From IMG/VR virus record IMGVR_UViG_3300027222_000006, positions 1 through 45,506 of that record: 45,506 bases of DNA; one strand, given 5' to 3'. Source of the stretch: a virus (lineage: Duplodnaviria; Caudoviricetes). The translations under genes and the position numbers were made by a program. Below the pieces are notes generated by a model. It was given only the letters and a program-made list of their open reading frames with translations. It was not told where the DNA came from and made no database searches. Of the stretch, positions 1 to 45,506 are shown one piece after another; position 1 is the stretch's first letter, and the number at the start of each line of letters is the position of its first letter.

Positions 1-1081
1 CATTCCAGATAAATAGTGAATCTGTATCTTGTACAATATATGCATCGCCAACTACCGCATCATTTGGAAGATTACCAATACTTTGTACATTGCCTTTAAA
101 TACAATGCCCATACCCGGTGAACCAGCAGCACCTTGAGCGCCCGCCGCACCTTGAGCACCTACCGTACCAGTGCCACCAGCACCGCCGTATGTATCAATC
201 ATATATGTTACTGATTGACCAACTGCAAATGTATAAGGGCTTTGAACAGGAGAATATGAGTTATCCTCGTAGGTTACAAAAACTTCAGTGTAATCATTAT
301 CATTATCATCACCACCTCCTATTTCAGCATTAATTCTACTATAGCCAGTAATTTCGTAAATAGCGTATCTTTCTGGATTATCAACATCTACGATTGTAAT
401 AGTTGCACCTAAACTAAGATTACCAGGGTCTCTCTTAGACAAATAATTCTCTAGTAGAACGTTACGAACATTATTTTGATCTAAGTTATAAAATTTGATA
501 GATGATACAAGTGATGGATCTAGTGAATTGAATGTAACTGATTTTAGATCAGGGTTTGAACCATCAATTGCTGAAACATTATATAAAACTTTTGCAACAT
601 TGCCAGCACCCGATGCTGTTGAACCAGAACCAGAACCTGAAGTGCCTGAACCACTGCCAGCACCTGGAACCGATGATCCATTATTATCACCAATCAAAAG
701 TTGTGGTAAAACATACGTCTTAGCAGATGGATAATAGTTTGAATATGTAATTGTTACTTGTGCGTATACATTACCCGCAGCCATTGAAGCTGCTTGCTGC
801 GCCGTAACACTAAATGAAATATGACCTTGTGTAGATGAAGCTGGAGCACCAATTGTTAGTGGATTTGTTTGTCCAGGAATAATTGGGTTTGAATATTGGT
901 AGGTTTTTTGACCAAATGAATTATAAAGAGATACGGTAATTGCATCAGCATCTGCCGCATTTAATTGATTATTAATATAATCTTTATAAAGAATAAGTTC
1001 AACCGTTGTAGCAACACCTTGTTGTAGTGAAATCCCCATAGGGATAAAAGCCATAATGTCGTCTTTAGAAACGTAAGGCAT
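1..1081 (-). CDS. Tail fibre/virion structural protein with collagen-like repeat (5' part; runs off the left edge; not in ORF track)
   Basis: Translated by hand from ATG at 1081: MPYVSKDDIMAFIPMG... stays open to position 1. It has a Gly/Ser linker, Gly-X-Y repeats (GAQGAAGAQGAAGSPG) and a GIVFKGNV..LP....GDAYIV...LFIWN fibre-type motif. A GATATATA late-promoter motif lies at 1111-1118. Confidence 0.75.
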   Translation of the reverse strand, partial: MPYVSKDDIMAFIPMGISLQQGVATTVELILYKDYINNQLNAADADAITVSLYNSFGQKTYQYSNPIIPGQTNPLTIGAPASSTQGHISFSVTAQQAASMAAGNVYAQVTITYSNYYPSAKTYVLPQLLIGDNNGSSVPGAGSGSGTSGSGSGSTASGAGNVAKVLYNVSAIDGSNPDLKSVTFNSLDPSLVSSIKFYNLDQNNVRNVLLENYLSKRDPGNLSLGATITIVDVDNPERYAIYEITGYSRINAEIGGGDDNDNDYTEVFVTYEDNSYSPVQSPYTFAVGQSVTYMIDTYGGAGGTGTVGAQGAAGAQGAAGSPGMGIVFKGNVQSIGNLPNDAVVGDAYIVQDTDSLFIWN

Positions 1082-1127
1082 AATTTTGGTATCTTATTTT
1101 GTATTTCTTTTATATATCTTATGTATT

Positions 1128-1829
1128 TTAGGCAAAGTCCCTAACAAGTGCATTAAACAAGACCGCTTTAGCTACTGGAAGTATAGCATCTTCAAACGGT
1201 ATATCCTTAAAAGCAATGCCTAATCTGCAAAACATTAAAGTCTCATTTTCATTTTGATATTGATCATAAAACTTTACAATATTTTCTTGATTATTCTCAA
1301 ATACTTCAATATTTTTTAGTTGAATTTGTCTCCAAGAATTAGACATTTTAGTTGGTTTATCAAAATAAAATGTGTATATGGATTCATTATATGGAATGAT
1401 CATGTATCCGGCATTTAAAAGCGATTGTTTTTTTGGAATCCAAGTCAATCGAATACTTGATTCAACTTTTCTCCAAATTTCACGGGCGTCCATATAGACA
1501 TCACCAAATTCTACAATAGCTTCATCTACAATATCATCTACAATACGATGATTTAGGGCATCATCAGTTTGTAAGTCTTCATAGATTATTTCAAAATTGA
1601 TAAAGTCAATATCCTTTGGGACTCTTAATTGTTCGTCCTTGACTTCAATTTCATATTTTATACGATACAGTGAATCTAGCTGATTTTCGACATATTCGAT
1701 AACCGGCCAGACTTTGTGTTCTTTTAAATCCTTTCTAAGACGTGACAAAATTGCCAACATCCTATAATGTTTCAATTCATAATCAACAGGACCATCTGTT
1801 AACCATGACATGTTGTCTTCATTTGCCAT
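1128..1829 (-). CDS. Hypothetical protein (233 aa), possibly related to a conserved Bacteroidota protein
   Basis: Long ORF with late motif at 1836-1843. WLTDGPVDYELKHY and PFEDAILPVAK recall a host family (from memory, unverified). Confidence 0.7.
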   Translation of the reverse strand: MANEDNMSWLTDGPVDYELKHYRMLAILSRLRKDLKEHKVWPVIEYVENQLDSLYRIKYEIEVKDEQLRVPKDIDFINFEIIYEDLQTDDALNHRIVDDIVDEAIVEFGDVYMDAREIWRKVESSIRLTWIPKKQSLLNAGYMIIPYNESIYTFYFDKPTKMSNSWRQIQLKNIEVFENNQENIVKFYDQYQNENETLMFCRLGIAFKDIPFEDAILPVAKAVLFNALVRDFA

Positions 1830-1865
1830 ACCAAGTATATATCAGTATAGCGTTTTAGTCATCTT

Positions 1866-2432
1866 TTACCAGAGTGATTTATTTTGCACTATTTTTTTCC
1901 AGTGTGGTGCTAATTTTCGCTCTTTTGGTTTTAGAATATGGCGTGGTTGTTGGTGTTGCATCCTTGGTATCAATTGAATTTCTTCAAACGATTTTAGGGG
2001 ACGATTTTCAACAATTGCCTTTATATAAAAATAGAGATCACGTGTTGTACCGTCAAACGTTTCCATAATTTCAATAACCATGTCAACATTGATATGAAAT
2101 TCTTTGGCTAATTCATCTTGTAGCGCAATTAAACGATTGTGCTCATTTTCAAGATGTGTTTCCATCATAATCTTGATGCGCTTATTTTTCTTTTGGCGCT
2201 CTTGAACTTTAAGTTCTTCAAGCGTATCATGATGGTACCCCTGCATTGCATCAATTTCTGCACATTTTAGGCGATATATCTCTTCTTCTAAATATGTTTC
2301 AGCACCGAGCGGATCTTGTTCAAATTCACCAAATTCAATTTGTTGAAGTAGTTTTGAACCGCCTTTAAAATACTGTGTACGATCAAGCTTTTGTGTAGGG
2401 TAAAACCTACGCCACCATGTAAATTGACTCAT
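1866..2432 (-). CDS. Hypothetical protein (188 aa)
   Basis: Long ORF in the co-oriented gene array; N-terminal FTWWRRF. Confidence 0.75.
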   Translation of the reverse strand: MSQFTWWRRFYPTQKLDRTQYFKGGSKLLQQIEFGEFEQDPLGAETYLEEEIYRLKCAEIDAMQGYHHDTLEELKVQERQKKNKRIKIMMETHLENEHNRLIALQDELAKEFHINVDMVIEIMETFDGTTRDLYFYIKAIVENRPLKSFEEIQLIPRMQHQQPRHILKPKERKLAPHWKKIVQNKSLW

Positions 2433-2438
2433 ATCTTA

Positions 2439-2666
2439 TTAAAGATTATCGCGGACAGCGTTATGTAAAATCATTTGACTAGTTGGTGCAATACCAAAGC
2501 TAACCCAATTATCGATATTATTGAATCGTGAACGACACAGATCCATAATAGTCTCATCAAACGGCAAATGATTGCCATTGTTATCGGTCACGGGATGCCA
2601 TACAGTTTCCCATCCCTCATTGAGGAATGTAACCCATGCCATTTCTTGATTCAAATCTAGTACCAT
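2439..2666 (-). CDS. Hypothetical protein (75 aa)
   Basis: ORF directly downstream of the early-type promoter at 2687-2721. Confidence 0.7.
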   Translation of the reverse strand: MVLDLNQEMAWVTFLNEGWETVWHPVTDNNGNHLPFDETIMDLCRSRFNNIDNWVSFGIAPTSQMILHNAVRDNL

Positions 2667-2686
2667 GTGTTTGTGCTTTAATTATA

Positions 2687-2721
2687 CTACTAATATAATA
2701 AAAAAACCCGACATAAAAAAA
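2687..2721 (-). promoter_or_regulatory. Putative early (host-sigma) promoter TTTTTTTATGTC-N12-TATATTAGTAG, overlapping a CCCGACAT/ATGTCGGG terminator-like hairpin
   Basis: The same two blocks with the same 12-nt spacing recur at 20443-20477. TATATTAG resembles the Bacteroidota -7 element TAnnTTTG. Confidence 0.6.
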
Positions 2722-2754
2722 TGTCGGGCTAACTTTTTTGCAAATATTTTAAAA

Positions 2755-3075
2755 TTATTTTGCTTTCTTCTTTTGAATCTCTTCTATAAATTCATCGGCT
2801 GAAGAAACTGAATTTACAATCTTATTAGATTTCAATCCCCATTGCATAATGAACCAATCCATTTCCATTTCTGCAAACTTTTGTGAAAGACCTAATTGTT
2901 CTTTCAGGTGTTTAACACCCCATTGCACAAATGTTTGTTCTTGTTCATGTGTGACAACATATTTGGTGTACCACAATTGATCTGACTTCACATCATCATA
3001 TGTTTTACCAAATGGCTCTAGTTGCTTATTTACTAAAGCTAAGAAAACTTCTTGTTGCTTCATTTTTTTAAACAT
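2755..3075 (-). CDS. Hypothetical protein (106 aa)
   Basis: ORF coupled to the upstream gene by a TAATG overlap. Confidence 0.7.
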   Translation of the reverse strand: MFKKMKQQEVFLALVNKQLEPFGKTYDDVKSDQLWYTKYVVTHEQEQTFVQWGVKHLKEQLGLSQKFAEMEMDWFIMQWGLKSNKIVNSVSSADEFIEEIQKKKAK

Positions 3076-3284
3076 TAGTTAAAAATTAATTCTTGTGAAT
3101 CAAGAACACCCTGGTCTTGAAGATACACAAATTCATTAATTGACATTGATACCATAACGGTGTTTTGTGTTGCTATGCCAGAATAATTAATATGAATACC
3201 ACTAACATCAAGTGGTGCGTCAGGTCCAATCAAACCTGAAAGTAAGATTACATCCGATGGGTGTACGTAGATATGAACTTTCAT
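3075..3284 (-). CDS. Hypothetical protein (69 aa, start MKVHIY)
   Basis: Start revised from 3332 to ATG 3284, which follows the late motif at 3291-3298 and the stop of the 3286-3420 ORF. Confidence 0.6.
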   Translation of the reverse strand: MKVHIYVHPSDVILLSGLIGPDAPLDVSGIHINYSGIATQNTVMVSMSINEFVYLQDQGVLDSQELIFN

Positions 3285-3285
3285 A

Positions 3286-3420
3286 TTATTTATATATCTT
3301 ATCAGAACATGCTTGACATAGTTGTCCGGCACCCTCTACATAATTATTACGAAAATCAATATGAATTGTTTCATCATATTGTGTTTCGGTGTTGCAAGAT
3401 ACGCATTTATCTTTAGCCAT
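3286..3420 (-). CDS. Small zinc-finger-like protein (44 aa; not in ORF track)
   Basis: MAKDKCVSCNTETQYDETIHIDFRNNYVEGAGQLCQACSDKIYK has two CxxC pairs and fills the gap between tRNA-Glu and the next gene. Confidence 0.7.
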   Translation of the reverse strand: MAKDKCVSCNTETQYDETIHIDFRNNYVEGAGQLCQACSDKIYK

Positions 3421-3441
3421 TTTAAACTGTTTTAAAGTTAG

Positions 3442-3515
3442 TGACCCGTACGAGATTCGAACTCGTGATCTTCTCCGTGAAAGGGAGATGTCCTAAACCG
3501 CTAGACGAACGGGCC
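3442..3515 (-). tRNA. trnE: tRNA-Glu(TTC), CCA not encoded
   Basis: GGCCCGTTCGTCTAGCGGTTTAGGACATCTCCCTTTCACGGAGAAGATCACGAGTTCGAATCTCGTACGGGTCA folds as a cloverleaf. Confidence 0.95.
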
Positions 3516-3527
3516 GAATATTATATA

Positions 3528-3794
3528 TTACCATTTACCAAGTGGACATTTTGAACGAGGTGAAAGTGTTTTTGCTGAAAGATTACAACCACAACCCCGT
3601 GTTAAATTTCCAGTAACTGTATGTGGTGCAACCTTCGTTGGATCGCATACAGAACCAGATCTTAGTCCACATTCATTACATTGATTAAGTCTTTTTTCTG
3701 AAAGTGCTTTTAATTGCGGATCAAGTGTATTAAACTTATCTTTAATTAAGTGTGCCCAACCTGTCAATATTTCATTGATTGTTTCCGGCTTCAC
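3528..3794 (-). CDS. Cys-rich putative metal-binding protein (88 aa)
   Basis: CNEC...C...GCGC...K......CPLGKW pattern. Confidence 0.75.
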   Translation of the reverse strand: MKPETINEILTGWAHLIKDKFNTLDPQLKALSEKRLNQCNECGLRSGSVCDPTKVAPHTVTGNLTRGCGCNLSAKTLSPRSKCPLGKW

Positions 3795-4104
3795 TTTCTA
3801 AAACATTTAATCTACGTGTGTTAGCATCAACAATAGAACGTGTACGATCTGTAAACGTAGCAACCTGTTGAAGTGACTCATTCAATTGTTGAATATCCTG
3901 AGTAAGTGCATCCATACGTGAAGAAAGTTCACGCATGTTTTGAATGTGAGCTGCCATACCTGATTCAAGGGTACTAATCCGCTCATTCAAATTCTCTTCA
4001 AATTCAAAATTCTCAAACGAAACATCCATAATATCATTGTTTATTTTGATATGTAAATATACCACTGCAATAATGGATGCTATTGATAATATAATTGAAA
4101 TCAT
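3772..4104 (-). CDS. Membrane-anchored coiled-coil protein (110 aa)
   Basis: N-terminal hydrophobic helix followed by heptad repeats; middle-type promoter at 4132-4158. Confidence 0.7.
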   Translation of the reverse strand: MISIILSIASIIAVVYLHIKINNDIMDVSFENFEFEENLNERISTLESGMAAHIQNMRELSSRMDALTQDIQQLNESLQQVATFTDRTRSIVDANTRRLNVLESEAGNNQ

Positions 4105-4131
4105 TTTTTAATAGATATTTTTTTATATCTT

Positions 4132-4158
4132 TTATACTTATTTAAATAAAAATGTTTC
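4132..4158 (-). promoter_or_regulatory. Putative middle promoter GAAAC-N17-TATAA
   Basis: Same motif and spacing at 5129-5155, 5453-5479, 5753-5779, 21456-21482 and 37477-37503; a TACAA variant at 41865-41891. Confidence 0.65.
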
Positions 4159-4164
4159 AAAAAT

Positions 4165-4195
4165 AAAAAAGGGTATACCTTTCGATATACCCTTT
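4165..4195 (-). terminator. Intrinsic terminator after the tRNA operon
   Basis: AAAGGGTATATC-GAAA-GGTATACCCTTTTTT hairpin with U-tract. Confidence 0.8.
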
Positions 4196-4213
4196 AGACC
4201 GGCAGTCAAGTAG

Positions 4214-4287
4214 TGGACCGTAACGGATTCGAACCGTTGACCCCCTGCGTGCAAGGCAGGTGCTCTAGCCAGCTGAGCTAACAGCCC
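4214..4287 (-). tRNA. trnA: tRNA-Ala(TGC), CCA not encoded
   Basis: GGGCTGTTAGCTCAGCTGGCTAGAGCACCTGCCTTGCACGCAGG...GGTTCGAATCC...GGTCCA; G3-U70 alanine identity pair present. Confidence 0.95.
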
Positions 4288-4377
4288 AAGTTGATTGGTA
4301 ATCAACATGCGATTGTTGAGGACAATCATAACCTCCACTTGGCTCCACCTTGTTTTTATAAGAGACAAGGAACTCTT

Positions 4378-4453
4378 TGGAGCGAAAGACCGGGTTCGAA
4401 CCGGCGACCCTGACCTTGGCAAGGTCATGCTCTACCAACTGAGCTACTTTCGC
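4378..4453 (-). tRNA. trnG: tRNA-Gly(GCC) with encoded CCA
   Basis: GCGAAAGTAGCTCAGTTGGTAGAGCATGACCTTGCCAAGGTCA...GGTTCGAACCC...TTTCGCTCCA. Confidence 0.95.
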
Positions 4454-4459
4454 ATTCTT

Positions 4460-4551
4460 GGGGCTTCTCCTCTTTAGCGCGCTTTCAGCATCAAGGACCC
4501 TACCTAAGCGATCCGTCGACCGTGCTCTTAGGGTTTTACGTTTACCTCCCC
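4460..4551 (-). ncRNA. Candidate structured ncRNA between tRNA-Thr and tRNA-Gly
   Basis: GC-rich spacer closed by GGGG/CCCC, with internal ACCCTA/TAGGGT, CCTAAG/CTTAGG and GCT-GAA-AGC pairings; no credible ORF. Confidence 0.4.
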
Positions 4552-4554
4552 ATT

Positions 4555-4630
4555 TGGAGCCTCTTGTCGGACTCGAACCAACGACCTACTGATTACAAAT
4601 CAGTGGCTCTACCAACTGAGCTAAAGAGGC
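4555..4630 (-). tRNA. trnT: tRNA-Thr(TGT) with encoded CCA
   Basis: GCCTCTTTAGCTCAGTTGGTAGAGCCACTGATTTGTAATCAGTAGG...GGTTCGAGTCC...AGAGGCTCCA. Confidence 0.95.
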
Positions 4631-4635
4631 ATTTT

Positions 4636-4706
4636 GACTTAACCACCTCCCTATCTGCAGATGCATGAGACTGCCGAGCTAATTGCATATACAGTCTAGT
4701 TAAGTC
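4636..4706 (-). ncRNA. Candidate tRNA-sized (71 nt) structured RNA with possible pseudoknot
   Basis: 10-bp closing stem GACTTAACTA/TGGTTAAGTC, inner stem GACTGT/GCAGTC and a crossing ATGCA/TGCAT pairing. Confidence 0.45.
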
Positions 4707-4762
4707 ATGGAAACGGTTCTGTTAAAGTGCTAGCCCCGTCCCCACGGCTAGACTCAGTACGA

Positions 4763-4963
4763 TTACTTTGCTGCGTCTGAAGCACCTGGACCCTGTACCA
4801 TGCCACCTTCTTCAGCTTCAACGTGACCTGGGCCAACGATGTCATCTTCGATAGGAGTAGCAACCACTGTAGTGTCAACAGTTGTTTCTTCAACTTGAGC
4901 AGCTTCTTCAGTACAAGCTACTGCAGCAAATGCTAGAGCAGCAAATAAAAGAACCTTTTTCAT
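4763..4963 (-). CDS. Small acidic lipoprotein (66 aa)
   Basis: MKKVLLFAALAFAAVA-C is a type II signal peptide with lipobox. The 5125 start in the ORF track runs through tRNA-Ser and is wrong. Confidence 0.85.
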   Translation of the reverse strand: MKKVLLFAALAFAAVACTEEAAQVEETTVDTTVVATPIEDDIVGPGHVEAEEGGMVQGPGASDAAK

Positions 4964-4984
4964 ATCTTTGTTAATTTTAAGGTT

Positions 4985-5009
4985 AAAGGGAACTCTATTA
5001 AGTTCCTTT
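4985..5009 (-). terminator. Hairpin 3' of tRNA-Ser (terminator or processing signal)
   Basis: AAAGGAACT-TAATAG-AGTTCCCTTT. Confidence 0.45.
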
Positions 5010-5010
5010 G

Positions 5011-5095
5011 CGGAGGCGGTAGGATTCGAACCTACGGACCTGTTACAGTCAACAGTTTTCAAGACTGCCGCGATCGACCACTCTGCCACGCCTCC
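5011..5095 (-). tRNA. trnS: tRNA-Ser(TGA), long variable arm, CCA not encoded
   Basis: GGAGGCGTGGCAGAGTGGTCGATCGCGGCAGTCTTGAAAACTGTT...GGTTCGAATCCTACCGCCTCCG. Confidence 0.95.
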
Positions 5096-5214
5096 TTTTG
5101 TTATTATCAATATTTCAAAGAACACAAATTATACATTGAATGTATTATTTGTTTCAGTTTTTGTTGAAATTTCTTTCAACTTTTGTTGCTCTAAGAGCGT
5201 ACACGTCTGGGTTG

Positions 5215-5288
5215 TGAACCCGACAGGATTCGAACCTGTGACCGTCTCATTAGAAGTGAGATGCTCTATCCAGCTGAGCTACGGGTCC
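5215..5288 (-). tRNA. trnR: tRNA-Arg(TCT), CCA not encoded
   Basis: GGACCCGTAGCTCAGCTGGATAGAGCATCTCACTTCTAATGAGA...GGTTCGAATCCTGTCGGGTTCA. Confidence 0.95.
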
Positions 5289-5310
5289 AAATCATTTTAG
5301 ATTTAGTTTG

Positions 5311-5392
5311 TGCGGATGAAAGGAATCGAACCTTCACTTCGTAAGAAACCAGATCCTAAGTCTGGCGCGTCTACCAATTTCGCCACATCCGC
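5311..5392 (-). tRNA. trnL: tRNA-Leu(TAG), CCA not encoded
   Basis: GCGGATGTGGCGAAATTGGTAGACGCGCCAGACTTAGGATCTGG...GGTTCGATTCCTTTCATCCGCA. Confidence 0.95.
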
Positions 5393-5488
5393 ATTGGAAG
5401 CCGAAACTTCCGTTGTGTAATCAAAAAAAACAAAGAACTAAACTTACTTTATTTATACTCTCAAGCTTGAGTTTGTTTCGTTTGAGAT

Positions 5489-5731
5489 TTATATATTTTC
5501 AACTTTTTTTACCTCATTGATTTTTTCAAAACGGTAATTGTCTTTAATATAAAGATTCAACGCTTGACCTTGTGACTTTGCATTAACAAAGGCAACATAG
5601 TCCATTACAGATACTTCGTAATAAATATAACTTGCATGGCTAAAATGTACAGTCAATGTTTTATGCTCATAGTTATAAGAGCTTGATTGTACTGTTGAAC
5701 TATCGTAAGTATTATTTTGAACTTTAATCAT
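5489..5731 (-). CDS. KTSC-domain protein
   Basis: SS.V.S..Y......L.V.F....Y.Y..V....Y..F..A.S.G...N..IK..Y.F matches the KTSC pattern; middle promoter at 5753-5779. Confidence 0.8.
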   Translation of the reverse strand: MIKVQNNTYDSSTVQSSSYNYEHKTLTVHFSHASYIYYEVSVMDYVAFVNAKSQGQALNLYIKDNYRFEKINEVKKVENI

Positions 5732-5877
5732 AGTAATTTCTTTTAACAGTTATTATACATTGCCTTTTAGAAATGTTTCTAAAGTTACAATAAAAATAAA
5801 AATATTTTAAGGATTAAACAAAAGGGAGTAAACTAGCGTATAAGTTATGGTTTTATGCCTGAGGGTAAAATATAACT

Positions 5878-8130
5878 TTAAATATTCTGGTTTGTAACAT
5901 AAACTGGAAGTGTTCCAGAGAGCGCTCTTTCAAGTCTCTTAATAGCTTCGGCCAATTCTGCATTATTTGCTACTGGTGCTGCCGCTGTTGTATTTTCAGC
6001 GTTAGCTGTAGACCTACCAAGGCCAAGTGCATTACCAGCCCTTTCAATAATTCCAGGATTATTATTTCCACCAATGTTCTGTGCAAACTCATCAAGCTTT
6101 TCAACAAGCATTTCAATTGCCTCAACCATAGATTCACCCATTTGCTCGATTGCAGTTTCACCACCATTTTTAGAAAGGTATGCAAGGCCTTCGTAAAGTT
6201 TTCTAACCTCTGTAACCTTTTTAAGGTCTAGATCATTGATTGATTCTTTCCAATCTTCAAAAGAATCTGCAATATCTTCGTTGGCGTCAGCCATTCTTTG
6301 ATATGCCATTGAGATTAAAAAATAATCATTTGGCTTTAATTCAGTAGAGTTTGCAAAGAATGAACTCGTTAGGGTTTTAATAAGTAATTGTGTCTTATTA
6401 CCAACTGCTCTAACTTCTTCTTCTTTGATATCATTAAATGTTTTAACAAATTCTGTCAGCTTAATAAGAGGATCACCCATCTTTTTAACAACATTAATAC
6501 CTTTTTCATAGTCAGAGCTTGTGAACCAAGTGCTACCCTGTGCGGCCTCTGATTGGCCAACCTCTGAGAATGTCTTAGAAAGAGCAAGAACAATATTTCT
6601 TGTATTTACACCAACCATTGCAAGGTCGTCAGTTGTGATAGATCTAAATTCAACAGGATTACCGTTCTTATCCCATTTTGTTGGGAACTTTAACATTGCC
6701 ATATATTGAACACCTTGTGCAATACCTGAAAGCGCACGACCCATACCTGAAACTGCTTTAATACCCTGGTAAACCGATGAAGTTCCCGAATAATCACCCA
6801 TAAGAACAGATGAAATAGAAGGACCACCGCCCGGATACTTTGCGCCAATTTCACCAAACGCTGTTGCAAGTACAGTTGTTACTTTTGCAATACCATCTGG
6901 AAGTGTTTCATAATTAATATCAAGTGCTTGAAACTTTTCAATGCCTTTGGCAATTGATAATAGGGCAATACCAGACATAATTAGGGCTGGTGCGCCAGCA
7001 TACATACCTGCAATTGCAAGCGGTGGAAGCATGAATGAACGTGCAATAGATAGTAGTGCCCATTCCATGTTTGACATTGGACGACCACCTTTCATAATTG
7101 TAATACCAAGCACCTCAACAGGTTCTGTAGCATTACCTGAATCTGCAAAAATACCACCCGGTGCAAACATCTTAGGGCTTAAAGCATTTTGCATTGCCGA
7201 AATACCAAAAGATATTAAGAGCAGCGCCAAACCAGACATTATCATTGCACCAGCACCTGGAATAATAAACGCTGCTGCGGCACCCGCACCTGCCATTACA
7301 AGACCAAGACCGGTTACAGTTGCACCGATTTGAGCAATAGATTCCCAACCATCTGCATCTGGTTTGATTGCAGCGGTGAATACCAACATTGAAAGTGAAA
7401 TTGCAAGAATTGGAAGTGTTGCAAATAACATTGCCATGGCACCTTGCCTAATAAGACCGCCAAATATACCAGCTATACCAAATACAAGTGCAGTACCAAG
7501 TACTAGTGACCCGACCATTGCCAGTGTTGTAAATGGAGCGCCGGCATAACTTAAAATAATTTCAGCTAATACAAAACCAGCGGCTAAAGAGACAATAGCC
7601 AAACCTGCAATAGCAAGTCCAGTAGCAACCTCTTTGATTTCTTTTGTGATTCCCATTTTACCAAGCATCCAGAACATACCACCAACAATGGTAATCATAA
7701 GCACCGAAAGCATTAAACCTGGAATACCTATAATAAGAAGTGGAAGTGCTAAAGCGAGTGTACCTGCAAAAATAAGAATGGCCATACCCATATCTTTGAT
7801 AGCATCAATACCACCGGTAATGACATCCATCTTCTGCTTTGCATCTTTTGCGTCACCCATGGCATTTAGGGCTTCCACAATGAGCTTCATGCCCTGACCA
7901 ATACCAGTAACACCTTTTGCTACTGCCGCGGCGTCACGGCCTTTAATTTTAACTTTATTGCCAACCTCTTTCTTTTCAGAAATGATTTTAAGATAATCAC
8001 GTATCTGTATAAAAACGCCAAACAGGTCTCCACCTGGGGAAACCTGTAAGGACGTTAATTCTACAGCATTTGCAATTCGCTCTTGCTGACTATTTGTTAA
8101 TTTCTCAAAAGGAGACTTAAAGAATTGCAC
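5878..8130 (-). CDS. Tape-measure-like / baseplate hub protein (750 aa, GTG start)
   Basis: Ala/Gly-rich helical protein with a long hydrophobic region. It follows tube and chaperone genes and has a late motif at 8155-8162. Confidence 0.65.
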   Translation of the reverse strand: MQFFKSPFEKLTNSQQERIANAVELTSLQVSPGGDLFGVFIQIRDYLKIISEKKEVGNKVKIKGRDAAAVAKGVTGIGQGMKLIVEALNAMGDAKDAKQKMDVITGGIDAIKDMGMAILIFAGTLALALPLLIIGIPGLMLSVLMITIVGGMFWMLGKMGITKEIKEVATGLAIAGLAIVSLAAGFVLAEIILSYAGAPFTTLAMVGSLVLGTALVFGIAGIFGGLIRQGAMAMLFATLPILAISLSMLVFTAAIKPDADGWESIAQIGATVTGLGLVMAGAGAAAAFIIPGAGAMIMSGLALLLISFGISAMQNALSPKMFAPGGIFADSGNATEPVEVLGITIMKGGRPMSNMEWALLSIARSFMLPPLAIAGMYAGAPALIMSGIALLSIAKGIEKFQALDINYETLPDGIAKVTTVLATAFGEIGAKYPGGGPSISSVLMGDYSGTSSVYQGIKAVSGMGRALSGIAQGVQYMAMLKFPTKWDKNGNPVEFRSITTDDLAMVGVNTRNIVLALSKTFSEVGQSEAAQGSTWFTSSDYEKGINVVKKMGDPLIKLTEFVKTFNDIKEEEVRAVGNKTQLLIKTLTSSFFANSTELKPNDYFLISMAYQRMADANEDIADSFEDWKESINDLDLKKVTEVRKLYEGLAYLSKNGGETAIEQMGESMVEAIEMLVEKLDEFAQNIGGNNNPGIIERAGNALGLGRSTANAENTTAAAPVANNAELAEAIKRLERALSGTLPVYVTNQNI

Positions 8131-8160
8131 TTAAAATTAAGCTATTATTTCTCTTATATA

Positions 8161-8454
8161 TCAAAGTCTAGGTACCTTAATATTTGGCATCTTCATTGCA
8201 CCCATATTAGGCATCTTTGGCATATTAGATTTCATAGAAGACATTTGGTCATTCATTGTTGCCTCTTCTTTCTCATTGCCCCTCTGTTGTTCCTTCAACA
8301 TTGTTGAAAGTTCTTTTAGATGATAATGGTACTCGTAATACGGCATTGCTTCAATTTCAGACGGTTGCATCTTCATATGATGCATAAAGTAAAACTTCGT
8401 CTTAAAGAAGTTCTCCAGCGAGATCTGAAATAATGAAAAGACTTTTGATTCCAC
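8161..8454 (-). CDS. gp51-like tail/baseplate assembly chaperone (start uncertain; possible frameshift product)
   Basis: SLENFFKTKFYFMHHMKMQPSEIEAMPYYE resembles T4-like gp51. It overlaps the upstream gene by 53 nt in the +1 frame. Confidence 0.6.
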   Translation of the reverse strand: MESKVFSLFQISLENFFKTKFYFMHHMKMQPSEIEAMPYYEYHYHLKELSTMLKEQQRGNEKEEATMNDQMSSMKSNMPKMPNMGAMKMPNIKVPRL

Positions 8455-9346
8455 CTGGAAAGTTTAGCGGTACAAGGACCTCCTCGCCTTGCCTATCAAC
8501 TACTAAATCAGGTTTAACACCAATTTTCATTTTCTCAGCTAGTCTGTAAATAACCATATACTTTCTTTCACTCCAACCCTGGAACTCGATTTCATTTTCA
8601 AAGATCTTCTTTGAATTGAAACCTCTCCAATCTTGTGTGATATATGGTAGGATTTGAATAAATGACTGGTCCCAAGATTTGCGCTCTCTTTGACGAGATT
8701 GCATAAACTTAGTAACCTCTTCCATAACACCAACTGTTGGTGGTGTCATAATAACTTCACCAGCTGATTTAGTTTGAATTACATATGCTCTTTTTTCAGC
8801 ATCGTAGTATTGTTCAATTTCTTCTGGTACATTTTCAGTTGTAAAATACTTTGTACTTAGTTCAACATCAAATGGTGTACCATCCTTATCTTCACCTTTA
8901 AGCATTAGCTTGTTTTCAGGTTCTGGGAATGTTAGGTCTCTAATAGATAGGATTACATAAATTCTGTCTTCTTCACAGATATCTTTGTAAGTCAACATCT
9001 TTGTACCTGATTTGAACTTTGTACAAGATTTAATAATAAGATTAAGCTTCTCTTCGATATCGACAAGGTTTGTCTCATCCATTGTTGAGAATTGTCTAAT
9101 CTCAGCTACTCTTGCTGAACGAATTTGAAGCTTTGCATCTGTTGGATAAAACTTACCTTCAGAAGGTAGGTCTTCTAGATTAATATCCATCCATCCTAAG
9201 TGTGCATCAGCATCTAAAGTATCATTCTGCCATCTAGCCATTGACGCTTTACCAAGACCATTTTTCTTAACCTCGTTAATCATGTCTTGGTCTTTGCTTT
9301 CTACCATGTCCTGGTAGGGATCCCTCGTGTTGTTTTGATCTTCCAT
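8402..9346 (-). CDS. gp26-like baseplate hub / tail assembly chaperone
   Basis: LPSEGKFYP and DRIYVILSIRDLTF motifs; position between the tube and tape-measure-like genes. Confidence 0.6.
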   Translation of the reverse strand: MEDQNNTRDPYQDMVESKDQDMINEVKKNGLGKASMARWQNDTLDADAHLGWMDINLEDLPSEGKFYPTDAKLQIRSARVAEIRQFSTMDETNLVDIEEKLNLIIKSCTKFKSGTKMLTYKDICEEDRIYVILSIRDLTFPEPENKLMLKGEDKDGTPFDVELSTKYFTTENVPEEIEQYYDAEKRAYVIQTKSAGEVIMTPPTVGVMEEVTKFMQSRQRERKSWDQSFIQILPYITQDWRGFNSKKIFENEIEFQGWSERKYMVIYRLAEKMKIGVKPDLVVDRQGEEVLVPLNFPGGIKSLFIISDLAGELL

Positions 9347-9349
9347 AAA

Positions 9350-9568
9350 TTATTTGTTTTTGAGCTGCTTTAGTTTATCTTTACTGAAGACTTTTTCTTC
9401 ATCTCCTCTAGATTCTATCTCAGTTCTGATTAATTCTCTAATAAAAGCGGACATTGAAATAGGTCTAATACCTCTTTCGATTGCATCATTTAATATAATC
9501 CTATTGAGGACCGCAACCTCGTCTTCGGATAATAGTACTTGCAATTTGTTAGTTAGTTTTGAACTCAT
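9350..9568 (-). CDS. Small ribbon-helix-helix-like DNA-binding protein (72 aa)
   Basis: KLQVLLSEDE...ISMSAFIRELI follows a CopG/RHH pattern. Confidence 0.55.
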   Translation of the reverse strand: MSSKLTNKLQVLLSEDEVAVLNRIILNDAIERGIRPISMSAFIRELIRTEIESRGDEEKVFSKDKLKQLKNK

Positions 9569-9602
9569 ATTATAATGGTATTATAATAACTTTTTTAGGG
9601 TT

Positions 9603-9632
9603 AAAAAGAGAGCAGGTTTTACCCTGCTCTCC
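9603..9632 (-). terminator. Intrinsic terminator after the tail tube gene
   Basis: GAGAGCAGG-GTAAAA-CCTGCTCTCTTTTT. Confidence 0.8.
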
Positions 9633-9652
9633 AAAATTAAATTAATAATCAA

Positions 9653-10207
9653 TTAAGCTAGTTCTTCTTTCCATGAATCACATCTGAATTGAACTTCCAT
9701 TTCCTGTGGTTCAGCTGCTGAATAATCACCAGCTTCTAGGAATGGCAAGCCAGACATTAGGAAACAATCTTCTAGAGTAACCGTTCTAAAGATATCACCC
9801 TTTCTGTTGAATTGAGTAACGATGATTGTACCAACGTAATCCTTTTTAAGGCCCATTTCACCAGTGTTAGGGTTGTAGATTAGTTTATACCAATCCTTTA
9901 GTGTTTTGTAAACATAAGCTTCGTTAGCTTCGTTTAGGTTAAGTGTAAAACCAACTGTTAGGTCGATAGACGTTGTATCTGGCTGACCAGCGAATGAACG
10001 TGTTACAAACTTAAACTTCTGCTCAGTCGTGCCGATAGCTTTGTTGATATCCATACCAGAAATTGACTTAACATGCTGAAGTAGCATGCCAGCATTTGCA
10101 ACACCGGCTGGAGGAAGGATAGTTACTTCGAATAGATTCTGTTGAACTGGTTCAAAGTTTCTACCTTTCTTGCTTGTTTGATCTTGTGAATAATGTGGAA
10201 GTGGCAT
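9653..10207 (-). CDS. Tail tube protein (T4 gp19-like)
   Basis: NLFEV, W..LIYNPNTG.MGLKKDYVGTIIVTQFNRKG and V.FRCD.W motifs; follows the sheath gene. Confidence 0.9.
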   Translation of the reverse strand: MPLPHYSQDQTSKKGRNFEPVQQNLFEVTILPPAGVANAGMLLQHVKSISGMDINKAIGTTEQKFKFVTRSFAGQPDTTSIDLTVGFTLNLNEANEAYVYKTLKDWYKLIYNPNTGEMGLKKDYVGTIIVTQFNRKGDIFRTVTLEDCFLMSGLPFLEAGDYSAAEPQEMEVQFRCDSWKEELA

Positions 10208-10237
10208 ATCTTCTATAATCTTTTTTTATATATCTGA

Positions 10238-12559
10238 TTAATTGAAGTTACCTGTCGCAATTTCACCAGTGTTTAGAACTGTAGTTCTTTGAACAACAAT
10301 TTCTAGACCTTTAACCGGCTCAACAAAAGTATCTAGGATACCGATGTTTGCGTCAATGACCTCATTTGTATTATTTGTTGTATCCATTACGTTTTTGTAA
10401 TCGTACACACCGTAATCCGCCTTAACTGATTCCATGAATGAATCTGCAAGTGTCTTGATTTCAAGTCTTGTTTGTGGTGTGTTGAATTCAAATACGTAAT
10501 CCTTTAGGATTGCTGCTAGACCGTCCTGGATGTAAATCAACACCTCTCTTACGTGAGCTGAAGAAAGAGCTGATTGAACTGACTGCTGTGCAGTCTTGTT
10601 ACCTAGGATAGTTAGACCCGCACCTCTTTGGAAAACGATTGGGTTGATACCGAATGGCTCAAGTACGTCTCTATCTGCCTTATCAAACGCGTATTCAGCG
10701 CCAACAATACCAGAACCTGAGATAACGCCTCTTCTTGGACCGGCAACGATTGCCCATGGTGCAGAATCAGTGTACTTATCAATAAAGTTATTAGATACGT
10801 AAGCTGCAGATGGAACCACTAGGTCCTTGTTATTTTCTCTAGCGATAAGTGCAGTGTAGTAGAATGCGTAGTTAGCACCATCATTGATACCTGGTAAAGC
10901 ATAAAGAGATGTTGGATTCTTATCTAGGTTACCACCAGTTGCAATGTAGTTGATATCAAACGCGCCGCCTGCATTAGTGAATGAAGGGTTAGTTGACTTC
11001 TTGAATTCAAAAATTGCTGGAGCATTTAGAATCGCAGATGCATTCTGTCTTTCTTTTGCAAGTGCAGATAGCTGAACCTTGTTTAGAAGACCACCGTCAT
11101 AAGATGCGAATGTATCAACAATATATCTGAAAGTAATATTGTCTTTATCAACTAGTGCGTTTGCTAGACCAGAACCAAGTGTTACTGCATCTAGGCAATC
11201 AGTAATTGTTTGTGCACCAACTGCAGCACCATTTAGTACAAATGTTTTATAGTGAGAAACTGCTTTTTCAAATGACTTGTAACCTTTAAAGTCTGAAGTT
11301 GCCGCAGCTTCACCAGATGTGTATACTCTGTATGTAATATCACCCGTAACACCATCAACAGTTTTAGCAATTCTTAGAACCTTAACCAATCTATTTGGTT
11401 CAGCTGCTAGGATGTAATCACCAGCAACTAGGTCTAGGTCATGAGCACCAGCTGTAGATACAAAATCTACAAATGCACCTGACTGCCAAGTGTACGTTAG
11501 GTTTGAATCAAGTGCATAAGATCTTGCACCAGCACCGATAGCATATGACAGAAGATCATAAGAAAGTCCAGCACTGTATGAGTGACCAACTAGATCAAGC
11601 TTAGTGCCTGTTTCATCTAGGATTGCATCTTCTTGAACCGCGCAGAAAAGACCAGTTCTTCTTGCTTCAGAATTAATGATAGTTTCAATGTAAAGGTTAT
11701 TACCTTCTTTATCAGTGAAGTTTGGTAGGATCGAACCTGTGTATTTTGCAAGTAGAGAAACTTGTCTTAGGTTTGCAAACTCATCAAGCTTTGTTTTATT
11801 TAAACCAGCCGTTGTGAAGTATTCACCGTAAATAGGATCCGTATCCATTGCAGCTGCCTCAAATGAACCCTTGAATACAAATACGTCAACCATAAAGTCT
11901 GACATGTAATCAAATGCATTTAGGTGTGCAGGTACATTACCTTCACCATACCAGTCTCTTGCTAGAATATCAAAACCTTTTGTGTCTTGAGCAGCTCTAA
12001 CAATAACAGTGATATCATCTTGCTTGATATTGATAAATCTTAGTGCATTTTTTTCAAATGTACCAACGACTGCATTCAATTCAGCATCTGATGGTGTCCA
12101 GAATTTTTCAGTGTTGAAAAAGCTTGAATAGCTGTTTTTACCTTCTTGTGTTACAAGCGTTGCATCAGTTGCATTAGTAATTAGACCCTTATAGTTGATG
12201 TAATCACCAGACTCTGGTGTAACAATAACCGTTGGATTTAATGGATCATAAACCGGTGGTACGTATGCGTCAAAAGAAGACAGGTTAAGTGCTAGAATAG
12301 GACCTCTTGTTAGAGCTGCAAGCGCAGATCTGTGGAAGAACATACCTTTCTTTTCAAGGTTCTTGTCGATTGAACCGAAAACCTCGATAAACTGTTCAGT
12401 AGTGCTAATAAGAACTGGAGAATTGTAAGGACCCTTCTTAGAGTGACCTACAACCAGTCTGATAGTTTCAGCTGGAATATTTGAAGTCTGAGACTTGTCA
12501 AATTCTAGTCTGTAAACACCCGAACTTTTAAATTGTAATAGTTGTGGACTTAGTGCCAT
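10238..12559 (-). CDS. Tail sheath protein (T4 gp18-like)
   Basis: SSGVYRLEFD N-terminus; PW..VAGPRRG, GINPI, GNKT and FEFNT motifs. Confidence 0.95.
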   Translation of the reverse strand: MALSPQLLQFKSSGVYRLEFDKSQTSNIPAETIRLVVGHSKKGPYNSPVLISTTEQFIEVFGSIDKNLEKKGMFFHRSALAALTRGPILALNLSSFDAYVPPVYDPLNPTVIVTPESGDYINYKGLITNATDATLVTQEGKNSYSSFFNTEKFWTPSDAELNAVVGTFEKNALRFINIKQDDITVIVRAAQDTKGFDILARDWYGEGNVPAHLNAFDYMSDFMVDVFVFKGSFEAAAMDTDPIYGEYFTTAGLNKTKLDEFANLRQVSLLAKYTGSILPNFTDKEGNNLYIETIINSEARRTGLFCAVQEDAILDETGTKLDLVGHSYSAGLSYDLLSYAIGAGARSYALDSNLTYTWQSGAFVDFVSTAGAHDLDLVAGDYILAAEPNRLVKVLRIAKTVDGVTGDITYRVYTSGEAAATSDFKGYKSFEKAVSHYKTFVLNGAAVGAQTITDCLDAVTLGSGLANALVDKDNITFRYIVDTFASYDGGLLNKVQLSALAKERQNASAILNAPAIFEFKKSTNPSFTNAGGAFDINYIATGGNLDKNPTSLYALPGINDGANYAFYYTALIARENNKDLVVPSAAYVSNNFIDKYTDSAPWAIVAGPRRGVISGSGIVGAEYAFDKADRDVLEPFGINPIVFQRGAGLTILGNKTAQQSVQSALSSAHVREVLIYIQDGLAAILKDYVFEFNTPQTRLEIKTLADSFMESVKADYGVYDYKNVMDTTNNTNEVIDANIGILDTFVEPVKGLEIVVQRTTVLNTGEIATGNFN

Positions 12560-12613
12560 GATGTATAACTATATTTTTTATTTTATGTATATATCTCCGT
12601 TTTAATCTAATTG

Positions 12614-14443
12614 TTATGATAATAGATCATAAATATCATACTGTAGGTCTCCATCGCCATCAAAATCTTTATATAAAATAGATTCCATTTTATCATGTAG
12701 ACTTTCATCAATAATATCTAACGCTTCTTCCACAAAGTCGGCATAATCAGTAGTACCGATAAATTCACAGATAGTTACACACGTCATAATAGTATCATCA
12801 TTACCGTGCTGTCCACCGTAAGAACCATTTGGTAAAGTACCAAACATTGACGCTTCGTCAACTGTTGTCTTTTCATCAAAATAGACGCGGTTAGCTTCTG
12901 CTAGCTTTTTTAGGTTTTGACACATCACCGGTTTGTTATCTGATTTAATACGAATACCCGGCTTCAAAACCCTGGCGTCGTGACGGTGTTTGAACCTAAC
13001 AATCATTTCTTCATCAAAGTCATTTCGTCTTGGAAAAAGAGAAGTCAAATATTTAATAAGAATTGTACCGTATGTATTGAATTCTATAACCAGCTTTGTG
13101 TTCTCCGGATTGAAAATATCTACTGAAAGTGTATAGAGAACTTTTGCAAAGTCTTCAATAACATGTTCATTAGACCTAAATACGCCAATTTGTTTTAACA
13201 TGAAAAAGTCATACATGGCACCCGGATTTTGTAAGATTTCCATATGCTTTTCTTTCATAGGTATTAATTCAAACATGTTGATAACAGAATAGTCACCACC
13301 ATTACCCTCCGCAATATCAATTGAGAACGTGAAGAATCTTCCATCTTCTCTTGCATATGCTGGATCAAAATCTGGATGCCATTGAAGAAAACCCTTCATA
13401 TCCATATGAATATTTTCAAATTCATCTAGGTCGTGGTATACATAATTCTTAATGCCTTTACGTAGCATCTTCATTGTGCCCGGGCTAAATAGCAGGTTTG
13501 ACGATGAAACGAATTCATTACCATACTGTCTATTAAATGCCTCTTCAGAACCTAGGTTATTAAGTTCTCGTTTGTACCAGCTATCATCACGGTCTGGGTG
13601 TTGCCACCAATCAATACGTGTTGGTTTATATGCATTTTCACCGCGGTCAGCTGCCGAATAAATTTCATAGAATTTATTAAAGCCGTTCGGTGTTGATGTG
13701 ATATTAATACGAGATACCTTCGAAGCCGAAAGCGTTGGATAAACGTTTTCATAAAACGTATCCACAATTGAAGGATGCACGTGAGCAAACTCATCCAAAT
13801 ACAGGTTGTGGATTGTAAAACCAATACCCGATTTTGCAGTTGTTGATTGACCAACAATACGGCAACCATTGTCACACTTAACGTTCATAACGTCATACTT
13901 GATAATACCGGGCTTCATATAGAACGGTAGGTTTTCAAGTACAACTTTTGCTTTGTCAATAATCTCTTTAGTTGTATCTGATTTATTGGCAAGTAGTAGG
14001 GTTGTCTTATCAAAGTTGAATGTCAGGTACCAAGCATTAAAAATAGACGCCGTGACGGTTTTACCCATCTGTCTAGATGCAAGTACAACATTGAATCGAT
14101 TGTCCTGGAAATCTTTAAGTAACTGCTTTTGGTAATCTCTAAGTTTAACTTGTTGAATACCCTCATCTGTCATTACAACAGCATATCGCTCAGCAAAGTA
14201 TACAATATCGTTTGCACATTTTGCTAGTTCTGCAATTTCTTCATCCGTATATTCAAATACAATATTACCCTTACGAAGGTACTGCTTACTTTCGTAAAAT
14301 GGTAAAGCAATCTTGGGGCGATAGCCCTGGTCCATTGCTAAAACTAAGTCATTGACTTTATTAGTGGACCATACAAGTTTCGATGCTTCTGTATCTGAAT
14401 CCTCTTTTGGAATCCAAACATTATCTCCAGTATAATCGCTCAT
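12614..14443 (-). CDS. terL: Terminase large subunit (T4 gp17-like)
   Basis: LRDYQ, Walker A SRQMGKT, Walker B LYLDEFAH, ITSTPNG, RuvC-like IDIAEGNGGDYS and DDTIM. Confidence 0.97.
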   Translation of the reverse strand: MSDYTGDNVWIPKEDSDTEASKLVWSTNKVNDLVLAMDQGYRPKIALPFYESKQYLRKGNIVFEYTDEEIAELAKCANDIVYFAERYAVVMTDEGIQQVKLRDYQKQLLKDFQDNRFNVVLASRQMGKTVTASIFNAWYLTFNFDKTTLLLANKSDTTKEIIDKAKVVLENLPFYMKPGIIKYDVMNVKCDNGCRIVGQSTTAKSGIGFTIHNLYLDEFAHVHPSIVDTFYENVYPTLSASKVSRINITSTPNGFNKFYEIYSAADRGENAYKPTRIDWWQHPDRDDSWYKRELNNLGSEEAFNRQYGNEFVSSSNLLFSPGTMKMLRKGIKNYVYHDLDEFENIHMDMKGFLQWHPDFDPAYAREDGRFFTFSIDIAEGNGGDYSVINMFELIPMKEKHMEILQNPGAMYDFFMLKQIGVFRSNEHVIEDFAKVLYTLSVDIFNPENTKLVIEFNTYGTILIKYLTSLFPRRNDFDEEMIVRFKHRHDARVLKPGIRIKSDNKPVMCQNLKKLAEANRVYFDEKTTVDEASMFGTLPNGSYGGQHGNDDTIMTCVTICEFIGTTDYADFVEEALDIIDESLHDKMESILYKDFDGDGDLQYDIYDLLS

Positions 14444-14844
14444 ATATTAGTTATTCTTATGGGATTAAAGTCTAACGCATCTGTATCTGCATATATTGAA
14501 TTATAATCATTGGAATCAATAAAATCCTTTAATGTACCTTTGCTAAAATCTAAAATATCTTTTTTATATAAGATCCAATGATGTGTCATAATTTTACCCA
14601 TGTCATCTTCATCATGTGCCATGTCTATGATTTCAATTTCACCGAAAACTGACTTAAATCCTTTTAATTTGTTTGATTTAATTATATTTGAAACTTCTGA
14701 TATAATACCCTGGCAATCTCCTAACGATTGATTATCTAGGAAATCTTCCCAACTATCATAATCATTTGCTGATAGAATTTCATCAATTATAAATTGAATA
14801 TCTTTATCTAATTTATATTCCTCAAATAGTTTTACACGTCCCAT
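14440..14844 (-). CDS. Inserted 134-aa protein with CTS-like N-terminus and possible Cys-His-Asp (transglutaminase/papain-like) triad
   Basis: MGRVKLFEEY; GDCQG...THHWILYKKDILDF; more AT-rich than its neighbours. Confidence 0.65.
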   Translation of the reverse strand: MGRVKLFEEYKLDKDIQFIIDEILSANDYDSWEDFLDNQSLGDCQGIISEVSNIIKSNKLKGFKSVFGEIEIIDMAHDEDDMGKIMTHHWILYKKDILDFSKGTLKDFIDSNDYNSIYADTDALDFNPIRITNI

Positions 14845-14845
14845 A

Positions 14846-14938
14846 TTAATCTTCTGTGTTTTCTTCTATGTCAATATCTGTAATGTCGTCAGATTCACCT
14901 TTAGGAATCCAAACATTATCTCCAGTATAATCGCTCAT
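14846..14938 (-). pseudogene. Chimeric 30-aa mini-ORF: TerL N-terminus plus a TerS-like acidic tail
   Basis: MSDYTGDNVWIPKGESDDITDIDIEENTED; the first 13 aa are identical to TerL. Confidence 0.7.
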
Positions 14939-15585
14939 AGATCGTTTTCTTCAGCTTCGACGTCTTCGATATTATTATCAATACCCGCTCTAATTTTTGA
15001 CATTAGGTCGCGTGTACCTCTTTGCACATTACCGCCAGTGTTATTACCACCAGAAGCTTCATCTGTAATGCGCTTGTTTGTTTTTTCTCTATAGATTTCA
15101 GCATCTCTAGCAATACGCTTTACCGATTCCTCGGTTGCCATCAAGTACATTGTCTGTGATTTGATGATATCAAGCATTGATTTTTGCAGAGTAGCTAGTA
15201 CTTCAAACATACGTGGTGCTAATTCACCATCTTCAATTGTTTGCAAGAGTGTTGTCAGCGCTCGCTCACCGGCTTGAAGTTGGTAGACCAATGAACTCAT
15301 TGTCATCTCGTCCATCTTCTTTTTTGCCTTAACGTATTCGTCCTGTTCAATAATATCTGCATCCAAATAAAATTTCATCAAACTTGTGATGGTCTTTTTA
15401 GCTTGAATGTCGGCATTGCCTTTAATTGTTTTATAATCAAAAGGTGCATAATGTTCACCTTTAACTGGTAACTGTGGATCAACCTCTACAATACCGCTAA
15501 GTGATTCACCATCACCAATTAGACTGTCTAGTTCATCTCTAATTTGGTCAGCCGCAGAACGGATACCATTGTTCTTATCACTCAT
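14935..15585 (-). CDS. Terminase small subunit (T4 gp16-like)
   Basis: PRMFEVLATLQKSMLD resembles the gp16 PRAYEV motif; upstream of terL; late motif at 15612-15619. Confidence 0.7.
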   Translation of the reverse strand: MSDKNNGIRSAADQIRDELDSLIGDGESLSGIVEVDPQLPVKGEHYAPFDYKTIKGNADIQAKKTITSLMKFYLDADIIEQDEYVKAKKKMDEMTMSSLVYQLQAGERALTTLLQTIEDGELAPRMFEVLATLQKSMLDIIKSQTMYLMATEESVKRIARDAEIYREKTNKRITDEASGGNNTGGNVQRGTRDLMSKIRAGIDNNIEDVEAEENDL

Positions 15586-15657
15586 AAATATAATCTGTTA
15601 TTATGATACTATATATATCTAGTATATTACTGCTATAAAATTTGATGCCAAAAAGAT

Positions 15658-17598
15658 TTATCTTGCGTTATGGTATCTCTGGTAAGAAAGAGAAGGAATA
15701 GCATTGTCCACAATGGTTGCCAAGTGTGCATCTCTAACCAGTGATTGATTAAGTATATTGTGGTGTTGTTCCTGTTCAATCGTCTTTTTCCAAAGTCTCA
15801 AGTTTGTTAATTTTACTAGACCGCCTTTTAGTTTGTAAGGTCTATCTAGGTCCCAAATAACTGCTTGGTCAATTGGCTTGACTTCACTAAATTCTAGTTG
15901 CAAATTATTATTTGCATCTTGTGGTCTGTTTCTGTTATTTGATTCATCTAAATAATAGATATATGCACTAAGTTCACGGAATGTATTCGACATATTGATA
16001 ACAAGCCCGTACCACTCATGTGAACCCAAAATCATATTATGTGTAAATGTATAGATTTGACCGTTTAGGGTTACCTCTAATACCTGTGATGAAATTCTTA
16101 CATTGATACCTTCGCCAAACTGGTCGCCGTTTAAAATCTGGTACTTTGTTGTATCCATTGTATCAAATACTGGTGAGAACCAAGTTGTAAATGCTAAGTT
16201 GTCGTTGATTGACTGTGTTGATTTTTGTATATAGTCAACAGCATCAATATCTGTTTCTACAGATGAAAGGTCATAATAGTTTTTAGAAACAAGTGTCCAT
16301 CTATTTTTCAAATCATAATCTACAATTCTAAGTGCCGCCGCCGATCTTTGACGTACGCCATCGTCCCATTGGTGTGGCGTTGATTTAAGTTGTTGTGGAT
16401 CGGTTGCCTTTACATATTCTTGTTGAATCTCTTCGCCGAAGATTTCTTCAACGCCCATTACAAGATTTTCAAGTTCTGCTTCAATTTCTTGTGGTTTAGC
16501 AACCGCTGATCTGTTTTGGTATTTAGACAGCATTACTCTCCAATAAGTATGTTGTATATTAAATTCGTCGGCAAGTGCCACAGATTTAACCTCATACATT
16601 TTATTGTTGATTGGGAAATAAAGATAGTCCTTTACTCTTGGTCTATTGCCAAGACCAAATGTTTTTTCAAACTGATAATCTGTGATATGAATTTCAAAGT
16701 CCTCAAAGCCCATGCCAAATACATCGTACTGCATTGCTTCAGTTGGAAATTCATTATCAGGTACAGATACTTTTAGGTCACCCGCTGCAACAACATTGAA
16801 CAGCGAATATTCCATAAAGATAACATCCTTAGTTCTTTCGTCTGGCACTGTTCTGTAGTACCTAACACCGTGACCAAAAATGTCGCTTGTAATTTCAACA
16901 AGTTGGTTATAAAGATTGTTATTTCTTGTTAGCTGATAAGGTTTGAAAATATTGTCAGATGTTTCACATTCAACTTTAATATTAGCACAACCGCTATAAT
17001 TCAATGGATCAGCACAATCAATACAGTATTGTGGGCAAGCTTCGATGATACCGTCTTGGTCCTCAACCGTGAATGTAACATCAATTAAAACAATTGAAGC
17101 ATCTAAACCAAGTCTATCTACTTCAGCTCTAATATCAAGATACAAATCAACAGTGCCGTCCCATGTTAAATAAAACAGATCACCTGGTGTTAAATTTTTA
17201 TTTAGGGGAGCAAATTCAGAAAACTCTTCACCATTATTAGAATACCTGTACTTGTAAACAAAGTTATTGTTTTCGTTTACAGGAAGCATAAACTTAGCTT
17301 TTTGTGCCGTGAATGGAGCTGGGGATGCCAGCTCAATGTGGATGGGCGAGATTTGAGTGGCAACTTCTAAGATTGTATTGCCAACAATAATAGTATCACC
17401 GGCTGACAAATTAAAATTTGTGCCGAAACCTGAGACCGTTGTAGAACCCTCATATAGATTAATCGTACCAACTGTAAACATGTTGTCAATACCTGCAAGA
17501 ATGCTGTAATCAACTACACGAACAATGTTCTTATAAGGTTCTAAAAGTCTTGCGATAATAACATCGCCAATCTCTGTTGCTCTTTGTCCTGTGACCAT
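15658..17598 (-). CDS. Neck protein (gp14-like central domain) with extra N-terminal beta domain and C-terminal LamG-like domain
   Basis: DVIFMEY...FGMG...FEKTFG...RPRVKDYLYFPINNKMYEV matches gp14-type neck proteins. Confidence 0.65.
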   Translation of the reverse strand: MVTGQRATEIGDVIIARLLEPYKNIVRVVDYSILAGIDNMFTVGTINLYEGSTTVSGFGTNFNLSAGDTIIVGNTILEVATQISPIHIELASPAPFTAQKAKFMLPVNENNNFVYKYRYSNNGEEFSEFAPLNKNLTPGDLFYLTWDGTVDLYLDIRAEVDRLGLDASIVLIDVTFTVEDQDGIIEACPQYCIDCADPLNYSGCANIKVECETSDNIFKPYQLTRNNNLYNQLVEITSDIFGHGVRYYRTVPDERTKDVIFMEYSLFNVVAAGDLKVSVPDNEFPTEAMQYDVFGMGFEDFEIHITDYQFEKTFGLGNRPRVKDYLYFPINNKMYEVKSVALADEFNIQHTYWRVMLSKYQNRSAVAKPQEIEAELENLVMGVEEIFGEEIQQEYVKATDPQQLKSTPHQWDDGVRQRSAAALRIVDYDLKNRWTLVSKNYYDLSSVETDIDAVDYIQKSTQSINDNLAFTTWFSPVFDTMDTTKYQILNGDQFGEGINVRISSQVLEVTLNGQIYTFTHNMILGSHEWYGLVINMSNTFRELSAYIYYLDESNNRNRPQDANNNLQLEFSEVKPIDQAVIWDLDRPYKLKGGLVKLTNLRLWKKTIEQEQHHNILNQSLVRDAHLATIVDNAIPSLSYQRYHNAR

Positions 17599-17606
17599 AT
17601 TATTAT

Positions 17607-18092
17607 TTATATCGCATTATTTTCAGGCGCATTACTACCACCAATACCAGGTAGTTTAGGTTTATTACCCTTTGCAACGGCAACTGAATCTTGTGGTTTA
17701 TAAACTTCGCCTGCAATCCAGGAAGCAACAAAACCAGTGAGTGAAACAAAATAAACTGCAAGGTCACTTAGATTTGCTTTATACCAAATAGCAAATGCCC
17801 CAACAATTGACCAAAGTACAACAATAACATAAATCATGATTTCTCGTCTTGAACTAGGACCGGGTTTCATTAAACCTGTTTTTTCACTAGGTCTGCGAGA
17901 TTCACCCCAAATATAAGTGGCTACATAAGCTGTAAGCGCGCCAAAGTACATTCCAAGCTGACTAAAATTAACACCTTTGACAGCACCAAGAATACCCATC
18001 GCAATCCATAAGAAGACCGTGATGTATACTAATTCTTCACGCTTACCAAAATTCTTAACAAGATCACGTAGCTTTGCAATAAGCTTTTTCAT
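17607..18092 (-). CDS. Four-TM membrane protein with internal duplication (holin candidate)
   Basis: Two homologous RE..Y....LW...G...YF..LT.(Y/F)VA...GE units. Start revised to MKKLIAK, after the late motif at 18114-18121. Confidence 0.7.
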   Translation of the reverse strand: MKKLIAKLRDLVKNFGKREELVYITVFLWIAMGILGAVKGVNFSQLGMYFGALTAYVATYIWGESRRPSEKTGLMKPGPSSRREIMIYVIVVLWSIVGAFAIWYKANLSDLAVYFVSLTGFVASWIAGEVYKPQDSVAVAKGNKPKLPGIGGSNAPENNAI

Positions 18093-18120
18093 AAAGAAAG
18101 TTATACTTTCTTTTATATAT

Positions 18121-18762
18121 CTACCAATCTGTGACCAATAAAATCTCTGGGTTGTCAGTTTCAAGCTTATATGAAAGCACATCCATTAAAACTGCAAGAA
18201 TGTCAACTTGTTCGTCCGTAATATCCATTGTATTAAGTGCCCTTTCAAAAAGTCTAAGTAAGTCACCAGCTGAACCTCGACTGTATTGCTTGTCTTTAAT
18301 AATATTAAGTTCTTTAAGAACTGGATTGATAGCTTTAATCTGATCAAAGCTTAATATTTGATTTAGGCGAAGAGTTGCTCTTAAGATTTTGAATGAATAT
18401 TTAATCTGCTTATCATCGTCAATTTGTACCATTCTAGAAAAATAACGAGACTTTGAAAATGTAAGCTTGATATATTTTAATCTATCAAAATCTGTTAAAA
18501 TCTTATTTAAGAAGTAAATTGAATTAGCATCTCGATGAATAAGTTCTAAAGCAATTGCCCTAATCTTCATCAATTCGCGCTTAAAATTCAAATCAAGTAA
18601 TAAACGCAATTGATATGGTGTAACTAGAATTGAATCTTCGTTTACATTTGAATAGTCAAGTTGATTCAAACACTTTGTCCAAATTAAATTATCGTAGTAA
18701 TTAAATTTATAGAGGGTGATATCAATGACATCACACATTGACGCAGTATTAAATGAATCCAT
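18121..18762 (-). CDS. Hypothetical protein (~213 aa)
   Basis: ORF; ATG 18762 lies 2 nt after the upstream stop. Confidence 0.7.
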   Translation of the reverse strand: MDSFNTASMCDVIDITLYKFNYYDNLIWTKCLNQLDYSNVNEDSILVTPYQLRLLLDLNFKRELMKIRAIALELIHRDANSIYFLNKILTDFDRLKYIKLTFSKSRYFSRMVQIDDDKQIKYSFKILRATLRLNQILSFDQIKAINPVLKELNIIKDKQYSRGSAGDLLRLFERALNTMDITDEQVDILAVLMDVLSYKLETDNPEILLVTDW

Positions 18763-18763
18763 A

Positions 18764-19192
18764 TTAATATACCTGAATACTTTTTTCAATTGATTGGAGT
18801 TCTGCGTTTAATGCAGGACCCGCAAACTTTTGTAATTCTTTAAATTCACGACCGCCGATTTCGTACTTTCTCATATAAACTTCAACGGCCTTATCTGTAG
18901 GTATATATTCATTTTTAGAAGTAGGGGCCTGTTTAGCTTTAGCTGTCTTTGTATAAATCCAACCAGGTACACTTGTGAATCTACGGGCTAACAAGCTCCA
19001 TGCATCAACTACATATGAACCCTCAATACCATTGATATTAAACGCTTGAGCATTCTCCGGATACTTAATCGCAAAGAATCTATTAATCATAAAATGATGG
19101 CGCTTTTTATTGTGTTGTTTAATTTGTTTATAAAGCTGTGGCTTTGTAAACATAATCTTTATAAAATCAAAAAGCTTTGTTTCATCAAGCAT
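18764..19192 (-). CDS. Probable clamp loader small subunit (gp62-like)
   Basis: LFDFI...FMINRFF...A..FN...W.Y.K pattern; near the gp44-like gene. Confidence 0.5.
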   Translation of the reverse strand: MLDETKLFDFIKIMFTKPQLYKQIKQHNKKRHHFMINRFFAIKYPENAQAFNINGIEGSYVVDAWSLLARRFTSVPGWIYTKTAKAKQAPTSKNEYIPTDKAVEVYMRKYEIGGREFKELQKFAGPALNAELQSIEKSIQVY

Positions 19193-20424
19193 TAGAATAG
19201 GTTATTGAGCTGTTGTGTTTTAGGTTTAACTTCGCGCTTTGGTTCATCAACTAATTTCAAACCGGTAAATGGATCAAGATGATCAGGAACCGATGTGCCG
19301 TTTTGATTGGTCCAATTAGTACCTTCCAAGATACGCTCCATTTGAGATATATTATGCATATCCAATTCTACTGCATTTGTTTCAATATCATTATACATTG
19401 CATTCATAATTGGCTCAGGAATTGTGCGAATATGCAACAACATCAATTGAATATTTTGCGCAAGCTTGGCTTTGATTTCAGTTTTGCTTGAATTTGCGAC
19501 AACCCGGTAGATAACATCACTCATCTTTTCAAGACATTCAGGTACAAATAGCTGTTCAACCTCAAAGTGACCAAAGTCTTTTTCATACTGCTTCAAAATC
19601 TTAAGAGCTTGATTGTCTGTAATTGAGAATGTACGAACCTTGCCGTTCTTCATGGCTTTATTGTACGTTACAACTGAAGGAATATTATCTGACTTGTCAC
19701 CGATAAGAATCTTCTGGAAGATAAACTTACGTGAATCAATTTCTTCAACATTTACGCGGTTTGAACGTGTCCACTCTTTAATCTTATCCTTGATTTCATC
19801 AGAGCTGATATTATCATTATTAAGATTAAATAGCAATTCATCATTTGTTAATGAATCGCCGGTCTTAGTATCAATCAGTTCATTAAAACCATTAAATGCA
19901 ATAAGGTTACGACGGGTATTGTAATACCAAAGCGTGTATCCATCAGTGGCTTGTGTATAGTCAACCAATTGAATCAAGTCACGATCGCCAGTCCAGATAA
20001 TGCAGTTTTTACCTTGGTTATTTAATTCAGTTGCACGGGCAAATAGGATGTCATCTGCTTCGGCACCTGGCGTTTGCTGGATGATTACACCATTCTTGGC
20101 CAAAAGTGCACGAAATTCATCGTAAATGCTATACACGGCGTCCCAGTTAACTGAATCATCAGTTTTACGAGTGCCCTTGTATTCCGCTTCAGGATAAAAG
20201 TCTTTGCGCCACGATTTAGAATCAACGGCAATAACCACTTGGTCAACGAATGGTTTCATCTTTCGGATTTCGCTAGCAAAGTCAATGCAAAGCTTTCGCA
20301 TAAATTGACCCTGATCTTTCTCACTATCGAGTAGACGCTTGTCTTTTCGGCGGGGCATGACATACAGCCGGCTGTACACAAAGTAGTTGCCGTCAATCAT
20401 CAATGTATGTTTTCCTAGTTTCAT
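19192..20424 (-). CDS. rnh: 5'-3' exonuclease / T4 RNase H-like flap nuclease
   Basis: IDGN, DSKSWRK..YPEAEYKGTR, EADD, TGDRDLIQL and GDKSDNIP motifs. Confidence 0.93.
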   Translation of the reverse strand: MKLGKHTLMIDGNYFVYSRLYVMPRRKDKRLLDSEKDQGQFMRKLCIDFASEIRKMKPFVDQVVIAVDSKSWRKDFYPEAEYKGTRKTDDSVNWDAVYSIYDEFRALLAKNGVIIQQTPGAEADDILFARATELNNQGKNCIIWTGDRDLIQLVDYTQATDGYTLWYYNTRRNLIAFNGFNELIDTKTGDSLTNDELLFNLNNDNISSDEIKDKIKEWTRSNRVNVEEIDSRKFIFQKILIGDKSDNIPSVVTYNKAMKNGKVRTFSITDNQALKILKQYEKDFGHFEVEQLFVPECLEKMSDVIYRVVANSSKTEIKAKLAQNIQLMLLHIRTIPEPIMNAMYNDIETNAVELDMHNISQMERILEGTNWTNQNGTSVPDHLDPFTGLKLVDEPKREVKPKTQQLNNLF

Positions 20425-20442
20425 AGTCTTAGTCTTTGTATG

Positions 20443-20477
20443 CTACTAATATAGCAAAAATATTTGACATAAAAAAA
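20443..20477 (-). promoter_or_regulatory. Putative early promoter, second copy
   Basis: TTTTTTTATGTC-N12-TATATTAGTAG just upstream of rnh. Confidence 0.6.
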
Positions 20478-21434
20478 TTACTGCATAACAATTGTTTGAA
20501 TCTTGTAAACACAAGATAACATTGTAATTACAGGGTCAATCACAAGAGTGCGTTGGGCTTGGTGCTCGGCAACTGTGATAATAATCTGTGGTATAAATCG
20601 CACCGCATTTGATTTCTCAGCTTGGATGTATTCAATAAATTCTTGTCCAAGTGTCTGTAAGACATCATCAACGCGGTTTGAGTATTCAGACACCAATAGC
20701 TTGTAATTCTTAGCTGGGTCTTTCTCATTAAAGATCAATTCAAATACATCTTTGTATACTGAATTAAATCTCTTAACATCATCAACCGTAATGTTTGTCG
20801 TACCCTGTGCTTTATAACCTTGTAGTTTATTAAGGGTTGTGCGCAAATCAGGGAAGTTACGTCGTACAAATTCAACAAGAGCTGGCTTTTCAATAGTCAT
20901 GTCTTCGCTGCCAGTAATCTCGTAAACACGCTTGATGTATTTCTTTGTCAGTTCAGCTTCTTCTTCTTTGTCAAAGTCAAAGTTAAGTACTTCGAATCGA
21001 GAAAGGATTGGATCAGGCAACTTGTTAATGTAATTACAAGTCGCAATGAATCGGCTATTTGAAGCAAACTGTTCCATTGTAGCACGAAGTGCCTTGAAGA
21101 ACTGATCTGATACACCGTCAATCTCATCTAGGATAACAACCTTAAACTTGTCGCGATCATCAAGAATTGACATAGTAGAACAAAAGTCTGTGATACGGGT
21201 TCTAATGACATCAACTGACGTATCTGTTGACGCATTGATATACAAGTAGGGTAGGTCCCATTGATTGACTAGAGCTTTGGCGGTTGATGTCTTACCAGTA
21301 CCAGGTGAACCCGCAAACAACATATTCTGCTGGACGCCGTTTTGAAATTTCTTCATAACGCGGTCTGGCAAGATTAAACTATCTAGTTTTTTCGGGCGGT
21401 ACTTTTCAGTAAACAGTTGGTTAATTGAGCTCAT
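20478..21434 (-). CDS. Clamp loader ATPase subunit (gp44/RFC-like)
   Basis: EKYRP, GSPGTGKTS, INAS, ILDEID, ILSRF and FPDLR motifs. Confidence 0.95.
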   Translation of the reverse strand: MSSINQLFTEKYRPKKLDSLILPDRVMKKFQNGVQQNMLFAGSPGTGKTSTAKALVNQWDLPYLYINASTDTSVDVIRTRITDFCSTMSILDDRDKFKVVILDEIDGVSDQFFKALRATMEQFASNSRFIATCNYINKLPDPILSRFEVLNFDFDKEEEAELTKKYIKRVYEITGSEDMTIEKPALVEFVRRNFPDLRTTLNKLQGYKAQGTTNITVDDVKRFNSVYKDVFELIFNEKDPAKNYKLLVSEYSNRVDDVLQTLGQEFIEYIQAEKSNAVRFIPQIIITVAEHQAQRTLVIDPVITMLSCVYKIQTIVMQ

Positions 21435-21499
21435 TTGTGTATTATTTAACAATCATTATATGAAAAACTAGACAATAGTTTCAAGAATAAATATAGTAT

Positions 21500-22000
21500 A
21501 TGGCTCAACCAAAAAAGTATCCACACATTATTTACAAGACTGGAGTTCGCGGAAAGCACGGCATTTCTTTTGAATCTCTTTCAAGAAGCCACAAACGATT
21601 TCTTCTAGAGCACCAGAATCTTAGAAAGATTGCACATGATCCTCAGGTTATGAGTGCCATCTTTGGTATTCACAGAACAGATACAAAAAGTATCAAGCAC
21701 AAATTGTTTTGGGACTGGAGAACTAAGAAGCTTCGTAAAATTGAACCGCTCAAACAGTCATACGATATGGTGCCGTGGAAGTGTGCCCTATCTGGTAGAC
21801 CAATCCTAAGTTCAATGAGCAACTTTGAACCAAAGAACTTTGTCCACCCAGATTATTGGGACACCCTCGGTAAAAACGTGGATATGGCCATTGTAGAATC
21901 TTCTGTTAAGTTTCGTATAAAATGTCAAAAGCTCCTCCTGAATCAACAGAAAGAGCTTTTGAAAATATTTAAGGATAATGCTAATCCTAGAAACTTATAG
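21500..22000 (+). CDS. Hypothetical basic protein (166 aa); the only credible plus-strand gene
   Basis: Fills the gap between two minus-strand genes; AATAAATA late-like motif at 21486-21493; WKCALSG...VHPDY. Confidence 0.8.
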
Positions 22001-23404
22001 AAGTCTTCTAAATGCATCCATCACGTCACCCTTAAGCACGTATCTAGATTCATTAAGAGTTTTATCAGACTCTGCTTTCTTGATTAAAGATTCATACCTT
22101 AATCTTAGAGTAGAACCTTCAGCAAGTTGCCAATCTAATTTAGTTGCAATTTCTTGAGCTAGTTCATTAAGACCCGCGGCGTTTGCTCTGATAACAAGTG
22201 AATTATTATCATCGTCATCGTCATCGTCATCTTTTTTCTTTGGAGTTGGCTCTGGAGTTGGTTCTGGAGTTGGATCTTTCTTTGGAGTTGGCTCTGGAGT
22301 TGGCTCTGGAGTTGGCTCTGGAGTTGGATCTTTCTTTGGAGTTGGCTCTGGAGTTGGATCTTTCTTTGGAGTTGGTTCTGGAGTTGGATCTGGAGTTGGC
22401 TCTGGAGTTGGCTCTGGATTTGGCTCTGGAGTTGGCTCTGGAGTTGGCTCTGGATTTGGCTCTGGAGTTGGCTCTGGAGTTGGCTCTGGATTTGGCTCAT
22501 CTTCGACTTTACCGTTAGCTAGCTTTTCTTCTTCCTTAGCAATTTTTGCTTTTAGATCTTCAGCTTTCTTATCGTGATCTGTTGAATCTGTCGTGTCGTT
22601 GTCATCAAATGCCGCTTTCTCACCTCTAGTAATAGCAAGTTGTAACTCAAGCTTCATTTTTTCAATCTTGCCTGGGACTGTAGATGCATCAACTGCCTTG
22701 ATTTGTGCTTGAAGATCTTCAATTTTTGCATCATACTTTGCAGTTGGATCCTCTTCTGTTTCAGCGTTTTGCTCAGCATCGTCTCTCATTTGAGCAATTG
22801 CTTGAGTTTCTTCAGCGTGTTTAGCTTTAATATCGCCTAATCTTGTTTTCATATCAGCCGCTCTTTTAGGATCAACATTACCAATTTGTGATTTGATAAC
22901 TTCCATTTGGCCTTCCATCTTAGTTTTGTTGATAATCTTAACAGCTGGGCCGCCAATTTCTTTTGCTTTATCATCAACCATCATCTGGATTTGCTTAATA
23001 TTATCGTCAAGCGCTTTCTTTTTATCCATGACATAAGCTTTCTTGTCTCTCATCTCAGCACCCTGCATTTGAGCAGCTGCAGTTGACATGTCTGTAGACT
23101 TTAGCTTCATTACATTAATTTTCTTTTGCTTCTTGGCTAGCATTTTACCTTTAACCCAAGCAATTAGACCACCTTCTTCATTTAGCTCTTCTTCTGTAAT
23201 TTGCATATTGTCAAAATCATTCATTGCTTCTAATTCTTCAGCAACTTGTGTAGAAAGAGTTTCTAGAGATGTGATAATACTATCAATATCTGTAATCATT
23301 GATGTTCTTGAAGCATCTACTGCTGTATTTTCAGTAGCTACTGTTGTTTTAGCAGACACGAACGCATCAAATGATTGGATAGATTCGTTTAATTTAATTT
23401 TCAT
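21995..23404 (-). CDS. Probable internal head protein with coiled coils and Pro-Thr/Pro-Glu repeat
   Basis: Follows the major capsid gene; late motif at 23438-23445; LNES/LNEE sites; (PTPE)n linker. Confidence 0.75.
22241..22498 (-). repeat. Coding tandem repeat, 12-bp unit CCAACTCCAGAG ([14 protein letters not shown]), followed by poly-Asp
   Basis: Directly visible; it explains the spurious repetitive ORFs in other frames. Confidence 0.95.
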
Positions 23405-23467
23405 AATGTTTTATTAAATTTATTTTATATCTTATTCTATATATCTGATGAAAAATAGTATTATAAT

Positions 23468-23497
23468 AAAAAAGGGGCCCTTCGAAAAGGACCCCTT
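23468..23497 (-). terminator. Intrinsic terminator after the major capsid gene
   Basis: AAGGGGTCCTT-TTCG-AAGGGCCCCTTTTTT. Confidence 0.85.
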
Positions 23498-23525
23498 ATA
23501 TTAAGGACTTATAATCTAATTAAGA

Positions 23526-24887
23526 TTAAAGTACTAGGTTAGTTACTTCGAACTTCTGGTAGTTAAGTTCTGGGTGGTGACCAGCTTCAACTAGAGCGAA
23601 TCTAGACTTAACTGCAATCTTTGGAGCCATTGTGCCCTCAGCGATTGTCTGAACTGATTCAGCCATTAGGTATGGCATGAATACTAGACCAGAACCGTTA
23701 CCGTCACCTTTTCTACCAACTAGAACCTCGCCGTCAACAGCTTGGTTTGGATCAGTGTAGATATTGATACCTGCAACAGAACCAAGTGGGTAAATTGCAC
23801 CTGCAACCTGTGAGAAAGTGTTAGCCATTGGGTTTGGAACGAAACCAGCAATACCTTGTAGAGCTGAAGCTGTCTTCCAATCAACAACTGCGAAGTTACC
23901 AGCACCTCTTCTGCCCTTGTTAGCGATAACGTTAGCAGCAGCTAGGATGTTAGTTAGGATTCTTCTGTGTGCTTCTGATCTTGTCTCACCGCCGTAAACT
24001 GCAGCTGGAGCTAGATCAAGAGTTGCGATATCAGAACCTGCGATAGATCTCATTTTAGAAAGGATCATCGTGTTGATAGCTTGTGTTAGTTCGTTAGTTA
24101 GAACTGACTCAACTTGAGCAACAGCGTCAACACCAAATTGCTTAAGGTCTTGAACTTGCTCTCTTGTCACAGCAGCAGCAACTTGGAAAGTTTCTGCAGC
24201 AACTGACTTAGAGTATAGAGATAGACCCATGATGTTTTCTGGAGTTGTCTCACCAGCTTGTCTAGAGAATGGGTTACCATTGTTATCACCTGCGAAAGCA
24301 GCAACGTGATCTTCTAGAGCTTTAACTAGTTCTAGTGTAGTACCAACTGGGAAGTGGTCCGCAGCGATATCACCAGCACCTTCTAGAGTTACTTTGTAGA
24401 TTGCAACACCATCTAGTCTTGAATCACCTACCTTAGGGTCAGCATTTAGATCAGTTGGAGCAGCTGATGCTTTAACGAATAGTACGTTTAGCGTAGCTTG
24501 TGATCTTGCAGCACCACCGTCATATACGAAATCTAGGTAAGAAAGTAGACCCATTGGACCAGCCATAGGAACTACAGGAACTAGATCAAGTGCGATAGTT
24601 TGTGCAGCAACTTGCATTGCAAGTGGAAGAAGAGTTGGAGCTTTGTCACCTGAACCGTTAGCAGTTGATACTGATGAACCGTTGCCCATAACTGGTAGAG
24701 CAGCGTGGCCCATACCTGCAAGCATCATTGGAGTAACTGAAGTTAGAGATGCCTCTTCGTATAGCTTGTGGTTGTGGCAGTATTCTGACATCCAAGCTAG
24801 TTTGTTTGCGTCGTTGATACCAGTAGCAGACTCGATGATAGGAGCCCATGTTGCTCTGATTTCAGCTTCATTGATTAAATTTGCCAT
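23526..24887 (-). CDS. Major capsid protein (T4 gp23-like)
   Basis: DLVPVVPMAGPMG, EQVQDLK, GRRGAGNF, FMPY and TMAPKIAVKSRFAL motifs. Confidence 0.95.
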   Translation of the reverse strand: MANLINEAEIRATWAPIIESATGINDANKLAWMSEYCHNHKLYEEASLTSVTPMMLAGMGHAALPVMGNGSSVSTANGSGDKAPTLLPLAMQVAAQTIALDLVPVVPMAGPMGLLSYLDFVYDGGAARSQATLNVLFVKASAAPTDLNADPKVGDSRLDGVAIYKVTLEGAGDIAADHFPVGTTLELVKALEDHVAAFAGDNNGNPFSRQAGETTPENIMGLSLYSKSVAAETFQVAAAVTREQVQDLKQFGVDAVAQVESVLTNELTQAINTMILSKMRSIAGSDIATLDLAPAAVYGGETRSEAHRRILTNILAAANVIANKGRRGAGNFAVVDWKTASALQGIAGFVPNPMANTFSQVAGAIYPLGSVAGINIYTDPNQAVDGEVLVGRKGDGNGSGLVFMPYLMAESVQTIAEGTMAPKIAVKSRFALVEAGHHPELNYQKFEVTNLVL

Positions 24888-24969
24888 TTTAATTATTTTA
24901 TTTTTTTAGGCGTTGTTTAATTCGACTTGCTCGGACGTTTTGCTTCTTTCGTCCTTTTGTCGATTTTAT

Positions 24970-24977
24970 TATATATC
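24970..24977 (-). promoter_or_regulatory. Late promoter GATATATA (representative copy, upstream of the capsid gene)
   Basis: Exact copies start (+ strand TATATATC) at 1111, 1836, 3291, 8155, 10227, 12588, 15612, 18114, 23438, 24970, 27152, 32056 and 32901, each shortly upstream of a start codon. Confidence 0.8.
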
Positions 24978-25027
24978 ATTATACCTTTAGAATATTTTCT
25001 AAAAAAATGATTTTTTTGTTTTTTTGA

Positions 25028-27130
25028 TTATTTTTTGAATCTCTTAGCAATTTCTTCTGCCATACCAGTTACATCATAACCAATATTTGATTTCTTTGGC
25101 TCTTCAACCTGCTTTGATTCTGTAATCATTTCAACCTTTTCCATAACTGGAGCAACCTCTCTTAGATCTCTCGTCTGCCAGAAGTTTGCAACCTGGTATG
25201 GTGTTGATAGTTTAACCATCTTAGCTTGCGCTGTTAGTTGGTTTTTCTTAGCTTCAGATAGAGTGTTCCAGATTTCTTTGTATTCAGATGGAGCTGCTTC
25301 TACAAAGTAAGGTGCTGTTTGACCAGCAACTTCAACTAGAGCGCCTTCCATTAGAATATTGATTTGAGATTCTGTTAGGTAACCTCTACCTTCAACTGCT
25401 GTAAGAACTTTTGTCTTATCTTCAGTTGATAGCTCGTTGTATTTGTTTTGAGTTGCCTCTGATACAATCTTAAAGAAGTGTGGATCGTTAGTCTTCTTTT
25501 CAGTAGCTTTGTTGATTAGAACAGAAAGCTTCTCAGAGATTTCTCTCTTGTATGCTTCCATTGCATCTTCTTCTTTAGCTTCTTCCTCAGCTTCTTCTTC
25601 AGGAGTTTCTGATGCTTCATGCTCTTCAGACTCTTCTTCGGTGATTACATCATTTTCAGATGGCATTTCCTTGTCACCGTCTTCAACTTTTTCGTCGCCA
25701 GTAACATCCTTCATATCGTCAGCATCCATGTCAGTTGCTTCAATACCTGCGTCTTCACCTTCAACAGAACCTTCAGCTGAGTTATCACCAGCTTCAACTT
25801 TCTCGTCTTCAATTTCTTCAACATCCTTTGCGCCTTCTGCTGATTCTTCAGTCATTGCATCTTCTTCAGATGGCATTTCTTGATCAGCATCTTCAACCTT
25901 CTCTTCGCCAGTAACATCTTTCATGTCTTCAGCGTCCATATCAGTTGCTTCAACACCTGCGTCTTCACCTTCTACTGAACCTTCAGCAGAATTGTCGCCA
26001 GCTGCAACTTCTTCGTCTTCAATCTCTTCCATGTTCTTAGCACCTTCAGCAGATTCTTCTTCCATGATTAGATTTGAATTGATTGTTTCAGCGATGTAAT
26101 CAGCGTATTGTGAAATTGATTCAACATTTTCTTTTAGGTAGTTTAGGTACTTAGTTACGTTTTCGTAATCTGCAGCGCCATCATTCATTGCTTCAGCTAG
26201 GTAGTTTGCATATTCCTTAACATTTGAAGCTGCCTCAGCAACATGCTCTGTGTAAGAAATTGATTGGTCTACCTTTTCAGCAACATAGTTAGAATAGTCG
26301 ATTGACTTGTCTAGGTTTTCTGCGATGTACTCAGTGTATTGAATACCTTTATCAGCTCTCTCAGCAACGTGTTCTACGTAACTTGTCAGAGCATTTAGTT
26401 TCTCTTCAATGTTATCAGTAGAAGTACCTGCTAGAGATTCTTTAAGCGCCTTGATTTCTTCAGCTAAGTACGCAGAATACTTATTGAAATCTTCAACCGC
26501 TACAAATCTAGCTTGATTTTCCATGATTTTATTTTCGTTATTTTGATTTGAGATTTTTTCAGTTTCTGTAACTAGCGAATCTGGCGTAATTTCAAAGATT
26601 TGAATATTATCATCCGCCGCAAAGCCATAAGATTCATTAACCCTGTTTAGTTCTGCATTTGCAAAACCTGGATCAGCAACAAGATCATAAGTGAAAAGTT
26701 GTTTAATTTTAACTTGACCACTTTCGCTAACCTCACCGGCAGCTCTTGATGAAATTTGTAAAGGAACACCTGCATCAACAAGCGCTTTCGCTTGCTTACC
26801 AGCATCAGTGTCTAGAAGTCTAATTTTGCCTCTAACTTGCTTTGCCTCTTTATCGTAGTAAAGTTCCTCAATGACGTGAGAAACATTCTTTAAAGAAATA
26901 TCGAATTTAGCCGGGTGATCTAGTTCACCAAGTAGCTTCGATGATTTGATTTTTTCTTGAAGAGCTTCAATCTGTGGAACGTATTCGTCTTCAGTGTAGA
27001 TACGATTGTTTTTATTCTTCTTATCGATTTCACCGAAAATACCTTCTAAGATATATGCGCCATCGTTAGACTTAGAGCTTAACGTTGCCGAAGATCTCTC
27101 TAGAATTAGTAGATTATTGTTATGATTCAT
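25028..27130 (-). CDS. Prohead protease (gp21-like) fused to scaffold/core domain (gp22-like)
   Basis: LEGIF...NKNNRIY, LGELDHP, VSH, ISSRAAG and TYDLVADPGF motifs, followed by a long acidic coiled region. Confidence 0.9.
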   Translation of the reverse strand: MNHNNNLLILERSSATLSSKSNDGAYILEGIFGEIDKKNKNNRIYTEDEYVPQIEALQEKIKSSKLLGELDHPAKFDISLKNVSHVIEELYYDKEAKQVRGKIRLLDTDAGKQAKALVDAGVPLQISSRAAGEVSESGQVKIKQLFTYDLVADPGFANAELNRVNESYGFAADDNIQIFEITPDSLVTETEKISNQNNENKIMENQARFVAVEDFNKYSAYLAEEIKALKESLAGTSTDNIEEKLNALTSYVEHVAERADKGIQYTEYIAENLDKSIDYSNYVAEKVDQSISYTEHVAEAASNVKEYANYLAEAMNDGAADYENVTKYLNYLKENVESISQYADYIAETINSNLIMEEESAEGAKNMEEIEDEEVAAGDNSAEGSVEGEDAGVEATDMDAEDMKDVTGEEKVEDADQEMPSEEDAMTEESAEGAKDVEEIEDEKVEAGDNSAEGSVEGEDAGIEATDMDADDMKDVTGDEKVEDGDKEMPSENDVITEEESEEHEASETPEEEAEEEAKEEDAMEAYKREISEKLSVLINKATEKKTNDPHFFKIVSEATQNKYNELSTEDKTKVLTAVEGRGYLTESQINILMEGALVEVAGQTAPYFVEAAPSEYKEIWNTLSEAKKNQLTAQAKMVKLSTPYQVANFWQTRDLREVAPVMEKVEMITESKQVEEPKKSNIGYDVTGMAEEIAKRFKK
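25640..26059 (-). repeat. 210-bp (70-aa) tandem duplication in the scaffold domain
   Basis: EESAEGAK...GDNSAEGSVEGEDAG.EATDMDA.DMKDVTG.EKVED.D.EMPSE occurs twice (25850-26059, 25640-25849). Confidence 0.9.
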
Positions 27131-27203
27131 GAATCTAATAGTATGTTTGTTTATATATCAGCTTTAAAAAACAAGAAATTTAATTTTTTATTGATTTAAT
27201 TTC

Positions 27204-27539
27204 TTAGATTCCAGCTAGTGGATCGTCACCTTCACCACCTTCAGCTTCTTTTTCTTCTTCTTTTTCTTTTTCTTTAATCTCAGCATTATAGTCATTATAA
27301 TAAGAAATGACTTTAGAGATATCTTCAGTTGAAAAAGCAAGCTCACCATACTTTTCACGAATCTTATCTTCAACTTGTTTGTCGTTGTCAGAAGAAATAA
27401 CAATACCTAGGATTTCTTCAGAAGAAATTTCAGTACCGTTATGTGTAATCATATCGTCAATTACAACCTCAGATTCAGGACCTGCATTAATCGCTTCTTC
27501 TGCGACAAATTGTTCAAATGTTTTGATAAATGATCTCAT
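27204..27539 (-). CDS. Acidic prohead core/internal protein with CTS-like N-terminus
   Basis: Between portal and protease (gp67/68 position in T4); MRSFIKTFEQFVAEE. Confidence 0.7.
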   Translation of the reverse strand: MRSFIKTFEQFVAEEAINAGPESEVVIDDMITHNGTEISSEEILGIVISSDNDKQVEDKIREKYGELAFSTEDISKVISYYNDYNAEIKEKEKEEEKEAEGGEGDDPLAGI

Positions 27540-27558
27540 ATTAATTTATACTTTGTTT

Positions 27559-29157
27559 TTACATGCCCATTCCCATTGGATCGGCTGGTTCTTCACCGGC
27601 CTTCTCCTCTTCTTCTCTAGCTTTATAAGCATCATTTGCCGCCTTATCGTCTGGAGAAAGCTTTAGATACTTATCAACTAAGAAGTCCATATTAAAGAAG
27701 TATTCTTCTTCCATGGTTACTGGGTCAGTAATCATTAGGTTATCGCGCATTTGACCAATAAAGTCTAATCTACGCTCCATGATTTCCATATGCTTCAATT
27801 CAGCAAACATGTTCTCTTCATTAAATCTTAGGGCGATTTGTGTTCTGAACTGCGGATCATTTGCAAATTCAGGATATTTTAGACACATCTGTAAGTACAT
27901 TGGCTTAACAAGAATTTCTTGGAAAGCAGAACGTAGTCTTCTTACAAACTTAGAGAATTTAATTTCGTCTCTAATCATACCATCAGCGGCTAGGTTGAAA
28001 TCACCACCACCGTCTTCATACATAAATCTATTGTATGGGATTTTAGAAACGTGCTTTAGTTTATCTGAGAAGTACTTTAGTGCTTCAACATCAGATAGGT
28101 CTGGACCGTCACCGCCAAGTGTTTCAATTTCTGGCGTCTCACCGTCCTTAGAAGGTAACCAGTATTCTCTAGAGAACTGAAGCATTGGCTTACCGTCTGT
28201 CATTAGAGAACCAGATTCCCAATCAAAATCAACTACCTCTTTGTAGTTGTGCATTAATTGTGCAAGAGATTGTTTTGCTCTTGTCTTAGACTTACCACCC
28301 ATTGGGATGACAAACTTCATACGGAATGAAGCATTAGTCACTGCCCAAATAACACGTGTATGTTCCATGATTCTAAGCAAGTTAAACGCTCTAATAAGAC
28401 GCTCAACATAAGAAACCCTTGAAACCGTTGTGATTGATGAATAAGAAATATAAAGAATCTGTGAATCGTATAGGACCCTTTCTTTAATTGGCTGGTCCTT
28501 AAACTGAATCCAAACCTTTTTACCGTCTTCTTTATTAAAGCCCGGCATTAGTGTGATAGGATCTATTTCCTTAAAACCAATAATCTCATCCTGATTTTCA
28601 TTGTAAATAATTTCAAATGATAGATAACCATCAATAAGAAACTTACGGAAAAAGTACCAAGCTGATTGATCGCCATTAAAACCAAAGTATTGGTAGATTT
28701 GGCGGAAAGATCTTTTAAAATAATTGTCAACCTCATCTGAAACATCTAGACCAATAATGTCTGGATAACAGAAGAAGTTTTTATCATCATATACAATTGT
28801 CTCATCACAAAGAATGTCAAGGATATCCTCAATCTCATCATGTAATGCAAACCTTCTAAGTTCGTCTCTCTTAGATGGGTAATCCCTATCAAATAGAGGG
28901 ATTGACTTTCGCATATTGGTGTCAGTCATTGACAACGCCGCGAATGCACCATAAATATCATCATTGTCAAGACCCATCATATTCATCTGACCATACCCTA
29001 GGGCATCCTCAGTTGGACCGATGGCCTGAGACTGACGCAGTACCATGTCGTCGTAGTACATACCAAACGACGATAAGCTCTTAAGAGCGGTACTTAATGT
29101 GAATGGCCTCTTACCATAAGAAAGAGGTCCATTTTTATCATTTACAAAACCTGCCAT
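27559..29157 (-). CDS. Portal protein (T4 gp20-like)
   Basis: FRKFLIDG, SYVERLIRAFNLLRIME, EYWLPSKDG..PEIETL.G and RDEIKFSKFV.RLR motifs. Confidence 0.95.
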   Translation of the reverse strand: MAGFVNDKNGPLSYGKRPFTLSTALKSLSSFGMYYDDMVLRQSQAIGPTEDALGYGQMNMMGLDNDDIYGAFAALSMTDTNMRKSIPLFDRDYPSKRDELRRFALHDEIEDILDILCDETIVYDDKNFFCYPDIIGLDVSDEVDNYFKRSFRQIYQYFGFNGDQSAWYFFRKFLIDGYLSFEIIYNENQDEIIGFKEIDPITLMPGFNKEDGKKVWIQFKDQPIKERVLYDSQILYISYSSITTVSRVSYVERLIRAFNLLRIMEHTRVIWAVTNASFRMKFVIPMGGKSKTRAKQSLAQLMHNYKEVVDFDWESGSLMTDGKPMLQFSREYWLPSKDGETPEIETLGGDGPDLSDVEALKYFSDKLKHVSKIPYNRFMYEDGGGDFNLAADGMIRDEIKFSKFVRRLRSAFQEILVKPMYLQMCLKYPEFANDPQFRTQIALRFNEENMFAELKHMEIMERRLDFIGQMRDNLMITDPVTMEEEYFFNMDFLVDKYLKLSPDDKAANDAYKAREEEEKAGEEPADPMGMGM

Positions 29158-29176
29158 TTAACTGCTTTAAATTTCT

Positions 29177-29782
29177 TTATATATTCTTACTCTTATAATA
29201 CTTTTTGTAGAGCGATTCTAACTGTTCTTTAGTAATACCTTGTAGGTCAGCAAAGTCGCACAACACAATGTTTGCCCAGTTTTCATAAGACACCACGGCT
29301 TGTTTCTTTTTTATGCCGGGGATATATTGTCTAATTGCAAAACCAAATCCATACTTATCGAGATAACGCTTAGCACCTTCATAAGAAAGTCTTAATTGTC
29401 CTTGCGCTTTGGCGTTTTCTGCGGCACGAGTTTCATTGGTTTTAATCTGGCCATTTAATCTTATATGCACATCATCGAGTAATGTTTCTTTTAGCTTCTG
29501 TGGAAGCAGATTAAGATTAATGCCAACATCGTTGTTATTATAAGGATCGAGCGCCAATACAACAGGGTTCTTATCCCACCATTGTAAAGTCTCTGTTACC
29601 GGATTGTCGTACCTAAATACATATATTTTACCAGGTACAAATCTGCCGCCATCTTTTGCAACAGATTTATCTAAGAAAGTTTTGAGTGCTGTTGAATACC
29701 AATCAGTGGCACCTTTAATTGCCTTTGATTTAGAACCAGCTGTTTTTATTTTATCAGCAATGTCTTTCTTAATTTGACCCAT
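29177..29782 (-). CDS. DNA end protector protein (gp2-like)
   Basis: PGKIYVFRYD...WDKNPVVL...GINLNLLP...RQY motifs; start revised to MGQIKK (TAATG coupling). Confidence 0.75.
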   Translation of the reverse strand: MGQIKKDIADKIKTAGSKSKAIKGATDWYSTALKTFLDKSVAKDGGRFVPGKIYVFRYDNPVTETLQWWDKNPVVLALDPYNNNDVGINLNLLPQKLKETLLDDVHIRLNGQIKTNETRAAENAKAQGQLRLSYEGAKRYLDKYGFGFAIRQYIPGIKKKQAVVSYENWANIVLCDFADLQGITKEQLESLYKKYYKSKNI

Positions 29783-30258
29783 TACTTCAGAGATTTTTCT
29801 GTCATTACGGCGAATTTCCAACCACGTTCATTAGCAAACTGTTGTGCCGCAATATATTTATCCCTATTAATTACATACTGTTCTGCAAGGAACTTATAGT
29901 TCTTAAGCGCTTTTTGACTATTAGTTGTCGGTGGCTTTGGTTTTTTAATTTGGGCCTCTGGTTTGATTTCAATAATCATGTGCCCAATTGAACCATCGTT
30001 CTTAAGTATCTTTATATAAAAGTCTGGGAAGTAATTACGTTGCTTATTATGGAGCTTTGACCAGTATGGTATCTGTATAGGTTCGCTGGACCACATAATT
30101 ACATTTTCATTTCGGTCGCACCACATCATAAACTTACGTTCCCATGATGACCTGTAAATAATTGGCTGTGGACCAACGTATTTTGCTAAATTAGTTGGCG
30201 TAAAATAACCCTGTACAAATCCGGATTTTTGGGTTGGCTTTATTCTTTTAATTGACAT
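29782..30258 (-). CDS. Head completion nuclease (gp4-like, TnsA-type PD-(D/E)XK)
   Basis: KYVG...IIYRSSWERKFM.WCD, WSSEP, YFPDF, EIKP and W.F..MTE motifs. Confidence 0.9.
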   Translation of the reverse strand: MSIKRIKPTQKSGFVQGYFTPTNLAKYVGPQPIIYRSSWERKFMMWCDRNENVIMWSSEPIQIPYWSKLHNKQRNYFPDFYIKILKNDGSIGHMIIEIKPEAQIKKPKPPTTNSQKALKNYKFLAEQYVINRDKYIAAQQFANERGWKFAVMTEKSLK

Positions 30259-30632
30259 TAGATTGAAAACAATCCACCGTCTTCGCCACTGTTAGCTCCA
30301 GCTCTATCGATGGACATTGTGTCTTTGTATTTTACTGGATGTAGTTTGTTCCATCCTTTAGCATAACCACGCTTGGCGATTTCTGTAAAGTATGCAAATG
30401 CATTTGGATAATCTGGATTAAAGTTCTTCCAGTATTTCAAAAGATCTAGCAATGCAAATTGAAGGCAATCCTCGCGGTCTTCGTCATAGACATAAGACAT
30501 TTTACGGATAGCACGCTCAGCAAGAAGCATAAGCATCTTTTCGGCAGTTGGCGTTAATTTACCCTGCTCTTTAGATTTAACAATCTCATTGTATAAATCT
30601 TTATTGTTTAAATAATTTTTAGGTTTAGCCAC
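30258..30632 (-). CDS. Late-transcription sigma factor (gp55-like, 124 aa, GTG start)
   Basis: NYLNNKDLY...EDC...NFNP...NAFAYFTEI parallels gp55 YVNN...NPFAYFTQI. Confidence 0.75.
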   Translation of the reverse strand: MAKPKNYLNNKDLYNEIVKSKEQGKLTPTAEKMLMLLAERAIRKMSYVYDEDREDCLQFALLDLLKYWKNFNPDYPNAFAYFTEIAKRGYAKGWNKLHPVKYKDTMSIDRAGANSGEDGGLFSI

Positions 30633-30685
30633 CTGTGATATATTGTTTTTTAACGTAGTGTATCAAATAATACTTATTATACAAT

Positions 30686-30719
30686 AAAAAGGTCGCATTG
30701 TTTATAATGCGACCTTTTC
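30686..30719. terminator. Bidirectional terminator-like hairpin overlapping a middle-type promoter
   Basis: AAAAAGGTCGCATT-GTTTTAT-AATGCGACCTTTT. Confidence 0.7.
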
Positions 30720-30742
30720 ATATTAAAAATATTTGAGCAGTA

Positions 30743-31270
30743 TTAAATGCCTTCGCCCTGTTCGAGCTCTAGTTTTGATTTTGGAACCCTTAGAAGATCT
30801 TCATCTTCAGAGTTTAGAAAACAAACTACAAGGTCATCATTTCCTGCTTGAGAATAACCCAACGCGTCGATTGCCAATTCAGTACCTTCAGGCATACCTT
30901 CCCATTCAAATGATAGGTAACCTGGTACATAGCCGTCAGAACGCGATGTATCTTCTTCTTTGATCATAAACTGCTCAAATGCTTTAATGTGAACAAATTT
31001 TCTAGTTTTAAACATAGATTCTTCCTTTATAGAAGTGTGTGATTCTTTAATACCGCGCTTGTTTAGCCACTTAGTCCAATCTTTATCAGACCAGTTCATT
31101 CTATCCTTTGCACCTAAATCCCAATAAGAATTAAAAACCTCAATTGAAAGATCTTGATCCCAACCAAATTCGTCATTCATATAATCGGCGAATTGAGTTT
31201 CGTCCATGTATTCCATTGAATTAACTAGGACGTCAATGATGATTTTAATATTTTTACCTTCGAGAATCAT
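30743..31270 (-). CDS. Hypothetical acidic protein (175 aa) with internal CTS-like motif
   Basis: ORF; internal HIKAFEQFMIKEE. Confidence 0.75.
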   Translation of the reverse strand: MILEGKNIKIIIDVLVNSMEYMDETQFADYMNDEFGWDQDLSIEVFNSYWDLGAKDRMNWSDKDWTKWLNKRGIKESHTSIKEESMFKTRKFVHIKAFEQFMIKEEDTSRSDGYVPGYLSFEWEGMPEGTELAIDALGYSQAGNDDLVVCFLNSEDEDLLRVPKSKLELEQGEGI

Positions 31271-32034
31271 TATAGAGAAGCTTTTAATTCTTTAATATCG
31301 TTTGTGAACTTTTCAATCTCACCCTCAATTAGAGCGTCAGCTGATTTAATTTCTGTAATAGCTCTATCAGCATCAGCTAATAGATTTCTTTGATCCTTTA
31401 GGAATGAAATCATTTCTTCAATCTTTTCAATCTTAGAAAGTGTTGATAGTCTAGCTACTGCATCACCTTCTAGAAGGTCTGCAACAAAAGTAGAGATATC
31501 AGTATTTGTCTTTTCATTAACGTAATCAACAAGCTCGTTTGCATTTTTAGCTTGGAAGAAGTTATACAACTTAGCTGTTTCATTTATTCTTGAAACAAAT
31601 AGATTGTCACCCATTCTCATAACGTTAATTAAGTTGTTGTTTTCTTTAATCGTTTTAACAAAATCAAGATCAACAAACTTATCAATATTTTTTGCAGCAT
31701 TTACAAATGCTTCTGCAACTGGCTTCTCGTCGTATCTAATAACACCCGCTGCCATAATATAGTTTACAAAACCTTCATCAAGAACTTGAGCATTGCCCAT
31801 ATAAAATGCATTTTCAGAAATGCTGTAATACATTTTATAGATACCCTTATACCATGTAATAGCATCGCTCGAAAAGCTAAAGTTTTCAACTGCCCATGCA
31901 AGTGGCATTAGTTCATTTGAAATTGTTTCGTTTTCAACAATTGTATTTTCTGTAGTATTGGCTGTAAATGATTTGCCGCTTAGGTAGAATTCTACAGAAG
32001 ATTCGTCAATAATTCTAATTGGTGAAAGATTCAT
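31270..32034 (-). CDS. Hypothetical late protein (254 aa) with C-terminal coiled coil
   Basis: ORF with late motif at 32056-32063. Confidence 0.8.
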   Translation of the reverse strand: MNLSPIRIIDESSVEFYLSGKSFTANTTENTIVENETISNELMPLAWAVENFSFSSDAITWYKGIYKMYYSISENAFYMGNAQVLDEGFVNYIMAAGVIRYDEKPVAEAFVNAAKNIDKFVDLDFVKTIKENNNLINVMRMGDNLFVSRINETAKLYNFFQAKNANELVDYVNEKTNTDISTFVADLLEGDAVARLSTLSKIEKIEEMISFLKDQRNLLADADRAITEIKSADALIEGEIEKFTNDIKELKASL

Positions 32035-32063
32035 AATTTATATCTTTTGTTTTTTTATATATC

Positions 32064-32894
32064 TTACTCTACAATGCGTTTTGGATTATCATCAGATGTT
32101 CTGTCAAAATCCTTTGGATCCGTAGATGTTGGTTGTGTATGAATTTGGAACATTCTATTACCAGCATGCATCTCTGTGTCCCATTCAAACGAAGGAACGA
32201 ATGAATTAATCTCAAGTGAGAACGTAACTTTATACCCCTCTTTTGAATCAAATGAAAATTCCATTGGGCGCTCTGTTGTATAATCTTCAGGCATTGCATA
32301 ATATGAAGGCAATCTATATGAACCTTCATTCAAGTCACCAACTTCAACGTTGTATTGATTTGATTTATAAAGACGCTTAATAATGCGCTCAGTAATTTTG
32401 AAATTATCTAATTGCGATGATGTGATAATTTCAACATCAACATTAATATTAATTGGAATCATTTCAAATTCAGCAGTATAACCCTGCATTGAACCGTTAT
32501 CATCCATTTTTGTATATGCACCTCTAATACGTTTATTGACTAGTTTACCAGAATCAACAGACATGCCAGTAAAATTAACAACGCCACGTGGAACCCTATC
32601 ATAATTACCATCAGCTTTTACTGAATCCGGTTCACATCTCAAACCATCCTTAGTTAAGAACAAGAAGTTATCCTTTAAGAAATCTTCATCTCCAGCAATA
32701 GCATAATAGAATGGCACATCAACCTCAACCCTACCCGGTTGTTGAACAACGGTACCGTCTGGTTGGATTTCAGTTCCACCATTACCAAGTTGGCGGTAGA
32801 AATAAACTTTGTTATTTAAGTCGGCTAAAAGACCGATAATAATCTGTCTAACGACACTATCGTCTTTGTTCCATTTTACGTTATAAGTTGCCAT
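32064..32894 (-). CDS. Tail sheath stabiliser/terminator (gp15-like)
   Basis: VDVPFYY, VPRG, IPININVDVEI...KITERI pattern; late motif at 32901-32908. Confidence 0.65.
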   Translation of the reverse strand: MATYNVKWNKDDSVVRQIIIGLLADLNNKVYFYRQLGNGGTEIQPDGTVVQQPGRVEVDVPFYYAIAGDEDFLKDNFLFLTKDGLRCEPDSVKADGNYDRVPRGVVNFTGMSVDSGKLVNKRIRGAYTKMDDNGSMQGYTAEFEMIPININVDVEIITSSQLDNFKITERIIKRLYKSNQYNVEVGDLNEGSYRLPSYYAMPEDYTTERPMEFSFDSKEGYKVTFSLEINSFVPSFEWDTEMHAGNRMFQIHTQPTSTDPKDFDRTSDDNPKRIVE

Positions 32895-32909
32895 AGATAT
32901 TATATATCC

Positions 32910-34583
32910 TTATTCTATGGTCTCAATCTCAAACTTAGAAAAGCCGTTATCACGATAGATTTGAATCTTTTTATCAAATATTTCGTGGGGTAAAACTGAG
33001 TGGTTAATGACAAAGGTATTGATTTTGTTTTCTTTAATAACCTGGTTTAGGATTTTAAGAATGTTATATACACCGTCTGAATCAACTGATGACAAAAGCT
33101 CATCCAAGAATAATAGGTTCAACTGTGGGAAGCGAAGCTTAAGAATCTTAATGATTGCAATGATGATAATAAAATCTGCGGCTTTGCGTTCTCCAGTTGA
33201 TAATGTCATTGGATTGATCTCTTCACCCAAGTGGTTAATGATGCAATTAAATTTATCATCAAAACGGATATGGAATGGCAAGTGCATTGTGTTAATCATT
33301 GCTGCAATATTTGCATTCAATCCTGGAAGGATTGTTTTAACCGCCATGTTCTTAACGCCATCTTCACCAAGAATCGCCTCAATTGTTTCAAGGAAGTAGT
33401 AGTCATTTGAAATCTTTGACTTCTCTACTGTTTTTGTATCTTCTTGTTCCTTGAATTGATTAATAATAGTTTCAAGATGCTTGAATTGCTCTGCATTACC
33501 AGATGCGCTTTGAATCTTAACCAGTTCATTTTTGAGAACCTGCATGTTTGTTTTAAGTGAAGATACCTTATCGCGAATCGCACCCTCTTTTTCTTTTGCA
33601 GATTGGATTGATGACTTGATAGATGCAACATCATCTTCGATTGCCGTCATTTTACCAGGGATTGCTTGAGCTGATTCCATGTATTCCTGCTTTTTGTGCT
33701 GGTGAAATTCAGTGTCGAGTGGTGTTTCACATGTTGGGCATGCATTTTTCTCGTATAGCGCAAGTTTCTTTTTAAGTGTTTGCAATTCATATTGCAAATT
33801 AGAATAAGAAACATTCTTTGTAGACAACTGGTCTTCAAATGTACCAAGCTTTTCTTTAATAGACGATTGGGCTTCTTCTAGCTTAATACGCGTATCATTA
33901 AACTTTGTAAGTTTATCCTTTAATCGCTGAATTTCATCTTTGTTCTTTTCTTCACTTTCTGCTTGCAAAACATTTAATTGCATCTTTACGCGAAGAATCG
34001 ATTCATTGATTTGTGTAAGTTCTGATTCAAAAGAATCTAGGTCGGTCTTAAGTGTCTTGCGTTCTTCTTTAACCAAACGCTGCATATCATTTAAGACAGA
34101 GAACCCAAACATCTTATCAATGATTTGCTTCTTATCAGCTGGTGTCATTGTTAAGAATGATTTGAAATCATTAATTGATAGGATAATAATATTCTTAAAT
34201 ACATGGTATGGGATACCATATACTTCATCTTCGAGATAATCCTGAACTGACCTCTTACCGGCTTTGTCATATTCAACACCGTTAATAGTTACATTGAATT
34301 TACTCGGTGCCAATCCACGTTCAACTACAACATCCATTGTACCACAACGCACGTGGACCTTAACCCACAATTCCTTATTGATTCTATTAGGAAGGTCGCT
34401 CAGCTTAACGCCCTCAACCTTACCATATAGACCAAATACAATAGCATTGGCAATGGTTGTCTTACCATATCCATTCTTACCCAATGTCAAATAAAGTTCT
34501 GCTGAATCTTCTGAAAATTCAAGCTTCTGCTTTTTGTTGCCGTAAGATGCGATATTTTTAAATTCTACTGATATAATTTTCAT
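32910..34583 (-). CDS. Recombination endonuclease ATPase subunit (gp46/SbcC/Rad50-like)
   Basis: FKNIASYGN, GKNGYGKTT, CPTC zinc hook, LSTGE and LFLDE motifs. Confidence 0.95.
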   Translation of the reverse strand: MKIISVEFKNIASYGNKKQKLEFSEDSAELYLTLGKNGYGKTTIANAIVFGLYGKVEGVKLSDLPNRINKELWVKVHVRCGTMDVVVERGLAPSKFNVTINGVEYDKAGKRSVQDYLEDEVYGIPYHVFKNIIILSINDFKSFLTMTPADKKQIIDKMFGFSVLNDMQRLVKEERKTLKTDLDSFESELTQINESILRVKMQLNVLQAESEEKNKDEIQRLKDKLTKFNDTRIKLEEAQSSIKEKLGTFEDQLSTKNVSYSNLQYELQTLKKKLALYEKNACPTCETPLDTEFHQHKKQEYMESAQAIPGKMTAIEDDVASIKSSIQSAKEKEGAIRDKVSSLKTNMQVLKNELVKIQSASGNAEQFKHLETIINQFKEQEDTKTVEKSKISNDYYFLETIEAILGEDGVKNMAVKTILPGLNANIAAMINTMHLPFHIRFDDKFNCIINHLGEEINPMTLSTGERKAADFIIIIAIIKILKLRFPQLNLLFLDELLSSVDSDGVYNILKILNQVIKENKINTFVINHSVLPHEIFDKKIQIYRDNGFSKFEIETIE

Positions 34584-35695
34584 TATTCGGTATCGTAGTT
34601 GTTAATACTCTTTTCGTATATCTTTTTTAGTTCGCTTTTTATATTTTGTTTCATATCAGTATCGACTGACATTCCCTCAACATACGAATCAAAAAGATGC
34701 AGGATATTATAGCTTTTAAATTCACCCTCGATTTCTCCCATATCATGTAGGTCTTTATCGATAATATCCTGCTCTTGATAGATATTTGGTTCAATTTTAC
34801 GGGCTACTCTCTGTACTCTATTGATTAAGGCACTTAAGGACGCGTTTGTGGCTATTTTACTCGGAATGAATAGGTCTACGAAGTTATTCTCAATCTCTCG
34901 CTTAAAGTCGCCCAATGGCGTATTATAAAGCATTGCCAGATTATACTTAACAAACTTAGGTGAAACCGTATTCTTAAAGAATGTTTCTTCCATAGTTGTA
35001 AGGTCAACCAAATCAAATCCTTTTGTATTGCCTGAATCAGATCGTGTCAATTCATATGGGGTGCCAACCATTCTAAGTTGACCTTTACGTTGACGGTAGT
35101 GGATGTGACCAGAGTATACAGCATCGTAGCGGTCAAATGTATTAGCATCTGAACCGTGCATATTTTTAACTTTGGCATTAAGCGCAATACCTCTAACTTC
35201 TGAATGGCAGAACACGATGTTTGTTGATGGGAATTCAGAAAGTGTTTCAGCTTCGTGTTGCGGATCACGGCGCCATGGCATCATAAGAATATTCTTATCG
35301 TGCCATTGCATTAATTCAGGTTCTTTGTAAATCTGAACATTCGGAATCCATTTGAGTGAATCAATTGATGTAATCTCATTTGACTTCTTTGCCCAAATAT
35401 CATGGTTGCCACAGATAATGTGGACTGGTAGAATTTCACCCAGGCGCTCAAATAAGTCTACGGCGTAACTTAAGACTTTTAGATTGATTGATTGACGATT
35501 ATCAAAAGCGTCGCCAACCTGAACCAATACATCACCATCTTGGACATGCTCCTTAAGAGTTGGTATGAATTGGTTTTCATAAAAATCTTGTTGTATTTCA
35601 AGCCATTCATTTGAGTTCGAGCGAATACCTAAGTGCATATCACCAAGAACCCAGACACGCTTAACCGGCTTGTCCTTTATTTCTTGTGAAATCAT
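34583..35695 (-). CDS. Recombination endonuclease nuclease subunit (gp47/SbcD/Mre11-like)
   Basis: GDMHLG, GDAFDNR, GNHD and SGHIH metallophosphoesterase motifs. Confidence 0.95.
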   Translation of the reverse strand: MISQEIKDKPVKRVWVLGDMHLGIRSNSNEWLEIQQDFYENQFIPTLKEHVQDGDVLVQVGDAFDNRQSINLKVLSYAVDLFERLGEILPVHIICGNHDIWAKKSNEITSIDSLKWIPNVQIYKEPELMQWHDKNILMMPWRRDPQHEAETLSEFPSTNIVFCHSEVRGIALNAKVKNMHGSDANTFDRYDAVYSGHIHYRQRKGQLRMVGTPYELTRSDSGNTKGFDLVDLTTMEETFFKNTVSPKFVKYNLAMLYNTPLGDFKREIENNFVDLFIPSKIATNASLSALINRVQRVARKIEPNIYQEQDIIDKDLHDMGEIEGEFKSYNILHLFDSYVEGMSVDTDMKQNIKSELKKIYEKSINNYDTE

Positions 35696-36141
35696 TAGAA
35701 CAATCTATTAATGTTTCTACTTTTTAGTACACCTGTTTTCTTATCTAATTCCTCAATTAAACTTTCCTTAAATGAGTTTGAAAGTGAACTGTAAAATTTG
35801 CTTGGATTAATATTAAAATAATCCGATAATTCACTAAAAATATCTATACAACTATATTTGTTAGAAATCTCACAGTAAATGAATTCATAAACCTCATTGA
35901 TATCGCTCTTTTTCAACTTTGTTGTATCTGCAAAATCATCTAGTTTATTAAATACATTAAATCTGCTTTTTTCAATCAGTTCATGAATATTCTTTTGAAG
36001 TGCAGCTTGTTCAATCTTATCTTCTTCAGGACGATCATCAGAATATTGTGGGCTAACAGTAAATGTTAAATTACCATTTAATTCAAACTCAGTGCTTTCA
36101 AAAGAGTTATCAAAAATCTTATCTGTTCTTGTACGTGCCAT
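35695..36141 (-). CDS. Hypothetical protein (148 aa)
   Basis: ORF coupled between helicase and gp47. Confidence 0.8.
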   Translation of the reverse strand: MARTRTDKIFDNSFESTEFELNGNLTFTVSPQYSDDRPEEDKIEQAALQKNIHELIEKSRFNVFNKLDDFADTTKLKKSDINEVYEFIYCEISNKYSCIDIFSELSDYFNINPSKFYSSLSNSFKESLIEELDKKTGVLKSRNINRLF

Positions 36142-36142
36142 A

Positions 36143-37456
36143 TTATAAAGCGTGTATATTTGATCCCGTAATATCGTCGGTCTCTGTTAGGCGCATATAA
36201 TTATAATTAATCTGTAGACGGCATTTCATACCCTTTCCTTCACCGTCACGAATCTTAAGAATCTTTAGCCAGTATTCATGGTTGGCATGCATCAATTCAT
36301 CCTGAATAATACCAAGCATAACGTCGGCCGTGTGTGATAGACCCGCAGATTCTGCAATGTCTGTTAGTGAAATATCTGAAGCATTATAACCAGATCGTGT
36401 GATCTGAGTTGCCGTAATAATCAACCAGTTGTTACGAACACCCATAGCGCGTAGGTCTTCAGCAATCTGTTTGATTTTCATATATGTGTTTTCTGTGTTT
36501 TGATTACGATGGTTTGCAAGGATGTTAATATAGTCAATAACAACAACATCCATTTTAATGCGGCGCTCCTCTTCAATTTGTTGTAAATAAGCTTCAATAT
36601 CCAGAACTGTTGCCTGTGATGTTGGGAATTGCTTAACAAATAGATTTCCGGGAGGTGTCAAACCATTACCAACAGCTTCAAGCTTACGCTTGATTAGGTC
36701 TTTGTTCCTTGCCTTCTCTTGGTATTCATTGATTGGAATTGTCAATAGGTTTGAACCAAGACGCTTTACAAATTTATGTGCTGCCATCTCTGCAGTGATT
36801 ACCGCAGTATTGTGTCCCATCTTAACTGCAGTTGCAGCATCGTTTGCTAAGAAGATTGATTTACCAATATTCTGCTCACCGGCATATACAACAAGGTTAC
36901 CACCCTTATCATAACCACCACCAAGTGCGTGGTCAATGAAATTGTAACCTGAACTTACTTTTTCAGTTTCATGCTGATCGTGTGCATCAGCATTAAAAAA
37001 GTCAAGACCTAAATCAGTATTAAATGTAAGTGAGTTTCTATCATTAATAAGCATTTTAACCTTACCAATAATTGCCTCAACATTCTCTGGACTAACTTCT
37101 GTTGATTTAATAAATTCAACAGTATCAATAAGTGAGATATCAAATGTTCTCCACTTAATCCATGATTCTGCAGTATTTGTCAACCACTCTTCATCATATT
37201 CATTAAGATTAACGTCAAATATCATGTCGATAATATTTGATTCAATCTTGTTTGCAGACTTTGAGCGTTGTGCTAAAAGTTTAGTCTGTTCTTTAGATGG
37301 TGTTTCGTGGTACTTTTCATAAAACTTAAAAGCAAGACGCGATAGAATATCAATTTCGTCGGACGTATAAAAGCCCGTCTTGATTGATTCTAGATATTTT
37401 GGTTTCTTAAGTGAAAGTCTAAAGAAAATCTTTTCAAAATCTTGCGTGAATTGCAT
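36143..37456 (-). CDS. Replicative DnaB-like helicase (gp41-like)
   Basis: GEQNIGKS, ITAEM, VIDYIN, TATQITRSG, AESAGL...AD and KIRDG motifs. Confidence 0.93.
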   Translation of the reverse strand: MQFTQDFEKIFFRLSLKKPKYLESIKTGFYTSDEIDILSRLAFKFYEKYHETPSKEQTKLLAQRSKSANKIESNIIDMIFDVNLNEYDEEWLTNTAESWIKWRTFDISLIDTVEFIKSTEVSPENVEAIIGKVKMLINDRNSLTFNTDLGLDFFNADAHDQHETEKVSSGYNFIDHALGGGYDKGGNLVVYAGEQNIGKSIFLANDAATAVKMGHNTAVITAEMAAHKFVKRLGSNLLTIPINEYQEKARNKDLIKRKLEAVGNGLTPPGNLFVKQFPTSQATVLDIEAYLQQIEEERRIKMDVVVIDYINILANHRNQNTENTYMKIKQIAEDLRAMGVRNNWLIITATQITRSGYNASDISLTDIAESAGLSHTADVMLGIIQDELMHANHEYWLKILKIRDGEGKGMKCRLQINYNYMRLTETDDITGSNIHAL

Positions 37457-37518
37457 ATTTTATTTTTTAATAATACTTATACCCTTAATTGGTTATAAGT
37501 TTCGGATGATACATTTAA

Positions 37519-38094
37519 TTATTCGATTGAAAACGAACCAACCGTTTGTGCGTATGGAATATTAGTCCATAGATTTACAGCAATAGCTTTACGCGTTCCC
37601 GAAGTAACCGGTGCTACTTCATGTACAACAGTACCTGCATCAAAAATAATCATTCTGTTTGGAAGTGCTTTAATAACTTCTGGTGCTTTATCTGCACCCT
37701 CAGTATAAATTAAAAGCTCACCACCTTCAAATGTTTCATCTACAATTGGATAGTACACAGTTCCTATAACTGGACTTACGATCTCACCTGTCTTATCAAA
37801 CCAAGCTTCGTCTTTGTCAAAATGTCTAACTAAATGGTTTTTATGACCACTTTCAACCACTGCAGTCTGAATGCCAGTCCAATATTCAACACCCGAGATT
37901 TTGTAACCATGATACAATGGTGAATTATATCTCCACATCTGTTCAATAAGTACTTTCTTAGTCGTATCAGCTGGTGAATTCCACCAACCATCCCACCAAT
38001 AGTATACACCTGGGTCTGCGAAGAACTTCTTGTCTTCTTTAATGCTTCTAATAAGATTCTCATCTTTTAGAAAGTTGTCAATTACTACAATCAT
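37519..38094 (-). CDS. 2OG-Fe(II) oxygenase (prolyl-4-hydroxylase-like)
   Basis: IDNFL, HxD (HFD), GGEL, NRMIIFD and HEV.PV..G.R motifs. Confidence 0.9.
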   Translation of the reverse strand: MIVVIDNFLKDENLIRSIKEDKKFFADPGVYYWWDGWWNSPADTTKKVLIEQMWRYNSPLYHGYKISGVEYWTGIQTAVVESGHKNHLVRHFDKDEAWFDKTGEIVSPVIGTVYYPIVDETFEGGELLIYTEGADKAPEVIKALPNRMIIFDAGTVVHEVAPVTSGTRKAIAVNLWTNIPYAQTVGSFSIE

Positions 38095-38396
38095 TCGAAT
38101 GGATTTATTATAATTTTATATGATTCTTTACCAGGCGTGGTGTTTGTTTGAAGCACGTAACCCATTTGTGTAAGCTTGCTAATTGATTCGTCAATAATAT
38201 TTGGATCACTGTCCTTGAACCAATACGTAATACAGTGATGTCTTGTAAATGTGCCTTTATACCTATGTGGATTTCTTACAGATAGGTCAATTGCATAATA
38301 TAAGATATCGAGTGGATCTGGATAACCATCCAGACCTCGCTCAATACCTAAAATATATTTGATTGGAATGCGATCTTCATTAATCGTTAAAATCAT
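38091..38396 (-). CDS. Hypothetical protein (~101 aa)
   Basis: ORF overlapping the uvsX stop; start uncertain (38396 or 38414). Confidence 0.7.
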   Translation of the reverse strand: MILTINEDRIPIKYILGIERGLDGYPDPLDILYYAIDLSVRNPHRYKGTFTRHHCITYWFKDSDPNIIDESISKLTQMGYVLQTNTTPGKESYKIIINPFE

Positions 38397-39507
38397 AATC
38401 GCTGTCGTCTTCAATTATAGAATCATAATCAACACCCATAGATGTATTGTAATTGAATAGCGGTTTAACTTTCTCTTCAATTTTTTGTAAGATCTCTTTT
38501 GTAAATACCTTATCTGTAAAGAATTCATTATTAGGTACCGTTTCATCGAGGTGTTTGCAAATCCAATTACGTGCAGTTTTCTTAGGAATCTTTTCGCCCT
38601 TTTCAATAATACCACGTGTAATACCGATGCTTTCCCAGTCAATATAGTTTTCAAGACCAACGTATCGGTTCATACCTTCCGTATAGTGTAGATGGAACTT
38701 GATCGGATTTGGTTTTGCAAATCTGTTTTTATTTGGTTTAGCCGTAACAATGATACCTGCTTTATCGCCAGCAGAATCTTTCAACTGTGCCTTATTTAAG
38801 AATAAGACAATTGATGCAGCATATTCTGGACCTGTACCACCACCTGCAACTTGACGTGAAATAAAGTCTTGTGTTTGGTATGTGTGGTTTGTAAATAGGA
38901 ATGGAATCTTCAAGTCAGCCATTGGCGTCATAATGATACGGAAGATTGACTTCAAGATTTTTGAACGTGTCATATCTGATTTCTCAGAACCTGAACGTGC
39001 GTCTTCAATTTCTTTGGCAGTTGCAAGGTTACCCGCAGAATCAAGGATAATCATAATCTTAGGTACTTCACCACCAGCACGCTTTACTTCTTGCATTTTA
39101 CCCGTGATTGTTGTAATAGAAGTACGGAAGTCTTGTACTGTGTTTACTGGTTGGTAATTAACCTTAGATACATCGATACCAAACTTCATCATCAAGTCTT
39201 TATCAACCGCTGCTTCTGAATCATAAAATACAACATTGTATCCCATTCGAATTGCTTCACGGACCGAGTTAAGAATCAAGAAAGTCTTACCAGTACCAGA
39301 CGGTCCGGCGATTGAACATGAACGGTTGTTTGGCCATCCGCCAAATAGTGAACCTGAAACACATGCATTTAAATGATAATTGCCGGTGTCAATCCACTCG
39401 GTAACATCTGAAAATGTTGATTGTTCCATCACTGAACCCAATGGATTGATATTACTCAATTCAGCATTAAGGTCTTCAAATGTAAAAGATTTATTAGATT
39501 TCGCCAT
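38380..39507 (-). CDS. uvsX: UvsX/RecA-like recombinase
   Basis: IDTG.Y.LN...SGS..GG, GPSGTGKT, YDSE, LDSAGNL, TNHTY and GGG.G..YAAS motifs; start revised to MAKSNK. Confidence 0.93.
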   Translation of the reverse strand: MAKSNKSFTFEDLNAELSNINPLGSVMEQSTFSDVTEWIDTGNYHLNACVSGSLFGGWPNNRSCSIAGPSGTGKTFLILNSVREAIRMGYNVVFYDSEAAVDKDLMMKFGIDVSKVNYQPVNTVQDFRTSITTITGKMQEVKRAGGEVPKIMIILDSAGNLATAKEIEDARSGSEKSDMTRSKILKSIFRIIMTPMADLKIPFLFTNHTYQTQDFISRQVAGGGTGPEYAASIVLFLNKAQLKDSAGDKAGIIVTAKPNKNRFAKPNPIKFHLHYTEGMNRYVGLENYIDWESIGITRGIIEKGEKIPKKTARNWICKHLDETVPNNEFFTDKVFTKEILQKIEEKVKPLFNYNTSMGVDYDSIIEDDSDYDFND

Positions 39508-39688
39508 CTTTTTCTGTTTGTCTATATTGTTCTTTTTTACGCAATTCTTCAAGCTCTCTTAGCAGTTTTGCCGTAGCTTCTTCAAGCGTATTCATGTCAT
39601 TTTGTAAACGATTAATCTCACCATAGATAAAGTGGTATCGCTCTACATAATACTTTTCTGCCGGGGTTAGATTCTCGTTATTATCCAT
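39494..39688 (-). CDS. Small coiled-coil protein (64 aa)
   Basis: Start revised to MDNNEN, just after the stop of the 39690-39824 ORF. Confidence 0.6.
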   Translation of the reverse strand: MDNNENLTPAEKYYVERYHFIYGEINRLQNDMNTLEEATAKLLRELEELRKKEQYRQTEKDGEI

Positions 39689-39689
39689 A

Positions 39690-39824
39690 TCAGTAAGCTG
39701 GACTATTTTGTTGAATGTATTCCCAAACCAATTTACGAACTTCATTACCAAATGTCATATCGTTTGGATTTTCTGAATGAAGTTTCAAAAGCTTTTGCAT
39801 AAGCTCATTTTCTTGTTTATTCAT
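39690..39824 (-). CDS. Small protein (44 aa; not in ORF track)
   Basis: MNKQENELMQKLLKLHSENPNDMTFGNEVRKLVWEYIQQNSPAY fills the gap after a middle-like promoter at 39849-39876. Confidence 0.65.
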   Translation of the reverse strand: MNKQENELMQKLLKLHSENPNDMTFGNEVRKLVWEYIQQNSPAY

Positions 39825-39873
39825 AGCGTTATAAATTTGCATTATTAATTATACGAGTTAATCTTGGCTTTGT

Positions 39874-41091
39874 TTAAAAAAGCGCGGTGGAGTAAATAAG
39901 GTTCCTATCAATGTTGTGTAGACCAACAGCAGTTAACACCCTATTCATTGGATCGATAATACATTTTTCAAATTGTGTCTCATAGTCAACTGGTGGTGCA
40001 ATCTCATATGGATGATCACCTGGAAGATACGCAAACATATCTGATAAGTTATTTGGATCAATTGAATGATAAATCTTTAGCTTTTCGCCATTGCCAATCA
40101 TTCTGTATTTTGATTTATACTTCGTGTTATTATTGAGTAAGAAGTTATAATAACCCGCCGCTTTAACGTTTGGTGGACATTTCAATCCAAACTGGAATTC
40201 AATGTGGTCGTCAACAATGTATTTCTCAAGGTTGTTTGTACGACGGTTAAATGAAATATCATCCAGCTTAGCTAACTTAAACTCTTTCTTTGCATTCTTC
40301 AAAAACTTAACTAGTTTTTCTAATGTTTCAGCAGTTGGACCAGTTGGCTCCGTAAAGATAATCTTGAGTGCCTCGGCCAATTTCTTACGAGCAAATGTTG
40401 GGGTTGACGACTGGATAGTGTCAAATCCGATGGTCTTTACTCGGCTTAGAGGTTTGTGTCGCTGTGTCTTTGGAAGCTTATCATCCCATGCAATGTCTTG
40501 AATGTATTTCTTTTTAGACATCCAGATACCACCGTATGCAACTGTTTCAAGTTCAAATACAAGGAAGTTATCGGTGTTATTAGAATCTGCATATTTTTGC
40601 ATTGCTTTTGTAATGTAATCATTCAAACGGGATTCATACAATGCTAAAATAAATGTATCAATAGATGGTGCATTTTCTGGATCTTTCCAAACAATAGTAT
40701 TGTACAATTCATCAAACTGTACATAACAAGAATCTGTATCAATATAGATTACCGCGGGTTGGTGGCATTGTCCCTTAATTGATTGCACACCGAGTTGTTC
40801 ATGGATTTGACGGTCTTTATGCCAGAAATCTTGAACATATTTGTTCAAGATTTGCTCTGAATATAAAATAGCGTTCTGACTTTGGAGGGTAATAGATTCG
40901 GCAATATCAATGTTAAAGAAGTGAAACCACTTATTACCAAATGCACCATAGATTGAGTTGAGGGTTACCTTTACGGCTTGCTCATAAGCAGTGTACTTGG
41001 CAGACATTGTTTCATAATGTTCCGCCAAGCGCTGCAGATCTTCTTTACTTAGTGAATCAATTGGAGCTTCTTGTAATTGCTCTATTGTCAT
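39874..41091 (-). CDS. Family B DNA polymerase, C-terminal subunit (gp43B-like)
   Basis: Motif B KVTLNSIYGAFG, motif C YIDTDS and KKKY are present; exonuclease motifs and motif A are absent. Confidence 0.93.
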   Translation of the reverse strand: MTIEQLQEAPIDSLSKEDLQRLAEHYETMSAKYTAYEQAVKVTLNSIYGAFGNKWFHFFNIDIAESITLQSQNAILYSEQILNKYVQDFWHKDRQIHEQLGVQSIKGQCHQPAVIYIDTDSCYVQFDELYNTIVWKDPENAPSIDTFILALYESRLNDYITKAMQKYADSNNTDNFLVFELETVAYGGIWMSKKKYIQDIAWDDKLPKTQRHKPLSRVKTIGFDTIQSSTPTFARKKLAEALKIIFTEPTGPTAETLEKLVKFLKNAKKEFKLAKLDDISFNRRTNNLEKYIVDDHIEFQFGLKCPPNVKAAGYYNFLLNNNTKYKSKYRMIGNGEKLKIYHSIDPNNLSDMFAYLPGDHPYEIAPPVDYETQFEKCIIDPMNRVLTAVGLHNIDRNLIYSTALF

Positions 41092-41840
41092 TATTCAGCT
41101 GTTTGACAGGTTGCAATTGTGAGGAAGGTGTTAGAGTCATTTGACTTCATAACAACTTTATTGCCTGAAACATAAACACAGTATTCTTCGCGATCAAGTA
41201 GGTTCAAGTACTTCTTGTAAAGAGTTGCCTCTGAAGCAGAACCGTTAAAGCTTTGATTCGCCTGGTAATTATAAGTCTTACCTTTTACGCGGACTTCACT
41301 GTTAGATGCAGTGATTGAGAATGTTTCTTCTTTGTCAAGAGAGAATAGTGATTTGATTTTGCCAAGTGTATATGTGTCAAGTACAAAATCAAAGTCTGAA
41401 CCTTCACGGTCAAAGATAGTTTGCAACTGTGCGTCAGTTAGGTCTTTGAAACCAAGTGATGGGTCTGAACACGCCAATGTGATTTCGAGTTCATTATTGA
41501 ATAGACGCATTGAAGAGCACACAAAGTCTTCTTCATTTTCTTGGAATTCCATAACGGCTTGTACCTGGTCTGCATTAAACATTTTCAATGCATCAAGAAC
41601 TTTGTTTGCATCAAAGAACGCAACTTTCAATTCTTTACCTTCTGGGAGTGCCTGAGAAATAGAGAAGATGTCTTTAATCTCTACTGTGTGCAATTTGACA
41701 GCATCACGTTGTGGTAGATAAACTGCAGAGGTAACTGCACCCGTGCGAAGTTTGAAATACAAAAACGTGTCAATAGCTTTTAGGCGGTTGATAAAATCAA
41801 CAAAGCTATTTTGGTCAATGCGATTAATTTCTAATTTCAT
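41091..41840 (-). CDS. Probable sliding clamp (gp45-like)
   Basis: 249 aa with an alpha/beta two-domain pattern, adjacent to the polymerase; a clamp loader is present in the window. Confidence 0.55.
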   Translation of the reverse strand: MKLEINRIDQNSFVDFINRLKAIDTFLYFKLRTGAVTSAVYLPQRDAVKLHTVEIKDIFSISQALPEGKELKVAFFDANKVLDALKMFNADQVQAVMEFQENEEDFVCSSMRLFNNELEITLACSDPSLGFKDLTDAQLQTIFDREGSDFDFVLDTYTLGKIKSLFSLDKEETFSITASNSEVRVKGKTYNYQANQSFNGSASEATLYKKYLNLLDREEYCVYVSGNKVVMKSNDSNTFLTIATCQTAE

Positions 41841-41891
41841 GTGGTATTTTTTTAAGTATAGTTATTGTATGTAAATAAATGTAAATGTTTC

Positions 41892-41980
41892 AAAAAAAGC
41901 GAAGCCGGGAAGTAGCGAACCCCCGGCCTCTTCCGTTAACTATAACGGTCCTAAGGGTGGCCATCACAGCCACACCCTCT
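41892..41980 (-). ncRNA. Three-hairpin 3' element of nrdA with segments antisense to 23S rRNA H69-H71, ending in a terminator
   Basis: + strand 41937-41956 TAACTATAACGGTCCTAAGG and 41912-41919 GTAGCGAA equal 23S rRNA about 1911-1930 and 1930-1937 (E. coli numbering). G-U pairs and the U-tract place the RNA on the minus strand. Confidence 0.7.
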
Positions 41981-43786
41981 TTATCCGTCGCAGCTTAAGC
42001 AATCTGGATCTGTTGCTCTCGTTGCAATATCACCTCTCAGTACAGATTCTGTTCGCATATAGTAAAGTGTTTTTACACCTTGCTTGTACGCTTCCAAGTG
42101 TACTTGGTTGATGAATTTCGGAGTTGCTTCTGTTGGGAATGCCAAATTCAATGAAACTGACTGGTCAATGTATTGTTGTCTAATACCAGCTTGACGAACA
42201 AGTTCCATTTGATTTAGTTCCTTGAATGTTAAAAATACATTCTTGATTGGCGTCCACTCATCCTTTTGAATGTCTGTTAGTTTAGCCCATTCTTTAGCAT
42301 CAATATAAACACCCTTAGTTGAATACTTACCGTACCATTTATCAAGTGCTTCTATATCCTGGACTGAACCACCGTCAATAAGGATTTGATCCCAAATTTC
42401 TTTTGTATTAATACCTGCATGCGTCAAGAAATCTTCAAGAGTTGGATTCTTACGGATGAAAGTACCTTTAGCTGTTTGCTCAGTGAATACGTTAGCAGCC
42501 CATGGTTCAATACCCGGTGAAACGTTACCAGATAGTTTTGAGTTTGATACCGTTGGTGCAATAGCACGTAGGTGTGTATTTCTCATACCTGTCCCAACAC
42601 ACCAAAGTGGTTCACCAAATTCAGTGGCCATGTCTCTCGAGGCGCGTTCTGATTCAACTTTGATTTGTGAGAAAATCTTGCGAGTTTCAAACTGAGCACC
42701 CATTGAATCAAATGGAATATTACGTTCTTGTAAGTATGTATGCCATCCTAAAACACCAAGACCAAGCGCTCTACCTTTTTCAGCTGAGCGGACAGAGTTC
42801 TCAAACCCACGCATATATTTTGCACGAGTGATGAATTCTTCTAGCACACCGTCTAGGAACCAAGTTGCAGTATAAACAAGATCGGTATCTTTCCACTCGT
42901 CATACTTTGCAAGGTTGATTGAAGACAAGCAACAAACAAATGAGTGATTCTCATCAGTGTGAAGTGTAATCTCAGAACAAATATTAGTCATGTAAACTTT
43001 AAGACCATTGTTCTTGTATGCATCCGGATTTGCGCGGTTGATATTACCCTTGAACATAATGTATGGTTCGCCAGTCGCTCTACGCTTACGAAGAACCGCA
43101 GCCCAACGCTTACGTGCTTCTTTATCACCAGCTTCAAGCTTTTGCATAAAACCATCTGATACAACAATTGATTGGTGCATATTCAAGGATTGGCGGTTCA
43201 CATCACCCTTAGGTTCACGAATCTCAAGCCATTCCCAGAAGTCACCGTGTTCAATATCAATATTAACAGCTGCTGCACCTCTACGTACAGAACCCTGGTT
43301 TGTTGCAAGGATTGATGAATCGTAGATTTTGATAAATGGTACAACACCGTCTGATGTACCATTCTGTGTAATCTTAGAACCCGCTGGTCTAATTTGATTT
43401 ACACCAATACCCACACCACCGCCGTGTTTAGCAAGTAGCATCATCTCAAGATTCTTTGTACCAATCTCATGGATTGAATCACCAACGTCAATACCAAAAC
43501 AAGAAATAGGTAAACCACGTTCAGTACCTGTATTTGAGAATACTGGAGTTGCAAGATTTAACCAACCTCTCCAAATATAATCATAAAACTTGCTAGCTAA
43601 TTCTGGTCTACCAAGTCTTTTGGCTACTGTTGTTGCGACGCGCCAATAAGCGTCTTTTGGTGTTTCATCTTTAAGTAAATATCCTTTAGATACTGTCTTA
43701 ACGTAGATTTCGGTATTACCCCAAATAGGGAAATCAACACCTAGTTCCCAGCCAAGCTCAGCACCGTAATTATGTATATCTGTCAT
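41981..43786 (-). CDS. nrdA: Class I ribonucleotide reductase alpha subunit, short form without ATP cone
   Basis: PISCF, GGGVG, RRGA, TNICSEI, CCLSS, AIAPT.S.S, DQSVSLN, KTLYY and C-terminal CLSCDG; start revised to MTDIHN. Confidence 0.97.
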   Translation of the reverse strand: MTDIHNYGAELGWELGVDFPIWGNTEIYVKTVSKGYLLKDETPKDAYWRVATTVAKRLGRPELASKFYDYIWRGWLNLATPVFSNTGTERGLPISCFGIDVGDSIHEIGTKNLEMMLLAKHGGGVGIGVNQIRPAGSKITQNGTSDGVVPFIKIYDSSILATNQGSVRRGAAAVNIDIEHGDFWEWLEIREPKGDVNRQSLNMHQSIVVSDGFMQKLEAGDKEARKRWAAVLRKRRATGEPYIMFKGNINRANPDAYKNNGLKVYMTNICSEITLHTDENHSFVCCLSSINLAKYDEWKDTDLVYTATWFLDGVLEEFITRAKYMRGFENSVRSAEKGRALGLGVLGWHTYLQERNIPFDSMGAQFETRKIFSQIKVESERASRDMATEFGEPLWCVGTGMRNTHLRAIAPTVSNSKLSGNVSPGIEPWAANVFTEQTAKGTFIRKNPTLEDFLTHAGINTKEIWDQILIDGGSVQDIEALDKWYGKYSTKGVYIDAKEWAKLTDIQKDEWTPIKNVFLTFKELNQMELVRQAGIRQQYIDQSVSLNLAFPTEATPKFINQVHLEAYKQGVKTLYYMRTESVLRGDIATRATDPDCLSCDG

Positions 43787-43796
43787 AGTCTTTATA

Positions 43797-44801
43797 TTAA
43801 TCGAACAAATCGTCTTCGTCCCAGTTTTCGCCTTCACCAGCTTTAGAGTAGTCGGTTGGTCTTACCGCAAAGAAGTCAGTGTGTGTATGACCTCCAGTCA
43901 AATGGTAGAACCAATCAAGCGCTGCAGCTTGGTCTTCATTATAGTCAAAAACAGGATCAATGTTTAGCTCTGCAAGCTTTTCATTTGCTCTTTTTTTAAT
44001 AAAATGTTTTAGGTCGTCCGCCTTCATATTTTCAAGATCGCCTAGCTCGAACATTTTATCAATATAGTTCATTTCCATTTCAACCATAAGCTTTGCAGCT
44101 TCAACCACTTCGTGCTTTACCTCACCTAAAAGTTCAGGATATTCTTCACACATATGGCGGAAAAGTTGGCAACCCATCTTTGAGTGTAGTGATTCGTCAC
44201 GTACAGACCACTTCATTTGCTGACCAATGCCCTTAAGCATATTGCGCATTTGAAATGAATAAAGTACAGCAAACGATGAATACAATGCAACGCCTTCAGC
44301 AAATGCTGAAAAGATAGCTAATGAACGTGCGACCTGTCTACGTGCTCTTGCACTTGTTTGAAGATCTTCCCATGTCCAATCAGCTTCTGTATTCATCAAG
44401 AATTCAAATCTTGCAGCAGTTGATGGTTCATGTAAGAATGCTTTAAAATCTTCAAGTCCTAACGTTTCATTTAAGTATGAATAAGCAGTTGCGTGAATTG
44501 TTTCTTGTGAACCAAACATCATTGCCATTTGCTTAATCTCGTGTTTAGGAAACCATTTAGTTACCATACCAGTCCAATAATCAGATACCGCACATTCAGT
44601 CTGTGCAAAACCCAATAGGATATTACCCACAAGATTCTTTTCTTCTTTTGTCAATGCCTCATTCCAATCTTTGACATCACCCTGCATTGAAATCTCAGTG
44701 TGTAGCCAAAATGCTTGTGCTTGCTTCAACCAACCTTCATTATAATAAACCGGATATTCAAACGGTTTATATTCTATTCTTTCTTCAAATAATTTTGACA
44801 T
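43797..44801 (-). CDS. nrdB: Class I ribonucleotide reductase beta subunit
   Basis: KPFEYP, FAQTE, ETIHATAY, EGVALYSSF, RDESLH and DFF..R.TDY motifs. Confidence 0.97.
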   Translation of the reverse strand: MSKLFEERIEYKPFEYPVYYNEGWLKQAQAFWLHTEISMQGDVKDWNEALTKEEKNLVGNILLGFAQTECAVSDYWTGMVTKWFPKHEIKQMAMMFGSQETIHATAYSYLNETLGLEDFKAFLHEPSTAARFEFLMNTEADWTWEDLQTSARARRQVARSLAIFSAFAEGVALYSSFAVLYSFQMRNMLKGIGQQMKWSVRDESLHSKMGCQLFRHMCEEYPELLGEVKHEVVEAAKLMVEMEMNYIDKMFELGDLENMKADDLKHFIKKRANEKLAELNIDPVFDYNEDQAAALDWFYHLTGGHTHTDFFAVRPTDYSKAGEGENWDEDDLFD

Positions 44802-44841
44802 TTTCAAAAATATTGTTTTTTTAAAAAACCTCTTTAGACGA

Positions 44842-44880
44842 CAAACGGGTCTTAGATTTTTGAAGATCTAGACCCGCTTG
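44842..44880 (-). promoter_or_regulatory. Long hairpin in the nrdB leader, below a late-like AATATATA motif (44893-44900)
   Basis: CAAGCGGGTCTAGAT-CTTCAAAA-ATCTAAGACCCGTTTG. Confidence 0.5.
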
Positions 44881-44935
44881 GTTTTAATAAATTATATATT
44901 CGCGGGATTCAAAAAACACAAATTAGTGTATCACA

Positions 44936-45506
44936 CTATAATTTAGCTAATCTATCTTTTACCTCTTTTGCCTTTGTATAATAATCATAAGAAGTTTTCT
45001 TATAATCTTTACGCTGGTCATAAAGGTCACTCAAGATTCGCTTAAGAATAGAATCCTTTTTATCGTATACAACGCCATTACTGCATACAATTTCATCTTC
45101 ATTCTTTTTGCGTTCTGGAATCTGTGAAACTGGAATAATTTCTTTATATGAATCAGGCGAAATATTAAATTGTCGCATGATCGATGGGTATAGAGACGCA
45201 AAGTCAAATGCAGATACACCTTGATAGAAACCAACCTTTGGTTGCTTTACATATGCACCGGCAAACTTGCCGTCTTTTTCACCACCTTCTTTACCTTCAG
45301 AAGCAACACGCCTGTTTTGTTCCGCGAGTTTACGGGCGATGAGCGCTTCAGTCACTGATACCGGGGACGCCGCTTTATAGAGTGGCATCTTGGTAATCGA
45401 AGCTAGTGTAAGAAGTACTTCCATTGATTTTAGCTTCTGGTCAATATAGTAAACCAGAATAGAGTCAACTACGTTATAGTAGATGTACTTAACAAAATCT
45501 TGCTCA
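44936..45506 (-). CDS. Family B DNA polymerase, N-terminal subunit (gp43A-like; 5' end beyond the window)
   Basis: The frame stays open to the right edge (EQDFVKYIYYNVVDS, ExoIII YNxxD). GAYVK.P, motif A DFASLYPSIMRQFNISPD and L..LYDQRK follow, then a stop. Confidence 0.93.
   Translation of the reverse strand, partial: EQDFVKYIYYNVVDSILVYYIDQKLKSMEVLLTLASITKMPLYKAASPVSVTEALIARKLAEQNRRVASEGKEGGEKDGKFAGAYVKQPKVGFYQGVSAFDFASLYPSIMRQFNISPDSYKEIIPVSQIPERKKNEDEIVCSNGVVYDKKDSILKRILSDLYDQRKDYKKTSYDYYTKAKEVKDRLAKL

Follow-up and report, generated by a model that had tools for sequence, protein, structure and literature searches.

The analyzed stretch of DNA (the window, 45,506 nt) is a contig of a T4-like myovirus with genes for the portal, gp23 capsid protein, sheath, terminase, helicase, a RecA-like protein and ribonucleotide reductase (RNR). 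Its source is an uncultured estuarine jumbo phage; the estimated completeness of the contig was about 16%, which gives a genome of roughly 280 kb. The nearest cultured neighbors by NrdA were Flavobacterium and Cellulophaga phages, with Flavobacterium phage immuto being the closest (58.5%), and the nearest neighbors by capsid protein were uncultured huge phages, Lak phages, and one Tenacibaculum phage; judging from these two proteins, the host is likely a member of Bacteroidota. Seven tRNA genes were clustered on the minus strand at 3442–5392. The motif GATATATA, a likely late promoter in this group of phages, was found at 13 sites from 1118 to 32908, on the minus strand only and mostly ahead of structural genes; the window scan revealed none near the element described below.

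The genes nrdB and nrdA form one unit, followed by a gene for a 249-aa protein (Table 1), and this block is flanked by two pieces of a family B DNA polymerase (44936–45424 and 39874–41091). The 249-aa protein had 357 relatives, hypothetical or unnamed except for one with an unrelated label; its assignment as a sliding clamp is a guess from size and position. The element, 89 nt in length (minus strand, 41980–41892), starts directly past the TAA codon of nrdA and probably represents the 3′ end of the nrdB–nrdA message or a product of this message. Its minus-strand sequence and its position after the stop codon, both re-read from the window, were as given in the first-pass annotation, which had been made from the sequence alone. 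In relatives lacking the element, sigma70-like sites similar to the one listed in Table 1 also come after plain terminators.

The predicted minus-strand fold consisted of three hairpins with an energy of −40 kcal/mol (z −3.4), compared with −28.4 kcal/mol for the plus strand. In this fold, the CCUU at the start of the 20-nt complement was paired into the first hairpin, and AGGA was the only part of module A predicted to be unpaired in this copy. Model R1, whose training set includes this copy, scored positions 41892–41957 at 78.7 bits and found no second copy in the 45.5-kb window.

Table 1. Location of the element, its parts, and the neighboring genes in the window
Feature	Position	Strand	Basis
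Whole element: three hairpins and U-tract, 3′ end of the nrdB–nrdA unit	41892..41980	-	sequence, predicted fold
P1 hairpin, variable across the family, missing from some members	41953..41978	-	predicted fold, family comparison
Module A, UUAGGACC, complement of 23S 1921–1928	41947..41954	-	55 protein-anchored variants
Perfect 20-nt complement of 23S 1911–1930, specific to this copy	41937..41956	-	K-12 rrlH comparison
P2 hairpin; loop AUAGUU (41943–41938) complements H69 loop 1912–1917	41933..41948	-	covariation
P3, terminator-like hairpin displaying module C	41901..41930	-	stem pair types, G-U vs A-C
Module C, UUCGCUAC, complement of 23S 1930–1937	41912..41919	-	protein-anchored variants; free-module test
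U7 tract	41892..41898	-	sequence
nrdA, class Ia ribonucleotide reductase large subunit	41981..43837	-	Pfam PF02867 and PF00317
nrdB, small subunit, upstream in the nrdB–nrdA unit	43797..44807	-	Pfam PF00268
249-aa protein downstream of the element	41091..41840	-	no Pfam match
Sigma70-like site (TTGAAA, 18 nt, TACAAT) for the next gene, outside the RNA	41864..41893	-	inferred by reading the sequence

Complementarity to 23S rRNA and conserved modules

Minus-strand positions 41956–41937 complement E. coli 23S rRNA 1911–1930, and positions 41919–41912 complement 1930–1937 (numbering of K-12 rrlH, 2904 nt). The comparison with rrlH bore out the perfect 20-nt complement reported earlier, and the extension to 23 of 24 nt with one extra A was also seen. 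The 23S stretch complemented by the 20-mer presumably belongs to the I-CeuI site. With a 2896-nt E. coli record, 1.5e-4 20-mer matches were expected for the window against both strands of 23S, and none of 60 Markov-simulated windows had a match longer than 17 nt. For modules A and C, a single target each was found in E. coli 23S rRNA, and none in 16S rRNA or on the transcribed strand of the window, a contig covering about 16% of the genome. The modules are short, with predicted pairing energies of −12, −11, and −5 kcal/mol. The rRNA target was the same in E. coli, Rufibacter, Thermomicrobium, Fusobacterium, and Clostridioides, while Pseudarthrobacter differed at the H69 stem; rRNA of the five further taxa came from plasmid records, and a degenerate rRNA pattern matched only three genome_contigs loci. 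The adjacent anti-rRNA segment, described earlier as moved downstream to form exactly the loop of the terminator, is indeed displaced into the terminator loop, which the predicted fold shrinks to 5 nt.

The element is a copy of a real, widespread, and apparently undescribed phage RNA family. The search for paired anti-rRNA blocks outside this contig, proposed in the first-pass annotation, did reveal homologues: a strict version of the permuted pattern recovered 33 viral loci, nrdA being the preceding gene in 32, and a looser one (modules A and C in permuted order) gave about 550 viral stretches, of which 120 were fetched. Identical copies of the element were present in two other contigs (L010 and L025) and diverged copies in 30 more; an assembly chimera or vector was ruled out by the diverged copies with covarying stems together with the identical ones. 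When the CC of module A was swapped for nine other dinucleotides, a total of 37 matches was obtained, about four for each, so that about 16 chance matches are expected for the shorter looser pattern, against the approximately 550 found. A stem of at least 7 bp surrounded module C in 82 of 92 distinct true-pattern matches and in 1 of 27 controls. When the search left module C free, 97 of the 120 loci (64 of 83 distinct) nevertheless had it; among the others are some family members in which module C is altered, for example L264 and L279. These two loci, as well as L228, L273, and L186, have changed module C loops, some of which are incompatible with rRNA pairing at one position. A search for a recurring 9-mer that might mark a second anti-rRNA RNA, up to 300 nt away from 102 elements, gave none (top count 5).

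In order to avoid motif bias, loci were also collected with proteins as queries, namely NrdA (80 loci), the downstream protein (21 loci), and an unrelated 175-aa protein (80 loci). Elements with no more than three mismatches, a filter which more degenerate copies would escape, were present in 32/80, 7/21, and 77/80 of these loci, respectively, after removal of a false match (L425). Among the 55 distinct protein-anchored elements that remained, 434 of 440 cells facing 1921–1928 were Watson–Crick, 6 were G-U, and none was mismatched; all 385 cells facing 1930–1936 were Watson–Crick. The few core changes seen stay G-U compatible with the rRNA. The six G-U cells correspond to about 2–4 independent events, which are transitions, and are therefore a weak test of pairing. 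Positions 1916–1920 drift among the protein-anchored variants, with mismatches facing 1918 and 1919 in 14 and 12 of 56 rows, respectively. In the nrdA group, the letters facing 1918/1919 change jointly with their P2 partners: two of the five P2 pairs change on both sides (19 cells), a value reached in none of 500 shuffles. All Watson–Crick pair types occur along the P3 stem. Covariation of stems around fixed anti-rRNA modules, which the annotation had put forward as a check, was thus seen for both P2 and P3 in the protein-anchored sample.

The P2 loop AGUU (anti-1912–1915) was kept in 25 of 26 variants of the nrdA group, so the complementarity to the H69 loop noted in the first reading is retained there. 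In the freshwater group, GUU was kept in 28 of 29 variants and AGUU in 7 of 29; the AGUU loop was also missing from two pattern-found members, L128 and L139. The 20-nt complement did not hold up as a conserved unit: among 172 variants, the full 20-mer occurred in one and the inner 18-mer in ten. Since the full 20-mer is rare and the short modules are kept, the selected unit, as judged from these alignments, is three short modules (anti-1921–1928, loop AGUU, and loop UCGCUAC, anti-1930–1936) rather than one long complement.

Two main architectures were found among 142 variants. The short type (122/142) has a terminator-like hairpin at the end, followed by a U-tract in 119 of 122 variants. The longer type (20/142) keeps modules A and C; in the 17 members aligned, module A sits inside a loop of about 19 nt, and the terminal structure is a pseudoknot, whose two sides change together, with no U-tract. 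A third layout was found at L006:4001–4075 (minus strand) after the gene for the terminase large subunit: in it, module A is interrupted by 7 inserted nucleotides, and the perfect complement of the 5′ strand of H69 is longer. P3 stems contained 37 G-U pairs against 6 A-C pairs, which, along with the U-tracts, identifies the antisense strand as the functional one, in agreement with the earlier proposal. Folding energy alone was a poor test of the strand (87/142). A reading of the P3 loop as a T-loop was dropped because the closing pair varies.

Gene context, inheritance, and host matching

Genes of many kinds precede the element, among them nrdA and those for a gp19-like tail tube, a terminase, a LysM endolysin, and numerous unknown proteins; for some copies, no gene lies immediately upstream. 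In total, 139 of 165 variants were located no more than 45 nt from a stop codon, which in some of them is provided by the UAG of module A. The other 26 were farther from any gene, 11 of them with a putative promoter-like motif just upstream. At L171, L224, L241, and L287, another terminator-like hairpin with its U-tract immediately precedes the element, and no promoter would fit between the two.

No element was found in 48 of 80 nrdA loci, the nearest relatives included. In a quick NrdA tree, 25 of 62 rows carried the element, for which four changes were counted, and a plain terminator stands in the two rows closest to our phage. The element is inherited and lost, and is not required. A role specific to the RNR mRNA, suggested earlier, is not supported, since the element follows many kinds of genes and the nearest NrdA relatives lack it. 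In four close relatives (L002, L004, L011, and L026), another NrdA subtype, ending in ECASCEA, occupies the same site with the element still attached, which indicates that nrdA was swapped and the element stayed.

Sequence of the phage was present in RNA libraries from the estuary: contigs from 8 of the 17 listed runs spanned portions of nrdA, of the element, and of the following gene. Their depth of 2–8 does not resolve the ends, strand, or level of any RNA, and no discrete RNA was seen in them. Two RNA-library contigs cross the terminator and may represent read-through or DNA.

We failed to find the family in cultured phages: a blastn comparison of four variants with 50,697 phage records returned only rRNA or weak matches, the pattern was absent from 9 chosen cultured phage records, and the model from 5. 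The strict pattern, which covers one subtype only, had no match in genome_contigs. The loose pattern matched 10 of 401 genomes of one phylum other than Bacteroidota, below the reversed control, and the model gave no match there with E<0.6. In Gordonia phage Commandaria (L560:701–734), a terminator-like hairpin after the small terminase gene has a loop with 6 of 7 module C letters and lacks module A; it may be a chance occurrence or a reduced form in a cultured phage.

Variants matching the H69 of Actinobacteria were searched for in two designs. The first gave no actinobacterial-type variant (0 TG among the 37 matches); the second, which used the freedom of positions 1918–1920, gave 26 viral matches. 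One of them, L517:1199–1262, is an actinobacterial-type element located 5 nt past the stop codon of a LysM endolysin gene on a contig with a G+C content of 68% and a WhiB gene. It has a 14-bp hairpin around module C, and its predicted pairing energy was −18.9 kcal/mol with the actinobacterial target and −15.2 kcal/mol with that of E. coli; the 5′ block of L517 prefers the actinobacterial target, and that of the window the E. coli type. Model R1 does not score L517, which may be a distant or independent form of the element. It is a single case: no further host-matched variants were found among the 26 viral and 22 metagenome matches. Seven low-GC contigs (L512, L513, L514, L520, L522, L524, and L534) match the actinobacterial-type pattern with an 8-bp stem and pass the stem filter; they were provisionally counted as chance matches, lying antisense inside a long coding frame.

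Relation to described RNAs

A search of Rfam 15 identified only tRNAs in the window, with a best score near the element of 19.1 bits against a threshold of 50; no Rfam family was matched, in line with the first-pass annotation, which recognized no described family. CopA/CopT, RNA I/RNA II, and OxyS-fhlA are loop-presenting antisense RNAs with mRNAs or primer RNAs as targets. The element resembles them in its short loop seeds, variable scaffold, and terminator end, and would share a two-site contact with OxyS; seeds displayed in the loops of a covarying scaffold, a feature of such RNAs, are present in the family. It differs in that, among E. coli rRNAs and the transcribed strand of the window, 23S rRNA was the sole matching target, and in that it is not encoded opposite its target. 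By analogy, the element would work like a loop-presenting antisense RNA, outside every described family compared.

Archaeal and eukaryotic C/D and H/ACA guides likewise carry short rRNA-complementary blocks, two of which flank one junction. The element, however, comes from a bacterial virus, has no Rfam match, and has no conserved partner enzyme nearby; no C/D or H/ACA model matched it, with a weak SNORD58 score of 16.7 bits against 42. Group I introns at 23S 1917–1951, with their internal guide sequences, concern the same rRNA region, and the blocks of the element also complement both sides of a junction, but the element is only 70–100 nt long and has no catalytic core. An A, not a group-I-type G, faces U1923 (53/55 variants) and U1931 (55/55). 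The group I catalytic core comprises at least 250 nt according to the size range in the available text of PMC10964413.

PeSL of T4-like phages is a cassette of a terminator stem-loop and a promoter, repeated in the genome; rRNA is not mentioned in the available part of that report (PMC4122927). As far as this part goes, the element is similar in being a stem-loop terminator followed by an inferred sigma70-like promoter between genes of T4-like phages, and different in being single per 45.5-kb contig and per fetched locus (the genome is incomplete) and in having two additional hairpins, which carry invariant anti-rRNA modules. T4 also encodes rnaC and rnaD, small stable RNAs whose function is unknown; the T4 genome had no pattern match and the rnaC/rnaD region no model match. 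In the comparison with the 8,495 IMG/VR candidates for viral structured RNAs of Fremin 2023, which covered tables, no entry matched the motif; the family may be an unannotated candidate within that set.

Possible action on the ribosome

We estimate the probability that this phage RNA pairs with 23S rRNA at roughly 0.7, on the strength of the conserved modules and their targets. The element RNA would pair with the H69–H70 region of host 50S subunits that are free or not yet mature. The two loops would nucleate on 1912–1916 and 1930–1937, after which module A would zip across 1921–1928 and open the base of H69. The paired 50S would be held out of 70S ribosomes, and translating 70S would be spared; the phage would gain by stopping maturation of new ribosomes and redirecting host resources. 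The H69–H70 region folds last, which would make late precursors and free 50S the likeliest partners; H68–H71 are disordered in late 50S precursors of Bacillus subtilis and Flavobacterium johnsoniae in the available parts of two reports (PMC3737534, PMC11851116). That pairing holds free or immature 50S out of 70S is a tentative proposal, which we put somewhat below even odds; a lytic phage needs ribosomes, and the direction of the effect is therefore uncertain.

The same need for working ribosomes would suit an RNA that pairs in the same way as a shield or chaperone, protecting H69–H70 from abortive-infection RNases or keeping subunits intact, and the sequence evidence for this is the same as that for holding 50S apart. 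An RNase cutting H69 is known for eukaryotic ribosomes, as stated in the available text of PMC13189344; no anti-phage H69 nuclease was found in the literature searched. It is also general knowledge that H69 forms bridge B2a, which a paired H69 should not do, and we regard protection as distinctly unlikely. The location of 139 of 165 variants within 45 nt of a stop codon, the use of the module A UAG as a stop in some, and the absence of late-promoter-like motifs near the element in the window would fit a tether in cis, in which the 3′ end of an mRNA holds the 50S released at the stop codon and aids recycling or re-initiation on phage messages. Such a tether is improbable given the 26 variants farther from any gene, 11 of them with putative promoters, and the mutually unrelated upstream genes. 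As two duplexes meet at 1929–1930 and pairing is looser at 1916–1920, resembling a guide pocket, the RNA might instead guide a nuclease or a modifying enzyme of the phage to the 1929/1930 junction or the H69 loop uridines; with no conserved enzyme among the adjacent genes and no C/D or H/ACA family match, this is very improbable.

The remaining explanations dispense with pairing. The element might have arisen by capture of an inverted piece of rDNA, or as a convergent motif, and be kept on a terminator as a protein-binding or 3′-end-protecting signal. Its dispensability and patchy occurrence, its location mostly where any terminator would sit, and the drift at 1916–1920, as in a decaying relic, are consistent with such a signal. 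It is nevertheless unlikely, because module C is out of rRNA order and in a loop, three modules map to adjacent rRNA segments in at least two architectures, core changes preserve pairing, and the L517 variant follows host rRNA. This copy also holds 20 contiguous bp of what is presumably the I-CeuI site, as would be expected of a DNA-level decoy for a homing endonuclease of this type in rDNA or of a plus-strand mimic of H69; both are extremely improbable, since the 20 bp are kept in a single variant of the 172, and the G-U bias and U-tracts point to an antisense-strand RNA.

To our knowledge, regulation by an RNA that base-pairs to the functional core of 23S rRNA has no natural example in bacteria or phages. 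The literature searched, which covered few subscription papers, contained no account of a phage-encoded RNA complementary to 23S rRNA. A synthetic PNA against H69 inhibits growth of E. coli, as cited from Kulik 2017 in the available part of a review (PMC7038079), which indicates that the site is targetable in cells. Both agents are antisense to H69; the PNA is a man-made single oligomer, whereas the phage element extends to 1937. Returning to the reading in which the RNA pairs with 50S, we consider the chances about even that large phages of aquatic habitats, with hosts from more than one phylum, carry natural anti-ribosomal RNAs, which would grip the intersubunit face of 23S rRNA by several loops tuned to the H69 of the host and would control 50S maturation or subunit joining without a protein. 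If the pairing is real, the family would let phages act on ribosome assembly or on the joining of subunits through RNA alone, across hundreds of genomes, and would represent an evolved design for a target so far reached only by synthetic oligomers.
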